Shown here piece after piece: positions 1 through 64,000 of a stretch of 64,000 nt of DNA. Each line of letters opens with the position of its first letter. Positions within the stretch are counted from its first letter, which is position 1. The position numbers and the translations under genes are program-made. Source of the DNA: Fimbriosthenelais zetlandica (taxonomy: Eukaryota); assembly GCA_977030845.1 (NCBI GenBank), contig OZ365110.1, forward strand, positions 44,268,001 through 44,332,000, given 5' to 3'. The notes beneath the pieces are model-generated. The model saw only the letters and a list, made by a program, of their open reading frames with translations, ran no database searches and had not been told where the DNA came from.

Positions 1-1951
1 CTTTCCTCATCCTTCAGGGGTCCTTTTTTCTGGCCATTGGGCAAAGACTCGCTCGAATCTCTCGTATGGCTTTTCTTACCATAATGATCTCCCCATTTTC
101 ACGAAAAAGTTTAATTTTCAAAATTAATTGAAAACGTAGAATTTTTTGGAACGGGAAAACATAGGAATCTCCCAACGATCCTGGAGATTACTCCTTTCTA
201 TTCAACGAAGATATTATGATATTCAAATGGCTAATGTAACATTTTCAATGTTAAAATTCTGTCTGGAGACCGAACCAAAAAGACTATATCTCAATTAGCA
301 CAGCAGGGATTGGGAAGCTCTCAAGCCTTTTTGCTCTGCTATTTATAACCCTGAAGCCTGTCAATATCGATATCTAAAATTAGAATTTTAATTCATCATT
401 TTCCAAGGTGCCCATTTGGCTGGGCATTATCCTTACTTGAGAAGGAGCATTTTTTAATTCCAGCAGTTTGAACGTTCTTCAACAAGTAACAAGCTATATT
501 AGACTCAGATCGAGGGAAATTTCAATTGCGAATCAAAAATGCATCCACATAAACAAGTCTTTCACAGGAAGTACAGAAACTATTGGAAGGGACAGCCTTA
601 ATGCAGATTTCTTCTTTCAGTGGATTTGAATGCATCGGCTTCCTGTTTTCAATAAGAAAATTAAATGAAGAAAATCAGTAAAGAACTCCAATTCATACCC
701 CGGATATAACAGAAAGGAAAGAACAATTTGCCACTTTTTAACTCGTTCAGATTTCTTGTATACATGTACATTATATGCAAGCAAAAGGGAATTAAGAGAA
801 GGATAAGCCTACATGTGCTGGTAGATGAGATACATTAATAGACCCAGAATGCGAGCAAGTCATTTTAACATTTCTCTTTGTCAAGTCGAAATTACCTGGC
901 AAGCCCTAACTGCTTTTGATCATTTGCATCTTCATTGCACTGTTGAAAGAGTTGATAGATGGCTTCCATACAATTACAATTCGATTGGCGAATAATTCGA
1001 TGTGGAAATGACTTTTACAAAGAATAAAACAGAAAAGGGAAGGGAAAACTTCTGATTACTTATTCTAATAATTCCCCAGTTTAATAAGCTTTGCGGGCAG
1101 ATTGTCACTCCAGCACCAAAAGCGTCTTAGCTAAGAAATGACGGTTAAAAAAAGAATTGTAAAGACCTTAATGAATTGAATTAATGGTTTAAATCTCCTA
1201 GATTATGTACCCTCGTTTACATTGCAGATTTCATTATAAGGCCGTCCCTGTTGCTTTTTCATTACATTATAACAGATTCCATCTAGTATAATCTACATGT
1301 ATACATATATATTTTCGTCTCAGGGGCCAGTCTGAGCCCTAAAGCTGGGACAGCCTGGGAACATAATGGACGAGCCATGAATATTGGTCAAAGGGAAAGC
1401 AATTGTGATTCATTTGCTGCACTTCCGGTTCCGTGCCACCTGACTGGCAAACGCACTTGCCCCCACAACATAAGTGTAGGTTAAAAATAGAGATTAGGGG
1501 AATAGATATGGGGGGTTCAGGCTGCGGTGACTATTATCAGGGCTGGACAACTTCAAAGTTGATGGATGAGGTTGGTCTTGGAACTGCTCAGTTTTTACTA
1601 TACATAAAGGTTGTATATACCTTTCTGTCAGGTATAGGCTGGCACAACAACTGCAACTCAAATTTGTCTGTTGCGAAACAGCAACAGCACGATGAAGAAG
1701 GTCCTGTTTCCTTTCTATTAGTCTTGATGCAGCTGTTATTATTGCATTGAATAGGCCTACTTGTTAAGGATAGGCCTAACTCAGTATCTTTGAAATCGTT
1801 GTACCAGATGATCTTGCTGAACTTATTGGTATATATATATTTTGTAACAAAATATATTGCCAACAAGCTAACCTTTAACCTTAGGCCTACAGAATGGTGA
1901 CATGCGTGTTCTTAATGGTGATATTACCCTGTATGACACCTGGAAGGTGCA

Positions 1952-1991
1952 GTTAAACCATAGAACTCTCCCTACAGTTCTATGGTTAAAC
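1952..1991. mobile_element. 26-bp palindromic mini-element or transposon footprint, CATAGAACT-ctccctac-AGTTCTATG (1959-1984), with 7-bp TSD GTTAAAC
   Basis: Perfect 9-bp inverted arms at 1959-1967 and 1976-1984; identical GTTAAAC at 1952-1958 and 1985-1991; sister copies at 31202 and 51159. Confidence 0.8.
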
Positions 1992-4900
1992 CAATTTAGA
2001 AACATGCCCCTTGCAGCTCAGGATCAATTGAAAACCCGGACACATCTGCGGAGGTAAGTCGGGAGAAGCTAACCGAATAAAAACTGCAATGATTGTTGGT
2101 GCGAGAAAAGAAAGGATGAGTAGCTTTTTTCTTAGATGGGGTGGTTTTTACAATGCTTTGTATTCTTCTTCCATGACATGTAATATGAAAGCATAGGAAC
2201 ATAAAGGCTAAGGATGCCACAGGCATAGGCCTAATAGAGTAATATTTGTTCAATCTGAAGCATGTAATTTTTAATAAATTCATTTAAGAAATTATTTACG
2301 GAAACAATGTTTGTTTGAAAGGTAGGTATTTGTGTCCGAGTATTTGCAAGCCTAACCAAAGGTCGTAATATTGCTGATTTATATAAGTAATGAGTTGCTC
2401 ATAATATCCTGGGAATAGTTGGGAATATCAGATGTTTCGTAAGTTGATTGGCAACGGCGTGTACATTCCATTAAGAAGCAATCTCAGTTTTGGGAAGTTC
2501 CTTCCATCAGTATATCAGTGGATTTCGTCTCATTTTAGATCTATACCCTGAGCTACTTACACATATTGAGGAAGAGAGAACATGTGTCGTATTTTGGGCT
2601 CATTCTTGAATATATAGTTGCTCCAAATGTTGAATATGTTCCTGCATGGTACATATTATGGCATACTATAAATACTCTTATAATAGATATTATAATGGCT
2701 AAAGTACATGACTGATGGTTTTAATATTAATGGTGCCTGCCTTGCAGCATTATATTCTTAGATGCAAAACAGCTGGCATTCTTGATGATTGATTGCCGAC
2801 ACAGATGGATTTTCATTTGTGAGATTAATTGAAAAGGACTCGAAAGAAAGAGGTTTTTAAAACCTTGTCATAGAAGTCGAAAGAAGCCTATGTAGGGACT
2901 ATATAATATGTATTAAAAGCGAATGCATTACAGGAAATTCCTTCAGAAAATTGGCGCCGACACTAGAGCATAATTTCATATCAATGATTACTTTATTTTA
3001 ATTCCGTTTTCATGGACGTGAAGAATGGATTGGCAGACTATATGAGATTTTGATTAATGGGGCTTATTCAGTATATCGTGTATTGAATGCATATCACTAT
3101 ATAGGGAGTGATGTATGGGTCTGGAGCAAGTCAAAACTTGCACGTGAACAGAGTCTGAAATCAGATTTGTCCACGCGGGCTGTTCCTTAAAATTCTAAGC
3201 AGAATACTTCAGCTGTCATAATAAAGCCTAGTAACATGCACTTCCTTTAAGAAACGGAGATGTGCAACATTTTAATTTTTCCATAGATATTGACGTCTGT
3301 GCTGCTGATCATCTTTGACCGATTAAGGTTACCAATAAGCAATGGCCGGGTGGTCTGAGGCCATAAGATTTTGACATTGGCCATTTAATTCTCTAGCAAA
3401 CGGGGGGCCATTTAATATATATATATGCAAGTCTATGATCTTGGCAGATAATACAATCTCATTTATATATATAATACCTTAATAATTATCATCATATCAA
3501 ATAAGTGGTCGATTTCGACATCAATATACAATGTATACATGTATTGATATTTTCGCCGATATAATTGTAAGAAATGTACTGGGTGGTGTTCAGGGAATTA
3601 AGTTGGGTATAGCCTTACGTAAATCTTGACGTAAAATAAGCAATATATTCAGATTAAAACCCAAGAGGGGATTGCCTGACATCATTTTAGCATAAGGTCT
3701 ATGCCCTTCTTCCCCACCGGGCCATGGAGGTGTCATTGATAGATTTCTTGAAAAATCAGAATGTGGAACAAAACACAAGGGCGAGAAGATTAATCCACAT
3801 TGTTTCTGGTTGGTCTGCCATATTGCTGGCCTCTCGCTATGTGCCCTTGCTGAAACGTGAGGCAAAATGTGGCAAAATTAAAAAGGCATTTGAAGAATGA
3901 CGTTCACAAAAAGTATGGTCATATTACGTGTCAACGCATAAACTGCCCTTAATCATAATTTGACCAGTAAAACTGCCACGTTTTATCAGTCAATCATTCA
4001 CCCCATTATACTGGGCCTCCATCAGTTCATCATTCGCCCCAATTACTTTCTGTTTCCAGTAAGAAGTTATGGGCAGTTGGTCCCTATTATAATTCATTAT
4101 AGTGATACCAAAATTGACTAAGCACTTAAATGCAAATTTGTCAATGATAATCCCTCTGCAACATTTAGCAATTCAGTACCAAAATTCCAATACATAACTC
4201 ATAAGGAGAAGAAATTCAATGCTGATGCCCTATTGCCCTGGGTTATTTGCTGTCCCTGCCTGATGCAGTACCCATATTGATATAGTAAATCCTCATATTC
4301 AACCTTCAGCTTCCACCAATAAAAAGGCTAAGTCAACACCAACTTGTTGGTGGCCTCCAGCAATCGGAGAGTATGGCCATATGAGCGTTCCCATTGCTCT
4401 GCAATGTCGCTCAAATGGGCCAGGAGAAATGCCAATAATTTTTCAGCGCCGAGGACAAAGAGGTTTGTTCGGGGTGTGTTTGGACTGGATGGCAGGCAAG
4501 TGATGGGGCTGTGAGCATTGAATTATGGAGAACGGTTGTATCATTTATGAACTCAAGCTACAGGCTGTTTTTATTTCATGGAAGCCTGGTGATAGCTTTA
4601 TAAGGTAATATCCTTCATTCAAGTAACTATTCTTTCCAGTAAAAGAGTCTGCATGGGGGCGGGGGGATGGGGAGCTGCAAGCATGGAGCTCCGCCGTGGA
4701 GAGAAAGTGTGGCGAAACGAGGGAAAGGAAATATATCATTCATGAAGATGATCAAGTTATGTACTATACAGCTACATGGTGAGTTTGAGGGAGTTATCAG
4801 TTTGAGAAGAGGGGCAGAGGAAGAGAAAGCGATATGCTGCTTCAGCAGGCCGAGTGTTTTACTCTGAGTAACATCAACATGTACTCGCAGCAGTGCTGCT

Positions 4901-7900
4901 GCTCCTCCTCTCCTTCCTCTTCTCCCATCCCCTGCCACCTTCTTCCTCCTACTGATGCCAGGAGGTGCAGCAGCATCCTTGGGAGGACACTTTTCAAACG
5001 GACAAGGAGGAGGTGGAGGGAGGGAGGGGGTGGCGGAGTTGGAAGTTGAAGGGGGAAAGCAAAAGAGGAAAAGCAAGCCATAGAGGCCAGAAAGAGCATA
5101 GGTCACATCCTCTTCAGTCATGTCTCTGTAGTATCATTATTCAATACCAAATAGATACAGAAACACTCCTTGCCAAGGCCTACAACACACCCACACACCT
5201 ATGTAAATGCCTGGGACTAATGCCAGTTCCACCTTCTCCTCCTCCACCTCAGCTCGTTCTGAGTAGCGTCCAGGGGGCTAGCACCTATCATTAGTCCATC
5301 CTCTCATTTCTCCGGGAGGTACGCACAAGAGTACTATTCAATACCAGCTCGAAGCTCTACTTCGGATAGCTTCATCCTCACCCGATAATTCCAAGAGGAT
5401 CTAATTCCCAGGACTCAGAGAATATCGACACAGTGCTTCGACTAAACTACTGGCCACCCACGATAGTGTTGCGTTCATTGTAGCAAGAGGAAAAACCGTA
5501 GGGGGGGAATCCTCACCTACTATATTGGATATTCTACAGGTTAAATCAAAAAGGTATGTATGGTCACCTCAATATCAACATCTACAATTCCCACCAGATC
5601 TCGTCCGGCACCAGCTGGATTCCAGTAGTCTTATCTTTAAAAAATATCTCACATTTAATTGTTGCATTTGGCCGTTTTACATTTAGTAGTTCTGCATGTA
5701 TGTTATATCTTTGAATGGAATGTTCAAGTCCTCTAACCCACCTATGTCAAGAAAACGAAAAAGAATAACGAACTATAAAAGATAAGCAAACTTTTATAAT
5801 TAATAGATCAGTCTCATAAATTACAATTCTGCACATCTCCATTTTAATCTGGGATCTCTAATTATATGCGAAATAGAAACTGGGGGCTGACTCAGGAGGC
5901 TCGCATATTGAAGTCTCCATCCCGAGATTGAAAGGACCTCAAAACTACATCTATCTCTCTGTATATCAGGTTTCAGAGAAGAAAAAGGCTCAAGCCGTGG
6001 TCCCTTAAGGGTCCTTTGTTATATTGTATATGATAGTGATGAAGGATGAAGTTTGTATCATATACATGCCCATGTAGATGATTTAAAAGATCAGTAGAAA
6101 GACATTTCCTTGCTAATTATATACTACACTTATGTGAATCTTGTTTGATTGAAATCAATTGAACGCAAGTTCCTGGTTGCTGCAGGCCCCAGGTTGTCGA
6201 AGTACCTATAATTAGTGTATCTACTAATTACCCGAGGAAACGCATTGGTATTTACCATTTATTGCTTGATCTTAATTGCTTGATAGTGCATATAGATAGC
6301 AGTCTCATCTTATTTATTGAGTTGAGAGATCCAGCATATGCCCATATGCCAACTCAGAGGACTTGCAGGACACATTAAGATGAGAATATATTTTATTGAG
6401 CGCTTATTTGTGTAATTGCATTCAGCAGATTCATTCTCAAGAAATAGCTAGAAAACAGCGAAAGGTATAGTCTGATAAATTCCTCTGTAAATGGGAAAAT
6501 GTAGTACCATGAAAAAGGCATTGTAATATATCAGGAAACTGCATTATCAATGAACTGTGTACATGGAATAAGGTCTATAGATATCAGTTATAGATATATC
6601 ACTAATCTCGTCATTCCATCCATGAATGATAACCACAATAGTTGTACAGATGTGATTTTAGATCAGAGATATTTACAATGCATGGGGCAAGAATAATTAG
6701 TATTAAAAATCAAAAGTCAGATCTAGAAATGACACAATGACCTCTCACCAAGAATGGGTTCAGTATTATTCTAATTAAAGATCGGTTGCCAATCTTTGCG
6801 ATGTCAGGTTTGCCATCAGGATTGCAATATCAGGGCTCGGGACGCTAAGCCTAATGCATGCCTTTCAATCAGGCTAGAAGGATTATCCTGAATTAGACTC
6901 AGCAAGAGCGTCTCATTACAGGCTAAGCGTTCTTGGCGCTATGACACTTCATTAGACTAAAGAGTCGTTGCAAATTCGATCCTAGAAAAATGATAATCCT
7001 ACCTATTCGAAATATTTTCTTTCGTGACAAAAAGGGAATATCTAATTATATCTGATTTGGGGACTTTACACTGTGCTTGTAGATGAGCCTACATTCACCA
7101 GTATTAAAATTCATTTATTATTCAACTAGATAGCTTTTGTGCATTTGGCGACATGGTGTTCTACAGCTGCATGGTCATTACATTAAAAGGTTCATTAAAG
7201 TAATTTATACATGCGGAAACTAGTGTACATCACTGAAAAACATTAGGAGGTGAAAGCTTCCTCTATTAATATGAGATGTGTATATATGAGGTATCTATCC
7301 CTGCATCCATTAAGTGTGACTGTGTAAGATAATTATGTCTCTATATTCATGCTGGGTAGTCTGCCACGATATTATTTGACAGAGGGGGGAGAGAACACAT
7401 GGCACACCTGCTTCTTTGGGTAAATCACGTTTATGGAGGCAGCAGAGCAGCAGACGTGCCATAGCAGCATCATTCCAGTCTCATTATCACTCAGGAAAGA
7501 AGAGCAACATGAAAGGTATTTTGTGAAGTTCACAACATTGACAATCGCTATGAGTGTGTCATCCTGTAAAGAGCAATGTTGTTACTTGACAAAGAAAAGG
7601 ATGTCATGACATGTTGTCATTGCAATTAGGGTATCATATGATTTTAAGTAGAAATAATTGGAGTTCGAGAATGAATTTCATTTCTTGGCTACTGAATAAA
7701 ATGGATTCCCTAAACAAAAAGGAAAAAAAGACTCACACAATTACCTACTTAGACGGAAAGAAGTCTGAAATTCCAGAATTTCCTACTTCCGCTTGTTCCC
7801 TTCATGAGCCCAGGGGAGGTATAAGGTGAAAGAAATAATTATCTCGGCTGGTCAGAGTGCAGTTCTATGTTAGTAAACGACTTTCCGTACAATCGAAAGA

Positions 7901-8130
7901 CAATTATGACCTTCAAAACCTTCAACAATATGCGCACTATTTCTAATGGACTTTCCATTTAATGTTGCATTTCTTTTCCTTTTTTAAAACAAAGCTCCCC
8001 TCTATCATGGGTGGTTGTATCGATAGCTGCCTGAGGTCAGAGCAAATCGGAGACGTACTAAGTAAGGCTTTGAAGTATATATACATGTACCTGCGTCAAT
8101 AATTTATTTTCGCTTCACCATATAACTTTC

Positions 8131-8160
8131 AACATGGCGCACAGAGCGGACGTGCATGCA
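8131..8160 (+). promoter_or_regulatory. Putative LINE 5' end / internal promoter with YY1-like AACATGGCG
   Basis: aacatggcgcacagagcggacgtg...gcgctcc lies about 190 bp upstream of the ORF1 ATG and resembles the ATGGCG..GGACGTG..GCTCC pattern I recall from L1-type 5' ends. Confidence 0.4.
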
Positions 8161-8321
8161 TAGCGCTCCGGGAATTCTACTGGATAATGTACCCTGTTAA
8201 CTGACATATGGCTCTAAAAGTGGATTTAATGATATAACATTTAGTGCACTCCCCCCTGGTATCCCTGGATCTGGTAAATTATCATTTGAACAGCCGTTTT
8301 TTCTTGATTTTCTTGGGAATC

Positions 8322-9566
8322 ATGGCTGACGCCCGACAAACACGCAGTACTTCTAAAGCCAATCTACTAACACAAAGGACTTTACCAAGGGATACAACCC
8401 CCAATGAACCCATAACTTTTCAACCCTCTCCTCAGCGCCACACAGGAAACCCTGATATCACTTCTACAACACAATTCAGAGGGAATAGTGAGGACAGAAC
8501 GAAGGAGACACAGGGGAAAAGTAATAAGGGTTTAGACAAGGAATTAAGCAATGAAGCTCAAAATGTTGACAGAGAAGAAATTTCTGAAGGGGGGCACAAC
8601 CAAGGGGGTGAGTTGTCACTAAAGGATATAATGAGCAAATTGGAAAACATTGAAAATAACACGTTAAAATCACTGGAGAACAAATTCACTACAAATATAG
8701 ATGAACTAAAAGCGATCATCCAAGATAAAAATGATGAAATTGAAAATCTATGTCATCATGTGGACGAAATCACCCATGAAAACGCCTATCTACAAACCAG
8801 GGTAAACTCACTGGAAAAAAGAGTAGAGTCTCTAGAGTTAGAGAGAAAAAGAAATAACATAATCCTGGATGGTTTATTCGAGACAGAGAATGAGAACCTG
8901 AGAGAAAAAGCATGTAATTTATTTACTGCACTGGAAAGTAACCTCCAAGACAGCGATATTTCTGCAGTCTACCGCATAGGGAAAGGAACAGGTAGAAAGC
9001 CCCGACCAATCTTACTGCGGCTCAAACACTCTTCACACAAAGAAGAGCTTTTCAAAGGTGTGAAAAACCTCAAAAACAATGAAGCGTGGAAGGGTGTATA
9101 CCTAAATCAAGACTTATCCCACCAACAACTAGCTGAAAGACAAGATCTACGGTGCATTCACAAATATGCGAGAAACAAAGGGATTAATTGCAAGCTAGCT
9201 GGTCGGGTCTTAATTATTGATGGTAAGCGCTACCTCCACCAAGACATAAAAAACTTGCCGCATGACTTGACCTTGGAAAAAGCCAAATGGGTAGAAGTGG
9301 ACGAGGGATTAGCCTTCCAATCTCATCATGTATTTCTTTCTAACATGTTTCCATGTGAGATCCGCATAGAGAATAGGACATTCAACAGCGCAGAACAACT
9401 ATACCAGTACAAGTGCGCTCAGCTGTGTGGACGGCCTGAGAAAGCAGCTGCTATTCTCCAATCAACAAATGCATATGAAGCAAAGAAAATTGCCAAGGAG
9501 ATAAAAAAAAACAGAAGAATGGGAAACCAGCCACGACATATGGCTAGACATCAAGGGTTTTTTTAA
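8322..9566 (+). mobile_element. LINE ORF1p (coiled coil + RRM + CTD, Transposase_22/L1TD1-like) fused to a C-terminally truncated NADAR/YbiA-like domain; no ORF2 follows
   Basis: Intronless ORF, likely start MADARQ at 8322. Heptad coiled coil (LENIENN...VNSLEKRVESLELE), RRM motifs KRNNIILDGL / AVYRIGK..RKPRPILLRL / GVYLNQDLS, CTD ..LIIDGKRY. From about 9300, AFQSHHVFLSNMFPCEIRIENRTFNSAEQLYQYKCA...EAKKIAKEI matches YbiA FSNF..WPI.VDGKTWPTSEHYFQAQK. An A9 run at 9503-9511 shifts the frame away from the homologous KTEEWE. Confidence 0.85.
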
Positions 9567-10141
9567 AGATACATTACATAAAAGCACTTATATTTGAGAG
9601 TGTCACATCAGAAATGTCAGAATATGTTTTTAGAATATAGACATGTGGGTACATGTATTTGCATTAGTTTCCCATCACCGTTGTGGCCCTTTTCTACTCT
9701 AAGGTTACACCCAGTAATGAAAGTCACCTCTGGGGGACACAGTCCCCATACCTAAAGTGTAAATAATCTATATTCTCCCACTGGCTCTGGGATACTGCAG
9801 GAATGCCTGGGCATTGAATGTACCTAACCGAGTTATAACATCTCACGTCCGCATCATCAGCTGGAATAACATCTTAACCACACTATAATCACATCTCAAC
9901 ACTTTCACCTTTGGCATTAATTCATGCTGCTACTCCTTGCCTGCCTTTTCGAGCATTTGCTTTGAGCAATTCATTGAAATCCTTGCGGGAAAAGAAAATT
10001 TAGGGGAAAAAAAGAATAACCAGGGACAGAATGCATGGTCATTGTGTGGTGTTTTCAATAGCTAGGTAGTCAATCTTGATAATGCAGACTGCAGGCTGTT
10101 AATTCTCGTGATGTTTATTTGTTGTTTTTGATAGGTGTTCA

Positions 10142-10464
10142 ATGGACGGGGAAAGCGGAGGCGGGCCGGATCTTGAGCCAAGCCTAATGGCTGAAACCAA
10201 CACCAAGCACATGTCCACCATGGGAGGCTGTGTAAGCTATCTGCTCCTGTTCCTTGGCTGGCTATTGTTAAACGTGGCCACCTTCGCCATCGTCACTATT
10301 CCCTCCTCAGCTCAATTCCTTGACGTTGAGCCTCACTTGCCCGAGGAAGAGAAATATGTTGTCTTCGGCCTCTGGGTGCTGATTGAGATTGCTCTCTTCT
10401 TCGTCCTTCTCGTAGGAGCTACTGTTATAATGTGTACATGCAAAAGTGTTCCTCCTGGAGCAGG
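10142..10464 (+). CDS. TMEM236-like coding exon 1
   Basis: ATG at 10142, two TM helices, donor gg|GTAAGT (phase 2). Confidence 0.8.
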
Positions 10465-13400
10465 GTAAGTATTTCCTCAAAATATTAAAAATTCTCATTG
10501 ACTAAACTTGCAGCTTTTCAACTATAAGAATGGCTTTCCTAACAGCAAGATCATTTAGTTTGAGGATAGTTGATCAGACAAAGACAGGTTACCTACATTT
10601 ATGGGGGACCCTTGATGGATGCACGACTATAGATACAATACTTATAACCTGAGTCATCTATGGATTCGTCTATTAATAGTTGCTCCAGCACCTATATCAG
10701 TGCCCAGGGTATGTATATATCCAGACACATATCTAACAAAGCAAATGTCAGACATGACATTTGTAGAGCTCTCTGCTTCAGTCAACCACTTCAAAGGCAG
10801 AGCATGAGATCTGAGCTGTAAGCCAGAGCCCACGGCCAGGATTCCATCCATATCCATATCTACTTTTGGCAAGGTAAAACAAAGGGGCTAACCACTATGA
10901 TCATATACACAGGAAAACATTTTAAGGCAACGTATAACTCCATGGTATATTTTGTGGCAATTTGAATGCAGTGCAATCTGAAGATTTCCTTTGCTGAAAG
11001 CTGAAGCTGAAATTCTATGCCATATGTATATACATGTACAAATTTTAATATGCCAGGATTATAGTTTTAGGTAGCATTAGATTGGCATGGATAACAGCTC
11101 GGTTGCATGTTGTTCCTTTCCCATGATATTCATCAAGAGGTACCAAACATAGTTGTCGACAGGCTGCTGTATAGAGGAAATCTATATAGGTAAAGCAGGC
11201 CAAGATTATTGTCCATGCTGTCAATGCAACGCCAAAATATCAGACCAATTTCCCTGATTCCATGATACACAAATGTAGATAGAGAGGCAAGAACACCCAT
11301 CTTCATCTCCCCCGATCCTCTTTCTGCAATATGTCATTTCCCCTGATCCTCTTTTCCAATATGTCATTTTCCTTCAGCCAATCTTTTTCAGGAGAGAATC
11401 CCTGGGAAGCTCGTAATGGCTTCACGCTTTCAGCAATCACATGGTTGCATGAACTTGACGGACATTTTAATGGGATTCCGTGACTATCCAATTAAAGTTC
11501 ATCTTACGTCTTCGTAGTGTTCAATGTGATGTTTCTTTGAAGAATATAAGGCTGGCTGAAGAATAGGACGAAGGGAAGGGAACGAAGAAGAGCATAACCC
11601 GGGGCTAGCCTAATGTTGTTAAAGCAAAATCTCTAAATAATTCCTGAACGCTTTACATATAGGAAAGAAAGAGGCATGCTTGTTTCGCCATTTCTTTCCT
11701 CTGTAGCATACAATGCCTATAGATAAAATATCCATCCATGTGTTCAGCCCGGAGTAAGGAGCCGATCATATTGTCTAACAATGCCTTGCTCTTCCCTGAA
11801 GGGTTCATGAATTTTCATAAACGAAATACACCTAAACAGGAAAAGGAGAAGAACCGATTGAAAAAGAATCTTTTACTGAACCCTTCAGACATAAATCTCT
11901 TACCACAGGAGCAGCTCAGTATAGACACCTTGATTATCAGGAAGGATGTTAAGGTGCTCAACTGAGATTCAATCGCTTTCAGCTTTTAATTCCCTCTGTG
12001 GTTGCAAGCAGCCACGAAGGGCATACAACCTCGCTATAGATTCCCAGCCTCAGGTGTTGATTTACTTAAGCCCCAAGGCTGCAGAACACCATATATATAG
12101 CGGACCCCAAAGCAGGTATATATTTATTAATGCTTGCCCGTGCCTCGGCACCGCTTTGTATTCCCATTACTTAAGCATGAGTCTCACGGGGATAAAGGCC
12201 CTGGGAGGTGTTATTCAACACGGAGAAAGCGTCAGCAAGATTTATAATAATGGGCATGGAGTTATAGGCCTACGCTGAAGAGATTATGATCAAAGGAAGA
12301 AAAGTTTAGGACATGTAAGATGCATTCCCACTAATAAAATATAACCAATGATAATATATCTTGGCCAATCCTATCAGGAATGATAGAATCCTTTTTCATT
12401 TCCACTGATGGCCCAGAGCCAGTCCACTGAAGATACGAAAGATGAGTAGGCCTATATTTTAAACATTAAGTAATGTATTGAGGCCCTCTTTCGAAAGCAA
12501 AGTACTCAAATCTGTGGGAATAGACTGTGACCTTGGGCCAGAGTCGGACCAACCAATCTGACCTTGTTTAATTGAATCATGTTTGTGCCGGAAATTACAC
12601 GATCAAACATGGCCTCTGCCTTGTGCTCTGACATAAATGAAACAGCCCGAAGGCCATAGATGCCAAGTCCCCATAATAAAGAAAGAGTAATATTACCATG
12701 AAATACACATTAGCCGATTGAAAGGGGGAAGCTCTAAAGCCAGTCACTTGTTGTCGAGGACTGCCATTTACGTGCCCCTTACTTCAAGTCAACGCTAACA
12801 AGTCTATATTCTATACCGGCCTGCACAATTCTACCCATGCCTGCTTAAAGTAATGCAATTTGACGCTTTAAGTTCTTCTACATGATTCAGCATTCCAGAC
12901 CCCGGTTTGACTCATTGGTTTGTCCAATTCCTGAGAGGTGCCAGCATGTCTGTTTAGGCAGTCATTCTCGACGTTATCGAAGGCTCTCGAGTTGTTCAGT
13001 AACCCTGCCTGCCCTCTTAATCCGAGGACCTCCATCATAGAATGTACCTCATAGGCCCACTTTACAAGAGGAACATAATCCCCTGACATTCCCACTTCCG
13101 GGCCAGGGGTCCACTTGGTCATGTTCCTTAAAGGCCTGCAGTGTGGAGTCGGATTGGGCTGAGAGAAATGCTTGATTCTCCTGAATCAGCTCCTGATAAC
13201 GCCCAGTTCACCGGGATTGCGTGTCTCCACGAGTTGGCCTCCAGGAAGTACATTGATTTTAGCTAATACAAAAATAGGAGGTCGGTGATCAGACACCCAA
13301 TAACCAGATTAGTCCCATGCAAGAATCTATGCAATACTTTGATGCAATAATAAAAACAAGCTGTATTTCATAAGCGTAATTACACGTATGAAATGCAGGT

Positions 13401-16400
13401 AATTTAAGTATCGAAATTTATATTATTTTGACGTCAATGACGGCTGTTCAGTATGGTGGTTCAACAGGGGCAGGAAGTCTAAGCAGAGATCTGATGAACA
13501 ACCTTATTGACAAGTGTTGTGTATTACTAGGAATAAAACTCATATGGAGAGCATTCCATATCCTTGTCAGATGTAACGTGTTACTCACTTGCGGAATCCA
13601 TCCACTATTAGCTGTCAACCATGCACAGTCCTTACACTTTACTGCCACAGCAATGTTCATGTGGTTGTGCTTGTCCAGTAACAAATTTGTTGGTTTTTGT
13701 AACATCGCAATAAACCAGGTTCTATTAATACCACAATCTGGGAGAGTTATCACTTGTCTAAGCCGACAATGTAGCCAGATACAAAGCGGTAGATAAACAT
13801 AGTGACTGCTCCTCTAATATTGACTCCAGGCAAGATGTGAGCCACTTTTTGCAAATCTAACAGCCTCTGCTTTGGGGCCAGATGATGAAGCTAATCATTG
13901 AGATCCTCCCTTATCGGGGAGCAAGGGCATGGGTACTTCAATTATAGCAAATAGTACTTAAAAGGGACTGACAAGTCTCTACTTCCCATTTTATAAGCAT
14001 AAGTCAGTGCAGTCGTGATGGGCAAAATGTCATTGTAACTTACTGGCCTGGCAGAGAATGCAATTTCCATTGCTCTATAGACGGGATGATTTCATTTGAC
14101 CAAGATGATATCGGCCCAGTTGATATCTCCTTTTCTGGACTTTTTTCTATCCATCTGACAGCATCATAGCTGGTGATCGGACTGAAGAAGCCATTACCAT
14201 GCTTGATGAATGGAGAAATCTAACTAACCCTGTTTCAAGCCTTTCTCCTCCATCAATACTACTAGACTTGCAAAAATGGTTCAACTGGCAGATAACTCTA
14301 TCCTTGCATTCATTTCAAATCGTGCTTTTTTTCTCATCATGTGTTCATCTGAGCAGCTCGGTGTTGTTGCTCTGGTTTGCCCTATATGCTCTAGCTCCTC
14401 CCATCCTGGCAATTTCCTGACTGGCTTTCCACTAAGATATCGGGCGAAGCACCCTTTGATAAAATACCTTCTGATGATGGAAGATCAGAGTGAAAAAAGC
14501 TCCAATTTGTGACTTCCACTAATGAAGTTTCCCATTTACATGTCCTTCATCAGGGCAGGCCTGGGAAGTTCACGAATTCAAAGGATCGTGTTAGTTCAGA
14601 TTATGGACTTCATATAAGAGAAAGGATATCCCTTATTTTTTCTAATTTGCATCTTAATGGTCTACCGGCTTCATTTAATATAACCACTAACGTTGACAGC
14701 CCATATTCATGGCTACCTATAATTTCGAATAGGCCTACAGCTAATGAATGATTTATTACAATGATACATACACACGGAAGACGAGATGAGTAGGTTTCTT
14801 TATATTGCATTGAGCTCATTAAGGACATTTGTTAATTATGAGAAGCTTCGTCCAATATCTCCTGCATCAGCGAGCAGCTCAGAACCATAAGTAGTATACA
14901 GGAATGTGGTCTTTGAGATGGCTGTTATCTTAATCTCCAGCATTTCTCCCATTGTCATCAACGCTTATATAGGCGTCAGTGTATGATAATGGCTTGCTTA
15001 ACAGTAATACTCTCTCCTAAAGCTTGTCTTTTTGTGTTCTATAAATGCCTTATTCCAAGGGTAAATACGAGCCGAACTAAGCATTTGATATTTTACTAAG
15101 CAGCTGCTTGTGTTAGAAAATTCCCTCAGGGCATACAACGTTTAGATCTATCCGATTCGGGGCGATCTAGACATGCCACACTGCCAAATGAAACAGCAAC
15201 CTTCTAAGCTTAAATGTGAGCAGTACACTATGTCTGAGAAAGGAAAGCTGGCTTTAGCTTCACATGCAGGATGGCATCTTTGGCTGCGATGATACACTGA
15301 AGGTATTGGCATTTCATGACCTTTTAGCAAACTACCTAGGCCTATATCTTGCTTCTTTGCTTGCTTTCTTGGGGGCAGCTGTTGCTGGAGATGGTGCTAT
15401 AAACCATGGAGGTGAGCTCCTTCGGGAGTTTCACCTAAAGCCCTCCTTTATCTCATGCTAAAAGCATTCAACTGTCGTAAGCCATCTTTACCATAAATCC
15501 TGGCCCCAGATCTGAGGTAAATGATATTTTGCACGCCATGTTTCCTTCTTCGGATGTGCGGGGCTTGGCTTGGAGCGAGGTCTAGAATGACATTGTATTA
15601 GTGAGAATCTTGGATGATGTAGAGATGTTAGTTGGACACCCTGCCTGTGAGTTGGGATGGGAAGGGGAGGAGGAGGGATGTACATTTGGTTGAGACTGAT
15701 ATGGTGAGAAGTGTTGGCCGGGCCAGAAGCCATAGTCATCTTAAGCTCCTCTTGTTCCACCACCGCCTTCCCTCCATCCTCACACCTTAATTCAGAGCCT
15801 TTAATGAGTTTAGCTGCTTAATACAGTTATGGATTCTTACACCATAAAGAATAATACACTAAAATAACAGGCTTCACTCCAGGCTTGTCACTGCATTACG
15901 GTTCGCCTTGGAACCGTGCAGTTGTACAACATTAAGCAACTCATAATTGACCAGGGCTAAAGGATATATATATATGAGGTTATATACATATCGGAGGTTG
16001 ATGAGGTGCTATATAGGAATAGAGCTAACATAACTTATGCAAGGCTTCTGAATACAAACACGAAGGGTGGAAACATTCCCATTATCATTAATAGATCCCA
16101 TGCATACAGAACACTAAAGTTGTCTCATTAGCTCATGCAGGACTAGAACCAAAGGCAAAGGGATCACATTTCTAATTAAGCCTCTTGAGAAAATGGTTGT
16201 GTTTTGAAGGTAAATTGCCATAACCTTCAGCTCGATTTACTTTGAGACTTACATGTCATCCTTGCTATATTATCCAATGTCTTGGTTATCCTGGCATCAC
16301 TGATGGTTTTCTAATATGGAAATGTAATTTTCGTTTTTATGTTGGTAATATGCAATATGATCTATAAAATGTTTGATTTATTCTTGTTTATTCCTATAAT

Positions 16401-18323
16401 ATCAAACTTATATTATGAAAGTAGTGACTTAATAGTATCACAGTGTATACCAGACCCTTGCCAGCAGCCAGAAGGGAGCCCATCAGGGCAATACATCCTT
16501 GTTTGCTATCTCAACACTGTATACTTAATTCAGTGAAAAAACCCTCGTACATTCTGATACTCATCGATTCGCCTTGTGTGCTCTTCCTCTGTGTAAATCT
16601 AGGTTTGTACATCTGATGGTGGACCCATGCCTGGTGACTCTTGGATTTACGCCTTTCCTCCTGATTCGTGGCTTGCCTCGGGCGGCATCTATACATCACT
16701 GCCTTGACACTCTCACTACCACTACCAACTCCTCTGGATCAGATCTTCTCTCTCCTCTCCTCCAGGCTGAACAGGAGGAGCCGGATGTGGTGGTGCCCTG
16801 GAATGTGGGTGTGGGTCTGGTGTCTGGGGCTAACTGTGTGGACATCCTCAGCCCTTGGATCAGTTACAACTCAAGTACCTGGGTGCTGGGCAGCTTCCTC
16901 GAGAGACCCGTTGAGGAGAGATTAGAAGAACTTTTGGTATGTTCATTAAAATATGTATATTCCCGTATTCCGTGAAAGGGTGAAGGGTCCATCCTGATTC
17001 AATATCAGTAGAATGACCAATATGTTAATGACAAATGAGTGAACAAAAATATGCCTCCTCTGAATCCATTGAATATCTGCATGTTTCGCATGAACACAGT
17101 GCACATGAATTCCTATAAAGGCTTCCTGCATGATGAGTTGAGAAAAGAATCTCTTGAGAGCTTCCAAATAATATTATCTTATCATCATTATGCCCTATAT
17201 GAGATGTCCCTCCTTGCTAAAACCTATTCATCACCAAGATATGTTGGCTAGTTTCAACATACTAAAGATAATCTTTGCAACATGAAGCTGGAAAATATCC
17301 AGCCGACTTTATAGCTTGACATTTCTGAAAAAGAATTTTACAACTGAATAAGTTCATTATTGATCATTTTCCTCAATTTCATCCATGGCCAATTTTGAAA
17401 GACCTTGAGAAATCACAGCGCTGCAATCACGGGGCAAAATATTAGCTTAATTCTTTAATTCGTTCCTTTCCGTATTTGCTTCCCAACTGTATTGTCCTTT
17501 TCTTAAGTATTCCAATGTTGCAAACTGTCTTTATTTGGGTGTCGTTTTTTTCAGAAGAAAAATTTCCGCGCAATTTTAATGACCTTCAAACAATCAAATA
17601 CAAAACTGCTTTGTGTCACGCGGTGCTCTGCCTCATCATGCCAATCCCATCGGGAAAATGGAAGGGAACCATTGGAACACGCAGACAAATATGATTATGT
17701 CCCCTATTTTATCATTTTGGGCCGGATTATGATTGTATTGATTTTTGCAGATACAATGGGTCTCCTTGCTGCAATGCTCCATCGTTCTTCCTGTCCTTCT
17801 CCGCATGTTCCGCTACCGCTGGAAAATGTCATGGCAACCTTTCCTGCACAGCAACTTGTACTTCTTCTTGCAGGCCCTCGACGTGGCCTTTCTCATGGAA
17901 ACTTTTGTCATGGCCGAGGACTGCGCCTGGGGAGTGGCCGTGCAAACTCTCATCTTCATAAACGTACTGGCAATTTGTATCGGTTGCCTCACCCTCTCCA
18001 TCCCTCCCATTTACATAGGCAATCAGATCACTAACAAGTACATCAAAACAACTTCTTATATAGGCACCGCCTTGCTTGACCTTCCATTTCTCATTCTCAG
18101 ACTGTTCATAGTGCATCAATCTCAGTCAGCCATAGACATGGCAACTGGGGGATTTTTCTTTATATTCATCGTGAAGGAGATGGTGTGCATAGCTGTCATA
18201 TTCAGCATCATTTGCAGGAAGATATCATTGTGTGTTGGGAGTACATATCTAAGTTTAAATGTTCAGGACATAGACTTTGAGGACTTTGAACCCAATGAAC
18301 ATGAAATGGAGGAGTATGTTTGA
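10142..18323 (+). CDS. TMEM236-like multipass membrane protein (TMEM26/121/236-type), 409 aa; exons 10142-10464, 16603-16936, 17751-18323
   Basis: GT-AG junctions with matching phases (2, 0); total 1230 nt including the stop. Several hydrophobic helices. NVATFAIVTIPSSAQF resembles the TMEM236 N-terminus (EFAAFSIPTLVITEQF). The C-terminal LLDLPFLILRL...FIFIVKE matches the family DLPF..RL....K motif. An acceptor at 10133-10134 implies an upstream non-coding exon. Confidence 0.75.
12610..13122 (-). mobile_element. Decayed LINE (L1/Tx1-like) reverse-transcriptase fragment
   Basis: Minus-strand LL..SRAFDNVENDCL (cf. KAFD.VE..YL), then VNG and STRQRPC (cf. GTRQGCP), with stops and frameshifts. Confidence 0.45.
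16603..16936 (+). CDS. TMEM236-like coding exon 2
   Basis: Acceptor tctAG|g, open frame FVHLMVDPCLVTLG...LEELL, donor ttg|GTATGT. Confidence 0.75.
17751..18323 (+). CDS. TMEM236-like terminal exon
   Basis: Acceptor tttgcAG|ata, LLDLPFLILRL motif, TGA at 18321-18323. Confidence 0.85.
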   Translation: MQWVSLLQCSIVLPVLLRMFRYRWKMSWQPFLHSNLYFFLQALDVAFLMETFVMAEDCAWGVAVQTLIFINVLAICIGCLTLSIPPIYIGNQITNKYIKTTSYIGTALLDLPFLILRLFIVHQSQSAIDMATGGFFFIFIVKEMVCIAVIFSIICRKISLCVGSTYLSLNVQDIDFEDFEPNEHEMEEYV

Positions 18324-20774
18324 TGTTCATAGTGATCTAACCGATTAAAATAATAATTGAATTAGATATGGACTTGAAATAATCAAGATTTACAAAAAAG
18401 ATTTGGGTTACAATAGACTGACTGCATAACATGATGACCTCAGTACCTCCCTGGGAAGAGATCGTGCGAATGAGAGGGGAACCGGTCCTGATGAATTAGC
18501 TGGATCCCGTAGTTTCACTTGCAAGCAGAGAACTTCGGGAAGCAAAAGCCTCGTTATCCAAGGACCTCTTTACCATTTGGTCAAGATATTGTATAGAAAC
18601 GTCCTTAACATTATTCTGAGAACCAAGGGAACGTAGGAGGGATAGAGCTGTGTTATGATATAATGTTTCAAATGCATATATATGTGCTTCTCCCATACAT
18701 AATTAATAGAAATCTTCCAAGAATAAAAATTAATTCAGGGGCATTTTATTATGCTTGGTGACCTCCCCAAGAGACATGCATTGATTCCAAGATTATGGTG
18801 CTACTTTGAAGTATTGTCCATTTAAATAAGTTTACATGTCAATAATTTACACTTAATATATGAATGTGTTGTCAATGTAAATGTATGCATCAAAGAATGA
18901 ATATTACCTGGAATTCAAATTTCAACAATCATGTTCAGATGGCGTTCGTGCTATATATGGCAATAATATATTTTATTGCCAAGTGCAATTTTAAGATCTA
19001 CGTGGAAACACATGCATTACTGACTTTACACTCATTGGCGTACCATATGTTGTACCATGAAAATGTAAAATAAAACTTTAAAAATACTGTCTTCTTTTCA
19101 ATTGACCCCAGACTGTGTAACTTTGTCTTTAGTGATATTTATTTTTCATTATACCTACATACAAAGAATGGACCAGTTATGGAGGGTGCCTTTGTGGTTT
19201 CAAAGACCCTAAATAAGCTCATCAAACAGTCTTTATTGCTTTTCGATTAGCAATGAATAGTTAATGGAGCTATTGTCGAGAGTGAACTTGTGCTGACGTT
19301 TCAAAGCATTAACTTGTGATATTTACAACACTTTTTCTCCCTTTTCCTGGTAATTCACAAAAGACAAGTGAGCCATTAGACTGAGCTAGACAGGTCGTTA
19401 GTCAATTCCAGCTGGTCCCATGATTAATCCTACAAGATGAAGATGGAAGGTGGCACATTAAGTCACCTTCACCACACATGGCTAACTCCTTCTCCATTAT
19501 ACTGGTTATAGTCCACAGTACTTAAATCCTCAAAAGTTGTAAGTCTCCGTAAATCTTTTAAAAACAAGCTCAGCTCAAACCAACCAAGGAAAATAAACAG
19601 AATTCAATATCTTGAAAGGGGAGTCATATGTTGATTAAAGTAAATGTTCTGGAGACTAATCTATGAGCTAAGGTCGTGTTTACGGACTGATACAATCCGG
19701 TTAATGGATTTAATCTAGTGAATAGCAATTTCGTCTGATTTAATAGAATTTTTCTGATGGGCCAAACCATTAAATATATGACGGATTAACGTAGTGGGGG
19801 TGTACAATTGCTGAAGTAATGATAGGGCACATTGTAATTTCAAGATAGAGCTACAATTTGTATGGCATCCTCACATGTGCTGCCACCTTGTGTTACAATG
19901 TAACAAAGCATCTCAAAATAACAAGGGTGGATCAAGGTTTGCTGAAGATTGAATGGGATAGTCTTAGCTTCATGGTGCATGGGGTCCATTATTCAACCCA
20001 CACGTCCCTGGAATACAGGGTTTAAAATGGAACCACACAAAACCCACCCCTAGAACGATGGTTGACGCCACTAAAACAGGTTTTAATGGCAGTAGTCTGC
20101 AGGATGTTTCAGAATAGGAATGCTCTTCAGTTTGACTTCGGATGGATCCTCAAATCGTTATAACTATATCAACAAAACATAATGTTTTCCCTGATTCTCC
20201 ATTTTCACCAAAAACATTAATTTGCACGGAGAAAACTCATGAAAGTCTCTGTTTTTGAGGTACATGAACCAGCATATATAGACCTGTAACCAATTTAGTT
20301 CCGATAGGCTGCCGGGTGGCTTTTGTGTAACCTATCATATGCATGATGCATACTTCAGGCTATCTTGCTTCTGCCCTCAAATAATAATAATAATCTCTTC
20401 CGCCCAGCTAAGGGAATGTCTTACTGATTACACTATGGTGTGTACATGTAGTCGATTGCGAGCGTCAGTTAAGGGAAGAACCGAGCAGATGCATAATACA
20501 TCTGGAGAGCACAACCTGACGAAGTATTGTCTTCATAATTTTCTCTACCCAGTGTCTCCTCATACTGCATACAATCTTGGACTAATTAACAATGAAGTAA
20601 CGCCTAATACATTTGTACTGGTTAGTCACTTCGCAGAGGAATAACTCGAAATAAGCAAAATGGAAAATGTACATCATCATGTAAGGCACTTAACAGTATA
20701 TTAATATGAAATTGCTCCTAAATTTAATCTTAAATGTAAAAATGAAATGCTTATCAATAACGAGGTCTAGATAA

Positions 20775-20964
20775 AGCCTGTACTCCACTGCTGCAATTTT
20801 GCTTGCGACACAACTGCGACAAAGATGTGATGCTTGTGTGGCAATGAAAAGATTTGAGGATAGCCACAAGGCCTTGGTCCCCTCAACTGCAATTTTCAGA
20901 TTTTAAAACATCAATTTTGTCGCAGTAGTGTCACAAGTAAAATCGAAGCATTAGAGGACGGCCT
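20775..20964. mobile_element. About 190-bp MITE with roughly 50-bp imperfect TIRs, PIF/Harbinger-like
   Basis: Left agcctgtactccactgctgcaattttgcttgcgacacaactgcgacaaa matches the reverse complement of the right end (aggccgtcctctaatgcttcgattttacttgtgacactactgcgacaaa). Flanks are TAA and TTA. Confidence 0.6.
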
Positions 20965-21112
20965 TTATGTTAGTTGAATTGCTACCCCAAGGGAAGGATT
21001 TCATCCTGGTAAAGGCTCTTACGCAGATTCCCGAGCAGGACACAAGAATCCATTCCGTCGAAGCACTTTTGAATATGAACCATAAAGAACATGTGAAGCA
21101 ATTCATCCTTAC

Positions 21113-21578
21113 CTAGCCATCCTTTCATCTGGTCGGTCATGCAGAGCTCTCTCTCAGCACTGGGCAATATGTAAGCCATCAGCATGAATCCAATGTCATC
21201 TCCCATGATGCCTAGTCCCAACACTACAAACAACATCCATTGGATCCTTCCAAAACCCACCACACCCATGGACTTCTCATGAATTGAGCTCATCATTTCA
21301 TCAAAAGAGGGACCTTCATCTTCGGGAGGAAGCCATTCCGGCTCCGGCCTCCCCTGGGTCTTCGCTGGGGCTTGAACTTTCCCTCCTCTACTTCCGTCCT
21401 CCCGTGGTGGAATTCGGCCATCCTGTGGAGCTGGGTTAGCTTCGTGGAGGCCACCATTCTGGAGCTTCGTGTTGGTGTCTGTAGGTGGGTTATTATAGTC
21501 CCGCTCCCCTCCATTTCCCGTGTACGTACTTTGAGCCTTTGAGAAGAGGGCCACACTCTCTGAATAGTCGCCAGACAT
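21113..21578 (-). CDS. SV2: SV2-like synaptic vesicle glycoprotein 2 (MFS), first coding exon
   Basis: GFGRIQWMLFVVLGLGIMGDDIGFMLMAYILPSAERELCMTDQMKGWLG aligns to SV2A GFGRFQW.L..VLGLALMADGVEVF...F.LPSAEKDMCLSDSNKGMLG. Donor G|GTAAGG (phase 1) after KGWLG. In-frame TGA upstream of the ATG; acceptor at 21641-21642. Later exons not found in 1-21112. Confidence 0.88.
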
Positions 21579-22699
21579 CTTTACATTGAATCACAGGCTG
21601 ATTAATATTGTAGCATTGGCATTGTTGAGTCATCCAGGGTCTGGAATAAAGAAGAATAGTATTTCATCTCAGATGTAAAGAGGACCAGGTCCATTAGTTC
21701 TTTCTGAGCATAGAGCGTCTGCTCAAGTGGAATATAAATCATTAAAATATTGAAATATACGTTCTGCTGTCAACAATATAACACAATATGGCTATGCATG
21801 GTCGGAGAAAGAAACGTATGGACCAAGATGTGGTGTGCTATAAATATGTATGGGATGAGGCAATATGTCGTTCCAGGATGTCACTCCAGGATGGAAGGGC
21901 ACATACTTGGTTAATGAAATCTATGTTTTAATGTGATGTCTAGGTTGTGTCGGAGTATCTCATGATAAGCTATATTTATATCCATTTGATACATATATAA
22001 TTTAACATGTACTGAAAAAAAAAATCCACATCTCATTTCTTGACAGACTTATTCATTATCACATGGCAGTAGTAATGAGAATTGGACAGGAGCGTAGGCT
22101 TGATAAGTAATTTCAGATTTCACGCTGGTGGATAGCATATATATTATCATTTCATTTTTCTCTACATTCCATTAATTCCACTGAATGACCTAGCTCCAGT
22201 GACATATAATCATATCCCCAATCATATGATTCCAAGTCATTAGATATTTCACCTTTAGCTCTTTAGGGTACCTTTAAGAGATACAGACATTCTAGAAAGT
22301 CCTTCCTATTCTTTGTTATCGTACACCATTTGCTTGATTAGTTCTGTGGAACTTCAATAATGGAGTTGCTTAATTTAGAACGTGGAATGTTATCTGACTT
22401 GAAGGTTAACAAACCGACTTTTCCTTCCTGTGAATAACATTGGCTCGGGTTATTGGTGAGCAACTGAAGGGTTCATCTCTTTTGTTCTGTTCATGATGTT
22501 CTGGTTACTATATTTTTAGTCTTACAAGATAGTATATGTACGTTTGGTATATTAGAAGACTTTGATGGGTTTTGGTCAGCGGATTAATATAAGCTTGGTA
22601 TGTAGGAAAAACTGGAAAGCTGACGGTTAATGCTATAGTAGGATCTTTCATTCAATGGACAGTTTCTTTTGTATATCAAGGAAACGGATAAGTGGACAA

Positions 22700-23040
22700 A
22701 TCCATGCAAAACTCTCAAGTCACTCTCCCTGTGAAGGTGTCCAACAGAGTATCTATTCTTTAAGCTGAATTGCACACTCTGTCAGGCAGAACTTCCAGTA
22801 AGGTCCTGGAAGAATCAGGGGAAATCTCAAGCAATTGGCCCAGACACGATCTTATCTCCCTTGGTAATGATAAGCCAGCCGAGTGTGGGTATTTTTTCAA
22901 AGTCTATCATTGCGGGTATTGAGGCTATTATCTGACTCGTCTTGTTCCGGGTCTGCACAGTGTTTCAACCTCATTTATATTGATTCTGAGAGGATGGGAC
23001 TTTTGAACTGGTAATTTACCTTCTAGTCGCAATACAGGAC
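22700..23040 (-). mobile_element. Decayed L1/Tx1-like RT fragment
   Basis: Minus strand ININEVETLCRPGTR (cf. IINEDQTGFVPGR) and IPAMIDFEK (cf. IDFEKAFD), interrupted by stops. Confidence 0.45.
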
Positions 23041-24231
23041 AGAGTGATATTTCGCCTGCCTTATATTAGGATCAATATTGTAAAAAGCTTGCACAATGAG
23101 TTTATATAATGAGTTTCACAAAATCGGTAATATGATCTATTTACATCAAATCTGAATATTAAAACAAACAAGGATTCAAAATGAAACAATTTTATTTCGT
23201 GAATCAATAATAATGGACTTTCCTGAGCATTCCCACAATATCTAGCCATTTCTAGGAAAGGGAAAGTGTAGTGTTCTCTAAAAGACATTACACACTACAA
23301 TATATAATTTTAATTACACACACTTTGGAGAAGATCTCCATTGTTGTCTCAGGACTGTATTTTGCGCCAACACACCCATCAACTTCCCACTGACTTATAT
23401 AGGGCCTGGGAGGTACTATAAAAGAGCGATCGATCCAAAAATAGGTTGCCGGGCCTCAAGGAGGGGCAGACAGGCAACACACAATGCAAACACCAAAGGA
23501 CATTGGCCTGGAACAAGGCAAGTAATTCAGTTAGAGTTGCTTGATGTCAGAGTGAATTTATCACTTGGGGATTAGAGAGAGAAGGTTTAGTTCCCCTGTC
23601 TGTATATTGCTACTAACCTCAGAAAGTCAAAAAGACGCATCTTCACAGACAGCTTGAAATTTCAGGTGTCATTATTCAGGTGATTATTCCCATAGTACAC
23701 CTCAAAGATTAAAAGAACGTGAATTTAAGTTTAACGTTGAGGGATTATTATTTCGTCAATAAAGATGCCTAGCTCATGATTCGGTTTACCAGGCATCAAG
23801 TTCCGCCAATCCAAATATTGGGCTCAGGTGCCACTGACCGGCGCCACTTCCACCAGCCATCTTAACTTAATGGCCCTCCCCTTCTGGTCAAGGCGGCTCC
23901 AAAAAAGGACCATTGAAAATCATTAACGTTGGCAGGAGAGCTGCAGGGAAGTAAAGGAATGAAGGAGATTTAACCATCGAGTTAAAAAGACTGATGCGCC
24001 TTGCAGCCATGTGAACAACAATTTATGTTGTCGGATAGAAAACTCAAGTTAAAAGCCCAAGTTATATTCTATAGTAGCCAAATAAGAAAAGATTTCCTCC
24101 TATAAAAAATGCTCCGTTTCTCTCACTCTCGCTATACATTTCTTTAAACCCATTTCTGAGGGTTTCACGCTCCACAATGATGAAACCAATTCCCAAGGGC
24201 AATGCAGTGAAGTACCATGATAAAATTTGAA

Positions 24232-24530
24232 ACCAATGCCCTAAAGCAAACATACAACAGTGAATATTCTGCACCATGCCCCACAATGTTGACAACAATG
24301 CCTTAAAGCAATCCTGCAGAGCTGTACAACAGTGAATATTCCGCACCATGCCCCACAATGTTGATAACAATGCCTCAAGGCAATCCTGCAGAGCTGTACA
24401 ACAGTGAATAAATTATTCTGCACCACGCCCCACAATGTTGATAACAATGCCTCAAGGCAATCCTGCAGAGCTGTACAACAGTGAATATTCTGCATCATAC
24501 CCCACAATGTTACAACCAATGCCTCAGGAC
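24232..24530. repeat. 72-bp minisatellite, about 4 copies
   Basis: Unit tacaacagtgaatattctgcaccatgccccacaatgttga(c/t)aacaatgcct(t/c)aa(a/g)gcaatcctgcagagctg starts at 24253, 24325, 24397 (5-bp insertion) and 24474. Confidence 0.95.
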
Positions 24531-25329
24531 AATACAGGGAGGTACAATGGTTTCCAATAAAGACCGTGTTAATGTGAATCCATTAAAGACAGCTCGATGA
24601 GACCATTTTCTAAGGTTCCCTCTCATATAAAGGCTGTGTTAAAACAGTTTATACCCTAAGGACCTCAGTATCACTACACGCTTGCTTTACTTTGCACAGT
24701 GACAAACATACATGTTAATGATGTGAGATTATCTGGCAGACACAATCCACAAGCTATACAGACTATAATAGATCATTCTGTCCAGCCTTTTAGTGCACGT
24801 TCCAGCTTTCAAAAACGTTAGAGAATAGACTGCTGTACTCGCCGTCCTTTACACTCAATGGAAGTATTTCGATAAAGAGCCTTTGATGGTAGGCGCCTCT
24901 GATCATAGTCATACTGCATGAAATATTTATCTGGGCGAGGAAAGGGAGGCATTTACCAGTATCAACCTTGCCTCCATGTTATACCTCAAGCGTTGGACAT
25001 CAAACCACTCTTGATGGACATTATTAATAAAGAATGCCTCCAATAGTATGGGGTGGGGCGGCGCACAGGCATATTTTGGATATAAAAACTGTATAGTCCG
25101 CTAAATGAATTACCTCATTGATCTACAGTCCATTCACTAATGTAAGATATGAATGTAATATATTTTATCATTTGAGGTCCAGATTCAGTTGATGTGACAA
25201 CCACTTTATGGAATAAATCCCTTTATATGCAGATGTATATTATAAAGCTCTCTCCGGTCCTCTGACAATCACTGTTGTTCATTATCACGCACTCAGCAAA
25301 CACGGAAATCCTGCTGCAAACAATTTAAC

Positions 25330-25640
25330 AAGAATCTATCACAGAGAGAGCTGGTTCAGGGGCTGGATGGCCATTCGTTCAATATGTAATCCATTGACCT
25401 AAAGGGTTGACAGAACTGATTACACCATTGCCCTAGTGTCGCTGGACCTGAATCTGTTCTCTGGCAGGTAATTATAAAAGTGTTGTAGTCACTGAACATG
25501 TCAAAGGCCTTGGAATGACTGCATATAATGGCCTCTTTAAAGAGCGTCAAATTCTTAGCAGTGGATTTACATTCATACTTCTGAGACTGAATGTGGAAAA
25601 TGAGTTTACACCACAAAGGGCAGATCTGGTCCAACTCTTT
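25330..25640 (-). mobile_element. Decayed CR1/L2-like RT fragment
   Basis: KSTAKNLTLFKEAI..SHSKAFDMFS (cf. RST.TNL..F.E.I..DFSKAFD.V.H), then LGQWIT in another frame. Confidence 0.45.
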
Positions 25641-28600
25641 AAAGGCATGGCCTTGATAAAAATGCTCTTAATTATTTTTACATAAACCTTTCGAATTTCT
25701 ATGGCAGTGACTAATCGCAAAGTGTTTTGGATGGGGTATGGGTATCAGAAATTCCGAGGCAAACCCATTATTATGTCGGGTTGGAAATGATATGAGTTGA
25801 ATATTATTGATACTGATGAAAGTGTATTGTTTAGATATACTCGCCTGTGTCGAAGGACACTCATATCTAGCCCTCGTTTCATTCTGTCTTTGGAGATAAT
25901 GAAGGAACATGGAGCAGAGCATCGCCTTTCTAATCTCTCTGGGATGAGGGGAAGCTATAATCTGTATATATCACACTGTCAGGACCTTCATGGGTCACTA
26001 GCCATCAACATAGCCTGATGTGACCAATCTAAAACCACATTAACCTCTGCCTGGCTCTTGGTGGACATTATGGCTAATAGGTCAGTGATCTGACCAGATA
26101 GATTACACACAAGCATGTTGTGGACGAGGCCGTGATGGGCTCACTTTGGTCCCCAGTGGACAAAAAAAAATCCCAAGAAATTTATAGTTTGTCCATAGCA
26201 AGCAGAGTATGAGCAGCGTGACTTCAGAGAAATCTTCCAGGAATCGAAGTGATCAGATGGACAATTAACGAACAATTAACGAACAGTGATACCAGACAAT
26301 ACGCATTGTAATACTACATGCATATGAAATAATTAATATCCCAACGTGAATGAATAGATAGAGGGAGTCATGCGTATGCGTATATATGCGTATAACAGCA
26401 ACCCACAACCATCTCCCATCGCACAACCACGAAAAAGGTACAGATAAGTGAAATGTTCTTGTCAAAATCCCAGACCATTGCAATATGAAAGACGTATGTA
26501 GGAGAGATAGAGGAAGACCATATAGATTATATTCGATGTAACTCACTCTCTATCTGCCATTGGTTCTTTATAGAGGGACGCTCATGAACTTAATAACTGT
26601 ATCTCAAAGGCAGTGTACCTCAATGCATATCATCTATTATTCATCCCGATAGAACGCAGGGGAAAATCCAATATCCCACCAGACAAGCTAAACAGCGGTC
26701 ACACCCCTGATACAAATTCCAATTCCCATGTACCACTTACAGAAATCCAGTAAGTGGTTCATGGCAAGTGGGCATATGTTATGGGTACTTTATATTCCAA
26801 GCCAGGCGTTGTTCCCTGGGTTGAAGGAGTACAGTACTGCAATATTGATTCATCAAAATGGACTTCATCAATCAAAATGTCTCATTGCTTTACTCATGTG
26901 TGTTATATAAAACGCTTCTTTTACCTCTAGTTCACGGTGTTGAGTCAGATGGAAAGAAAAAAATATCTAGAATATTTTCTGAAGCAATTAAAACACTACG
27001 GTAGTTTGGGTCGATAAATCAAACTTATCTTGCCTCTGGTCAATTTCCTTTCCTGTGACCTAAACTAAGACTTATGAGAATCTATCTATATGTATTTATA
27101 TGGAGTATAGAGGAAAATGTAATAATCTTTGCCCGGGTAAACAGGTCTATGTATTCCTCCGTATAAATGCATCAATATTCCAGTATTCCCATCGACTTCC
27201 TGTAAAGAATCATCAATAGCTGAGAGGAAACCAGGCAGAAAGCATCAGATCCATCTATTATTTCATGACCCATATGAATGGACTGTGATGCATCGTTGTC
27301 GGTTATCAATGCAAAATTGCTATGTTGAACAAGTGTGGGTTCAATACATTATTGGGTTTGGGTGGTAGGATGAAAGGTGCATGCCATATATGGATAATTC
27401 TCTCCTTTCATCTTCCTAGAAACTTTCTTCTCAATTAACTGATTAGTCCTTCTCTGAGGCTTTACGCGCTGGTCTAATACGGTGCATTATGAGCCAGAGT
27501 GCCGACATATGATATGTATTGGAGGCATGCACAGTGTCGACATATTTAGTGGAGTAAGTTACTGACATATGGAGTCCGTTTTGTCATATTTATTGGAGTC
27601 ACAGTGTGACCTACAATACATCATACTTCATATTGAGACTCCATATTGGTCCAGCTATAGGAAGCCTATATGAACCTTATTCACACGGGTCCATATCAAG
27701 CCTTCCACACAACATTGTGATGAATATTAATGCAGTTTGATCCACAGTGAATTAGCGAAAGTCTTTGATCGTGACAGTCAGGATCAGAACGGATTAGGAA
27801 CAACATTCCCTAATGAAAGCCCGAGATGGAAAATATTGAATCAAAAGCTACCATATTACCATTGATAATATAGTATTAAGGTATCTATATATCGAATAAG
27901 TCATTTGATGGTGTGTAACAATAAAGCAGTGTGACGAGTATTTGTTCACCATGAAACCATCAACTAACCCACTGATTGTGACACCCTCTCCCCTACCATA
28001 TCTCATTATAATCATCTTAATATATAATATAGAGGGCATTCATAGCCTTGCTATATTGGATGGTACTCTTTGCCCTGTATTGATGGATGCTCATTTAGTA
28101 ATTGCATTGTGAATGTCATGATTTATAGATATATTTGCAGGAACAGCGATAGGTCCACGCGCCATGAGCACGCAATATCCTATTTCAACAAATGGGAATG
28201 CCGGGTGTATTGGCCCACAATAATAATACACTTAAGATATCTCCTGGTGAAGACAATATCAGGAGGAGATTGGATGGCAAGCTGCAGTGTCCCATCTAAC
28301 ACTGGCGGTAAAGTAAAGGCACACCAATATAAAGGCCGGGATTCCTATAGTGGAGACGGACCTGCATTCCAATCACAGTCTTCTAGGAGATGACTGTGAG
28401 TCCCAAGAAATGATGCTTTTTTTTGCCCTTTGTTCTCTGTGAGATGAGGCTCCAAGTGGCATTAGTGTGTCTCGCCTATTGACATTGGACCTGTCATTTT
28501 CTGCCACTCCAATCTGAATTTGCATTTTAGTGACATTTATATGTCTTATCAGCTCGCCTGAGCACTGACATCCTGGGGCCATTGGATGTATAGAGGATTA

Positions 28601-29584
28601 GAGCCAAGGTCCAGCTTAAAAACTGTACCCATGCAGGCAGACTACTTTTTGATCTGCCTGGACAATTATGCAAGAGTTAACTATACATTTTTGTCCTAGT
28701 GGTTCAAAATTAAATGGGTATTCAATGGGTATTTCCAAAACTTAACATTGTACAAATATGTATATATTATCTATGATTTAGTGGAGTTTGCGAAAGAAAA
28801 AATACTGTACACATTTCCTGTCCTCTGCTAAGAATACGCTGCAGGATTAGAACAAGATGGACTCTGTCTGTCTGCTGGACTGGAAGTTTAAAAAAAACCT
28901 CAAAGATCAAAGGCAGTGCCCTTTGTGGAAGGCCAGCAATTTGAGACCTCTCCGGCCAGCCCCTTCTAAAACTCCCAGTAGGATAAGAAGTGTCATCTTC
29001 TTACTTGGAGACTTTGACAACTTCATTTAAACTCGAGAAGTACTTTTAATTAATGTTAAAATGTCTAATGTTAAAATAGTATGACTTATATCAATCTTAT
29101 GGGAGAGGAGTTCATACTCATCGCACCTCACCCAGGTTCTCAGAGAAGACCAAATTACGAACATGTCAAATAAGGGAAGCTCTTCTGTCTACATGTCAGG
29201 GGCACAGAGGACGATGGCCATTGGTATTGTAAACAGTGCTTGGATGTCCTGATCAAGTGAGGAGCACAGTAGCCCTCATTTGCCTGATTGCATCCATCAT
29301 GTTTGAGCTGGAGGTGGATGAAGGGCGGATGGAGAGAGGCCAGTGCCTTGAACTTGGACATTGTCCAACATACAGCACTCTCATCAGCATGGCTCTCATA
29401 TTAGGGGTTTTGATCGAGGCTAGTCGAGTGATGGATAAGGGGAATGGACTTCTGACTAGGCCTTCACAATACACAAGTCAAATGTACAAGAAATCTTCTC
29501 CAGCTCCCAGATTTAGATTTGACAACTCGGGCTTTGCTCCCCATAAGAGTAAGGCCTCCTCATGCAATCTAGTTCCAAAATAGA

Positions 29585-29655
29585 GCTACTGGAGACATTT
29601 ATGTCATTTTTTATTCGGCGAGTCGACATTCCATGACAAAAAGTTTATCGTACCA
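29585..29655 (-). mobile_element. Possible decayed LINE APE-endonuclease N-terminus
   Basis: TINFLSWNVDSPNKK*HKCLQ*L resembles ..ISWNV.GLNSP.KR.K.L..L. Confidence 0.3.
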
Positions 29656-31194
29656 CTCGTGCCTGACGCAAGTTGACCCATTACATATATGTAAAGGTCC
29701 ACCAGGAATATCGCCAGCAGGATCAATGTACAATATATAACCAACATGGGAGCAACAAGGAAGAAAGATAGACCTACTGTATCCTGAACCAAACAACAAA
29801 GCACTCTGGTCGTATCAGATATCCAATAAAATCCCAGGCTCTGATACTACCTCTTAATTACAGTATTAAACATTGAATTTGATATCGAATTCAGTTGCAA
29901 TCCGTTGTTTTGGTCAAAGACTTACTGACAACATGTTTTTATGGGATGTCCCTTACTCGGAATTACCCTTTAAGCTTTATAGGCAATACCATAATATAAT
30001 ATACGAGACTTAAATTTTCACATGTATGTTGTATATACTGTCTGAGAGGTCATGAAAGGTGTCAACAGCCCTATGTCACTTATATCACAGTATATATGCC
30101 CTACAGAGGTGTCTCTACATGTCAGTCTCCTGCCTTTTTTCTGTCTTTGAACTGTCTGTCAACCGGCCAGCCTGTCTGCAACCTCCCTGCTAACCTTTCT
30201 ACCACTTGCCTTCTCATCTGTCTAAAGCCCTGACCAATTTGCAGCTGAGGAAATAGTCAATAACATCCCTATAACGAACATCCATAATAAGCATGATCAA
30301 CATAAGTTTTAAAAAAACATTGCAGACTTTCAAGGATAAGTTACAGGGAGCGATTTAAATGGAAGGTGTAGGTCTGCATCTAATGGACCAAAATGAATAT
30401 AATCTCCCACCTCTACTCCCTCCATGTGAATGTATTCAGCTCTGTGCTGTATTTTTCCATCCAGGTCTGCCAGCCAATAAATATATCCCTCAGTACAAGA
30501 CTTGTTTTTTTTGCACTTAAATTACTTTCATAAGTTTGTGTACTCAGTGCTATATATACTCCATGCCCCACGCGTATCTTTAGAGAAGAATTCCATGAAC
30601 TCAGTATTGTATCTGATGGGTGAGCGATCCTGGCCGGACTGGCATAGAGTATAGATTGGTTAAGGCATACATTGTGGTGTAATGTATAGTTCCCTTCAAA
30701 GCCCTCTCACATTAAGCAATCACAGAGTGTCAACAATTAAACAATGGCTTGTGCATGTGGGGGAATAGAAGATGGTCTTTGTATGATGTGAGTACAGTGG
30801 CCCAGTCATCAATTGAAGCTCATGCTTACAAGACTTGCCTTTTAGCCACGTTTTCCGTCCTATAGGGACAGGGTCTCAGATCAGTGCAATTCAATGGGAG
30901 GCATGTCTATCTTGTCGAAGCATTGAGTTGTGGATTTGTCCTTTATTTATCTTATTTTAGGATATTGGATTGGCAAAAGTAAAGCAGCCAGATTAGTACT
31001 TTTGAATATATGCCGGAAATTCTTGATAACTTCGACCTTCATTTCGCCTTTCGTTCTTTATACTAATCTATGAAGTATCCATGGCTAGGGCCGTCCCAGG
31101 TTAATAACAAGGTCTTATGCAAGGGGCCTAGTGCCGGGATGACCCATGCACAAGTCCCGTGAATGACAATGGAAATTAATGAACATCCTCATTA

Positions 31195-31233
31195 TTATTA
31201 CCATAGAACTGTAGGACAGTTCTATGTTATTAC
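31195..31233. mobile_element. 25-bp palindromic mini-element or footprint, CATAGAACT-gtaggac-AGTTCTATG (31202-31226), with 7-bp TSD TTATTAC
   Basis: Perfect 9-bp arms; TTATTAC at 31195-31201 and 31227-31233. Confidence 0.8.
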
Positions 31234-32639
31234 ATAAGCACATTTGACAATTAATTATCGAGTGCGTCCTTATAAATGTATATCAGATTCATCTTCCCAC
31301 TATCCATGGATACATTATATTCGAGCACAACATACTGTATTGATATTTTTAATCTCTTTGGGTGAATGAAGGAAATTTTGGTCACCAGATATATTGATCC
31401 ATTTTTAAAATGTGTTATAATTAACCTTCATTTCAATTACATTGTACCATTATAATTCAAAGCTGGGCCTTGCATATTGGCTCACACAAATGTCAACCAA
31501 CAACACATTTTAATGAAATAAGCCCCAGGTTAACCAACTCCCTCAGCAATCGTCCGCAGTAAATATTCAAATCCCACGGGAACATTAACTTTTCATGAAT
31601 CTCCGGCGGCAAGAAACGTGAAAAATATTTCCATGGTGCAGTGCATTGTTAAATTCTAATCGGCTCCCCACATGCTGTCATATTAAAATTAAATGCCATG
31701 GCATTTGGCTGCACAAAGCTGTTCTCGCTGCCGCTCTCATTGGTTCACAGATCCAACAAACTGTAATCATTTTACCAATTAAATAAGTTGGAAGTGATAA
31801 AGGGGGATTCTCTTTAACAACCCGCATTTAATGATAGGCTTTCATAAAAAAATGGAAGGCATGGATAGGCGAGGCATGAATGAGTGCGTGAAGATCTCCA
31901 AATAATTAGTTTTAATTGCTTTCGCAGATAACAAATAAATCCGGAGACGGCGGAGTGGCAGTGGATGGAATCGCTCCCGGGGGATGTTTCTTTTACACAT
32001 GATGAGGTCCGAAAAACTGTTTGTAAATGGGAAACTTTTGTTTACCCAACTCCAAAGGAAGCTCAGCTTTAATATTTTAGTAATTTAGTAATTTTATATC
32101 ATTTTCACTCGGTTTTCTTTAAGGCTGTTGCATTCATAAACCTCATATTCACTGTGCAATGGGGCGTTTACTTAAAATACCTCAGGTGCGTCAATGCATT
32201 TCGTGCTGCATAAATTTCAGATGCGCACAAACTGTAGATGTCCATTGGTGCGAATTTTGTGCAATAAACTGTAGCACAATATCGCAAAAACATAAATCGC
32301 GGTAATTGAGAGAATTTTGAAGACAACCCTATAATGCCTTTTGGCGAGGCTGCAATTCTGCCACGGAATCCTGTCAATAATGTCTAGCCGATCTCAGAAT
32401 GATGATGCTATTATTCTTGCAACTTTTGAATAACTTAATCTGTCGCAGCATTGGCGGTCCGGCTTTAGGATCTCCGAAACACCGCCACTGCCTATGAACG
32501 ATCTATGGCCATCCTAAATTCTTCCAGTACATTCCTCAGAGGGCAGTGGCTTAAGAGGCTGGCAGAGCAACTTGAGAAATGCCCCCCTGGAACCCTCCTT
32601 ACCATGCTGCACTGCCCTCTAGGGAGCCTCAGGCTTTAC

Positions 32640-32800
32640 TAGATAAGCCCTTTGATCTTCCAAGGTTTTGGCTCGAAATTATTGAAGACGGACCAAAGCT
32701 GCAGTGGTCATTTTCCGCCTCTGAACCAGTGAAGGAAAATCGTGAAAAATGTCCGCAAACATGGTGGGCAGGAAGCCTCACGGGGGCAGTCAAGTATGGG
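32640..32800 (-). mobile_element. Possible decayed L1 ORF1 C-terminal fragment
   Basis: FADIFHDFPSLVQRRK resembles the L1 ORF1 I(Y/F).D.S..VQR.R motif; flanked by stops. Confidence 0.3.
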
Positions 32801-35800
32801 GCAGTGGGATGAGAGTAGGTCTGGTAATGGAGAGTTGGGGCACCCATAGATCAATAAAGTTTTAAAGGGTACAGAGGCTTGGTATATCCTATCATTACCG
32901 CCATTTAACATTGTTAAGATAAAGGTTACCGGTTAAGGCCAGAATTTAAAATAAGCTTATGCTTGAAATAAATAGATCCGAAGAAGCATTTTAGTTAAGG
33001 CCACTGGCTAGCCTCTCGGGTCGAGAGTTTTAGTGGGAAAAATGCTTCCACAGAGATGTAGAGACTGGCAAAGTAGAACACTAAGGTTCAGAAAATTATG
33101 GAGTGCAGCTCTAGGGCTAATGTCTGTTCTCCCATGGACCGCCTATGTTTTAGTTCTTTGCTCAGGGCTCATTGAAGGAAAAGAGAAAAGTACAAGTCAC
33201 CAGCCTTTGACTTGGGCATCTCTGCAGCTTTAAATGGAGTTTTATCTCCAAAGAAAAACTATTGGATCCAATGCTTTGAAGGCTGAATGCAACACGGATC
33301 TCACATGAGCCAGCTTTCCAATACCAAATAGCTTGGACACTCTCTTGTTAGTGGTTCAAATGTATTTTAATGCGTATTTAAAGATATATATAAGCTATAT
33401 ATATATCCATTGAAGGTTTCGTAGCAGAGACATACCCTGTGACTTCAAGGTGGATAACATTTGTATTAGAGAGCCCTACTTCAACATTTACACAGTCTTA
33501 GAGGGTGCAGTTCCCATAACATTTATTATGCCGGGGTGTTGGCTAGATAAACACTCGTGGATGTCAGGACCTCTTCCAGACATGTCTTTTAGAGGCCAGG
33601 AGACCTTTGTTGAGGTTTCGACAAATAGAATATCATTAGCAGAGCAATGTCTTGATGAGTCTATCTACATAGAGGAGCCGAACCCTGGCCCCCAGCTACT
33701 TGTGCCTGGGTAAATATGAGAAGCAGGCTACAGCTCGCCAGTGGGGAAAGTCTCTTGTCATATCCAACCACCTCTCTATTCTTCTGAACCAATGGCATGC
33801 TCTTGAGATGGCGGCCAAAAGGATGAATAAAATAAAACTACAATTTGGAGGAGAAATTATTACTTATAGTAATTAGGATGTTAGATACTGGCGTGCCACC
33901 TCGTATTGTGGGTGACACGGCTCTGTAGCTTAAATTCATCAGTTTAAATAAATTAAATACATCCATTTCGGGCTTTAATTTCCCATAAAAATCTTGTATG
34001 TATTGAGTCATTGGAGGTTTTATTTCATCCCCCTATACATACATGTACATTGGTTTGGCAAGATTTTCAAGAGGCCTCGAGGGGAAATTCGGATTATTCT
34101 GAGCCTGATAAGGGTCTTTGGGTCTACACTATAAGCTTAATGCAACAGCAGGATCCATATAATGTTGAGATCTTCAGATCCAGATAATGTCCAACCATCA
34201 ATGGAAAGATCAAAGTGGAATAACAATGAATCAATGCAACAAAAACCCACAAAGCATATAGTACTGAAGGGAAGCTTAACAAAAGGCTCCAATAATTGGA
34301 GTACTGCCATACATACATGTACAGGTGCATTTCCCCGTCCCTTTCACTTGATGTATTGTACATGTGGATGGGATGTCATATATCTATAGAACAGCCAGTC
34401 ATCAATGCCAAGTGATCAATGCATTACATTTTCGTAAGGAGAATTAATTGAATTACCACCAACTAGGGAAATATTTTGATTTCTCTAACTCAGGATCGGA
34501 AGGGGCTCCTGTATATATATGATATGTAATATAGATTCGTCTCCTTGGTCTTGTAGTGAGACGGAAATCTATTGGGGTATTACCTGTTTGATGTCGGAGA
34601 TTAAACACTATATGTAATGGCTCTTTGGCTATGTCAAGCAAGGAAGAATCCTTATTCTGTCTTTTGATCCACCTCTCGTCCTCAGCAAGGTAAACAAGGT
34701 GTAATGGATGCATGCGGCCGCTTCATCTTCATCTCTTTGAGGATATCCAATGTCAGGCTCAGCTACGTGGCTGACGAAGGATCATTTACAAGGCCTCCCG
34801 AAAAACTAAGAACCTCAATTTCAGCCTGTGGTTGAAATTAAGAAGGGATAAAACGAAGGGAGAGAGATAAAAGAGGAGGGAGATTTTGTTACTCGGACAG
34901 GATGCAATGGCATGTATTTCATGACATGTAGGCTTGTGTGGCCTCTTGATCTCTACATGTACATGATCGTCCTGTATTAAGCCTATGATGCCGTAAACCG
35001 ATTTTGAATTCTATAATAGAGTCCATCGGTTGGTCTCAGGCCCATACGGAAAAAAAACATCATAGGTTCAGGTTTTATCTATTGAATGGCCCAGTGCAAC
35101 GGTGCAATATATAGGCACATATCATGGAGATTTATTACATGTAATTTCATAATTTTCCAGACGTAACCCAATTTCGGGAAATGGACATTTATATTATATA
35201 ATATATACGTCGTATATATTGAGAATGGACCCTGGGTTATATGGTGCCTTTGTCCTATCGTGATTCTGTTGTATACACTTCCAATATATACACACACTCT
35301 CTCAACTATTGATTCTGTCCATGGCCTTGCTGCTATGCCTCTGTCATCATTTCCAATAGGAAACTCGGGGTGGGGGCGTGTTGGGGGTGGGGTAAGGATC
35401 ATCTTGTTTTACTATGAGGCCAAAGGCAATCTCAATGCAGCCATGCCTAGCCTGTAGACAGCCACACAGCAAGTCAGAAGCCGGATTTAAATGTCAGAGC
35501 TTGGAGAAAGAGTAGATGCCAAGACTTCTGTAAAAGCATCACTTTACTCTTGGCACTGAGAATATAAGCAGCAGACAAAACAGTGCAGAGAGGTTAATCA
35601 ACGGATTGGTGTAAGTGGCCAAGAACGCAGACAGAACAATCCATGGTGGATGACTTGTTGTATGCACACAAAGAGAAATACAGTGTTGGTCCTTTCAGTC
35701 CTTATTATAGGACCCGTTCACATAGTCAATTCACCATTTAATCAGGCGAATGGCAATTTAATACGGTGCATGATAGAGTATGTCCATATAATGGTATTGA

Positions 35801-38800
35801 TAATAATTATACAGCAACAGTACCATGTGATGAAGCATGGTATACATAGGGCAGTCATTCCTACTTAATAGAGTCCCATTTCTCAGTCCATCCGGTGAAT
35901 GGATGAATAAAGCCCACATTCAGCATGAGGCATAATGGACTATATTCGTCAATGACGCAAAATCACCCGAATCCATTATGGTACATACATGTATCTGTGG
36001 GCGTGATGAGAAGAAAAGATGCCAGGAAAAAGTATAGAAACTTCAAAGTTATATTAGTCATGTCCCAGTCTTACCTGTTATCGGAAGACAGGGGCTCTTT
36101 TCACAGAGAGACCTGCAGCGAGCATTCATTACAGGATGTCATAAGAAATGTCAAACAGTAGGATACCCTAGAAAAAGTTGCCAGACCTCCATAAAAACGT
36201 CTACACAAACGTGTAGGCCCGGAAAGGCGGTCCAGGGTACCTACTCTTAATGGCTTTCCATGGGGCATCAAATAACTCTTTATAATACGAAAATCGGAGC
36301 AGTTGGAAGCCAGGTCATTTTTTCCGCACAGTCCGCGTCCAACATTTGGAAAGAAATATTATTATAGTCCCATTTCTCTCAGACATATACCAGGAATAGA
36401 AAAGCAGGCCATCATGCTCGATTCTATATTATATTCATCCTGTGTATGCCGACACCGCACGACTGTAATTTATATTGCATAGGTTAGAAGGTCTTAGGTG
36501 GCAGAATAAAGGCACGCTGCGGAAAGAAGGGAAGGAAGGAGGGAGAAGGAGGAAGGATGAAGAAGTGGAAAAAAGAAGCTATTTAGGAAGCTGTGAATTG
36601 ACTCAGTAAGACTACTTGGGATATATAAATATGAGACAAGGATAATAATTATTATAGAAAAATATTTTCAACATAATCATCCCTCCAAAAAATATTATAT
36701 ATCGAAGTTATTCATCTTCATATTTGTCCTACGAAAATCACTGACATTTAAGAGCATCCAATACTTTTTTTATACAGAGGGAAGTGGCTGGGTCCTTTAA
36801 CAATCTGGGCACCGTAAATTCTAATACATAATGTTGTTTTAAGTAGAATTATAGTCTTACTAAGTCAGACTAAACACTTTGACAACTGTTCGGTAGTTTT
36901 GGGCGTGGAACTCTATCTAGAAGTGTACATTTATATCATGCACATCAATAAATTGGTATCGATGGAAGTTCGGTATCAATATAACACGAAAAGCAATCAG
37001 AGAATTCACACTCCTCTGGCGCCAATGCCTATAACTCATTGATTTTCATATTCTATCTTAGACAGAGTTATAACTGATGGGCGGGATTGAGTAAGAATTT
37101 GGTCAGAGAAACCAGAACAAAACGGGTTATAGGTATCAATCCAAACCTCATGTAATGGTAAAGTATTCATATATTATGCCATTAATACATAGTAATGGTA
37201 CCCAATACAGAAGCAGAGGAGAAGACCCACACAGATGAAATAGGAAATATCTGTGAAAAATCCCTTGATTTCTGATAAAGCCCTTTCCTATCACTTAGTT
37301 ATATTTAGGAACATGCTTTATATTACGTCGGCTATCATCGATCATGCTGGCACCGACATGTGCAAACATCCCATGGTCTGAGCCTGCAATGGGTGTTGCC
37401 AGCACACTCAAGAGATGGAAATAAATCACATCGAGTGTCTGTTGTTATCTCAAGCACCATTTTAAAGTCGGGAAACTTAATTGGATTGCACTCGGAATAT
37501 TGATTTCGGTTTGGATACTTTCTGGTTCTCGTTTGCTATCCATGCTCTTGAAGGTTAATATGCATCGGTTTACAGCTGAGTATTTTTAGGAATTATCCCA
37601 CACTGCCACATATATATTATACGTATACTACTCACCCACATTTCCAAAGTCACCCGCACACACCCACAAACTTACCCACTCTCCCACAAATTCACCCACT
37701 CTCCATACCGAATGAAAAGCTTTCTTTAAATCATTCATCCCCACCCCACTTTGACCTTTCCTCCTTCCCTCCAGATAAAACCCACCCACCCACCCATCCA
37801 ACCATACTCCAACTTTCCAACTGACCCATAATATTATACCCTTTTTCAAGGGGTCACCTATCCTTGAGCACCAATGACCTCCGACACCGAAAAGGTTATA
37901 GCTGAAACTTATCGGAGATGACTTCAATGCATTTGATACATAAGTCCATTAACTGATACACCTTGTGCTCGTGTCTACTAATACTTTCATACTTCATTCA
38001 TAACATGACAGTCATTGAGTCGGGCATCGAAATACCTCTCTGAGTGGTGTCATAGAAGATTCCCCATCATCCCACACTGCAGGCTATCAGAGTCATATCC
38101 TGCCCTGCCTTAATGGATTCCATTATGATCAACTGCCACATGTGATTTTGCCAGGAGCCACCTCAGCATACAGCGCTAAAGGATTATTGGGTTCTCATTA
38201 TCCAATGCTCAATGTTATACCAATCTGCCTCACTGTCTCCGCTTTCATGGAGGCATTAAATAAAAGATCCACACCAATGGAGTCACATCAGGCGATGGGA
38301 AACAATAAAGAATTAGAGACAGGGAGATATGAAGCACTTCCATTATATTGAACTTAAAACTGCAAGAGGAGAACGCAAGAGTCTACAAACTGGTTGGCTT
38401 TGTGTTATATTTCCACGGAGGTGGCTCTTATTATTTATGCATGAATGCCAAATGAAGAGGAATATTCTTTGAGGTGGCAAAGAGGTGGCAGGCAAGGGTA
38501 GAAGGAAGACCACAAAGAAGTATGATAATGGAAGCAAGCAAGAGAACAATAATGAAAGAAGGGAGCAAAAGTAATGAGTTCAACTTAAGGTAATTGCTGC
38601 ATACATATAGACCTATACCCAGTGTTCTATGTATACAGGCTTCTGGCATTTGATGAAAAAACAGACTGAAGTATATATACATGTATGAGAAAGACAAGTA
38701 AGACCTGCAGACTATATACCATAGTTACTCTAAGAGCTTTTACCTCAGGCCAATTCTCCATATCCCCGCCAACAGCAATGGAAAATAGATGGATATGTCC

Positions 38801-41800
38801 TGAATTATAGACCTGAGATTTTCAGATCAAATCCATCATTCACAGAACTGCTACCGACAAGAGGAAAAGAATGCTCCATTGGAACATGATGGTTTTTTCT
38901 GCTCCCAGACCAGATGAGGAACTCACATGCGATGCTGAGCAGCTCCGAGCAGGTGGAGCATCAAGAGAGACATGAATTTAAGACGAGTGCTTTAGCTCAC
39001 TCATTATTAACAATTTGTCTCCAAAACCTGCTGGCCGGACTAAAAGTCTGGTGTGAATTGACAATGAGAAATAATTCCTCATTGTCTTTGGCTGGTTAAA
39101 TTGATGACAGCAGAGATGTATACAGATTGTCATCCCATGGGAAATTCAAGAATATCGTGAGAAAGTTGCATCAATCTTTCCGTTAAATATTATCATTGTG
39201 AAGGTCATGCGAATGGCTGTGAGACAAACAACAGAATGGGGAGAATATGGAAGGGCATAAAGATTTACAGCAAAATTGTCATGCATTAAAGATAAAAATG
39301 AGTTTTCCACATGAACGCATATTCTCATATTCTCAGGTTTGTTACTTCAGCTTATACCTAAGTCACCTTCCAATTAAGAAGTGGTCTAATGTATGAAGAA
39401 CGTAATGCAAATTTGACAGGTTTCCTATTTGGGAAGGGCTTGCGTGTGGAAGCAACAAGACTAAGACCACTTGCAGATTCTGTTTTTCTCTATGCAAATG
39501 CTGACATTCAATATCAACGAGGAGCGTTCGCACTAGGACGATCAGGCCAAGCGACAGGACGATTTAAGTAAAAGACTTCATGAATATCTCAAGACAAGAC
39601 TGGATGAGTCAAGGGAAGTCATTGTTATTGAAGGATCTCTTTTCGATGCTCTTGGGACGTCCCCGAGGGCTTACCTCAAAGCAAAAATATGTAGTAAGCC
39701 TTGTAGAGCCACGGACCACCTCTTCTATGGCAGAAGAGCCGATGCCAAAGAGACAGAGTGAGGGAAAATAATGTTGACAAGGGGAAAGTGAGCACATATA
39801 GGAGTCACTCAAAAGGTTAGGGAGACTTAGACGTGTTTTTCTAGAAGGCATGTCCCATCTGATGCTGGTGATGTGACATGATAATCTTTTAATGGGATTT
39901 ACCGGCGTCGATGTGCCTTAAGGGACATGGCCAAAACGTTCTCTTACTTTGCAATGGAAGATCCCATCCAGGAAAATCAATGCACAGCTTGAGTAAGTTC
40001 CCGGTTGTTCTCCGCCCACAAAATGGTATCAAATAATTCATTTTTGTCCATAAAGTCAGGTCGTACAGACCAATAGCCCAGTGTTGTTCTGTGGGTTTCG
40101 TTCCACAAACTAAAACCCATTAAAATAAACTACAATTAAATCTAGGTCCATACATCACCCCTATGACATCTTTTTCATTTTATTCATAATCAATGGACTT
40201 CTCGCGACCATTTTTTGAGGAAGTCCCTTGCATGAATTGCCCGCTTTAAATCATGACGTGACAAAACCAAGTCGGTCCAAATCACTAACCGCTGACCTCT
40301 CCTTTGAAGCGCCCAGTCCTATTAAAGGAAACGAGCACATGATGTTTCTCCGACCAAATTGAGGCATGTTCCTCTTTTTCTCACTTCCTTCTCCCCTTTA
40401 TATCCTAGCATCTCCCTTTCCAGGCTGTGTTACTCAAGATGAAAATCGATCATTACTGGAATCCTCCTCCCAGTCCAGCGTTTCACCACGCGCACCTCAG
40501 ATAAGAGCATCAAGGATTTCTGCCCCATTCTAAGGACTACACGTGGCAGCTTTTTTCACCGATTATCCTCTTAAAGCGCTATCAGTGCTAAACAGCGCCA
40601 AATCATCCATGGGGGGAGAGAATGGATTTTGCCTTTATGTTTTGGGCATCTCTAGGGTCTATTAGTATGTAGGCCTGCACGCGTGGAAAGTTTGGCGTGG
40701 TTCTCTCTGTCAATTACAATTAGATAAGGTTGGGAGGTAGAGGAGGTGGGGGCATGTTTCACTGGAATGATCTGTCACATTAATCTAGAGAACATTGTAA
40801 CATATGTACATGTACTCGGGCGTTTACGAATCAGAACAGTGCCAACTTGCTAATGAGCAATGACATTTCATTTATTATTTAGTCCACCCTTCATGTTTGT
40901 ATTTGATACCGCTGGATGAATCTTTCTTGGCCAAGATTTCCCTGCCATATTACAGCAGTCATTTAACTGTGACATGACGCTAAAAGAGAAAGGGTTTTAG
41001 AGAAAAGCAGCTCCATTGAAATCAATCATGATTTCATTTCAGAATCAAAAACTGGCCATCAATTCTATGATTGCCTAGTAGAACTCACAACCTATGGGGA
41101 GAGTACTTTGCTGTAGAAGAACCGGTCACTTTTTGGGTGTTTTGTTGCCTTTGAGCCGCTTATTGTATTGGAAAGAAAAGAAGGCGGCTCGGTCTATGTA
41201 TACTTGGATTTGGCCAGACATCTCCGGCAAGCCTGTAGTTCTGCATTATTTAGGGCTCGAGGGGATCAAGTACTGAATACCTACTCATGGGGCTAAAATA
41301 CCTTTGGTTCGTGGGAGTTCTCATTTCCCAAACGGGACTTGGCTCTAAACATCCACCATTTTATACACTGATGTAGTGTAAAAGTACTATTTATACATTG
41401 CCTTCTCTAAGGGTCGTTTTAATTGTTTCCAGGCTTCTGTCATGCAATTCCACACTGAGTGAAATGGACTTTGTTATTCTTGCACTTACTGCAGTCGCTT
41501 AGAATATTATGAGGCCAATTGATAAATGCATTGGGTCGTTCAAGAGGCGATTCTTGCAGGTTTAGACCCAGTGGGAGGCCATGTATTCTTCAGCAAGTCC
41601 TAATCAATGACGTAACCATATATATATATAACAAGGGAACGTAGCATGCAAATTGCAATGCTAGATCATGAGATAAGTCTAGGGTGTGATACATCATGCA
41701 TGGGATATTCGATTTTAGCAAACCATCGTGAAAGTTGGGAAGGTCTGGAGTTCGTGGGTTAATTGGTTGGACTGGAGCAGGTTCTATAGACCCGTGATGA

Positions 41801-44800
41801 CCTGCCAATCATTTAGAGAGAAAAAATCTCAGCAGCATAAATCGATTGGCAAGGGGCATGTATGAGGAGTCTGGAAAGCTAATCAAGTATGGGGAAAATA
41901 ATAAATCGACAGTACAAAATTGAGACTAAATTCCGATGGCTTCAGTGTAAGATATATTTTAAGTCCACCGAGACCAGAGGAGGGGAAAATATAGGCATAT
42001 TACATCAACGTCTCATACAAAGATGTAAGGGTGTGAGAGAAATATATGTGAATTGAATGCGTATGGCCAGTGCTAATTCCCTGATTTAAAATGATTCTTA
42101 TGCACCTGCCTGAAAAATCCAATTTACATACTACTCACTGGATTACCATCTTTATCCCACAAGCAAGACAACAAATACTGCTGATTAAAAAAAATAGCAC
42201 TTAAAGGCCCGGTTTCTACATATTCAAAATACTCAAAAAGAGCTTTAAAAGCCAAGCAGTTAAAAAAGATTATAGTATCAAGAATGATTCGGTACTTAAA
42301 AAAGATTGCATCCTTAATTTAATCTACAATACGAAATCAATCTTCTATTCCACACAATCAACAGCACCCACATATATAGTCTCTCCCCTCCTCCCCCCCC
42401 CCCCCCCCTCCACTTCCCATTCTTCCTCCTATATATTCACTTTTTGCCATAGGGAGGCTAACCCCAGGCGTACATTGAACACAGAACATAGCTCCCATGT
42501 GGGACCTTCAGCTGGTTTTACTATGGGTTAGAGTCAAAGGGGCCAAGTGAGCAAATACGTCTTTCTATACGAACCTTAAGCCCTCAGCAGCCACCCCTAT
42601 TTATAATGCAAGCTCTCTTTAAAATAAAAGAATTAGCCTTTTATGATCCGAACAGAGGAGCAACGACGATGAAGAATACTTTTTCCAGCATGCGTAATTT
42701 AAAGGGGGGGATGACCTGGCTGGGAACTGGTCAGTGTAATATTGATTAACCGATGATGGCAGGACCTTATCCAGGCTCCCTCCATTGCTGACCTATGTCG
42801 ATGACTAAATATTGCGTAACCATTGCGTAGGCTAATATACTCTGTCACTAAGCAGACACATAGACATGGACTGTGGCAGACAACTGCCTCCCTCAGCTGC
42901 TCCTTTAACTTACTTGCTCCCCTTTTTTCAGACCGATTTACAGCCAGTCCCGCCAGACGCCCATTTTTCTTGTTTAAGGCTCATTTAAGGGCAAGTCAAG
43001 CCAGCCATGCAGTCAGCCAGAAGCGGGATTGCATGGGATGCTGCTCTGCCTTTTGGGACCTCCTACTCCTCCCTCCCTCCCTCCACAGTGACCCTGGAGC
43101 TCCATATAGTAAGCTGCATGGTCTGCCTACCAACAAGCATGAACCTATAGAAGCAAGACATCCTTCTCCCTACCTTCTCTATTCACGGAGATCCTGACTT
43201 CGTGATGAATGGGAAAGACCGCTTTTGTTATGCGTTACAGTCCTGGCTTGCAAAGTGTATACAGTTATATGACAGTTCCTCCAGTAGTACAGAATGGTAT
43301 ACATACATTCACAGAGTATGACTAGTGGTGTATGGAACTTGGGAGAGTGCCTCCACCTCTTCTCCCTCCTCCTCCTACTCCTCCTCAGTTGGGAGTGGGT
43401 AGCAGAGATCGATCTTGAGTTGTTGCAAACGGACCACAATCTATATTTAGAATTAAAGTGGCAATGTGAGTTGCTCCTTAGTTAAAGCATACGTCCTGAA
43501 GCACCCACTAATGGCAATACTCTCTTAGTATAGCTCTTTTCTCTGCCATCTTTCAAGGAAGAGCACGAGTTGCTTGTGACGGAGAGAGAGGCCTATGGAT
43601 GGGCTGACTGACTGTTTGGTGCCGCGTGTTGACACAATATTCCATGCCATTCATGCTCGTGATCAGCACGCCAAGGTACATGGAGTAATACTGCAGGCTC
43701 CTCTCTCTCTCTCTCTCTCCCCTCTCCCTCCACACACACAGCACAAAGTGCGCTCGTTTGGATCCAAACATGGATCCTACCAAGGGCTTATCATCAGAGG
43801 GGGGTATGGGGGGTGGGTGGGGGAGGCAGTAGGGGTGGGAGGGTTGTGTCTCAGTCAGTGAATGCTGGTAAGGCAGCAGACAGGGGAGGGAGCAGTTTAT
43901 AGGAGGCATGAGGTGGGACCTTAGAAACTGGATGTCTGGATTGCCACCACTTGGTTGGAAGGACACGGATGGAAAAGTAAAGGGATGGATGGAAGAAAAT
44001 AATGGAGCTTGTTGAAAGGATCAGTGGGTGCATTCAGGGGATCCACATAATTATAGGCCTACAACCTGGGCTTCCTTGAAATTGATGGGAGCTCTCCCCG
44101 AGCCTCCAATTCTGGTTTTTTCTTTCAATTCAATGAACAAGTTTTTTAAAAGCAAAACCTGAGGTTTCTGCCACCACAAGTGAAAACATCTCCCACAGGA
44201 TGTCTTTTGGATCCCAGCCTCTGATCAGGAAAGTCAAACAGAGAGGTAAAAGCAATGCTGGTGATTGGCATTCTTAACCTCATATCTCCATTTGTGGTCC
44301 ATTAGGGCAGCTGCATTAGGGTCTATGCAAAGCTCATCGGAAGGACCTGTGTGACTCTTCACAACAGATAATGTCCGTGCCACTAGTGGCACTACCAGTT
44401 AATATGAATCTTGTGTGATTTGGTTCTCAAGTCTGTTGGTTGGGGATGGGTATAAAAGAGAATCTACATGGTTGTATAGCGTATGTACAGTGTTAGATTA
44501 ATGCAATGGATGAATTGTAGATTGATGTCCATTCAGCAATATTTCAGCTAGCTCAAGACTAGTAAGAAACACGCTGTCGGCACACCTGCTCCTTTCGAAT
44601 GGTTTTTAAAATGTACGTTTCATCAATTACTGGGAGACATGGCAGGCCATTAGTATTCATTATTAAGGTAAGGTCTTATAAGAAACTATTAAATACCAAC
44701 TATTAATGTGAAGTCCTACTATGTATTAAATCTTCGAAACCGTGAACTATAGCTGTATTGTATCATCGGATTTTGAGTATGTGCAGACCTATAGAGTAGA

Positions 44801-45871
44801 TGGAATAAGGATGGGTGTGGGGGACTGGTGTATGTATGGTGTCTGTGGTGGGCGGTGAAGGCAGTCCAATTGGCTTGCAAAGATGCTGCAAAGATGCGGC
44901 CAGAGGGAAGAAGGAACTGATAAATGCACCTCGTCACGCTTTTTAATTTGGTGCTCTAGTCGCCAGAAGCGCCTGAGCACTTCCTCAGCAACAGATAAAC
45001 AGGCTGATCAGTGCTTGCTTCATTAATTAAATAGTCAAAGCACCAGGCGCTACGCCGCATTGTTTGGATAAGTCCCAAGGGCTGGATCAAGTACAATCAT
45101 GGAAAGCCAAATGTATCCATCACTCTCTACTTATATTGTATAATGAGGAACTCGGCTGATTAATAGAACCAGGTATGACAGTGTTGGAGTGTGGTGAAGT
45201 GACTTCCTTTTTAACCCCACAAATGGCTATTCACTAACGACACTTTGTAAATTAAAAACACGCATGGAATGTGATCAACACTGTCATAGACCCTGGTTCA
45301 AGGGCTGCAGCGTCACATTCATTTAAAGGGAAAAAATGTCAACAATCCTGATAATGACCAATTATCAGTCTGACCGAGGCATATCCCAAGATTAATTAAG
45401 AAGGGAACTGCCCATGAGAATTCCATTCCAAAGCAGACAATCCAAGGCCTAATGATCCCTATTAGAAACCTGAGACTCCTCTCGCACTTCCATCTCAGAT
45501 TTGACAAGCAAAACAAGAAGCGGTCTAATTTGGAGTTAATTAATACGAAAGGTCACCAGGTGACAAAAGGTCAAATATTTAAAGCCCTTGCACGTAAAGG
45601 GTTTCACGGTGGTAATGTAACCCAAAAAATATCACCTCCTCCAATCACCTTATATTTCGTATATAATATTATTAATTATATATATTTTTATGTAAATGAA
45701 ACCTTCGTATATCCATTCAACCTTGAATTACATTAAAATAATCTCAAAGGACCCCTGAAGAAAGAACTGGTTACAAATCCCGAGCCAAAATGCACTGAAA
45801 AAAAATATCAACACAACCTGAAAAGTGATTGAATCTCCAGACATACCTGTAGGTCTATGCACATCCAAAGA

Positions 45872-46015
45872 TTACCTCCAGAAAAAGTCCAGATCATTTT
45901 CCTCGCTCGTAAATCTGAATTCTCCTCGTTTCTGCTTGCTGAGATAGCCATTATGGAAGGCCAGGGCTGTCATTGGCTTTTTTACGACAACCTTCTGGAA
46001 TCCAACCCAACCATC
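45872..46015 (-). CDS. MTFMT: MTFMT terminal exon
   Basis: [25 protein letters not shown]...FWR*. Confidence 0.9.
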   Translation of the reverse strand, partial: DGWVGFQKVVVKKPMTALAFHNGYLSKQKRGEFRFTSEENDLDFFWR

Positions 46016-49000
46016 CTGAAAAAGCGAGTTGCTGCTCAATCTAAGACGAATACCAGTTGAAAATTGGGAATAAAGTGCAGTCTTGGCATCGGGGTAAATG
46101 TATGTGGAAAGGTTTACTTACTTTACATCTCACAAAGACAAGTTCCAGCTTCTTATGGTAGAGGGCAGTTCCGGGTGTGGCAAGATCAGGCAGCACTGGT
46201 AGGACTGTCGATTTATACACCTCTAAATGACGGAAAGGGATAATTGCTTATATAATCCGGTATTTCATGCCATTCAAATTAATAATTGGCCAGAATATAA
46301 TATATACATTTGGAAAAAAATCTTCCGACGAATTTTTTTTTCTAAATTAGAACTAACCTTTCGATAAAATATTCAAATCCATTAGTTTGATGACTTTGTC
46401 ACCGAGCCTTGTTCGAAGAGGATACTGAAAAAAATCCCATCCAAAACATTACATTACCCGACACAATTATACCGGCACAATCTTGTGTTTTTAAAATAAT
46501 AGGACGACATTTGAATTGTTATCCAATATTTATCTTCATCAGGAAATGAGATGAGAACAAACGGTCTTCCCTTTGGCAAGAAAAAAATATCAGAAAATTT
46601 GCAAAAGTTAGGAGAACTAAATTATGCTAAATACACAATATACAGAATGGAAACGTTTGGAATTTGTATTCGGACCTGCTATAATATTATGAGATGGAAT
46701 AAAGTGGAGATACTTACAATGTCAGATATACCTCTATAATGACGATCTATATGAACCATACATTGCTTCTCCCAGCTGATGAAAGAATGTTTGCACTGCA
46801 CTTTATGCGCTGAAAAATACATTGATTGAGTTTAGAAAACGAAAAATACACAGCGCTTCTGAGAGTCTTGTGTCTTAGAATCAGTCCCCGAAATATTACC
46901 TCCAAACTCCAAATATTAGTATAAAATGTTGAGGATGACCGGGCCCTTTTGAGCCTTTCATTGTGTCTCTCATTCATATTTATAAACTATCTCACAGGAT
47001 TGCGCTCGATGTTGCCGAAAGATAAACATTTAAAAACATATTTTTACCTCTTTGATAAATTTAATTTTACCCCCAAAGGAAGTAGCAAAGTCAACACAGC
47101 TTTAATAAGAAGTAGTAAAAACTAACCATAAGGAGTGGTAGTTTTATTCGGCTGTGTGTGAAGAGGTTTTGAGTTCATCCCTCGCAGGCAATCCAAGAGC
47201 TGTTTTAATTAACGAAGGAACTTGTTACATTAAGCAGTGTTTACAAGGGCCAATAACTCAATAAGAAACCTAATTTCATCTTCCAAACAAACAAAGCCGC
47301 CTTGAAGCACAAACATTTTGAGAAGGGGGTGTGGAGCGAGGCATTCATGAAAAGGATGGGAAACGGGAGGAGATCCTCTTTTCAGAGAACCAAGGACGGG
47401 AAGTGTGGCAAGACTAAAGTTTTACATTCGTGGACAAGTACAAGCGGGAAAAGCAATATGATTAAATTTACGAATTGTTAGTGCCATTTTTAATTGAAGT
47501 GGCTCATATAATTCAATTAATTATATCTATCTCCGAAGGATTTCCATTTAAAGGAAAAAAACAACGAATTTTAATTGATAGTTAACGAGTTTATCGGTGT
47601 GTAAGCCGCGAATTTTTGTAAAATTTGGGGACTGTGGTTAAAACAACGAAGCGAATTTTGTACGAACATCTATACAAAGCAGCGGTTTATCTATCGATTT
47701 TAACCTGAGCGGTTTATAGTCAGGGGCAGCTTATACCCCGGCAAATACGGTAATTCATAGGACCAAATACGTCAGACAACTGTCCTCAAAGAACCTCAAG
47801 GAGATATATCTACCGTACTTGCCGGAATATAATCCGCGACTTTTTCCAAAAGATCACGGCCTGAGGTTAAAACAACGACACAATTTTTATATGGATTTAT
47901 GTACAAAGTAGAAGTTTATATATATATAGATATTAACCTGAGCGGTCAGGGGATACGGTTTATACTCTGCCAAATACATACCATAGAACTCCCTCTCTGG
48001 GCTAAGTATCGCATTAGCTGAATAGATGTAAACCCCTCAGGTACAGAAACCTCTTCCTGTGCTAATAATGGTCCCATGTCAAACCTGAAAAAAAAATCAA
48101 ATTATTTTAAATGAAAAACGTTAACACCTTACAACAAAAAGAGATAATTCCTTAAATTTGCCCCAAAAAAATCCTTTCTTGCACTAAAATAGTTTGGGGA
48201 TCCAATAATTATTTTAAAATAAAAATAATATTAAAGGAAATTAACCTACATACTTTTTAGGTTGTATAGACATAACTGATATTCCTGTAGTTGTCTCTCC
48301 ATTGAGTATTGTGTGAATAATAGGAGAGGCTCCTCGCCATGCAGGAAGGAGACTGGGATGAACGTTCAACATTCCTCTAAAACCATTAAACAGAGAATCA
48401 ATTATGTTACAGATCTAGAAACTAAGTATTAAAACCATTAAACAGAGAAACAATTATGTTACACATCTTAAGAAAACGAATTATTACCGGAAATATATTA
48501 ACTGATTTTGCCCATCAGCTGATCTGAGGAAGTGTTAACTAAAAGGTTTGGCGCACATAGGATAAAGCTAGATGTATTTTTAATTTTCATAAATTTGAAT
48601 CGGATACTTACTTAGGGAATTTCTCAATTATTTTCTTTGGAATGAGATGACCAAATGATGTAACCACACCAACATCATACTGGCCATCTATGTCGGTGAC
48701 AGGCCATCGCTTAACGGTGAGGTTATTTTTGCTAGCATAACGTAAAACATCACACTGAAAGAAATCAAAACAAATAACAAATTATTTGATCATACACAGC
48801 ACAGTATATTCTAGGAAGATTATTTGAAGACTTCAGGTTTAAAGAGACAGGAAACTATAAAGTGAGAGGTTGGGTGCAAGAACATAGAAACCATAATTTG
48901 ATTTTATCATTATCATGTCTACAGAGTAGTACATACATGGCTGCACCGGGTGCACCCACCCCTTCAATTAGAAGTTTTTCATTTTTATTAGTAGGCCTAA

Positions 49001-49545
49001 GGTTAAACAAGACTACAAGTCAGATTAATTTGTCATCGACTGCCTTCGACACTTACATTTTCAGTGCATACTGTAACATCAAGTCGATCAATTAGGGGGT
49101 TCACTGCATTTTTTAATCTGGAAATAAATTTGTTATATAACTTATAAGCCTACATGGATCCAGGTATTGGTAATTGAAAATAGAAATTCTGAATATACTG
49201 AGTGAGAGTCTGAGAGGTGCTTTTTCTATGGGGGTTATTGTCTCTCGAATAAGGAACAAAATGAATTCTGTGACATATTCCTAGGTGAACAATTCAGTAA
49301 TTAGAATAGGCCTAAATAATATTCTTCCTTAGACCTTACTGTTCATTATGCAAAGCTGTAAGATGGTGCCTGGCAAATTCATCTGTCCCTAGGAAAAGTA
49401 CGCGCCATGGTGGACCCTTCGTGTGACTACAAATAGATGAATGTTCCCTTCGTGCTGACTTGGTCAAGCTTAGGTTTAGCCTTTGGATTTTCCTAATCTT
49501 GTTGATAATGTTCTGCTGGCCCCAGTGCATGTGTAAATTCCTCAT
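45872..49545 (-). CDS. MTFMT: Mitochondrial methionyl-tRNA formyltransferase, about 370 aa; exons 49545-49340, 49117-49057, 48754-48612, 48376-48254, 48084-47982, 47199-47127, 46809-46718, 46424-46358, 46222-46122, 46015-45872
   Basis: [67 protein letters not shown]...AFHNGYL all match human MTFMT in order. All nine junctions are GT-AG with matching phases; 1113 nt including the stop. Start codon uncertain (the frame is open back to the acceptor at 49665). Confidence 0.95.
46122..46222 (-). CDS. MTFMT: MTFMT exon 9
   Basis: [25 protein letters not shown]; donor GTAAGT. Confidence 0.9.
46358..46424 (-). CDS. MTFMT: MTFMT exon 8
   Basis: [17 protein letters not shown]; donor GTTAGT. Confidence 0.85.
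46718..46809 (-). CDS. MTFMT: MTFMT exon 7
   Basis: [16 protein letters not shown]...YRGISDI; donor GTAAGT. Confidence 0.85.
47127..47199 (-). CDS. MTFMT: MTFMT exon 6
   Basis: [24 protein letters not shown]; phases 0 to 1. Confidence 0.8.
47585..47980. mobile_element. Two tandem, diverged roughly 165-bp Tc1/mariner (Tc2/pogo-like) MITEs in MTFMT intron 5
   Basis: Copies at about 47585-47750 and 47813-47978 share ggttaaaacaacga...ttaacctgagcggt..caggg...tata....g(c)caaatac. Ends read ta-ccgta(c/t)ttgccgg..tataa, a Tc2-type TIR with TA flanks. Confidence 0.6.
47982..48084 (-). CDS. MTFMT: MTFMT exon 5
   Basis: [17 protein letters not shown]...RGSSM; donor GTATGT. Confidence 0.9.
48254..48376 (-). 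CDS. MTFMT: MTFMT exon 4 (catalytic NVHPSLLP motif)
   Basis: [40 protein letters not shown]. Confidence 0.95.
48612..48754 (-). CDS. MTFMT: MTFMT exon 3
   Basis: [31 protein letters not shown]. Confidence 0.95.
49057..49117 (-). CDS. MTFMT: MTFMT exon 2
   Basis: [20 protein letters not shown]; phases 2 to 0. Confidence 0.85.
49340..49545 (-). CDS. MTFMT: MTFMT first coding exon (basic presequence-like N-terminus)
   Basis: MRNLHMHW...[18 protein letters not shown]...[22 protein letters not shown]; donor GTAAGG. Confidence 0.85.
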
Positions 49546-49735
49546 TGTACAAGTTATCCAGTACCGGTAGCGGGGTCTAACTCCAAGGGCAAGGGGCCGG
49601 GCAAGTGCCACACTGTGACTGAATCTTAAGCTAGGGCTTGTAGTTGACACTGGCAGATGACGTCCTGTTAAAGAAAAACACAACCATTTAACTCAGCTAA
49701 ACTAATCTTAGTCACAATTTCAGGTCTATCGCAGC

Positions 49736-50603
49736 CATGGGCGTCAACGGCCAGGTGGCAGCACATGAACTTCCTGAAGTATAATATATATCAGGGTGTG
49801 AAACTCCGAATCCAATATGGATGCCTTCAGGAAAGTATTGCAGTAAATGCTCTGCAGCAATGAACTAATAGATGATAGAGGACGTTTTAAGTGTTGATTA
49901 TTTGAGAAAGTTCCACATATAAATTATCATTAAATTCACGTACTTCTATGTATTTTTTAGTGTTTCAAAAGAGAAAATAAATTTGGTCTAATTCGTGTTC
50001 AAACCTGGAGATCCCTTCTCGACACTTGCTTGTGGCTCTGTTGTGATTGGTGGTTATAATTATTCCCGCATGTCAACAAAAGGGCTTTCCCTCACTATAT
50101 TCCCGAAATAGCAAATGCCATTGTATACAGCATTGTAGATAATCCAAACAGTGTATGTATGAAGATATATCAGTATTAAAAATTATCTAACCTTTATCCA
50201 CAAAGTTACCTACACCTAAGAAAGGTAAGGCAAGACTGGTGATTAACTGGGTCATGCACTGGTCAATCTTTGAGGTGAGACAAGTGCTTTCTTCTGATTG
50301 GTTCGCATTGTGGGGTCAGGACAGTGCGCACCGTCGATAGAGGCCTAGATTCTTTTTATCAATGAAAACTTATTTATTCACTTTTATTAGCTCATACCCC
50401 GACGACAGACATTTGTAAGATTAAGTTTTGCATCCTCTGCAGCTTTTATTTTTAACAATCATCAATCTTCTTTCATGTAAATTCACGATCTTTGCCGATG
50501 ACCCCTGAGGGACAGTGCGCACCGTCGCAGGAGTTTCATACCCTTATATATATATCTATACTTCCACACTTCGGGTGCTGCCATCTGGTAGTTGACGCCC
50601 GTG
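49736..50603. mobile_element. 868-bp non-autonomous DNA transposon (P or hAT superfamily), 29-bp TIRs, 8-bp TSD ATCGCAGC
   Basis: Left TIR catgggcgtcaacggccaggtggcagcac (49736-49764) matches the reverse complement of 50575-50603 at 25/29 positions. Exact ATCGCAGC at 49728-49735 and 50604-50611. No long internal ORF. Confidence 0.88.
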
Positions 50604-50779
50604 ATCGCAGCGACATACGGTCCAGCAGTTCCTGTCCCTGGCCACGCGATTTTGAGGGGCACTGCCCCGTGCGCGCCGTGATCGATAATAGGGGACATTA
50701 GTTTTTACGAGAGTGAAACACACCATTAAACTCCAGGTTACATCACCTCATCCATAATCATATCATAAATACACAACTT

Positions 50780-50970
50780 ACAGTTTTGTGATCATCGCTT
50801 CATTCAATGAATGTGTAATTCGCAAAGTTTCCAAATCACCATTATGATTGTTTACATCGGGCGACGGAAGTCGGCATACGTAACGCCACCACCGGGAAAA
50901 AGAGAAACTAACAGAAAATGGTGAGAGTTCTAGCATGCTACCCGTTACAATGAGTCAAGATGGCTGCCGC
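50780..50970 (-). promoter_or_regulatory. Probable MTFMT promoter / non-coding first exon region
   Basis: CpG-rich patch with ETS-like CGGAAGT (50865-50871) and YY1-like CAAGATGGCTGCC (50956-50968); minus-strand donor GTAAGT at 50781. Confidence 0.45.
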
Positions 50971-51151
50971 GAAGTGTCGGCGTTAACCACTTGGGGGACT
51001 CACTGTAGCCTACATCTAGAAACTGATTTTCGTTGGCGATATAATTGATGGGAGTTGGTTCTGAGGCGTGAAATTGGCCCGTACTCTCGTATCCTGGCAT
51101 AAAATTAATGAATCCAGCCATAGTACCCGCCGCCACCCACATATAATTTAC

Positions 51152-51195
51152 CTTTTACCATAGAACTGTTCTCCCAGAAAGTTCTATGCTTTTAA
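51152..51195. mobile_element. 30-bp palindromic mini-element or footprint, CATAGAACT-gttctcccagaa-AGTTCTATG (51159-51188), with 7-bp TSD CTTTTAC/CTTTTAA
   Basis: Perfect 9-bp arms; flanking direct repeat 6/7 identical. Confidence 0.75.
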
Positions 51196-53316
51196 CTTTT
51201 GAGTTTCGACAGAACTTTCCCGCCACACGGCGCTACTGTCGCCCCGCAGACATATAAGCTAGATGTCCCTTTTGTAGTGATTTTACACGAGTATGAATAA
51301 AAAAGAATACAATAAAAATAGGTTTATGTTGTGCTTTATTAAATACACTGGCAGATAATAAATTTCCAGCAAATTATTTGCGGCAGGAGTTGCCATTTTA
51401 ATAACAGGGTAACGAGGTGAGGTATAGGCTACAGTGTAATAGTAATAGTATGTGTAAAACATGTCCTATTTCAAGGATTGTAGGAATGTGGTCAGTTATT
51501 ACAAAATGCAACTATTAAAACAACATACTTTTTTGATTCTATGCATTGAAAACTTTCGTACCTGGGTACAGAATGATATTATTAGAAATATTAAACCAGA
51601 TTTCACGGAAATCAAGAACTTTTTCACAAGAGCATGAAACGTACGTAGGCCTACTCAATAACTAAATGTTTCCGACTAAACCTGGGATATATCCTATATT
51701 AAATACTGCAGTCATCCAGATAGGTTTGAGAAGCAACTACACCTGAATACATTCTACCATGTTCTATATGCGCTATAGTAAACGTTAGAAGTGTCAATAT
51801 TTTTTGTTATCCTGGCCAGCCCGTAAACATACCCTGCCTTTGCAAAAATCTAGGTACCTTGAAGAAGGTAAAATTTTCATTCCACTATAAATATAACAAG
51901 CAAAAGCTTTAACAGGGGTGAACATTAGCAGCAAAATTTAGCCCAAACCACCTGTCATATAATAGTATTAAATATATAAAATCACAGTAATAATAACATT
52001 GTACATACTTATATTCCCATCACCACTGTTTATACACAATATGTAATTCTATCACGATCAGTTTTGTACCTAAGTACGGTATTATCACTTGTTATGAGAT
52101 TATTTTTAAGGCCTTGATTTTAAACATCATTTATAACAAAAATTCATAGCGTGTAGTATCATATTGCAATTATTTTGAATGATCAATGAAATAAAAAATC
52201 ACGGGCACAGGATGCGTCTCGTATCCCTGTATGCAGTTTCACAAATCGGGATAAGTAATTTTACTTAAATTGACAAAATGTACTTATTTCTCATTTGTCG
52301 AACAATAAAATTATCATTATCACCCAAGAGATCCCAGGGTAAAATTTATAAATAACATGCCCGACAGTCTACCAAGCTTTTACTAGCACTTAATATCAAA
52401 GGATACAAAATTAGAGGGCAGTAGAAGTACCGGCACAGTCTCAATCAAATCCAGACGCATATACAACACTTTAAACGCCATTATCCATAAATTATCATAT
52501 AATATAAATAAAGATTACAGACCTTCAAATTAATATAAATTAGTTGGTGAGTTTCTAATATGATAATGAGATGAGATTCTTATTACCCTATATTTACCTC
52601 CTAATTCTATACAAGGTCTAGTTGGGGTTTTCTGCAGTGTTGCCAAATATTACACTTCAACCAACTGACATTTACTGTGAAAGCCTCCATTATAAATTAG
52701 ATGTTTAACACTTAAGATATGTCAGAGATGTTGGAGTCTCAAACATGTGCTACAATTCATGCGTGTGCAGTATTATATGTGGCAATACATGTTAGGTCAC
52801 TAAAATACTCATAACCTTGTAATGGCAACTCGTGGACTGCTTACGGCACACTCATTTTATAGCATATTCCTTGAATTTACTTCATCCTGATAACTCATAA
52901 ATATCCCAATTTCAGTGATAAAATTTTACTTATTGATAACTTGCCTTGATATACGACATTGTGTCATCTTTTTTTTTCTGTATAGCGCTCTAAATGAATC
53001 CTATTGGTCAATGAACATAAGCTCTGAAGAAACCCGCCACCTCAATTCAACTAGGATGATCTTCTATGATAATATCCAGCATGGAATTTCTCTGGAGTTT
53101 GTTTCCCCGCCATGACATCATTCAAATCTCACAAGCCACATAATTGAACCAATCTCTACCTGGATTCACCTATTGGACTTACCACCAAGCTCTTCATGTA
53201 CAACCAATTGTAATAATATAAAAGCTTTTTTCTGAAGTGATTTAACTTCCATGCAACATACTTCTATTTGCTGGGCTCACGGAATCTAAAACGGATATAA
53301 CCCACCATTGCTAATT

Positions 53317-53558
53317 TCAATAGGAAGTATCCTTCTTTTCTGCCTCAGGGGATATATCCGTATTGCCCATGAGTTTGGCACCATTGATTCCACGTACGGT
53401 GACTTTGGAGGGTCGGACGAGCAGACCATGGTTGGGCTTACATGTGAAGTATCTCCGTCCCTGGACTGAACCATCGTTCTTCCCTCGTGGTGTACGCAAC
53501 TCTACGCCAAGCCAAACACCCTCAGCAAAATCTACAGTACCCATGAATCTAATCACGC
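53317..53558 (-). CDS. CLIP4: CLIP4-like terminal exon (CAP-Gly 3)
   Basis: [45 protein letters not shown]. Confidence 0.95.
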
Positions 53559-56500
53559 CTGTATTTGAAAAGGAAAAAAACAATAATTAGACAAATCTAA
53601 CATGGGGATAAATGAATGACATGATACCTCGAGAAGAAAACGCCTTACAAATCTTATCAAAAGCAGTAGAAAAGATAATGGGAGCGATTGTGAGTAGGAT
53701 TAGCAAGATGCTGCAAAAGATGAGGCAAGGGATCCTAGGATGTAACTAAGTTTTTAATACACACATGTAAATGTGATATTTATAATGAATCCTAGGCTGG
53801 CGGAGTATTTAACTACGGTACTCAGACTCATTCATATGAAATGAAAATTATTGACAATATGAATGTAGATTTTCCTTACCCAGTTCATTGTTGCAGAAAA
53901 CACTTGTTCCCTCTTGTAGTTTGAACTCTCCTCCACTGCTGGATAAATTCAATGATCTCCTAGCCATTCCAGTACTTCCCGAGCTCTTGGGTCTGGCAAT
54001 AAATTAAGATGATTTTGGTGAAATTTATTATTACAAAATAAAGAAGACTCCCAACATTTGTTTCGCGAATATCACCTTCCAATATTTGTCCGGATAGAAA
54101 ATAAAAAATATGACATTATGATGTTGTCCAGGCAGAAAAGCAAAATTTGTTATAAAACTTTACCTTTATTTAAATGGATTCATTCCTTACCACATATTAA
54201 TATTAAGTTCGGCTAAATTCAGACTGAAAATGACTCATATATTTCCAACATTGATCTCAATAAAAGTAGAGAAAACTACCAATTAAGGTATTCACTCTAT
54301 GTACACTGTTAGTAAGACCACACAATCCTAGAACTTGGGTATGAATATTCATAATTGAATAAATATTCATAAGAAGGAAGATACGATATTTTCGCCATAC
54401 AAAGAATGCAATTCAAATTCAATTAAAAAAAAAGAAGCATGCAGCAACAGATTTTAAGTAACTGCATAGCTCATTAAAAAACCTTCATTAAAATCCATAA
54501 ACATTTTCCTTAGGCTTAAGTTCCGTAACCCTTAATTACCCTAAAAAGTGTAAACGTCCGATGAAAAATAGAATAATAATTCACATGAGCATCCTTCAAC
54601 CAGTGTACCTTCTGTTTTACTGCTGAGATACGAAGAAGAAAATAACGTACGTGCAAAAGGTATGATTGAATAAATGTAATCGTAAAGGGATAAAAATGCA
54701 CCTCCCACTGTTTCATAAATACTTACGACCACCGCCGACTCATGGCCAGTGCCATGGCGGCCTTGTGCATGCGCATAGGCCTATTTTTTGTGCATGTACA
54801 CAGAAAGGATTCATAACTTGAATTCATAACTTGAATATTGATGAATAAATTGAATAGTTTGCAAGGGAAACGGCCGTAAAATACATGGGTGTAGAATTTG
54901 CTTTAAGAAATGGGTTTGCAGAAATAAATTAAAATTGAAACTACCATACTCGTAACTGAATCTATAAAACTTAATCAATCTCTGGTGGTTGAAATTGGTT
55001 GCAAGAACGAAAAAGGGTCGTGTTCTGATAAGGGAGCTGTCACCAACACCGTTGTAAAGTCAACTGGAAAACTGGGATCAATAATTCCCTTGCCCATTTC
55101 CAACAATAAATGGAAGTTACTATTTCTATCATTCTTTTTTAATAAAAAAATAATTATTTAATCTCATCCCTCTGAATTTCTATTTTTACATGTGTACAAT
55201 TCCAGTTTAATCATTTTCAAGCCACACTTAAAGTACATAAAATAAGCACAAAAGCGCTCGAAATGGCATTTTTACATCACATGTCACATGATACTATACT
55301 TAGTTCTACAGTAACTGTCAACTATATAAATTGTGAGTATGATCACTCCATCATTATAATATATGTGACAGCACCTTGATCGACGTTGCCTTACTAAATA
55401 CAAGCATGCAGGTAGGTATGGATGGTAGGAAGAAGAGATAGAAAGTGTTGGCACATGAAGCTTTAAACTACCTGACGAGGCCAGACTTGGGTTTGGTAGG
55501 AGTAGAGGAGGTTTGCAGACTGGGATGGCTCCCACTTCCTGCTCCACCCGAGAGGCGGCGCTGACGCTCAGCCACCGCCTCCAGACACTCTCCAGCGTCC
55601 GGCAGATCAGAGAGTCTGGCAGCGCAATGACCACACACACATAGATATTAATCTCTTTGATTTTAAAATTCCATATATTTTGGACTTGTAAGCAAAATTC
55701 TGTATCTGCCCACAAACTAGGTGTCTATGTGGAAGCATAGCAGAAAATGCATTTTTATAAAGTTTGTTAACCTAGGTATAATATACTGGGTTCTGTCTCA
55801 AAAATTGATAATCTGAAGAGTATATTAACATGGAAAATGTACATTAACGATTACTTAACCATAGCTTAGTCAGAGGGAAAACAGAACTTAATGCAGCTAA
55901 AATTACTTATCATTTCTACGGTATTCTACGGCCTGAAAATACGGGGAAGTTGGAATACACCAAAATTGTACAGAACTCATGGAGGGATGGCGATATGAAC
56001 CTATGACTCTTATTCTTCTGACCCCAAAGACATAAGGTGTAAAAAGCACATGCTTTAAATACAATTACATCCTTTCAAATACTAATATTCAGATGCCGAG
56101 TCCAACTGATCGCAGTAAGGGTCTAACGAGGACATTGGTAGATGGAAAACCACTTATTGAATGGTATATCTTTTTTAATTACGAAACTGTACTCACTTTT
56201 GGATCCTTGAAGGCGGAGCAAAAACTCCATATTTTGGCTTGCAGGTAAAATACCGTTTTCCACTGACGGATCCGTCATTTTTACCCACTGGACGATCCAG
56301 CTCAATACCGTACCACCAACCTGTATCACGGCAAACATTTTATATTACTATAAGGCTAAGTGGGCCATTCTCACTAAAAAGGGCAGTTGAAACTTAAATA
56401 TAGTTCAAAACAAATGTAACCAAAGAAAAGAAATCACTTCTGGCAAACTCAGTAAATTACCCATCTAATATGCACCGATTTGAGAAATTCACATCCTCAC

Positions 56501-59500
56501 AAGTCCATTGAGCGATGTTTCTTACCTGGAGCAAAATCGGTCTCTCCACTGAAGCGTATGACACCTCGCCTTTGTCCAGCCACCAGCACTCTCTCCCCTT
56601 CCTCCAGTACTTCCTCTACACTAGGCTGGCTCCCTCCAGTACGTGATGAACGTGGCCGGTTCAAACCTACAGAAAGAAAGAGCAGATCTAGTCAGTTATA
56701 TTTATTTATTAGATAGGATTTATAGTATAACAATAAGGCCCCACCATGATTCCTTAAGAGCACGGGCAATTTCCCAAAGATAAATGATTAATTTCTTATA
56801 GAATGTCCGCCATCTTTCAGGACAATATAAGACAATTAGGGATCATTATATTTTCATATTATTTCTATATTCATACCAAAGTAAATTTTTTTCAAATTAA
56901 AGTTCCTTGACATATTTTACGACTTTGTTTTACAGGCCCATAACTATGATCGTATATCGATGGAGAATATCGAGTAAACTTGCATTCAGGGTTGCATGCA
57001 AGGATGTCTTTTATGTTTTACACATAACGGCATCAAAAACTATTTGTTAATCTGCTGCAAAGAGTAGTGGATGGTAAATTCAGTAAACACACAAGGTATA
57101 GGGTTGTCTTGGAAGATTTAAAACATTTGTGGTACCTTTTGTACCATCACAGTGGTACCTTTCATATGATAGGAATGAACTCGTGTTCTGAGCATCTAGT
57201 ACCATTCAGGTAATGCCCGTGGTACATTTCATTTAATAGCATTTTGCTGAAATCGTTTATAGTAATCAGTTGTATAATTTATAGTAGGCTACACTTGGGA
57301 CGGCAAGGGCAAAAGGTAATGAACAGAGGTATGAGAAATATGATGCAACAGTCATGCATGGTGTCACACACTTCAAACTGGCATCCATTCCTATACACCT
57401 TCTGCCTTATCAATTGTCTCTTTTTCCTCTTTCTGCTCCTCCTTTCCCTTCTCCTCTTTTTCCTTTTCCTCATTTTCCACCTTTCCCTTCTCCTCATTTT
57501 CCTTCTCTTTTTCCTTCTCCTCATTTTCCACTATAATTCAAGATTGGTCATTCAATATGTATTCATATCTTATAAATGGCGAAAAAGAATATTGTAACAG
57601 TTTGGCAACATCGAAAGATCCACATGAACTTTGTGAAAACTGAAAAAAAAATCAATACTGAAATGATTATTTGAAGTCTGGTGACATGTTCTTAAGTTTT
57701 ATTTTTCATTCTTAAATTAAATAAGTTAAAGAATAGTTTCGCATACCTGTATCCACTTTAGCTTTCACATTGGATGTGTCCACATGGGCATAATTGACTG
57801 CTTTTCGGAAATTTGGAGTCCGGTTTACTAAGATTCCTGGCTTAGATATCTTGGTGACTGGAGCAAAGATACCTGAGCAAAAAAAAGTTTATGATGTTTG
57901 GTGATCTATTGGGAACTGTTTTTTAAATCATTGGATAAATTCTAATATTATGTACATTATAAGGATAACAATACATTCTGGAAAACAAGTCCTACCGTGT
58001 TTGGGAGAGCATTTGAAGTAGGATACACCTCCGACCCCGCCATCGTTTTTGCCAGCTGGTTCATCTAACTCGATGCCAGCCCAGATGCCTGAGGCGAACT
58101 CAGTCGGACCACAAAACCTCAACACTCCAGTCTGTAAAAATTAAAAATCGTTAACACTTTCAATGGAAATGCACCCAGGACCAACTGGGTCAAAAGAAAG
58201 CATTCTTTCCACAACCTGATAAATTAACTATAGAACCCGTACTCCTTCGATTTAATTTTCTACCAGTTGTGTGGAGAACTTAGGTTTCAGAACACTTTTA
58301 TTTAACCAATACCACATATAAAGTGTCTTTTGAGGCTTTATTATATGACTTCCCCAAAAGAGGTTGGACAACAAGTGAGGCGCAAATAATATTTGAGTCT
58401 AAAAACAAGTATCTTTTTAAACATACCTTGACACCTCCGACCACTACTTTGTCACCGATCTTGAGACCGTATGCCTGTAGTGTGACCTTGGCCTGAGCCC
58501 CCTCTATGTCAGGGGAGTCGGGACGGTGCGCCTGCTCGGCCTCCTTCATGATCTTGCTCATTTTGATAGCAGACTCCCGCAGGCTGCCCTCCAGGCCTTC
58601 CATCTCTGGCACACATTCTGTAAAGATTAGAGAATTTAACATCAGGATTGTAATCTTCATTTAAAAGTTACAATTGGATGTCGGAGGACAGGAGTGGTAG
58701 GGAACCTATTGAGTAATCAATGGGAAGAACTGATTTAATAGGTCGCTCCTTGATTATTTCTAGATTAGTGTCGGATTACAGACATAGAGATAGAATGGTG
58801 GGTAGACTAGAAGATGGAAGCAGAGAAGGGAAATAGAGAAAAAGCTGTGGACAGGGAAGAAGACATAACAAAAAGAACAGCGGGAAGGATGGAGGAGGAT
58901 AGAAGTGTACATGGGTTAACAAGAAGAAAGAGGAAGGAAAAAATACGAATTTAATGCCATGTCAGAAAATTAGACTGAAGAAAGAAGTAAAGAATTAAAG
59001 AAGGAAGGAGGGAAGGAATATGGAGCAGAGTGTCTGCAAATTTCCTCCAGACTTATTTACTTATTTACATTAATAAATTGTTAGCTTTGACGCTTATAAC
59101 GTATACACCAGTTTGAGATAATAAAACATGTATATGATCTAGGACAAGGATGACTCACGTTGGGATCATTATTGTATAGACAATGTGTAACTCACACCTG
59201 ACGCTATATCTTCATAGGGGCGCGTTGTATTTATTTGTCTAGTCTACAGCTGGTCAATTATTTATCTGTGCAACCACAAAAGTTATTTATTCCATACAGA
59301 GAATTGCTATTCTGCATGGAGTATTTGATAATGTACTGGCAAAGACAAAACTGAAAAAGTTTGAATTAGAAATCTACATGTAGACTCTACATCTAGGGGT
59401 TATTTCATTATCCCCAGCTAACATGATACAGGGGAATCCAAGGCATTTCAATTTATAAGTAATGAAAAAATATATAAAAAGAAAAGAAAAACATCGAACA

Positions 59501-62500
59501 AGGTACCTCCTGAAAATCTCTTTGTTGCAATCCAACTGGTCCTAACATTGCTGAATTCAAATCTAACTTTTGTGTTGCTTTGCATCTTCTTAGTCCGGCT
59601 GCCTTTTGGGCGGGGTGTGGCAGACATGCCCTTCAACTGTTTCTTCCCTCCAGTCTGACCAGCGGTTCCATTCCCATTCCCACTGTCAGACTCACTCTCA
59701 CCATCAGCTTCAAATACATCATCCTCATCATCATCATCAGACAACATGATGCCTCGCTCATCCTGTCTCATTTCTAAACTAGACGCAGATCGGTCTACGT
59801 ATTTTCCAGCGTTCCACTCCTCTTGGTCGTCACTGTGGATTATACCCAGATCATCACTCATGTCCAGGAGGCCTTCTGCACACTGAGAGGAAACCACAGT
59901 CTCGGGGGCATAATCATCAAGCTGGCTTATCCTCCTTGACGCTGTTGACGAGCTGTCAGAATCAGTGGATGCAATGCTGGCTCCTCGGGACAAGTCGACC
60001 GCCTCAGTGATGTCTTCACTCTCGCTGTCAGCCAGACGACTCTCAGAGTCCACACTGACATCACGCTGTATGCTGCTGGTGTCAGTACTAGCAACACTTT
60101 CCCTTTCCTCTCTCTCCTCTTTATTCTTAACTCCATCTGCTTCCAAAGATAGATCTCCATTCTCAGTGTGCTCTTCTGACTGTGAATTTAGAATGGAAAT
60201 AGTGTCAATCCTGTTCTCATTTGTGTTGCTGATGGATCCATTCACATTATCAACTGATGAATTTGGAATTAAAGCATTCACTGGCTTATCCTCCACTTGC
60301 TGTCTCTCTTCTGATTCAATGACAGATGAATGGATATCTTCAGGGATATCATCCAATTTGTCATCTGTTGGTTCCTCTGTTGGTTCATTGTCCTTTTCTA
60401 TCTCTATCTCCAATGAAACAGCAGGAGTTGAACCTAAGTCTTCATCTTTATCAGGACTGATGTTTTCTGAAAGGCTAACATCCTCAGAGCCAATGTCATC
60501 ACATGATAAGAGATCGATTTTGGATGGGGAACGTTCAGGTGTGGGTCTTCCATCTGCACCTAGAATAAAAGGTGGAGGTGAACTGTCTTTTACAACATAT
60601 TCCTCTGTATGTTCAACCGAGACATAGTTGGCATGGCATTGACTTAGTCTTCCCCTCTTGTTGTCCTCTACCTTCAAATATGCTGAAGCCCTTTGCTCAA
60701 CATTTCCGTTCTCTCTTGGAGAAACCGGTTCCATTTCACCAAGAGTTCCTTGTTCAGGCATCTTTCTGGCATCTTTCTGATGACCGTTTTCCTGGAGTTG
60801 ATCCTCAAGGCTTAATTTTGAGAGCTCTTCTAACTCCTGACCTTCTTGGGTCACTTTCCCATTATAAACCATGTCATTCAACTCGTTTAATTTTTCCTTT
60901 TGACCCAGAATCACATCAGCATCATTTGGTTTCCTTTCAGGATCTGAAACCATGGAATCGTCGCTGTGGTATTCATTTGGATCTAACCCAGAGTTGTATT
61001 CATTTTTCTGATCTTTAACACAAATACCAGCATCTGCATCAGTTATCAACTCCCCTCCCACAATAACAGCATCTTTCTCATTGCTACCATCATGATTGGA
61101 GTTTAATTCTAAAGAGTCCACGCTTGTGTGATCATCTATTTCTACCACATTTTCCTCCAGACTATCTAGCTCCTCTGATCTTGATTGTTCAGCCTTCTCT
61201 TCTTCTTCCCCTGTTCTGAAAGGGCCTCCTCCTTTTATCAGCATCACTTCACCCACTGGTTTATTATTACCCTCTTCTTCCTCTTCTTCTTCTTCACTTC
61301 CAGGATGTTGCTCAGCAACAACTTCTTTTTCAATGATGGCATCATTATGCACATCCAGAGATATTTCACTACTGGACATTTCATCTACCACATTCCGGCT
61401 GTCCTGATTCCTTTGAATGTTGTCATGTCCCTTTTGATTGACGCCAAGAAATTCTGCGTTCTCCATATTTGTGTCAGCCAATCCTTCCAGAATACATTCC
61501 CCATTTTCTATATTCTTCTCAACCACCTCTTCCACCATATTATTCTGCTCACTCGTTGTTGACTTAAGGTCAGTGCTTTCAGAAGTTTCCTTTTCCGGGA
61601 TCAACTGACTTTTATCATCCATGAGGGAAGCATCCAGTCCTGATTCTATAGCAGTTTCAGCGACTTCACGTTTGGTTTGTTCCTTATACACAAAGCCTTC
61701 TCCGTTAGATCGCTCCTCAATGCATGTCACCACTTCGTCACTGACTGGAAATGAAAGGCTTTCACTAGAATTTTCTTGCTGCCTCAGCAACCCACTGTGC
61801 ACCATCATACCACCCAGTGTCCTGAACGCTCGCTCTTCACTCCCAAGCTCATCTTCATTGGGAAAGAGTCCAATCTGGGGGTAGTCTCCCCTTTCTGTGG
61901 ACTGCAATTTCTTGTCTCCATTTATGCCTGCTTCAATCCCATCGGCTTTAGGTCCTCCATTCTCAGAATCAGAACTGTCCTCAGCTTTGCCATTGGCAGC
62001 ATCCTCTCCAAGTTTATGGACTATCCCCTTCCTCTTTTTCCCAATTTTGAACATTGAAAGGAATTCCTTGAAATGGCTGATCATAATAGGTTCTTTTTCA
62101 CCCACTTTCTGACCATTCCCATCGATCACTGAACCTTCAGTTTCGACTTCTTTTAAGGGAGCCGCAGGTGTGTTGCATTCAGCAGATAGATTCACCTCCT
62201 CGAAGTGAGTTGTATTAGGTTCTTCCCCTTCATTAACTTTCCCAGAATAGTTTTCTTCTTTATCACTCTGCGTTTCCTCCATATCACTATCCCTTCTCCC
62301 CTCGGACACTCCTGAATGTTTCACATCTTCAATGATACCTATTTCCTCATCAAGTCCTGATTTGACTTGATCTCCTGCCGAAATTCCTCCTGAATAAACT
62401 TCGGGCAGATTATCTTTGTCCATTCCATCAGGTTTGCTCTCAATGTCATTTCTATCCTGATAAGGAACTGCACCATAGGATTCCGGATTGGATTCATCCT

Positions 62501-63260
62501 CGGTTTTATTACCTGGACTTGGCTTCTCAGGATGCATACAAGAAACCTCAGATATTAACTGCTCTTCGTCATTTATAGCTGGTGCAGGATTTATAGTTCC
62601 ATGGTGAGTTCCACCTCCATCATGATTTCCTTCATCAAATCCCTCATCAAGAGATTTCTCTGAACTCAAGTCCTTATCTTCGCGATGTTCCCTCTTCATT
62701 GGGCCCTGAATAAGGTTATTTGAAAGGCCAGTGGTTTCCATGTGATTCCCGTTCCCAAACATCTCCTCCGCATTGTCCAGTTTGTCAATAGAACAATCCT
62801 CAGGTCTGAAGTTTTCTTTGTGTCTATTTTCACTGGGCAACATGATGTGGACATTTTCCCCTTGACTGAATCCAGTCTGGGCACTACCCTGTATTTCTAA
62901 TCCATTTTTGTTAACAGGTAAAAGAATTTGCTCCTCTTCTCCTCTAATAACTTCCCCGTAGGTTTTCTCTCTTTCCATTTGTTCCTCCTCGGGTCCACTA
63001 TCAACATTCCATACTGATTTAAGTCCCTCATCCACGGGTTGGACGTCATCTCTGATGTTAAGTTTCAGATCATGCTGATCAAGTCCCTTTTGTGTTCGTG
63101 GCTGCGGCTGTTGGTCATCTGTTAAACGAATGACTGAACTGACCGCTTCATTGACCACTTCAGGTGTTGGTCTCTCCAGAGTGTCCTCATCTGCTCCCCC
63201 TCCTCCTCCCTCTCCCCCTACTCCTCCTGCTGGAGCTTCCTTTGAGCTTGATTTTCCCAT
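53317..63260 (-). CDS. CLIP4: CLIP3/CLIP4-like protein with three CAP-Gly domains, about 1674 aa; exons 63260-59507, 58617-58427, 58131-57996, 57872-57747, 56666-56526, 56320-56197, 55615-55472, 54780-54727, 53992-53880, 53558-53317
   Basis: Three GKNDG CAP-Gly motifs. [28 protein letters not shown] and the terminal [28 protein letters not shown] closely match CLIP4. All junctions are GT-AG and phase-consistent; 5025 nt including the stop. Confidence 0.9.
53880..53992 (-). CDS. CLIP4: CLIP4-like exon 9
   Basis: ...[16 protein letters not shown]; donor GTAAGG. Confidence 0.85.
54727..54780 (-). CDS. CLIP4: CLIP4-like exon 8
   Basis: 54 nt, [18 protein letters not shown]; phase 2-2; donor GTAAGT. 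Confidence 0.75.
55472..55615 (-). CDS. CLIP4: CLIP4-like exon 7
   Basis: 144 nt, [24 protein letters not shown]...; phase 2-2. Confidence 0.75.
56197..56320 (-). CDS. CLIP4: CLIP4-like exon 6 (CAP-Gly 2)
   Basis: [40 protein letters not shown]. Confidence 0.95.
56526..56666 (-). CDS. CLIP4: CLIP4-like exon 5
   Basis: [28 protein letters not shown]. Confidence 0.9.
57400..57530. repeat. Polypyrimidine (TTCC/TTTC-type) low-complexity tract
   Basis: Almost purely C/T run in CLIP4-like intron 4. Confidence 0.8.
57747..57872 (-). CDS. CLIP4: CLIP4-like exon 4
   Basis: [10 protein letters not shown]...[14 protein letters not shown]. Confidence 0.9.
57996..58131 (-). CDS. CLIP4: CLIP4-like exon 3 (CAP-Gly 1)
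   Basis: [46 protein letters not shown]. Confidence 0.95.
58427..58617 (-). CDS. CLIP4: CLIP4-like exon 2
   Basis: ECVPEM...[22 protein letters not shown]. Confidence 0.9.
59507..63260 (-). CDS. CLIP4: Giant (3754-nt coding) acidic low-complexity first coding exon of the CLIP4-like gene
   Basis: About 1250 open codons. Acceptor ttttacAG at 63300-63301, in-frame TGA at 63273-63275 before aaaaATGG. Phase-1 donor gag|GTACCT at 59506 matches exon 2. Confidence 0.85.
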
Positions 63261-64000
63261 TTTTATTAAGCCTCAAGTTCGGACCCGCAATTCCTGATGC
63301 TGTAAAATGAACAAAACAATTTTCAGTTAATATTGCTAAGTTTCATGGATAACATACTGGACAATATTCAACATCACATAAGCTTATCGCTAATATCACT
63401 GATAAGAGATCTTTCCTTATATAAAAAAAACTAATAGAATAAACTAATAAAAATAATAGATAAACAGCACATCAAAGTGAAAGAAAGTCAACAAAAGAAT
63501 AATTTTAAAAATTGATAAATGTATGTGGTACCAATTCTGTGCTCTCAGACACCAAAGCAATGGGCGGAATAAACATGGGCAAACCACAATGACCCTGCCT
63601 CGAAATTATGTGCACCTGCGCTGAAGAAAGCGGTAGTTCCAATGGGAAATTTTATGAAACTCGCCTAGATATATATATTTATTTATGGCATCAATAAAAT
63701 TTTTACCACATAACATCACATGATATTCCATCTCTGCCAGTCATTCCAGCTGGAACAACAATACTGGTATATACAGAGTGTGGAAACTTGACATGGTGCA
63801 TAATAGATATGAGAGGTTATTGATTAGATGACAACAGATGTTCATCTAACTTCTGTATCTCTATTCCATAGCTGCATGGGTATAGAGCGAGCAAGCCTGA
63901 ACGTTGTATCAGAGCTTAAATAAAATTTACTTTCACCATATTTAATGTTTAGGTAAACAGATATTTTTTTCTATTCTTTTTCTAAGCATTACATTATATT

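Follow-up and report, generated by a model that had tools for sequence, protein, structure and literature searches.

A truncated LINE copy in Fimbriosthenelais zetlandica belongs to a family whose intact ORF1 proteins carry a predicted YbiA-type NADAR domain

We looked at a stretch of 64,000 nucleotides from F. zetlandica (assembly GCA_977030845.1, contig OZ365110.1, positions 44,268,001 to 44,332,000 of the forward strand), hereafter the window, and at an open reading frame located at 8322-9566 on its plus strand. This frame contains 414 codons followed by TAA, has its first ATG at 8322 and zero introns. The segment 8130-9529 of the window corresponds to the 5' 1.4 kb of a LINE copy, and the following features were assigned, partly from the AlphaFold2 (AF2) model of a sister copy:

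8130-8321, plus strand: 5' UTR of the LINE copy, with its 5' terminus at 8130 (CAACATGGCGCAC...); homology of four copies begins at this identical base and the upstream flanks are unrelated
8322-9566, plus strand: truncated, frameshifted ORF1 as present in the window (ORF list; sister-copy alignment)
8322-8618, plus strand: N-terminal low-confidence or disordered region, residues 1-99, with one short helix at 63-87 (AF2 of the sister ORF1p, pLDDT <50 at 1-61 and 89-97)
8619-8849, plus strand: predicted long helix/coiled coil, residues 100-176 (AF2 helix pLDDT >94; the coiled coil of 2YKP/2YKO aligns with its C-terminal portion)
8850-9113, plus strand: predicted RRM domain, residues 177-264 (VIA-align to 2W7A)
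9114-9272, plus strand: predicted CTD of L1-type ORF1p, residues 265-317 (the 2YKP_A and 2LDY alignments reach model residues 315-316)
9273-9502, plus strand: N-terminal half of a NADAR domain, residues 318-394 (Pfam NADAR at residues 335-396; NADAR fold at 318-477 in the sister model)
9503-9511, plus strand: A9 homopolymer, a +1 frameshift relative to the intact copies (sister-copy alignment)
9512-9529, plus strand: final 18 LINE-derived bases, out of frame (blastn against L031, L032 and L034 all stops at window 9529)
9530-9566, plus strand: unique non-LINE flank, read through up to the stop codon (window 9530-10130 matches itself alone in the 447-Mb genome)

About six sister copies share about 99% identity with the window copy. 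With the one at locus L031, identity reached 99.2% across 1,414 bp by blastn, and residues 1-385 of the window frame share 98.7% amino acid identity with the intact sister ORF1. Relatives at 95-100% identity were found at about 7 loci on 6 contigs, while the flank upstream of the window copy (7500-8115) is single-copy in the genome. At the site of the A9 run, one sister copy carries A8 (C22), another T followed by A7 (C19) and a third likewise A9 (C11); the frameshift could be a homopolymer assembly error. Since homology to the sister copies ends at 9529, in the middle of the NADAR domain, the closing 12 codons of the window frame, together with its stop, lie in unique flank, and the catalytic C-terminal half of the domain is absent. 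The half that is present keeps the LSN motif, the catalytic Glu358 (9393-9395) and Lys364-Cys365 (9411-9416). It matched Pfam NADAR with E 3.3e-6 (residues 335-396, profile 9-79 of 163) and TIGR02464 with E 5.6e-7; the Pfam score of 27.9 bits is under the threshold of 35.1 because the copy is frameshifted and truncated. A preliminary description of this DNA had read the frame as a LINE ORF1p carrying a NADAR domain, which needs correcting for this copy, a frameshifted and 3'-truncated fragment. The window copy is the dead, non-functional 5' part of an element from a LINE family that is young and low in copy number; it is inert in itself, and its value is that of a pointer to the family.

To follow the family, linkage was counted at 46 loci from the window's genome (L001-L040, L044-L046) and on 6 contigs of other samples. 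Five other contigs hold copies, 98-100% identical to the window copy, that run on into esterase and EN-RT ORFs, and an esterase and/or EN-RT ORF was found downstream on the same strand at 22 or more of the 30 best loci. The same ORF1-NADAR/ORF2 layout recurs on L041, L042, L047 and L048, all four of them contigs of other samples. Complete ORF2s of 959-978 aa are present at L035, L037 and L038, the ORF2s of L031 and L035 carry Exo_endo_phos_2 and RVT_1 by Pfam, and the window copy is without ORF2. Both L035 and L038 terminate with AATAAA and poly(A). The element is thus an interspersed, multi-copy APE-type LINE that begins at a defined 5' end and closes with a 3' tail. Sister copies exist in the genome in which complete C-terminal NADAR motifs are followed by an EN-RT ORF2.

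The fusion is far from isolated. A tblastn search of the genome gave 101 scored matches to ORF1-NADAR, and a NADAR profile search gave at least 151 domains above the cut-off; together they exclude a chance fusion. Among the 150 domains listed, 138 are stop-free, and about four in five are within open frames of 300 aa or more. Clustering at 50% identity gave 237 representatives with E<1e-30, most of which cover RRM/CTD and NADAR in one stretch. With more than 100 independent loci, joining of ORF1 and NADAR by misassembly is very unlikely. The sampled NADAR domains of the genome are overwhelmingly parts of LINE ORF1, and a single stand-alone NADAR ORF was found, elsewhere (L046). This last ORF, and the fact that the window copy has no ORF2 and sits in unique DNA, could point to a host gene, a domesticated ORF1-NADAR, a chance fusion or a local assembly artefact. 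We consider such an origin hardly credible and rejected it in view of the sister copies linked to EN-RT ORFs: the nearly identical copies on five other contigs lead into the esterase and EN-RT ORFs, the window copy is frameshifted and truncated, and there are hundreds of paralogous fusions in this genome and in other samples.

Beyond the window copy, the intact sister ORF1 (L031:1140-2570, 477 aa) allowed the architecture of the protein to be predicted. Its AF2 model has a pLDDT of 86.5 and matched the human L1 ORF1p trimer 2YKP_A (Z 10.7, 179 residues, model 132-316), the central domain of human L1 ORF1p 2W7A (Z 11.2, rmsd 2.5, 88 residues, model 175-264) and the RRM-CTD structure 2LDY (Z 9.8), whereas many generic RRMs rank below 2W7A at Z of about 7. 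Foldseek supported the ORF1p fold with E 3e-8. The preliminary description had announced an intronless frame with a coiled coil, an RRM and a CTD, and this is what AF2 and the structure search of the sister copy point to; of the two Pfam families it had named, NADAR was recovered (97.2 bits in the intact sister) and Transposase_22 was not. Indeed, Transposase_22 (PF02994) gave no match to the window ORF up to E 1, nor to the intact sister ORF1 up to E 0.01, and feature matches of ORF1 to Transposase_22 clusters in the Atlas reached just 0.78-0.80. Since Transposase_22 is silent, the kinship of this ORF1p to L1 ORF1p rests on predicted structure, and by that structure the protein is of the type II order, with a coiled coil, a single RRM and a CTD. 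As a side observation, the Atlas clusters near ORF1 are from Eukaryota/Annelida and those near ORF2 are echinoderm and cnidarian.

In the intact copies, sequence profiles and the model concur that a full YbiA-type NADAR is fused in frame directly after the CTD. The L031 ORF1 matched Pfam NADAR (PF08719) with E 1.6e-27 and 97.2 bits (cut-off 35.1) over profile positions 9-162 of 163, and PDB 8BAU was matched by sequence at 5.5e-13. In the sister model, where pLDDT exceeds 94 across the NADAR region, this part takes on the YbiA fold, in which two small sheets flank a core of helices, and superposes on 8BAU with Z 21.3 and rmsd 1.9 over 159 residues, and on YbiA 2B3W with Z 15.8. A C-terminal NADAR of the YbiA kind had been proposed from the letters alone and is borne out by Pfam, by TIGR02464 and by 8BAU at Z 21.3. 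The three observations that could have spoken against it were not made: the profile match is present, the copies are linked to an RT and conservation of the catalytic residues extends across the family. Two residues are each kept in 97 of the 98 family representatives, Glu358 (E43 of the Phytophthora nicotianae NADAR, the Glu of SxE) and Glu435 (E125, the last-strand Glu that defines the YbiA type). Lys415 is present in all 98 and Trp400 in 91 of 98, and the window's family retains D439, W400, K388 and K404. The NADAR part of two subfamily copies has a dN/dS of 0.14, and comparison with a 64%-identical family gave pN 0.17 and pS 0.81. Altogether, the fusion is almost certainly an old and widespread one under purifying selection.

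Some positions depart from the canonical enzymes. Where the canonical enzymes have the essential phosphate-binding Lys (P. nicotianae K50, E. coli C7 K95), the window's family and its closer kin carry Cys365, whereas K/R stands in this column in 75 of 98 family representatives. In the window's family, the counterpart of Trp133 is Tyr442, and the loop bearing Y84/D86 in the P. nicotianae enzyme is shorter. In the E. coli C7 NADAR, K95A impaired the enzyme and K95R was tolerated. These three departures are what would be seen if catalysis had been lost, at least in the window's family, leaving a binding or structural module such as a reader of ADP-ribose or NAD. We give this little probability, in the face of the two retained catalytic glutamates along with D439, W400, K388 and K404, of the predicted fold superposing on 8BAU at rmsd 1.9, and of the low dN/dS. 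Moreover, the residue directly before Cys365 is Lys or Arg in every related family seen, among them families of 38-66% identity. From sequence and model, the LINE NADAR is probably an active hydrolase.

The remainder of the element was used to place it among LINEs. Compared with L1 ORF2p, the ORF2 of the window's family matched at residues 464-717 alone (E 1.4e-21), and that of L035 gave E 1e-8, comparable to R2. As a positive control, the ORF2 of L042, from another sample, matched human L1 ORF2p over residues 5-902 with E 1.9e-90. A C-terminal Cys/His motif was seen in no ORF2 of this genome's families. By this comparison the ORF2 of the window's lineage appears to fall outside the L1 group, and an L1/Tx1-group label for the family was rejected, since its ORF2 resembles L1 ORF2p in the RT core and not globally. 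It may be CR1/L2/Jockey-like, to judge from the missing global resemblance to L1 and from a C-terminal ...FK..K..L tail and an LxYG..VW-type motif, although poly(A) tails are atypical of CR1/L2. In several families, a separate SGNH/GDSL esterase ORF lies between ORF1 and ORF2; its fold was supported from a 6-sequence alignment with 3P94 as the top Foldseek match, and a homologue search for it gave one distant match.

What a NADAR could do on such a protein is suggested by the enzymes assayed so far. Every NADAR type assayed, YbiA and those of eukaryotes among them, cleaves guanine-ADP-ribose on both ssDNA and RNA, and cytidine-ADP-ribose is also hydrolysed by the YbiA-type and by a sponge NADAR (PMC11543638, PMC11125620, PMC11833690, PMC12945103). 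They remove ADP-ribose from bases (G, C) of DNA and RNA and do not act on phosphate-end ADP-ribosylation (PMC11833690; PMC12945103), and the E. coli C7 NADAR left RNA and DNA untouched that were ADP-ribosylated at the 5'- or 3'-phosphate (PMC11833690). We therefore regard the countering of host PARP, as the preliminary description had worded it, as unlikely. In the mechanism that we propose, ORF1p would coat the RNA of the LINE, probably trimerising through its coiled coil as in L1, so that several NADAR active sites would sit on the RNP. These would act as N-glycosidases taking ADP-ribose off guanine or cytosine of the LINE RNA, of the nascent cDNA or of single-stranded target DNA, which would keep the template readable for the RT. 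The base ADP-ribosylation countered could come from host or microbial ADP-ribosyltransferases, or from damage. That the domain is a nucleic-acid base ADP-ribose eraser serving retrotransposition is a tentative reading drawn by analogy, with a chance somewhat short of even, and we hold the whole explanation, anatomy together with an ORF1p-tethered base ADP-ribose hydrolase, as tentatively, at just under an even chance.

The same enzymes suggest another type of substrate. In E. coli, the physiological role of YbiA is that of a small-molecule N-glycosidase cleaving riboflavin-pathway intermediates (PMC11543638), and YbiA is among the weaker enzymes on G-ADPr RNA (PMC11833690). Since that role in riboflavin metabolism is established, a substrate other than nucleic acid is possible for the LINE domain, which with its last-strand Glu is in the YbiA subfamily and also showed a weak NCBIfam match to a NADAR anti-phage protein. 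The domain would then be an active N-glycosidase on free ADP-ribose, NAD-derived metabolites or reactive ribosylated intermediates, with an indirect benefit for the element such as clearing away a nucleotide that inhibits or signals in the vicinity of the RNP. We find this unlikely. That hundreds of families keep the domain tethered to an RNA-binding chaperone points to a function at the RNP, every YbiA-type enzyme assayed cleaves base-linked ADP-ribose on DNA and RNA, and a LINE has no evident need for a riboflavin damage-control enzyme.

A role in processing of the element's own RNA, as proposed for RNA-virus NADARs, with no defence being countered, has been suggested for NADARs of retrotransposons in PMC12477816, citing the original NADAR bioinformatic study. 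That work (Genome Biol 2025) noted that the ORF1p of several Crassostrea gigas LINE families, listed as Tx1 in Repbase, contains a YbiA-type NADAR, and that another NADAR lies at the Pol N-terminus in one Ectocarpus Gypsy lineage. Fusion to an RNA-binding protein is in agreement with RNA processing; no NADAR is known to act on RNA ends, however, the E. coli C7 enzyme being inactive on phosphate-end ADPr (PMC11833690), and most LINEs do without a NADAR. We judge such a role decidedly improbable. The oyster record also means that NADAR, which the preliminary description did not know as an ORF1p accessory domain, has been described as one: the NADAR-LINE ORF1 fusion is already in print, in one mention consisting of one sentence and an alignment figure, without census, structure or residue analysis (PMC12477816).

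Returning to the ORF1p-tethered base ADP-ribose hydrolase, a bolder version of it holds, by analogy, that LINE NADARs are counter-defence enzymes erasing base ADP-ribosylation on LINE RNA and cDNA, and that the module moved between deeply different LINE groups, with L1-type and non-L1-type ORF2. Taken jointly, these two claims are rather unlikely. If true, counter-defence would imply that marine invertebrates either restrict retrotransposons by a novel ADP-ribosylation-based route or are heavily exposed to microbial toxins that ADP-ribosylate G or C. That the ORF1-NADAR module is paired here with a non-L1 ORF2 and in another organism with an L1-type one provides a further clear case of reticulate, modular ORF1 evolution (PMC4120745). 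The role of NADARs in animals is posed as an open question by NADAR biochemists (PMC11125620, PMC12945103), and, if the present reading is true, many of the "animal NADAR homologues" treated in work on ADP-ribosylation would turn out to be ORF1 proteins of retrotransposons and not host defence genes. With at least 151 NADAR domains in this genome and the sampled ones overwhelmingly in LINE ORF1, host-defence readings of animal NADARs should first exclude a transposon origin. No part of a LINE is understood less well than the ORF1 protein, and the accessory modules described on it (esterase, PHD, zinc knuckles) are not known to have an established role. Nucleic-acid ADP-ribosylation has until now been viewed in terms of toxin-antitoxin conflicts in bacteria and of conflicts with phages. 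A conserved and apparently catalytic base-ADP-ribosyl hydrolase on ORF1p would tie retrotransposition to nucleic-acid ADP-ribosylation in a testable manner.

Compared with human and mouse LINE-1 ORF1p (2YKP, 2W7A, 2LDY), the predicted three-part layout and its order are alike, as is the position upstream of an EN-RT ORF2, but the NADAR ORF1p has an extra C-terminal enzyme domain of 160 residues and lacks a significant Transposase_22 match. Type II ORF1p is already recorded beyond the L1 clade, in CR1, L2 and R1 elements (PMC4120745). The esterase-bearing type IV ORF1p of CR1/L2 (Kapitonov & Jurka 2003; PMC3905857; PMC4120745) offers a second parallel, an SGNH/GDSL esterase 5' of ORF2 in a non-L1 LINE, with 3P94 being the same template as reported for the L2 esterase ORF1. 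Here, in contrast, the esterase is an ORF of its own, downstream of a type II ORF1-NADAR and in an invertebrate-like genome, while esterase ORF1s are confined to vertebrate CR1/L2 subgroups in PMC4120745.

With the YbiA-family enzymes (E. coli YbiA 2B3W; P. nicotianae 8BAU), the LINE NADAR has in common the fold, the SxE Glu, the last-strand Glu, D130, W89, K75 and the KF motif. Those enzymes stand free, whereas the LINE domain is joined to the RNA-binding protein of a mobile element, and the window's family has Cys at K50 with a Lys one residue off, Tyr for W133 and a shorter Y84/D86 loop. The oyster Tx1 and Ectocarpus Gypsy elements share with it a retrotransposon protein carrying a YbiA-type NADAR, which in the oyster is also a LINE ORF1p; unlike the oyster Tx1 elements, this genome's families have an ORF2 that resembles L1 ORF2p in the RT core alone (E 1e-8 to 1e-21), and several of them add the esterase ORF. 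Finally, in DarT1-NADAR (DarTG1) and the phage orphan NADARs, a selfish or mobile genome also carries a NADAR as a possible eraser of base ADP-ribosylation (PMC11543638; PMC11825919). The last-strand residue sorts the types into YbiA (Glu), BC4488 (Asp) and phage (His). The DarT-associated antitoxins, with which the LINE domain had been compared at the outset, are of the BC4488 (Asp) subfamily, so that this comparison does not fit a YbiA-type Glu. A DarT-NADAR toxin-antitoxin module was also rejected here, residue 435 being Glu and not Asp and the neighbours being an esterase ORF and an EN-RT ORF; an exon-by-exon profile search of the genome gave no match to DarT (PF14487) or ADPrib_exo_Tox (PF03496), and control genomes were equally silent. 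The DarT1 and phage NADARs are thus of BC4488 (Asp) or phage (His) type and paired with DarT, whereas the LINE domain has the YbiA-type Glu.

An uninterrupted ORF of 414 codons lies on the + strand of the window, opening with an ATG at 8322 and closing with a TAA at 9564-9566. Its last quarter matched the Pfam NADAR family (E 3.3e-6, residues 335-396 on positions 9-79 of the 163 in the profile), a partial match under the curated cut-off, and TIGR02464, the riboflavin-intermediate N-glycosidase domain (E 5.6e-7). The preliminary description had reported a NADAR-bearing ORF at 8322-9566; ORF and match are both present, but the window copy holds only half a NADAR domain. In blastn against the sister loci, window 8116/8130-9529 aligned at 98-99% identity with copies located on five further contigs. 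Since homology started at the same base, window 8130 (CAACATGGCGCAC...), in four copies with unrelated upstream DNA, these alignments place the 5' terminus of the LINE element at 8130. All sister-copy alignments ended at window 9529, and each flank (7500-8115 and 9530-10130) occurs only once in the 447-Mb genome. A run of nine A at 9503-9511 of the window, against eight in the C22 copy and T and seven A in the C19 copy, shifts the reading frame. Because of this shift and the end of homology at 9529, the ORF tail after ...KEIKK consists of LINE sequence read out of frame (9512-9529) and then of unique flank. The same +1 frameshift was found in the C11 copy (L034:2313-2322) and was absent from the C22 and C19 copies; it could go back to a defective source common to both copies, to slippage that recurred, or to a homopolymer assembly error. 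The window copy thus has an intact 5' end and lacks everything 3' of mid-NADAR. LINE copies are usually truncated at the 5' end, and since the window copy shows the opposite, its state probably reflects a later deletion or rearrangement, or else an assembly problem. This copy is an inert piece of the element. Elsewhere in the window, an intronless ORF of 1,270 codons (59448-63260, - strand) encodes a very acidic low-complexity protein with an MGKSSSK start and a hydrophobic tail at its end; it matched no Pfam family.

The window family comprises about seven loci at 95-100% identity, and four copies were read beyond ORF1:
L031 (C22): ORF1 intact; end of the esterase ORF broken; ORF2 truncated.
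L034 (C11): frameshift present; deletion in the esterase; ORF2 split.
L032: homology lost just beyond ORF1.
L033 (C1): insertion of 7.3 kb (L033:1809-9144) exactly at the junction of ORF1 and the esterase ORF.

The intact ORF1 of the C22 copy (L031:1140-2570, 477 aa) matched Pfam NADAR at E 1.6e-27 (97.2 bits, profile 9-162). It is followed by a middle ORF of about 215 aa and then by an ORF2 in which Exo_endo_phos_2 and RVT_1 domains were recognised. The middle ORF, in frame with ORF1 and beginning about 12-13 nt past its TGA, is a separate SGNH/GDSL esterase ORF in the gap between ORF1-NADAR and ORF2:
L031:2586-3161 (+): esterase ORF of the C22 copy.
L033:1143-1787 (-): esterase ORF of the C1 copy.
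L013, L019, L021 and L025: esterase ORF in the same gap.

The match of the middle ORF to GDSL lipase profiles was weak (6e-5). The SGNH blocks DSRGR, GG[VI]N[DG]L and DGLHP were kept in five families at 30-48% identity, and the top of the PDB list for its AF2 model (pLDDT 89.1) consisted solely of GDSL/SGNH hydrolases (3P94 at 1.2e-6; 111 matches at E<=1e-3). Other families of the genome had no recognisable esterase ORF and showed a non-coding ORF1-ORF2 spacer of 0.65-1.2 kb. Two elements (L035 and L038) ended with AATAAA and poly(A). A short motif, TTGTCGAACGAT[AG]A, was seen just past the ORF2 stop, twice in L034 (5840-5975) and once in L035 (5130-5160, - strand), families whose ORF2s are only about 49% identical yet have this 3'-UTR motif in common; the RT may recognise it.

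An AF2 model of the C22 ORF1p was built with a 98-sequence alignment (pLDDT 86.5, above 94 from residue 100 onward; pTM 0.73). Together with structure alignment, it gave the following domain map:
1-99: disordered.
100-176: coiled coil.
177-264: RRM.
265-317: CTD.
318-477: NADAR.

The best PDB match found by Foldseek was the P. nicotianae NADAR-ADP-ribose complex 8BAU (2.1e-9), with the human L1 ORF1p trimer (2YKP/2YKO/2YKQ) from 3e-8 upward and E. coli YbiA (2B3W) at 2.7e-6. VIA-align located NADAR at 318-477 (8BAU: Z 21.3, rmsd 1.9, 159 residues; 2B3W: Z 15.8), the RRM at 175-264 (2W7A, Z 11.2) and L1 ORF1p likeness at 132-316 (2YKP_A, Z 10.7, 179 residues). Neither the window ORF nor the intact ORF1 matched Pfam Transposase_22, and the likeness to L1 ORF1p is therefore structural. 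The L1-like architecture proposed earlier was thus recovered as coiled coil, RRM and CTD in the model, without the profile match.

To place the active site, we started from residues defined by the structure of the P. nicotianae enzyme and by mutagenesis of E. coli C7 (PMC11543638) and mapped them by phmmer alignment to 8BAU (P. nicotianae, then L031 ORF1p):
E43: E358.
K75: K388.
R79: K392.
W89: W400.
R93: K404.
E125: E435.
D130: D439.
W133: Y442.

The C22 protein has a Y84/D86 loop shortened by two residues, and the essential K50 column is occupied by Cys365, with Lys364 adjoining. Over 98 ORF1-NADAR family representatives, the catalytic residues, which the preliminary description had singled out for checking, included both glutamates in nearly every case (E358 and E435, 97/98 each); S340 and K415 (98/98 each) and W400 (91/98) were likewise retained. 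Position 439 was D in 58 and N in 22 of them; position 442 was W in 70, F in 18 and Y in 10; position 365 was K in 42 and R in 33. A last-strand Glu marks the YbiA family as against the DarT-associated BC4488 family (PMC11125620); the NADAR assignment therefore stands for the former and not for the latter. dN/dS over the NADAR part of two subfamily copies was 0.14 (dS 0.10), and against a 64%-identical family pN was 0.17 with pS saturated at 0.81. This conservation and the low dN/dS indicate that the domain is kept under purifying selection, apparently as a catalytic unit. One rival reading is a non-catalytic binding module, and the [KR]-C variant puts a question mark over NADAR activity in the window lineage.

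A tblastn search of the genome with the window ORF gave 101 scored matches from 476 candidates, most covering residues ~100-400, that is coiled coil/RRM/CTD and NADAR. The NADAR profile gave 151 matches above cut-off (483 candidates); of those listed, 138/150 had no stop and about four fifths lay inside open frames of 300-860 aa. In at least 22 of the 30 best loci, the sequence examined included a downstream esterase and/or EN-RT ORF in the same orientation, bearing out, together with the C22 copy, the linkage to an EN-RT ORF2 that had been anticipated. A deletion derivative was seen at three or more loci (L016, L017, L018, L040; C39:4.61 Mb, C38:0.05 Mb, C40:0.23 Mb): ORF1 stops mid-NADAR and is followed almost directly by ORF2 from about residue 212, the C-half of NADAR and the N-part of the endonuclease being missing. 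It is either an amplified defective element or a set of segmental duplicates. A stand-alone NADAR ORF of 175 aa (L046, G000:C10:16163162-16166599, ORF at 1486-2013, - strand; Pfam 8.7e-35) carries Lys and Trp at the canonical positions, with no in-frame RRM/CTD, and could be either an exon of a host NADAR gene or a LINE copy truncated at its 5' end. When 1.84 billion cluster representatives were searched exhaustively with ORF1-NADAR by HMMER, 8,897 proteins reached E<=1e-3 and 237 reached E<=1e-30; of the 150 best, most matched in one single stretch from the RRM region through the NADAR end. Two public predictions, P0032 (4,240 aa) and P0127 (1,075 aa), contained 7 and 5 separate ORF1-NADAR-like stretches and are probably gene models merging several LINE copies.

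ORF1-NADAR followed by an EN-RT ORF2 was also found in four contigs from other samples (L041, L042, L047 and L048). In L042 (ena:ERZ22147071 ctg31494l; ORF1-NADAR 6001-7347, 26% identical to the window family; ORF2 8989-12153), ORF2 matched human L1 ORF2p at E 1.9e-90 over residues 5-902, which makes it a true L1-group element. The ORF2s of this genome matched L1 ORF2p in the RT core only (L035, E 1e-8; L031, E 1.4e-21) and grouped with L041 and L048 at 31-44% identity, L042 sharing just ~65-84 bits with all of these. The L047 ORF2 is of a third, distant type. By these comparisons the window family ORF2 is not L1-type; the ORF2s of this genome may belong to the CR1/L2/Jockey supergroup, an impression from C-terminal motifs and the esterase ORF. 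The ORF1-NADAR module is therefore joined to two or more LINE backbones that differ deeply, with L1-type and non-L1-type ORF2s.

In published assays, all NADAR types tested, among them YbiA from E. coli and from myxobacteria and the eukaryotic enzymes of an oomycete and a sponge, remove ADP-ribose from guanine N2 in ssDNA and from guanosine in RNA. YbiA-type and sponge enzymes also act on cytidine-ADPr, and none acts on thymidine-ADPr or phosphate-end ADPr. If ORF1p, probably trimeric, binds the RNA of its own LINE in cis, its NADAR would act on the bound RNA, or on cDNA or target single strands during target-primed reverse transcription, removing bulky adducts whose presence on the bases blocks the RT or marks the nucleic acid. 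A small-molecule N-glycosidase and a role in RNA processing, as suggested in PMC12477816, are rivals to such adduct removal. The source of the adducts might be host ADP-ribosyltransferases, microbial toxins or neither of these. According to the cited papers, shellfish possess DNA ADP-ribosyltransferases specific for guanine, CARP-1 among them, and actinomycete toxins have been proposed as the source for animal NADARs (PMC12945103). Weak profile searches (DarT, ADPrib_exo_Tox), silent in control genomes too, found no candidate writer ADP-ribosyltransferase in this genome.

The preliminary description knew of no account of NADAR in ORF1p, but one exists: a single sentence in PMC12477816, the only mention in the searched literature, reports apparent YbiA-family NADAR domains in the ORF1 proteins of several Crassostrea gigas families listed as Tx1 in Repbase. 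The fusion is thus known but barely described. New here are the predicted CC-RRM-CTD-NADAR architecture, the conservation of NADAR residue by residue, with its K-to-C shift, a layout of three ORFs that includes a separate SGNH esterase, the extent of the family in this genome and in public data, and the tie to both kinds of ORF2; 'animal NADARs' may largely be transposon genes. Esterase ORF1s in PMC4120745 come from vertebrate CR1/L2 groups only, whereas in F. zetlandica the esterase is a separate ORF 3' of ORF1-NADAR. Type II ORF1p is known in the L1, CR1, L2 and R1 clades, and the presence of ORF1-NADAR on two backbones agrees with the reticulate, modular evolution of ORF1 described there (PMC4120745).
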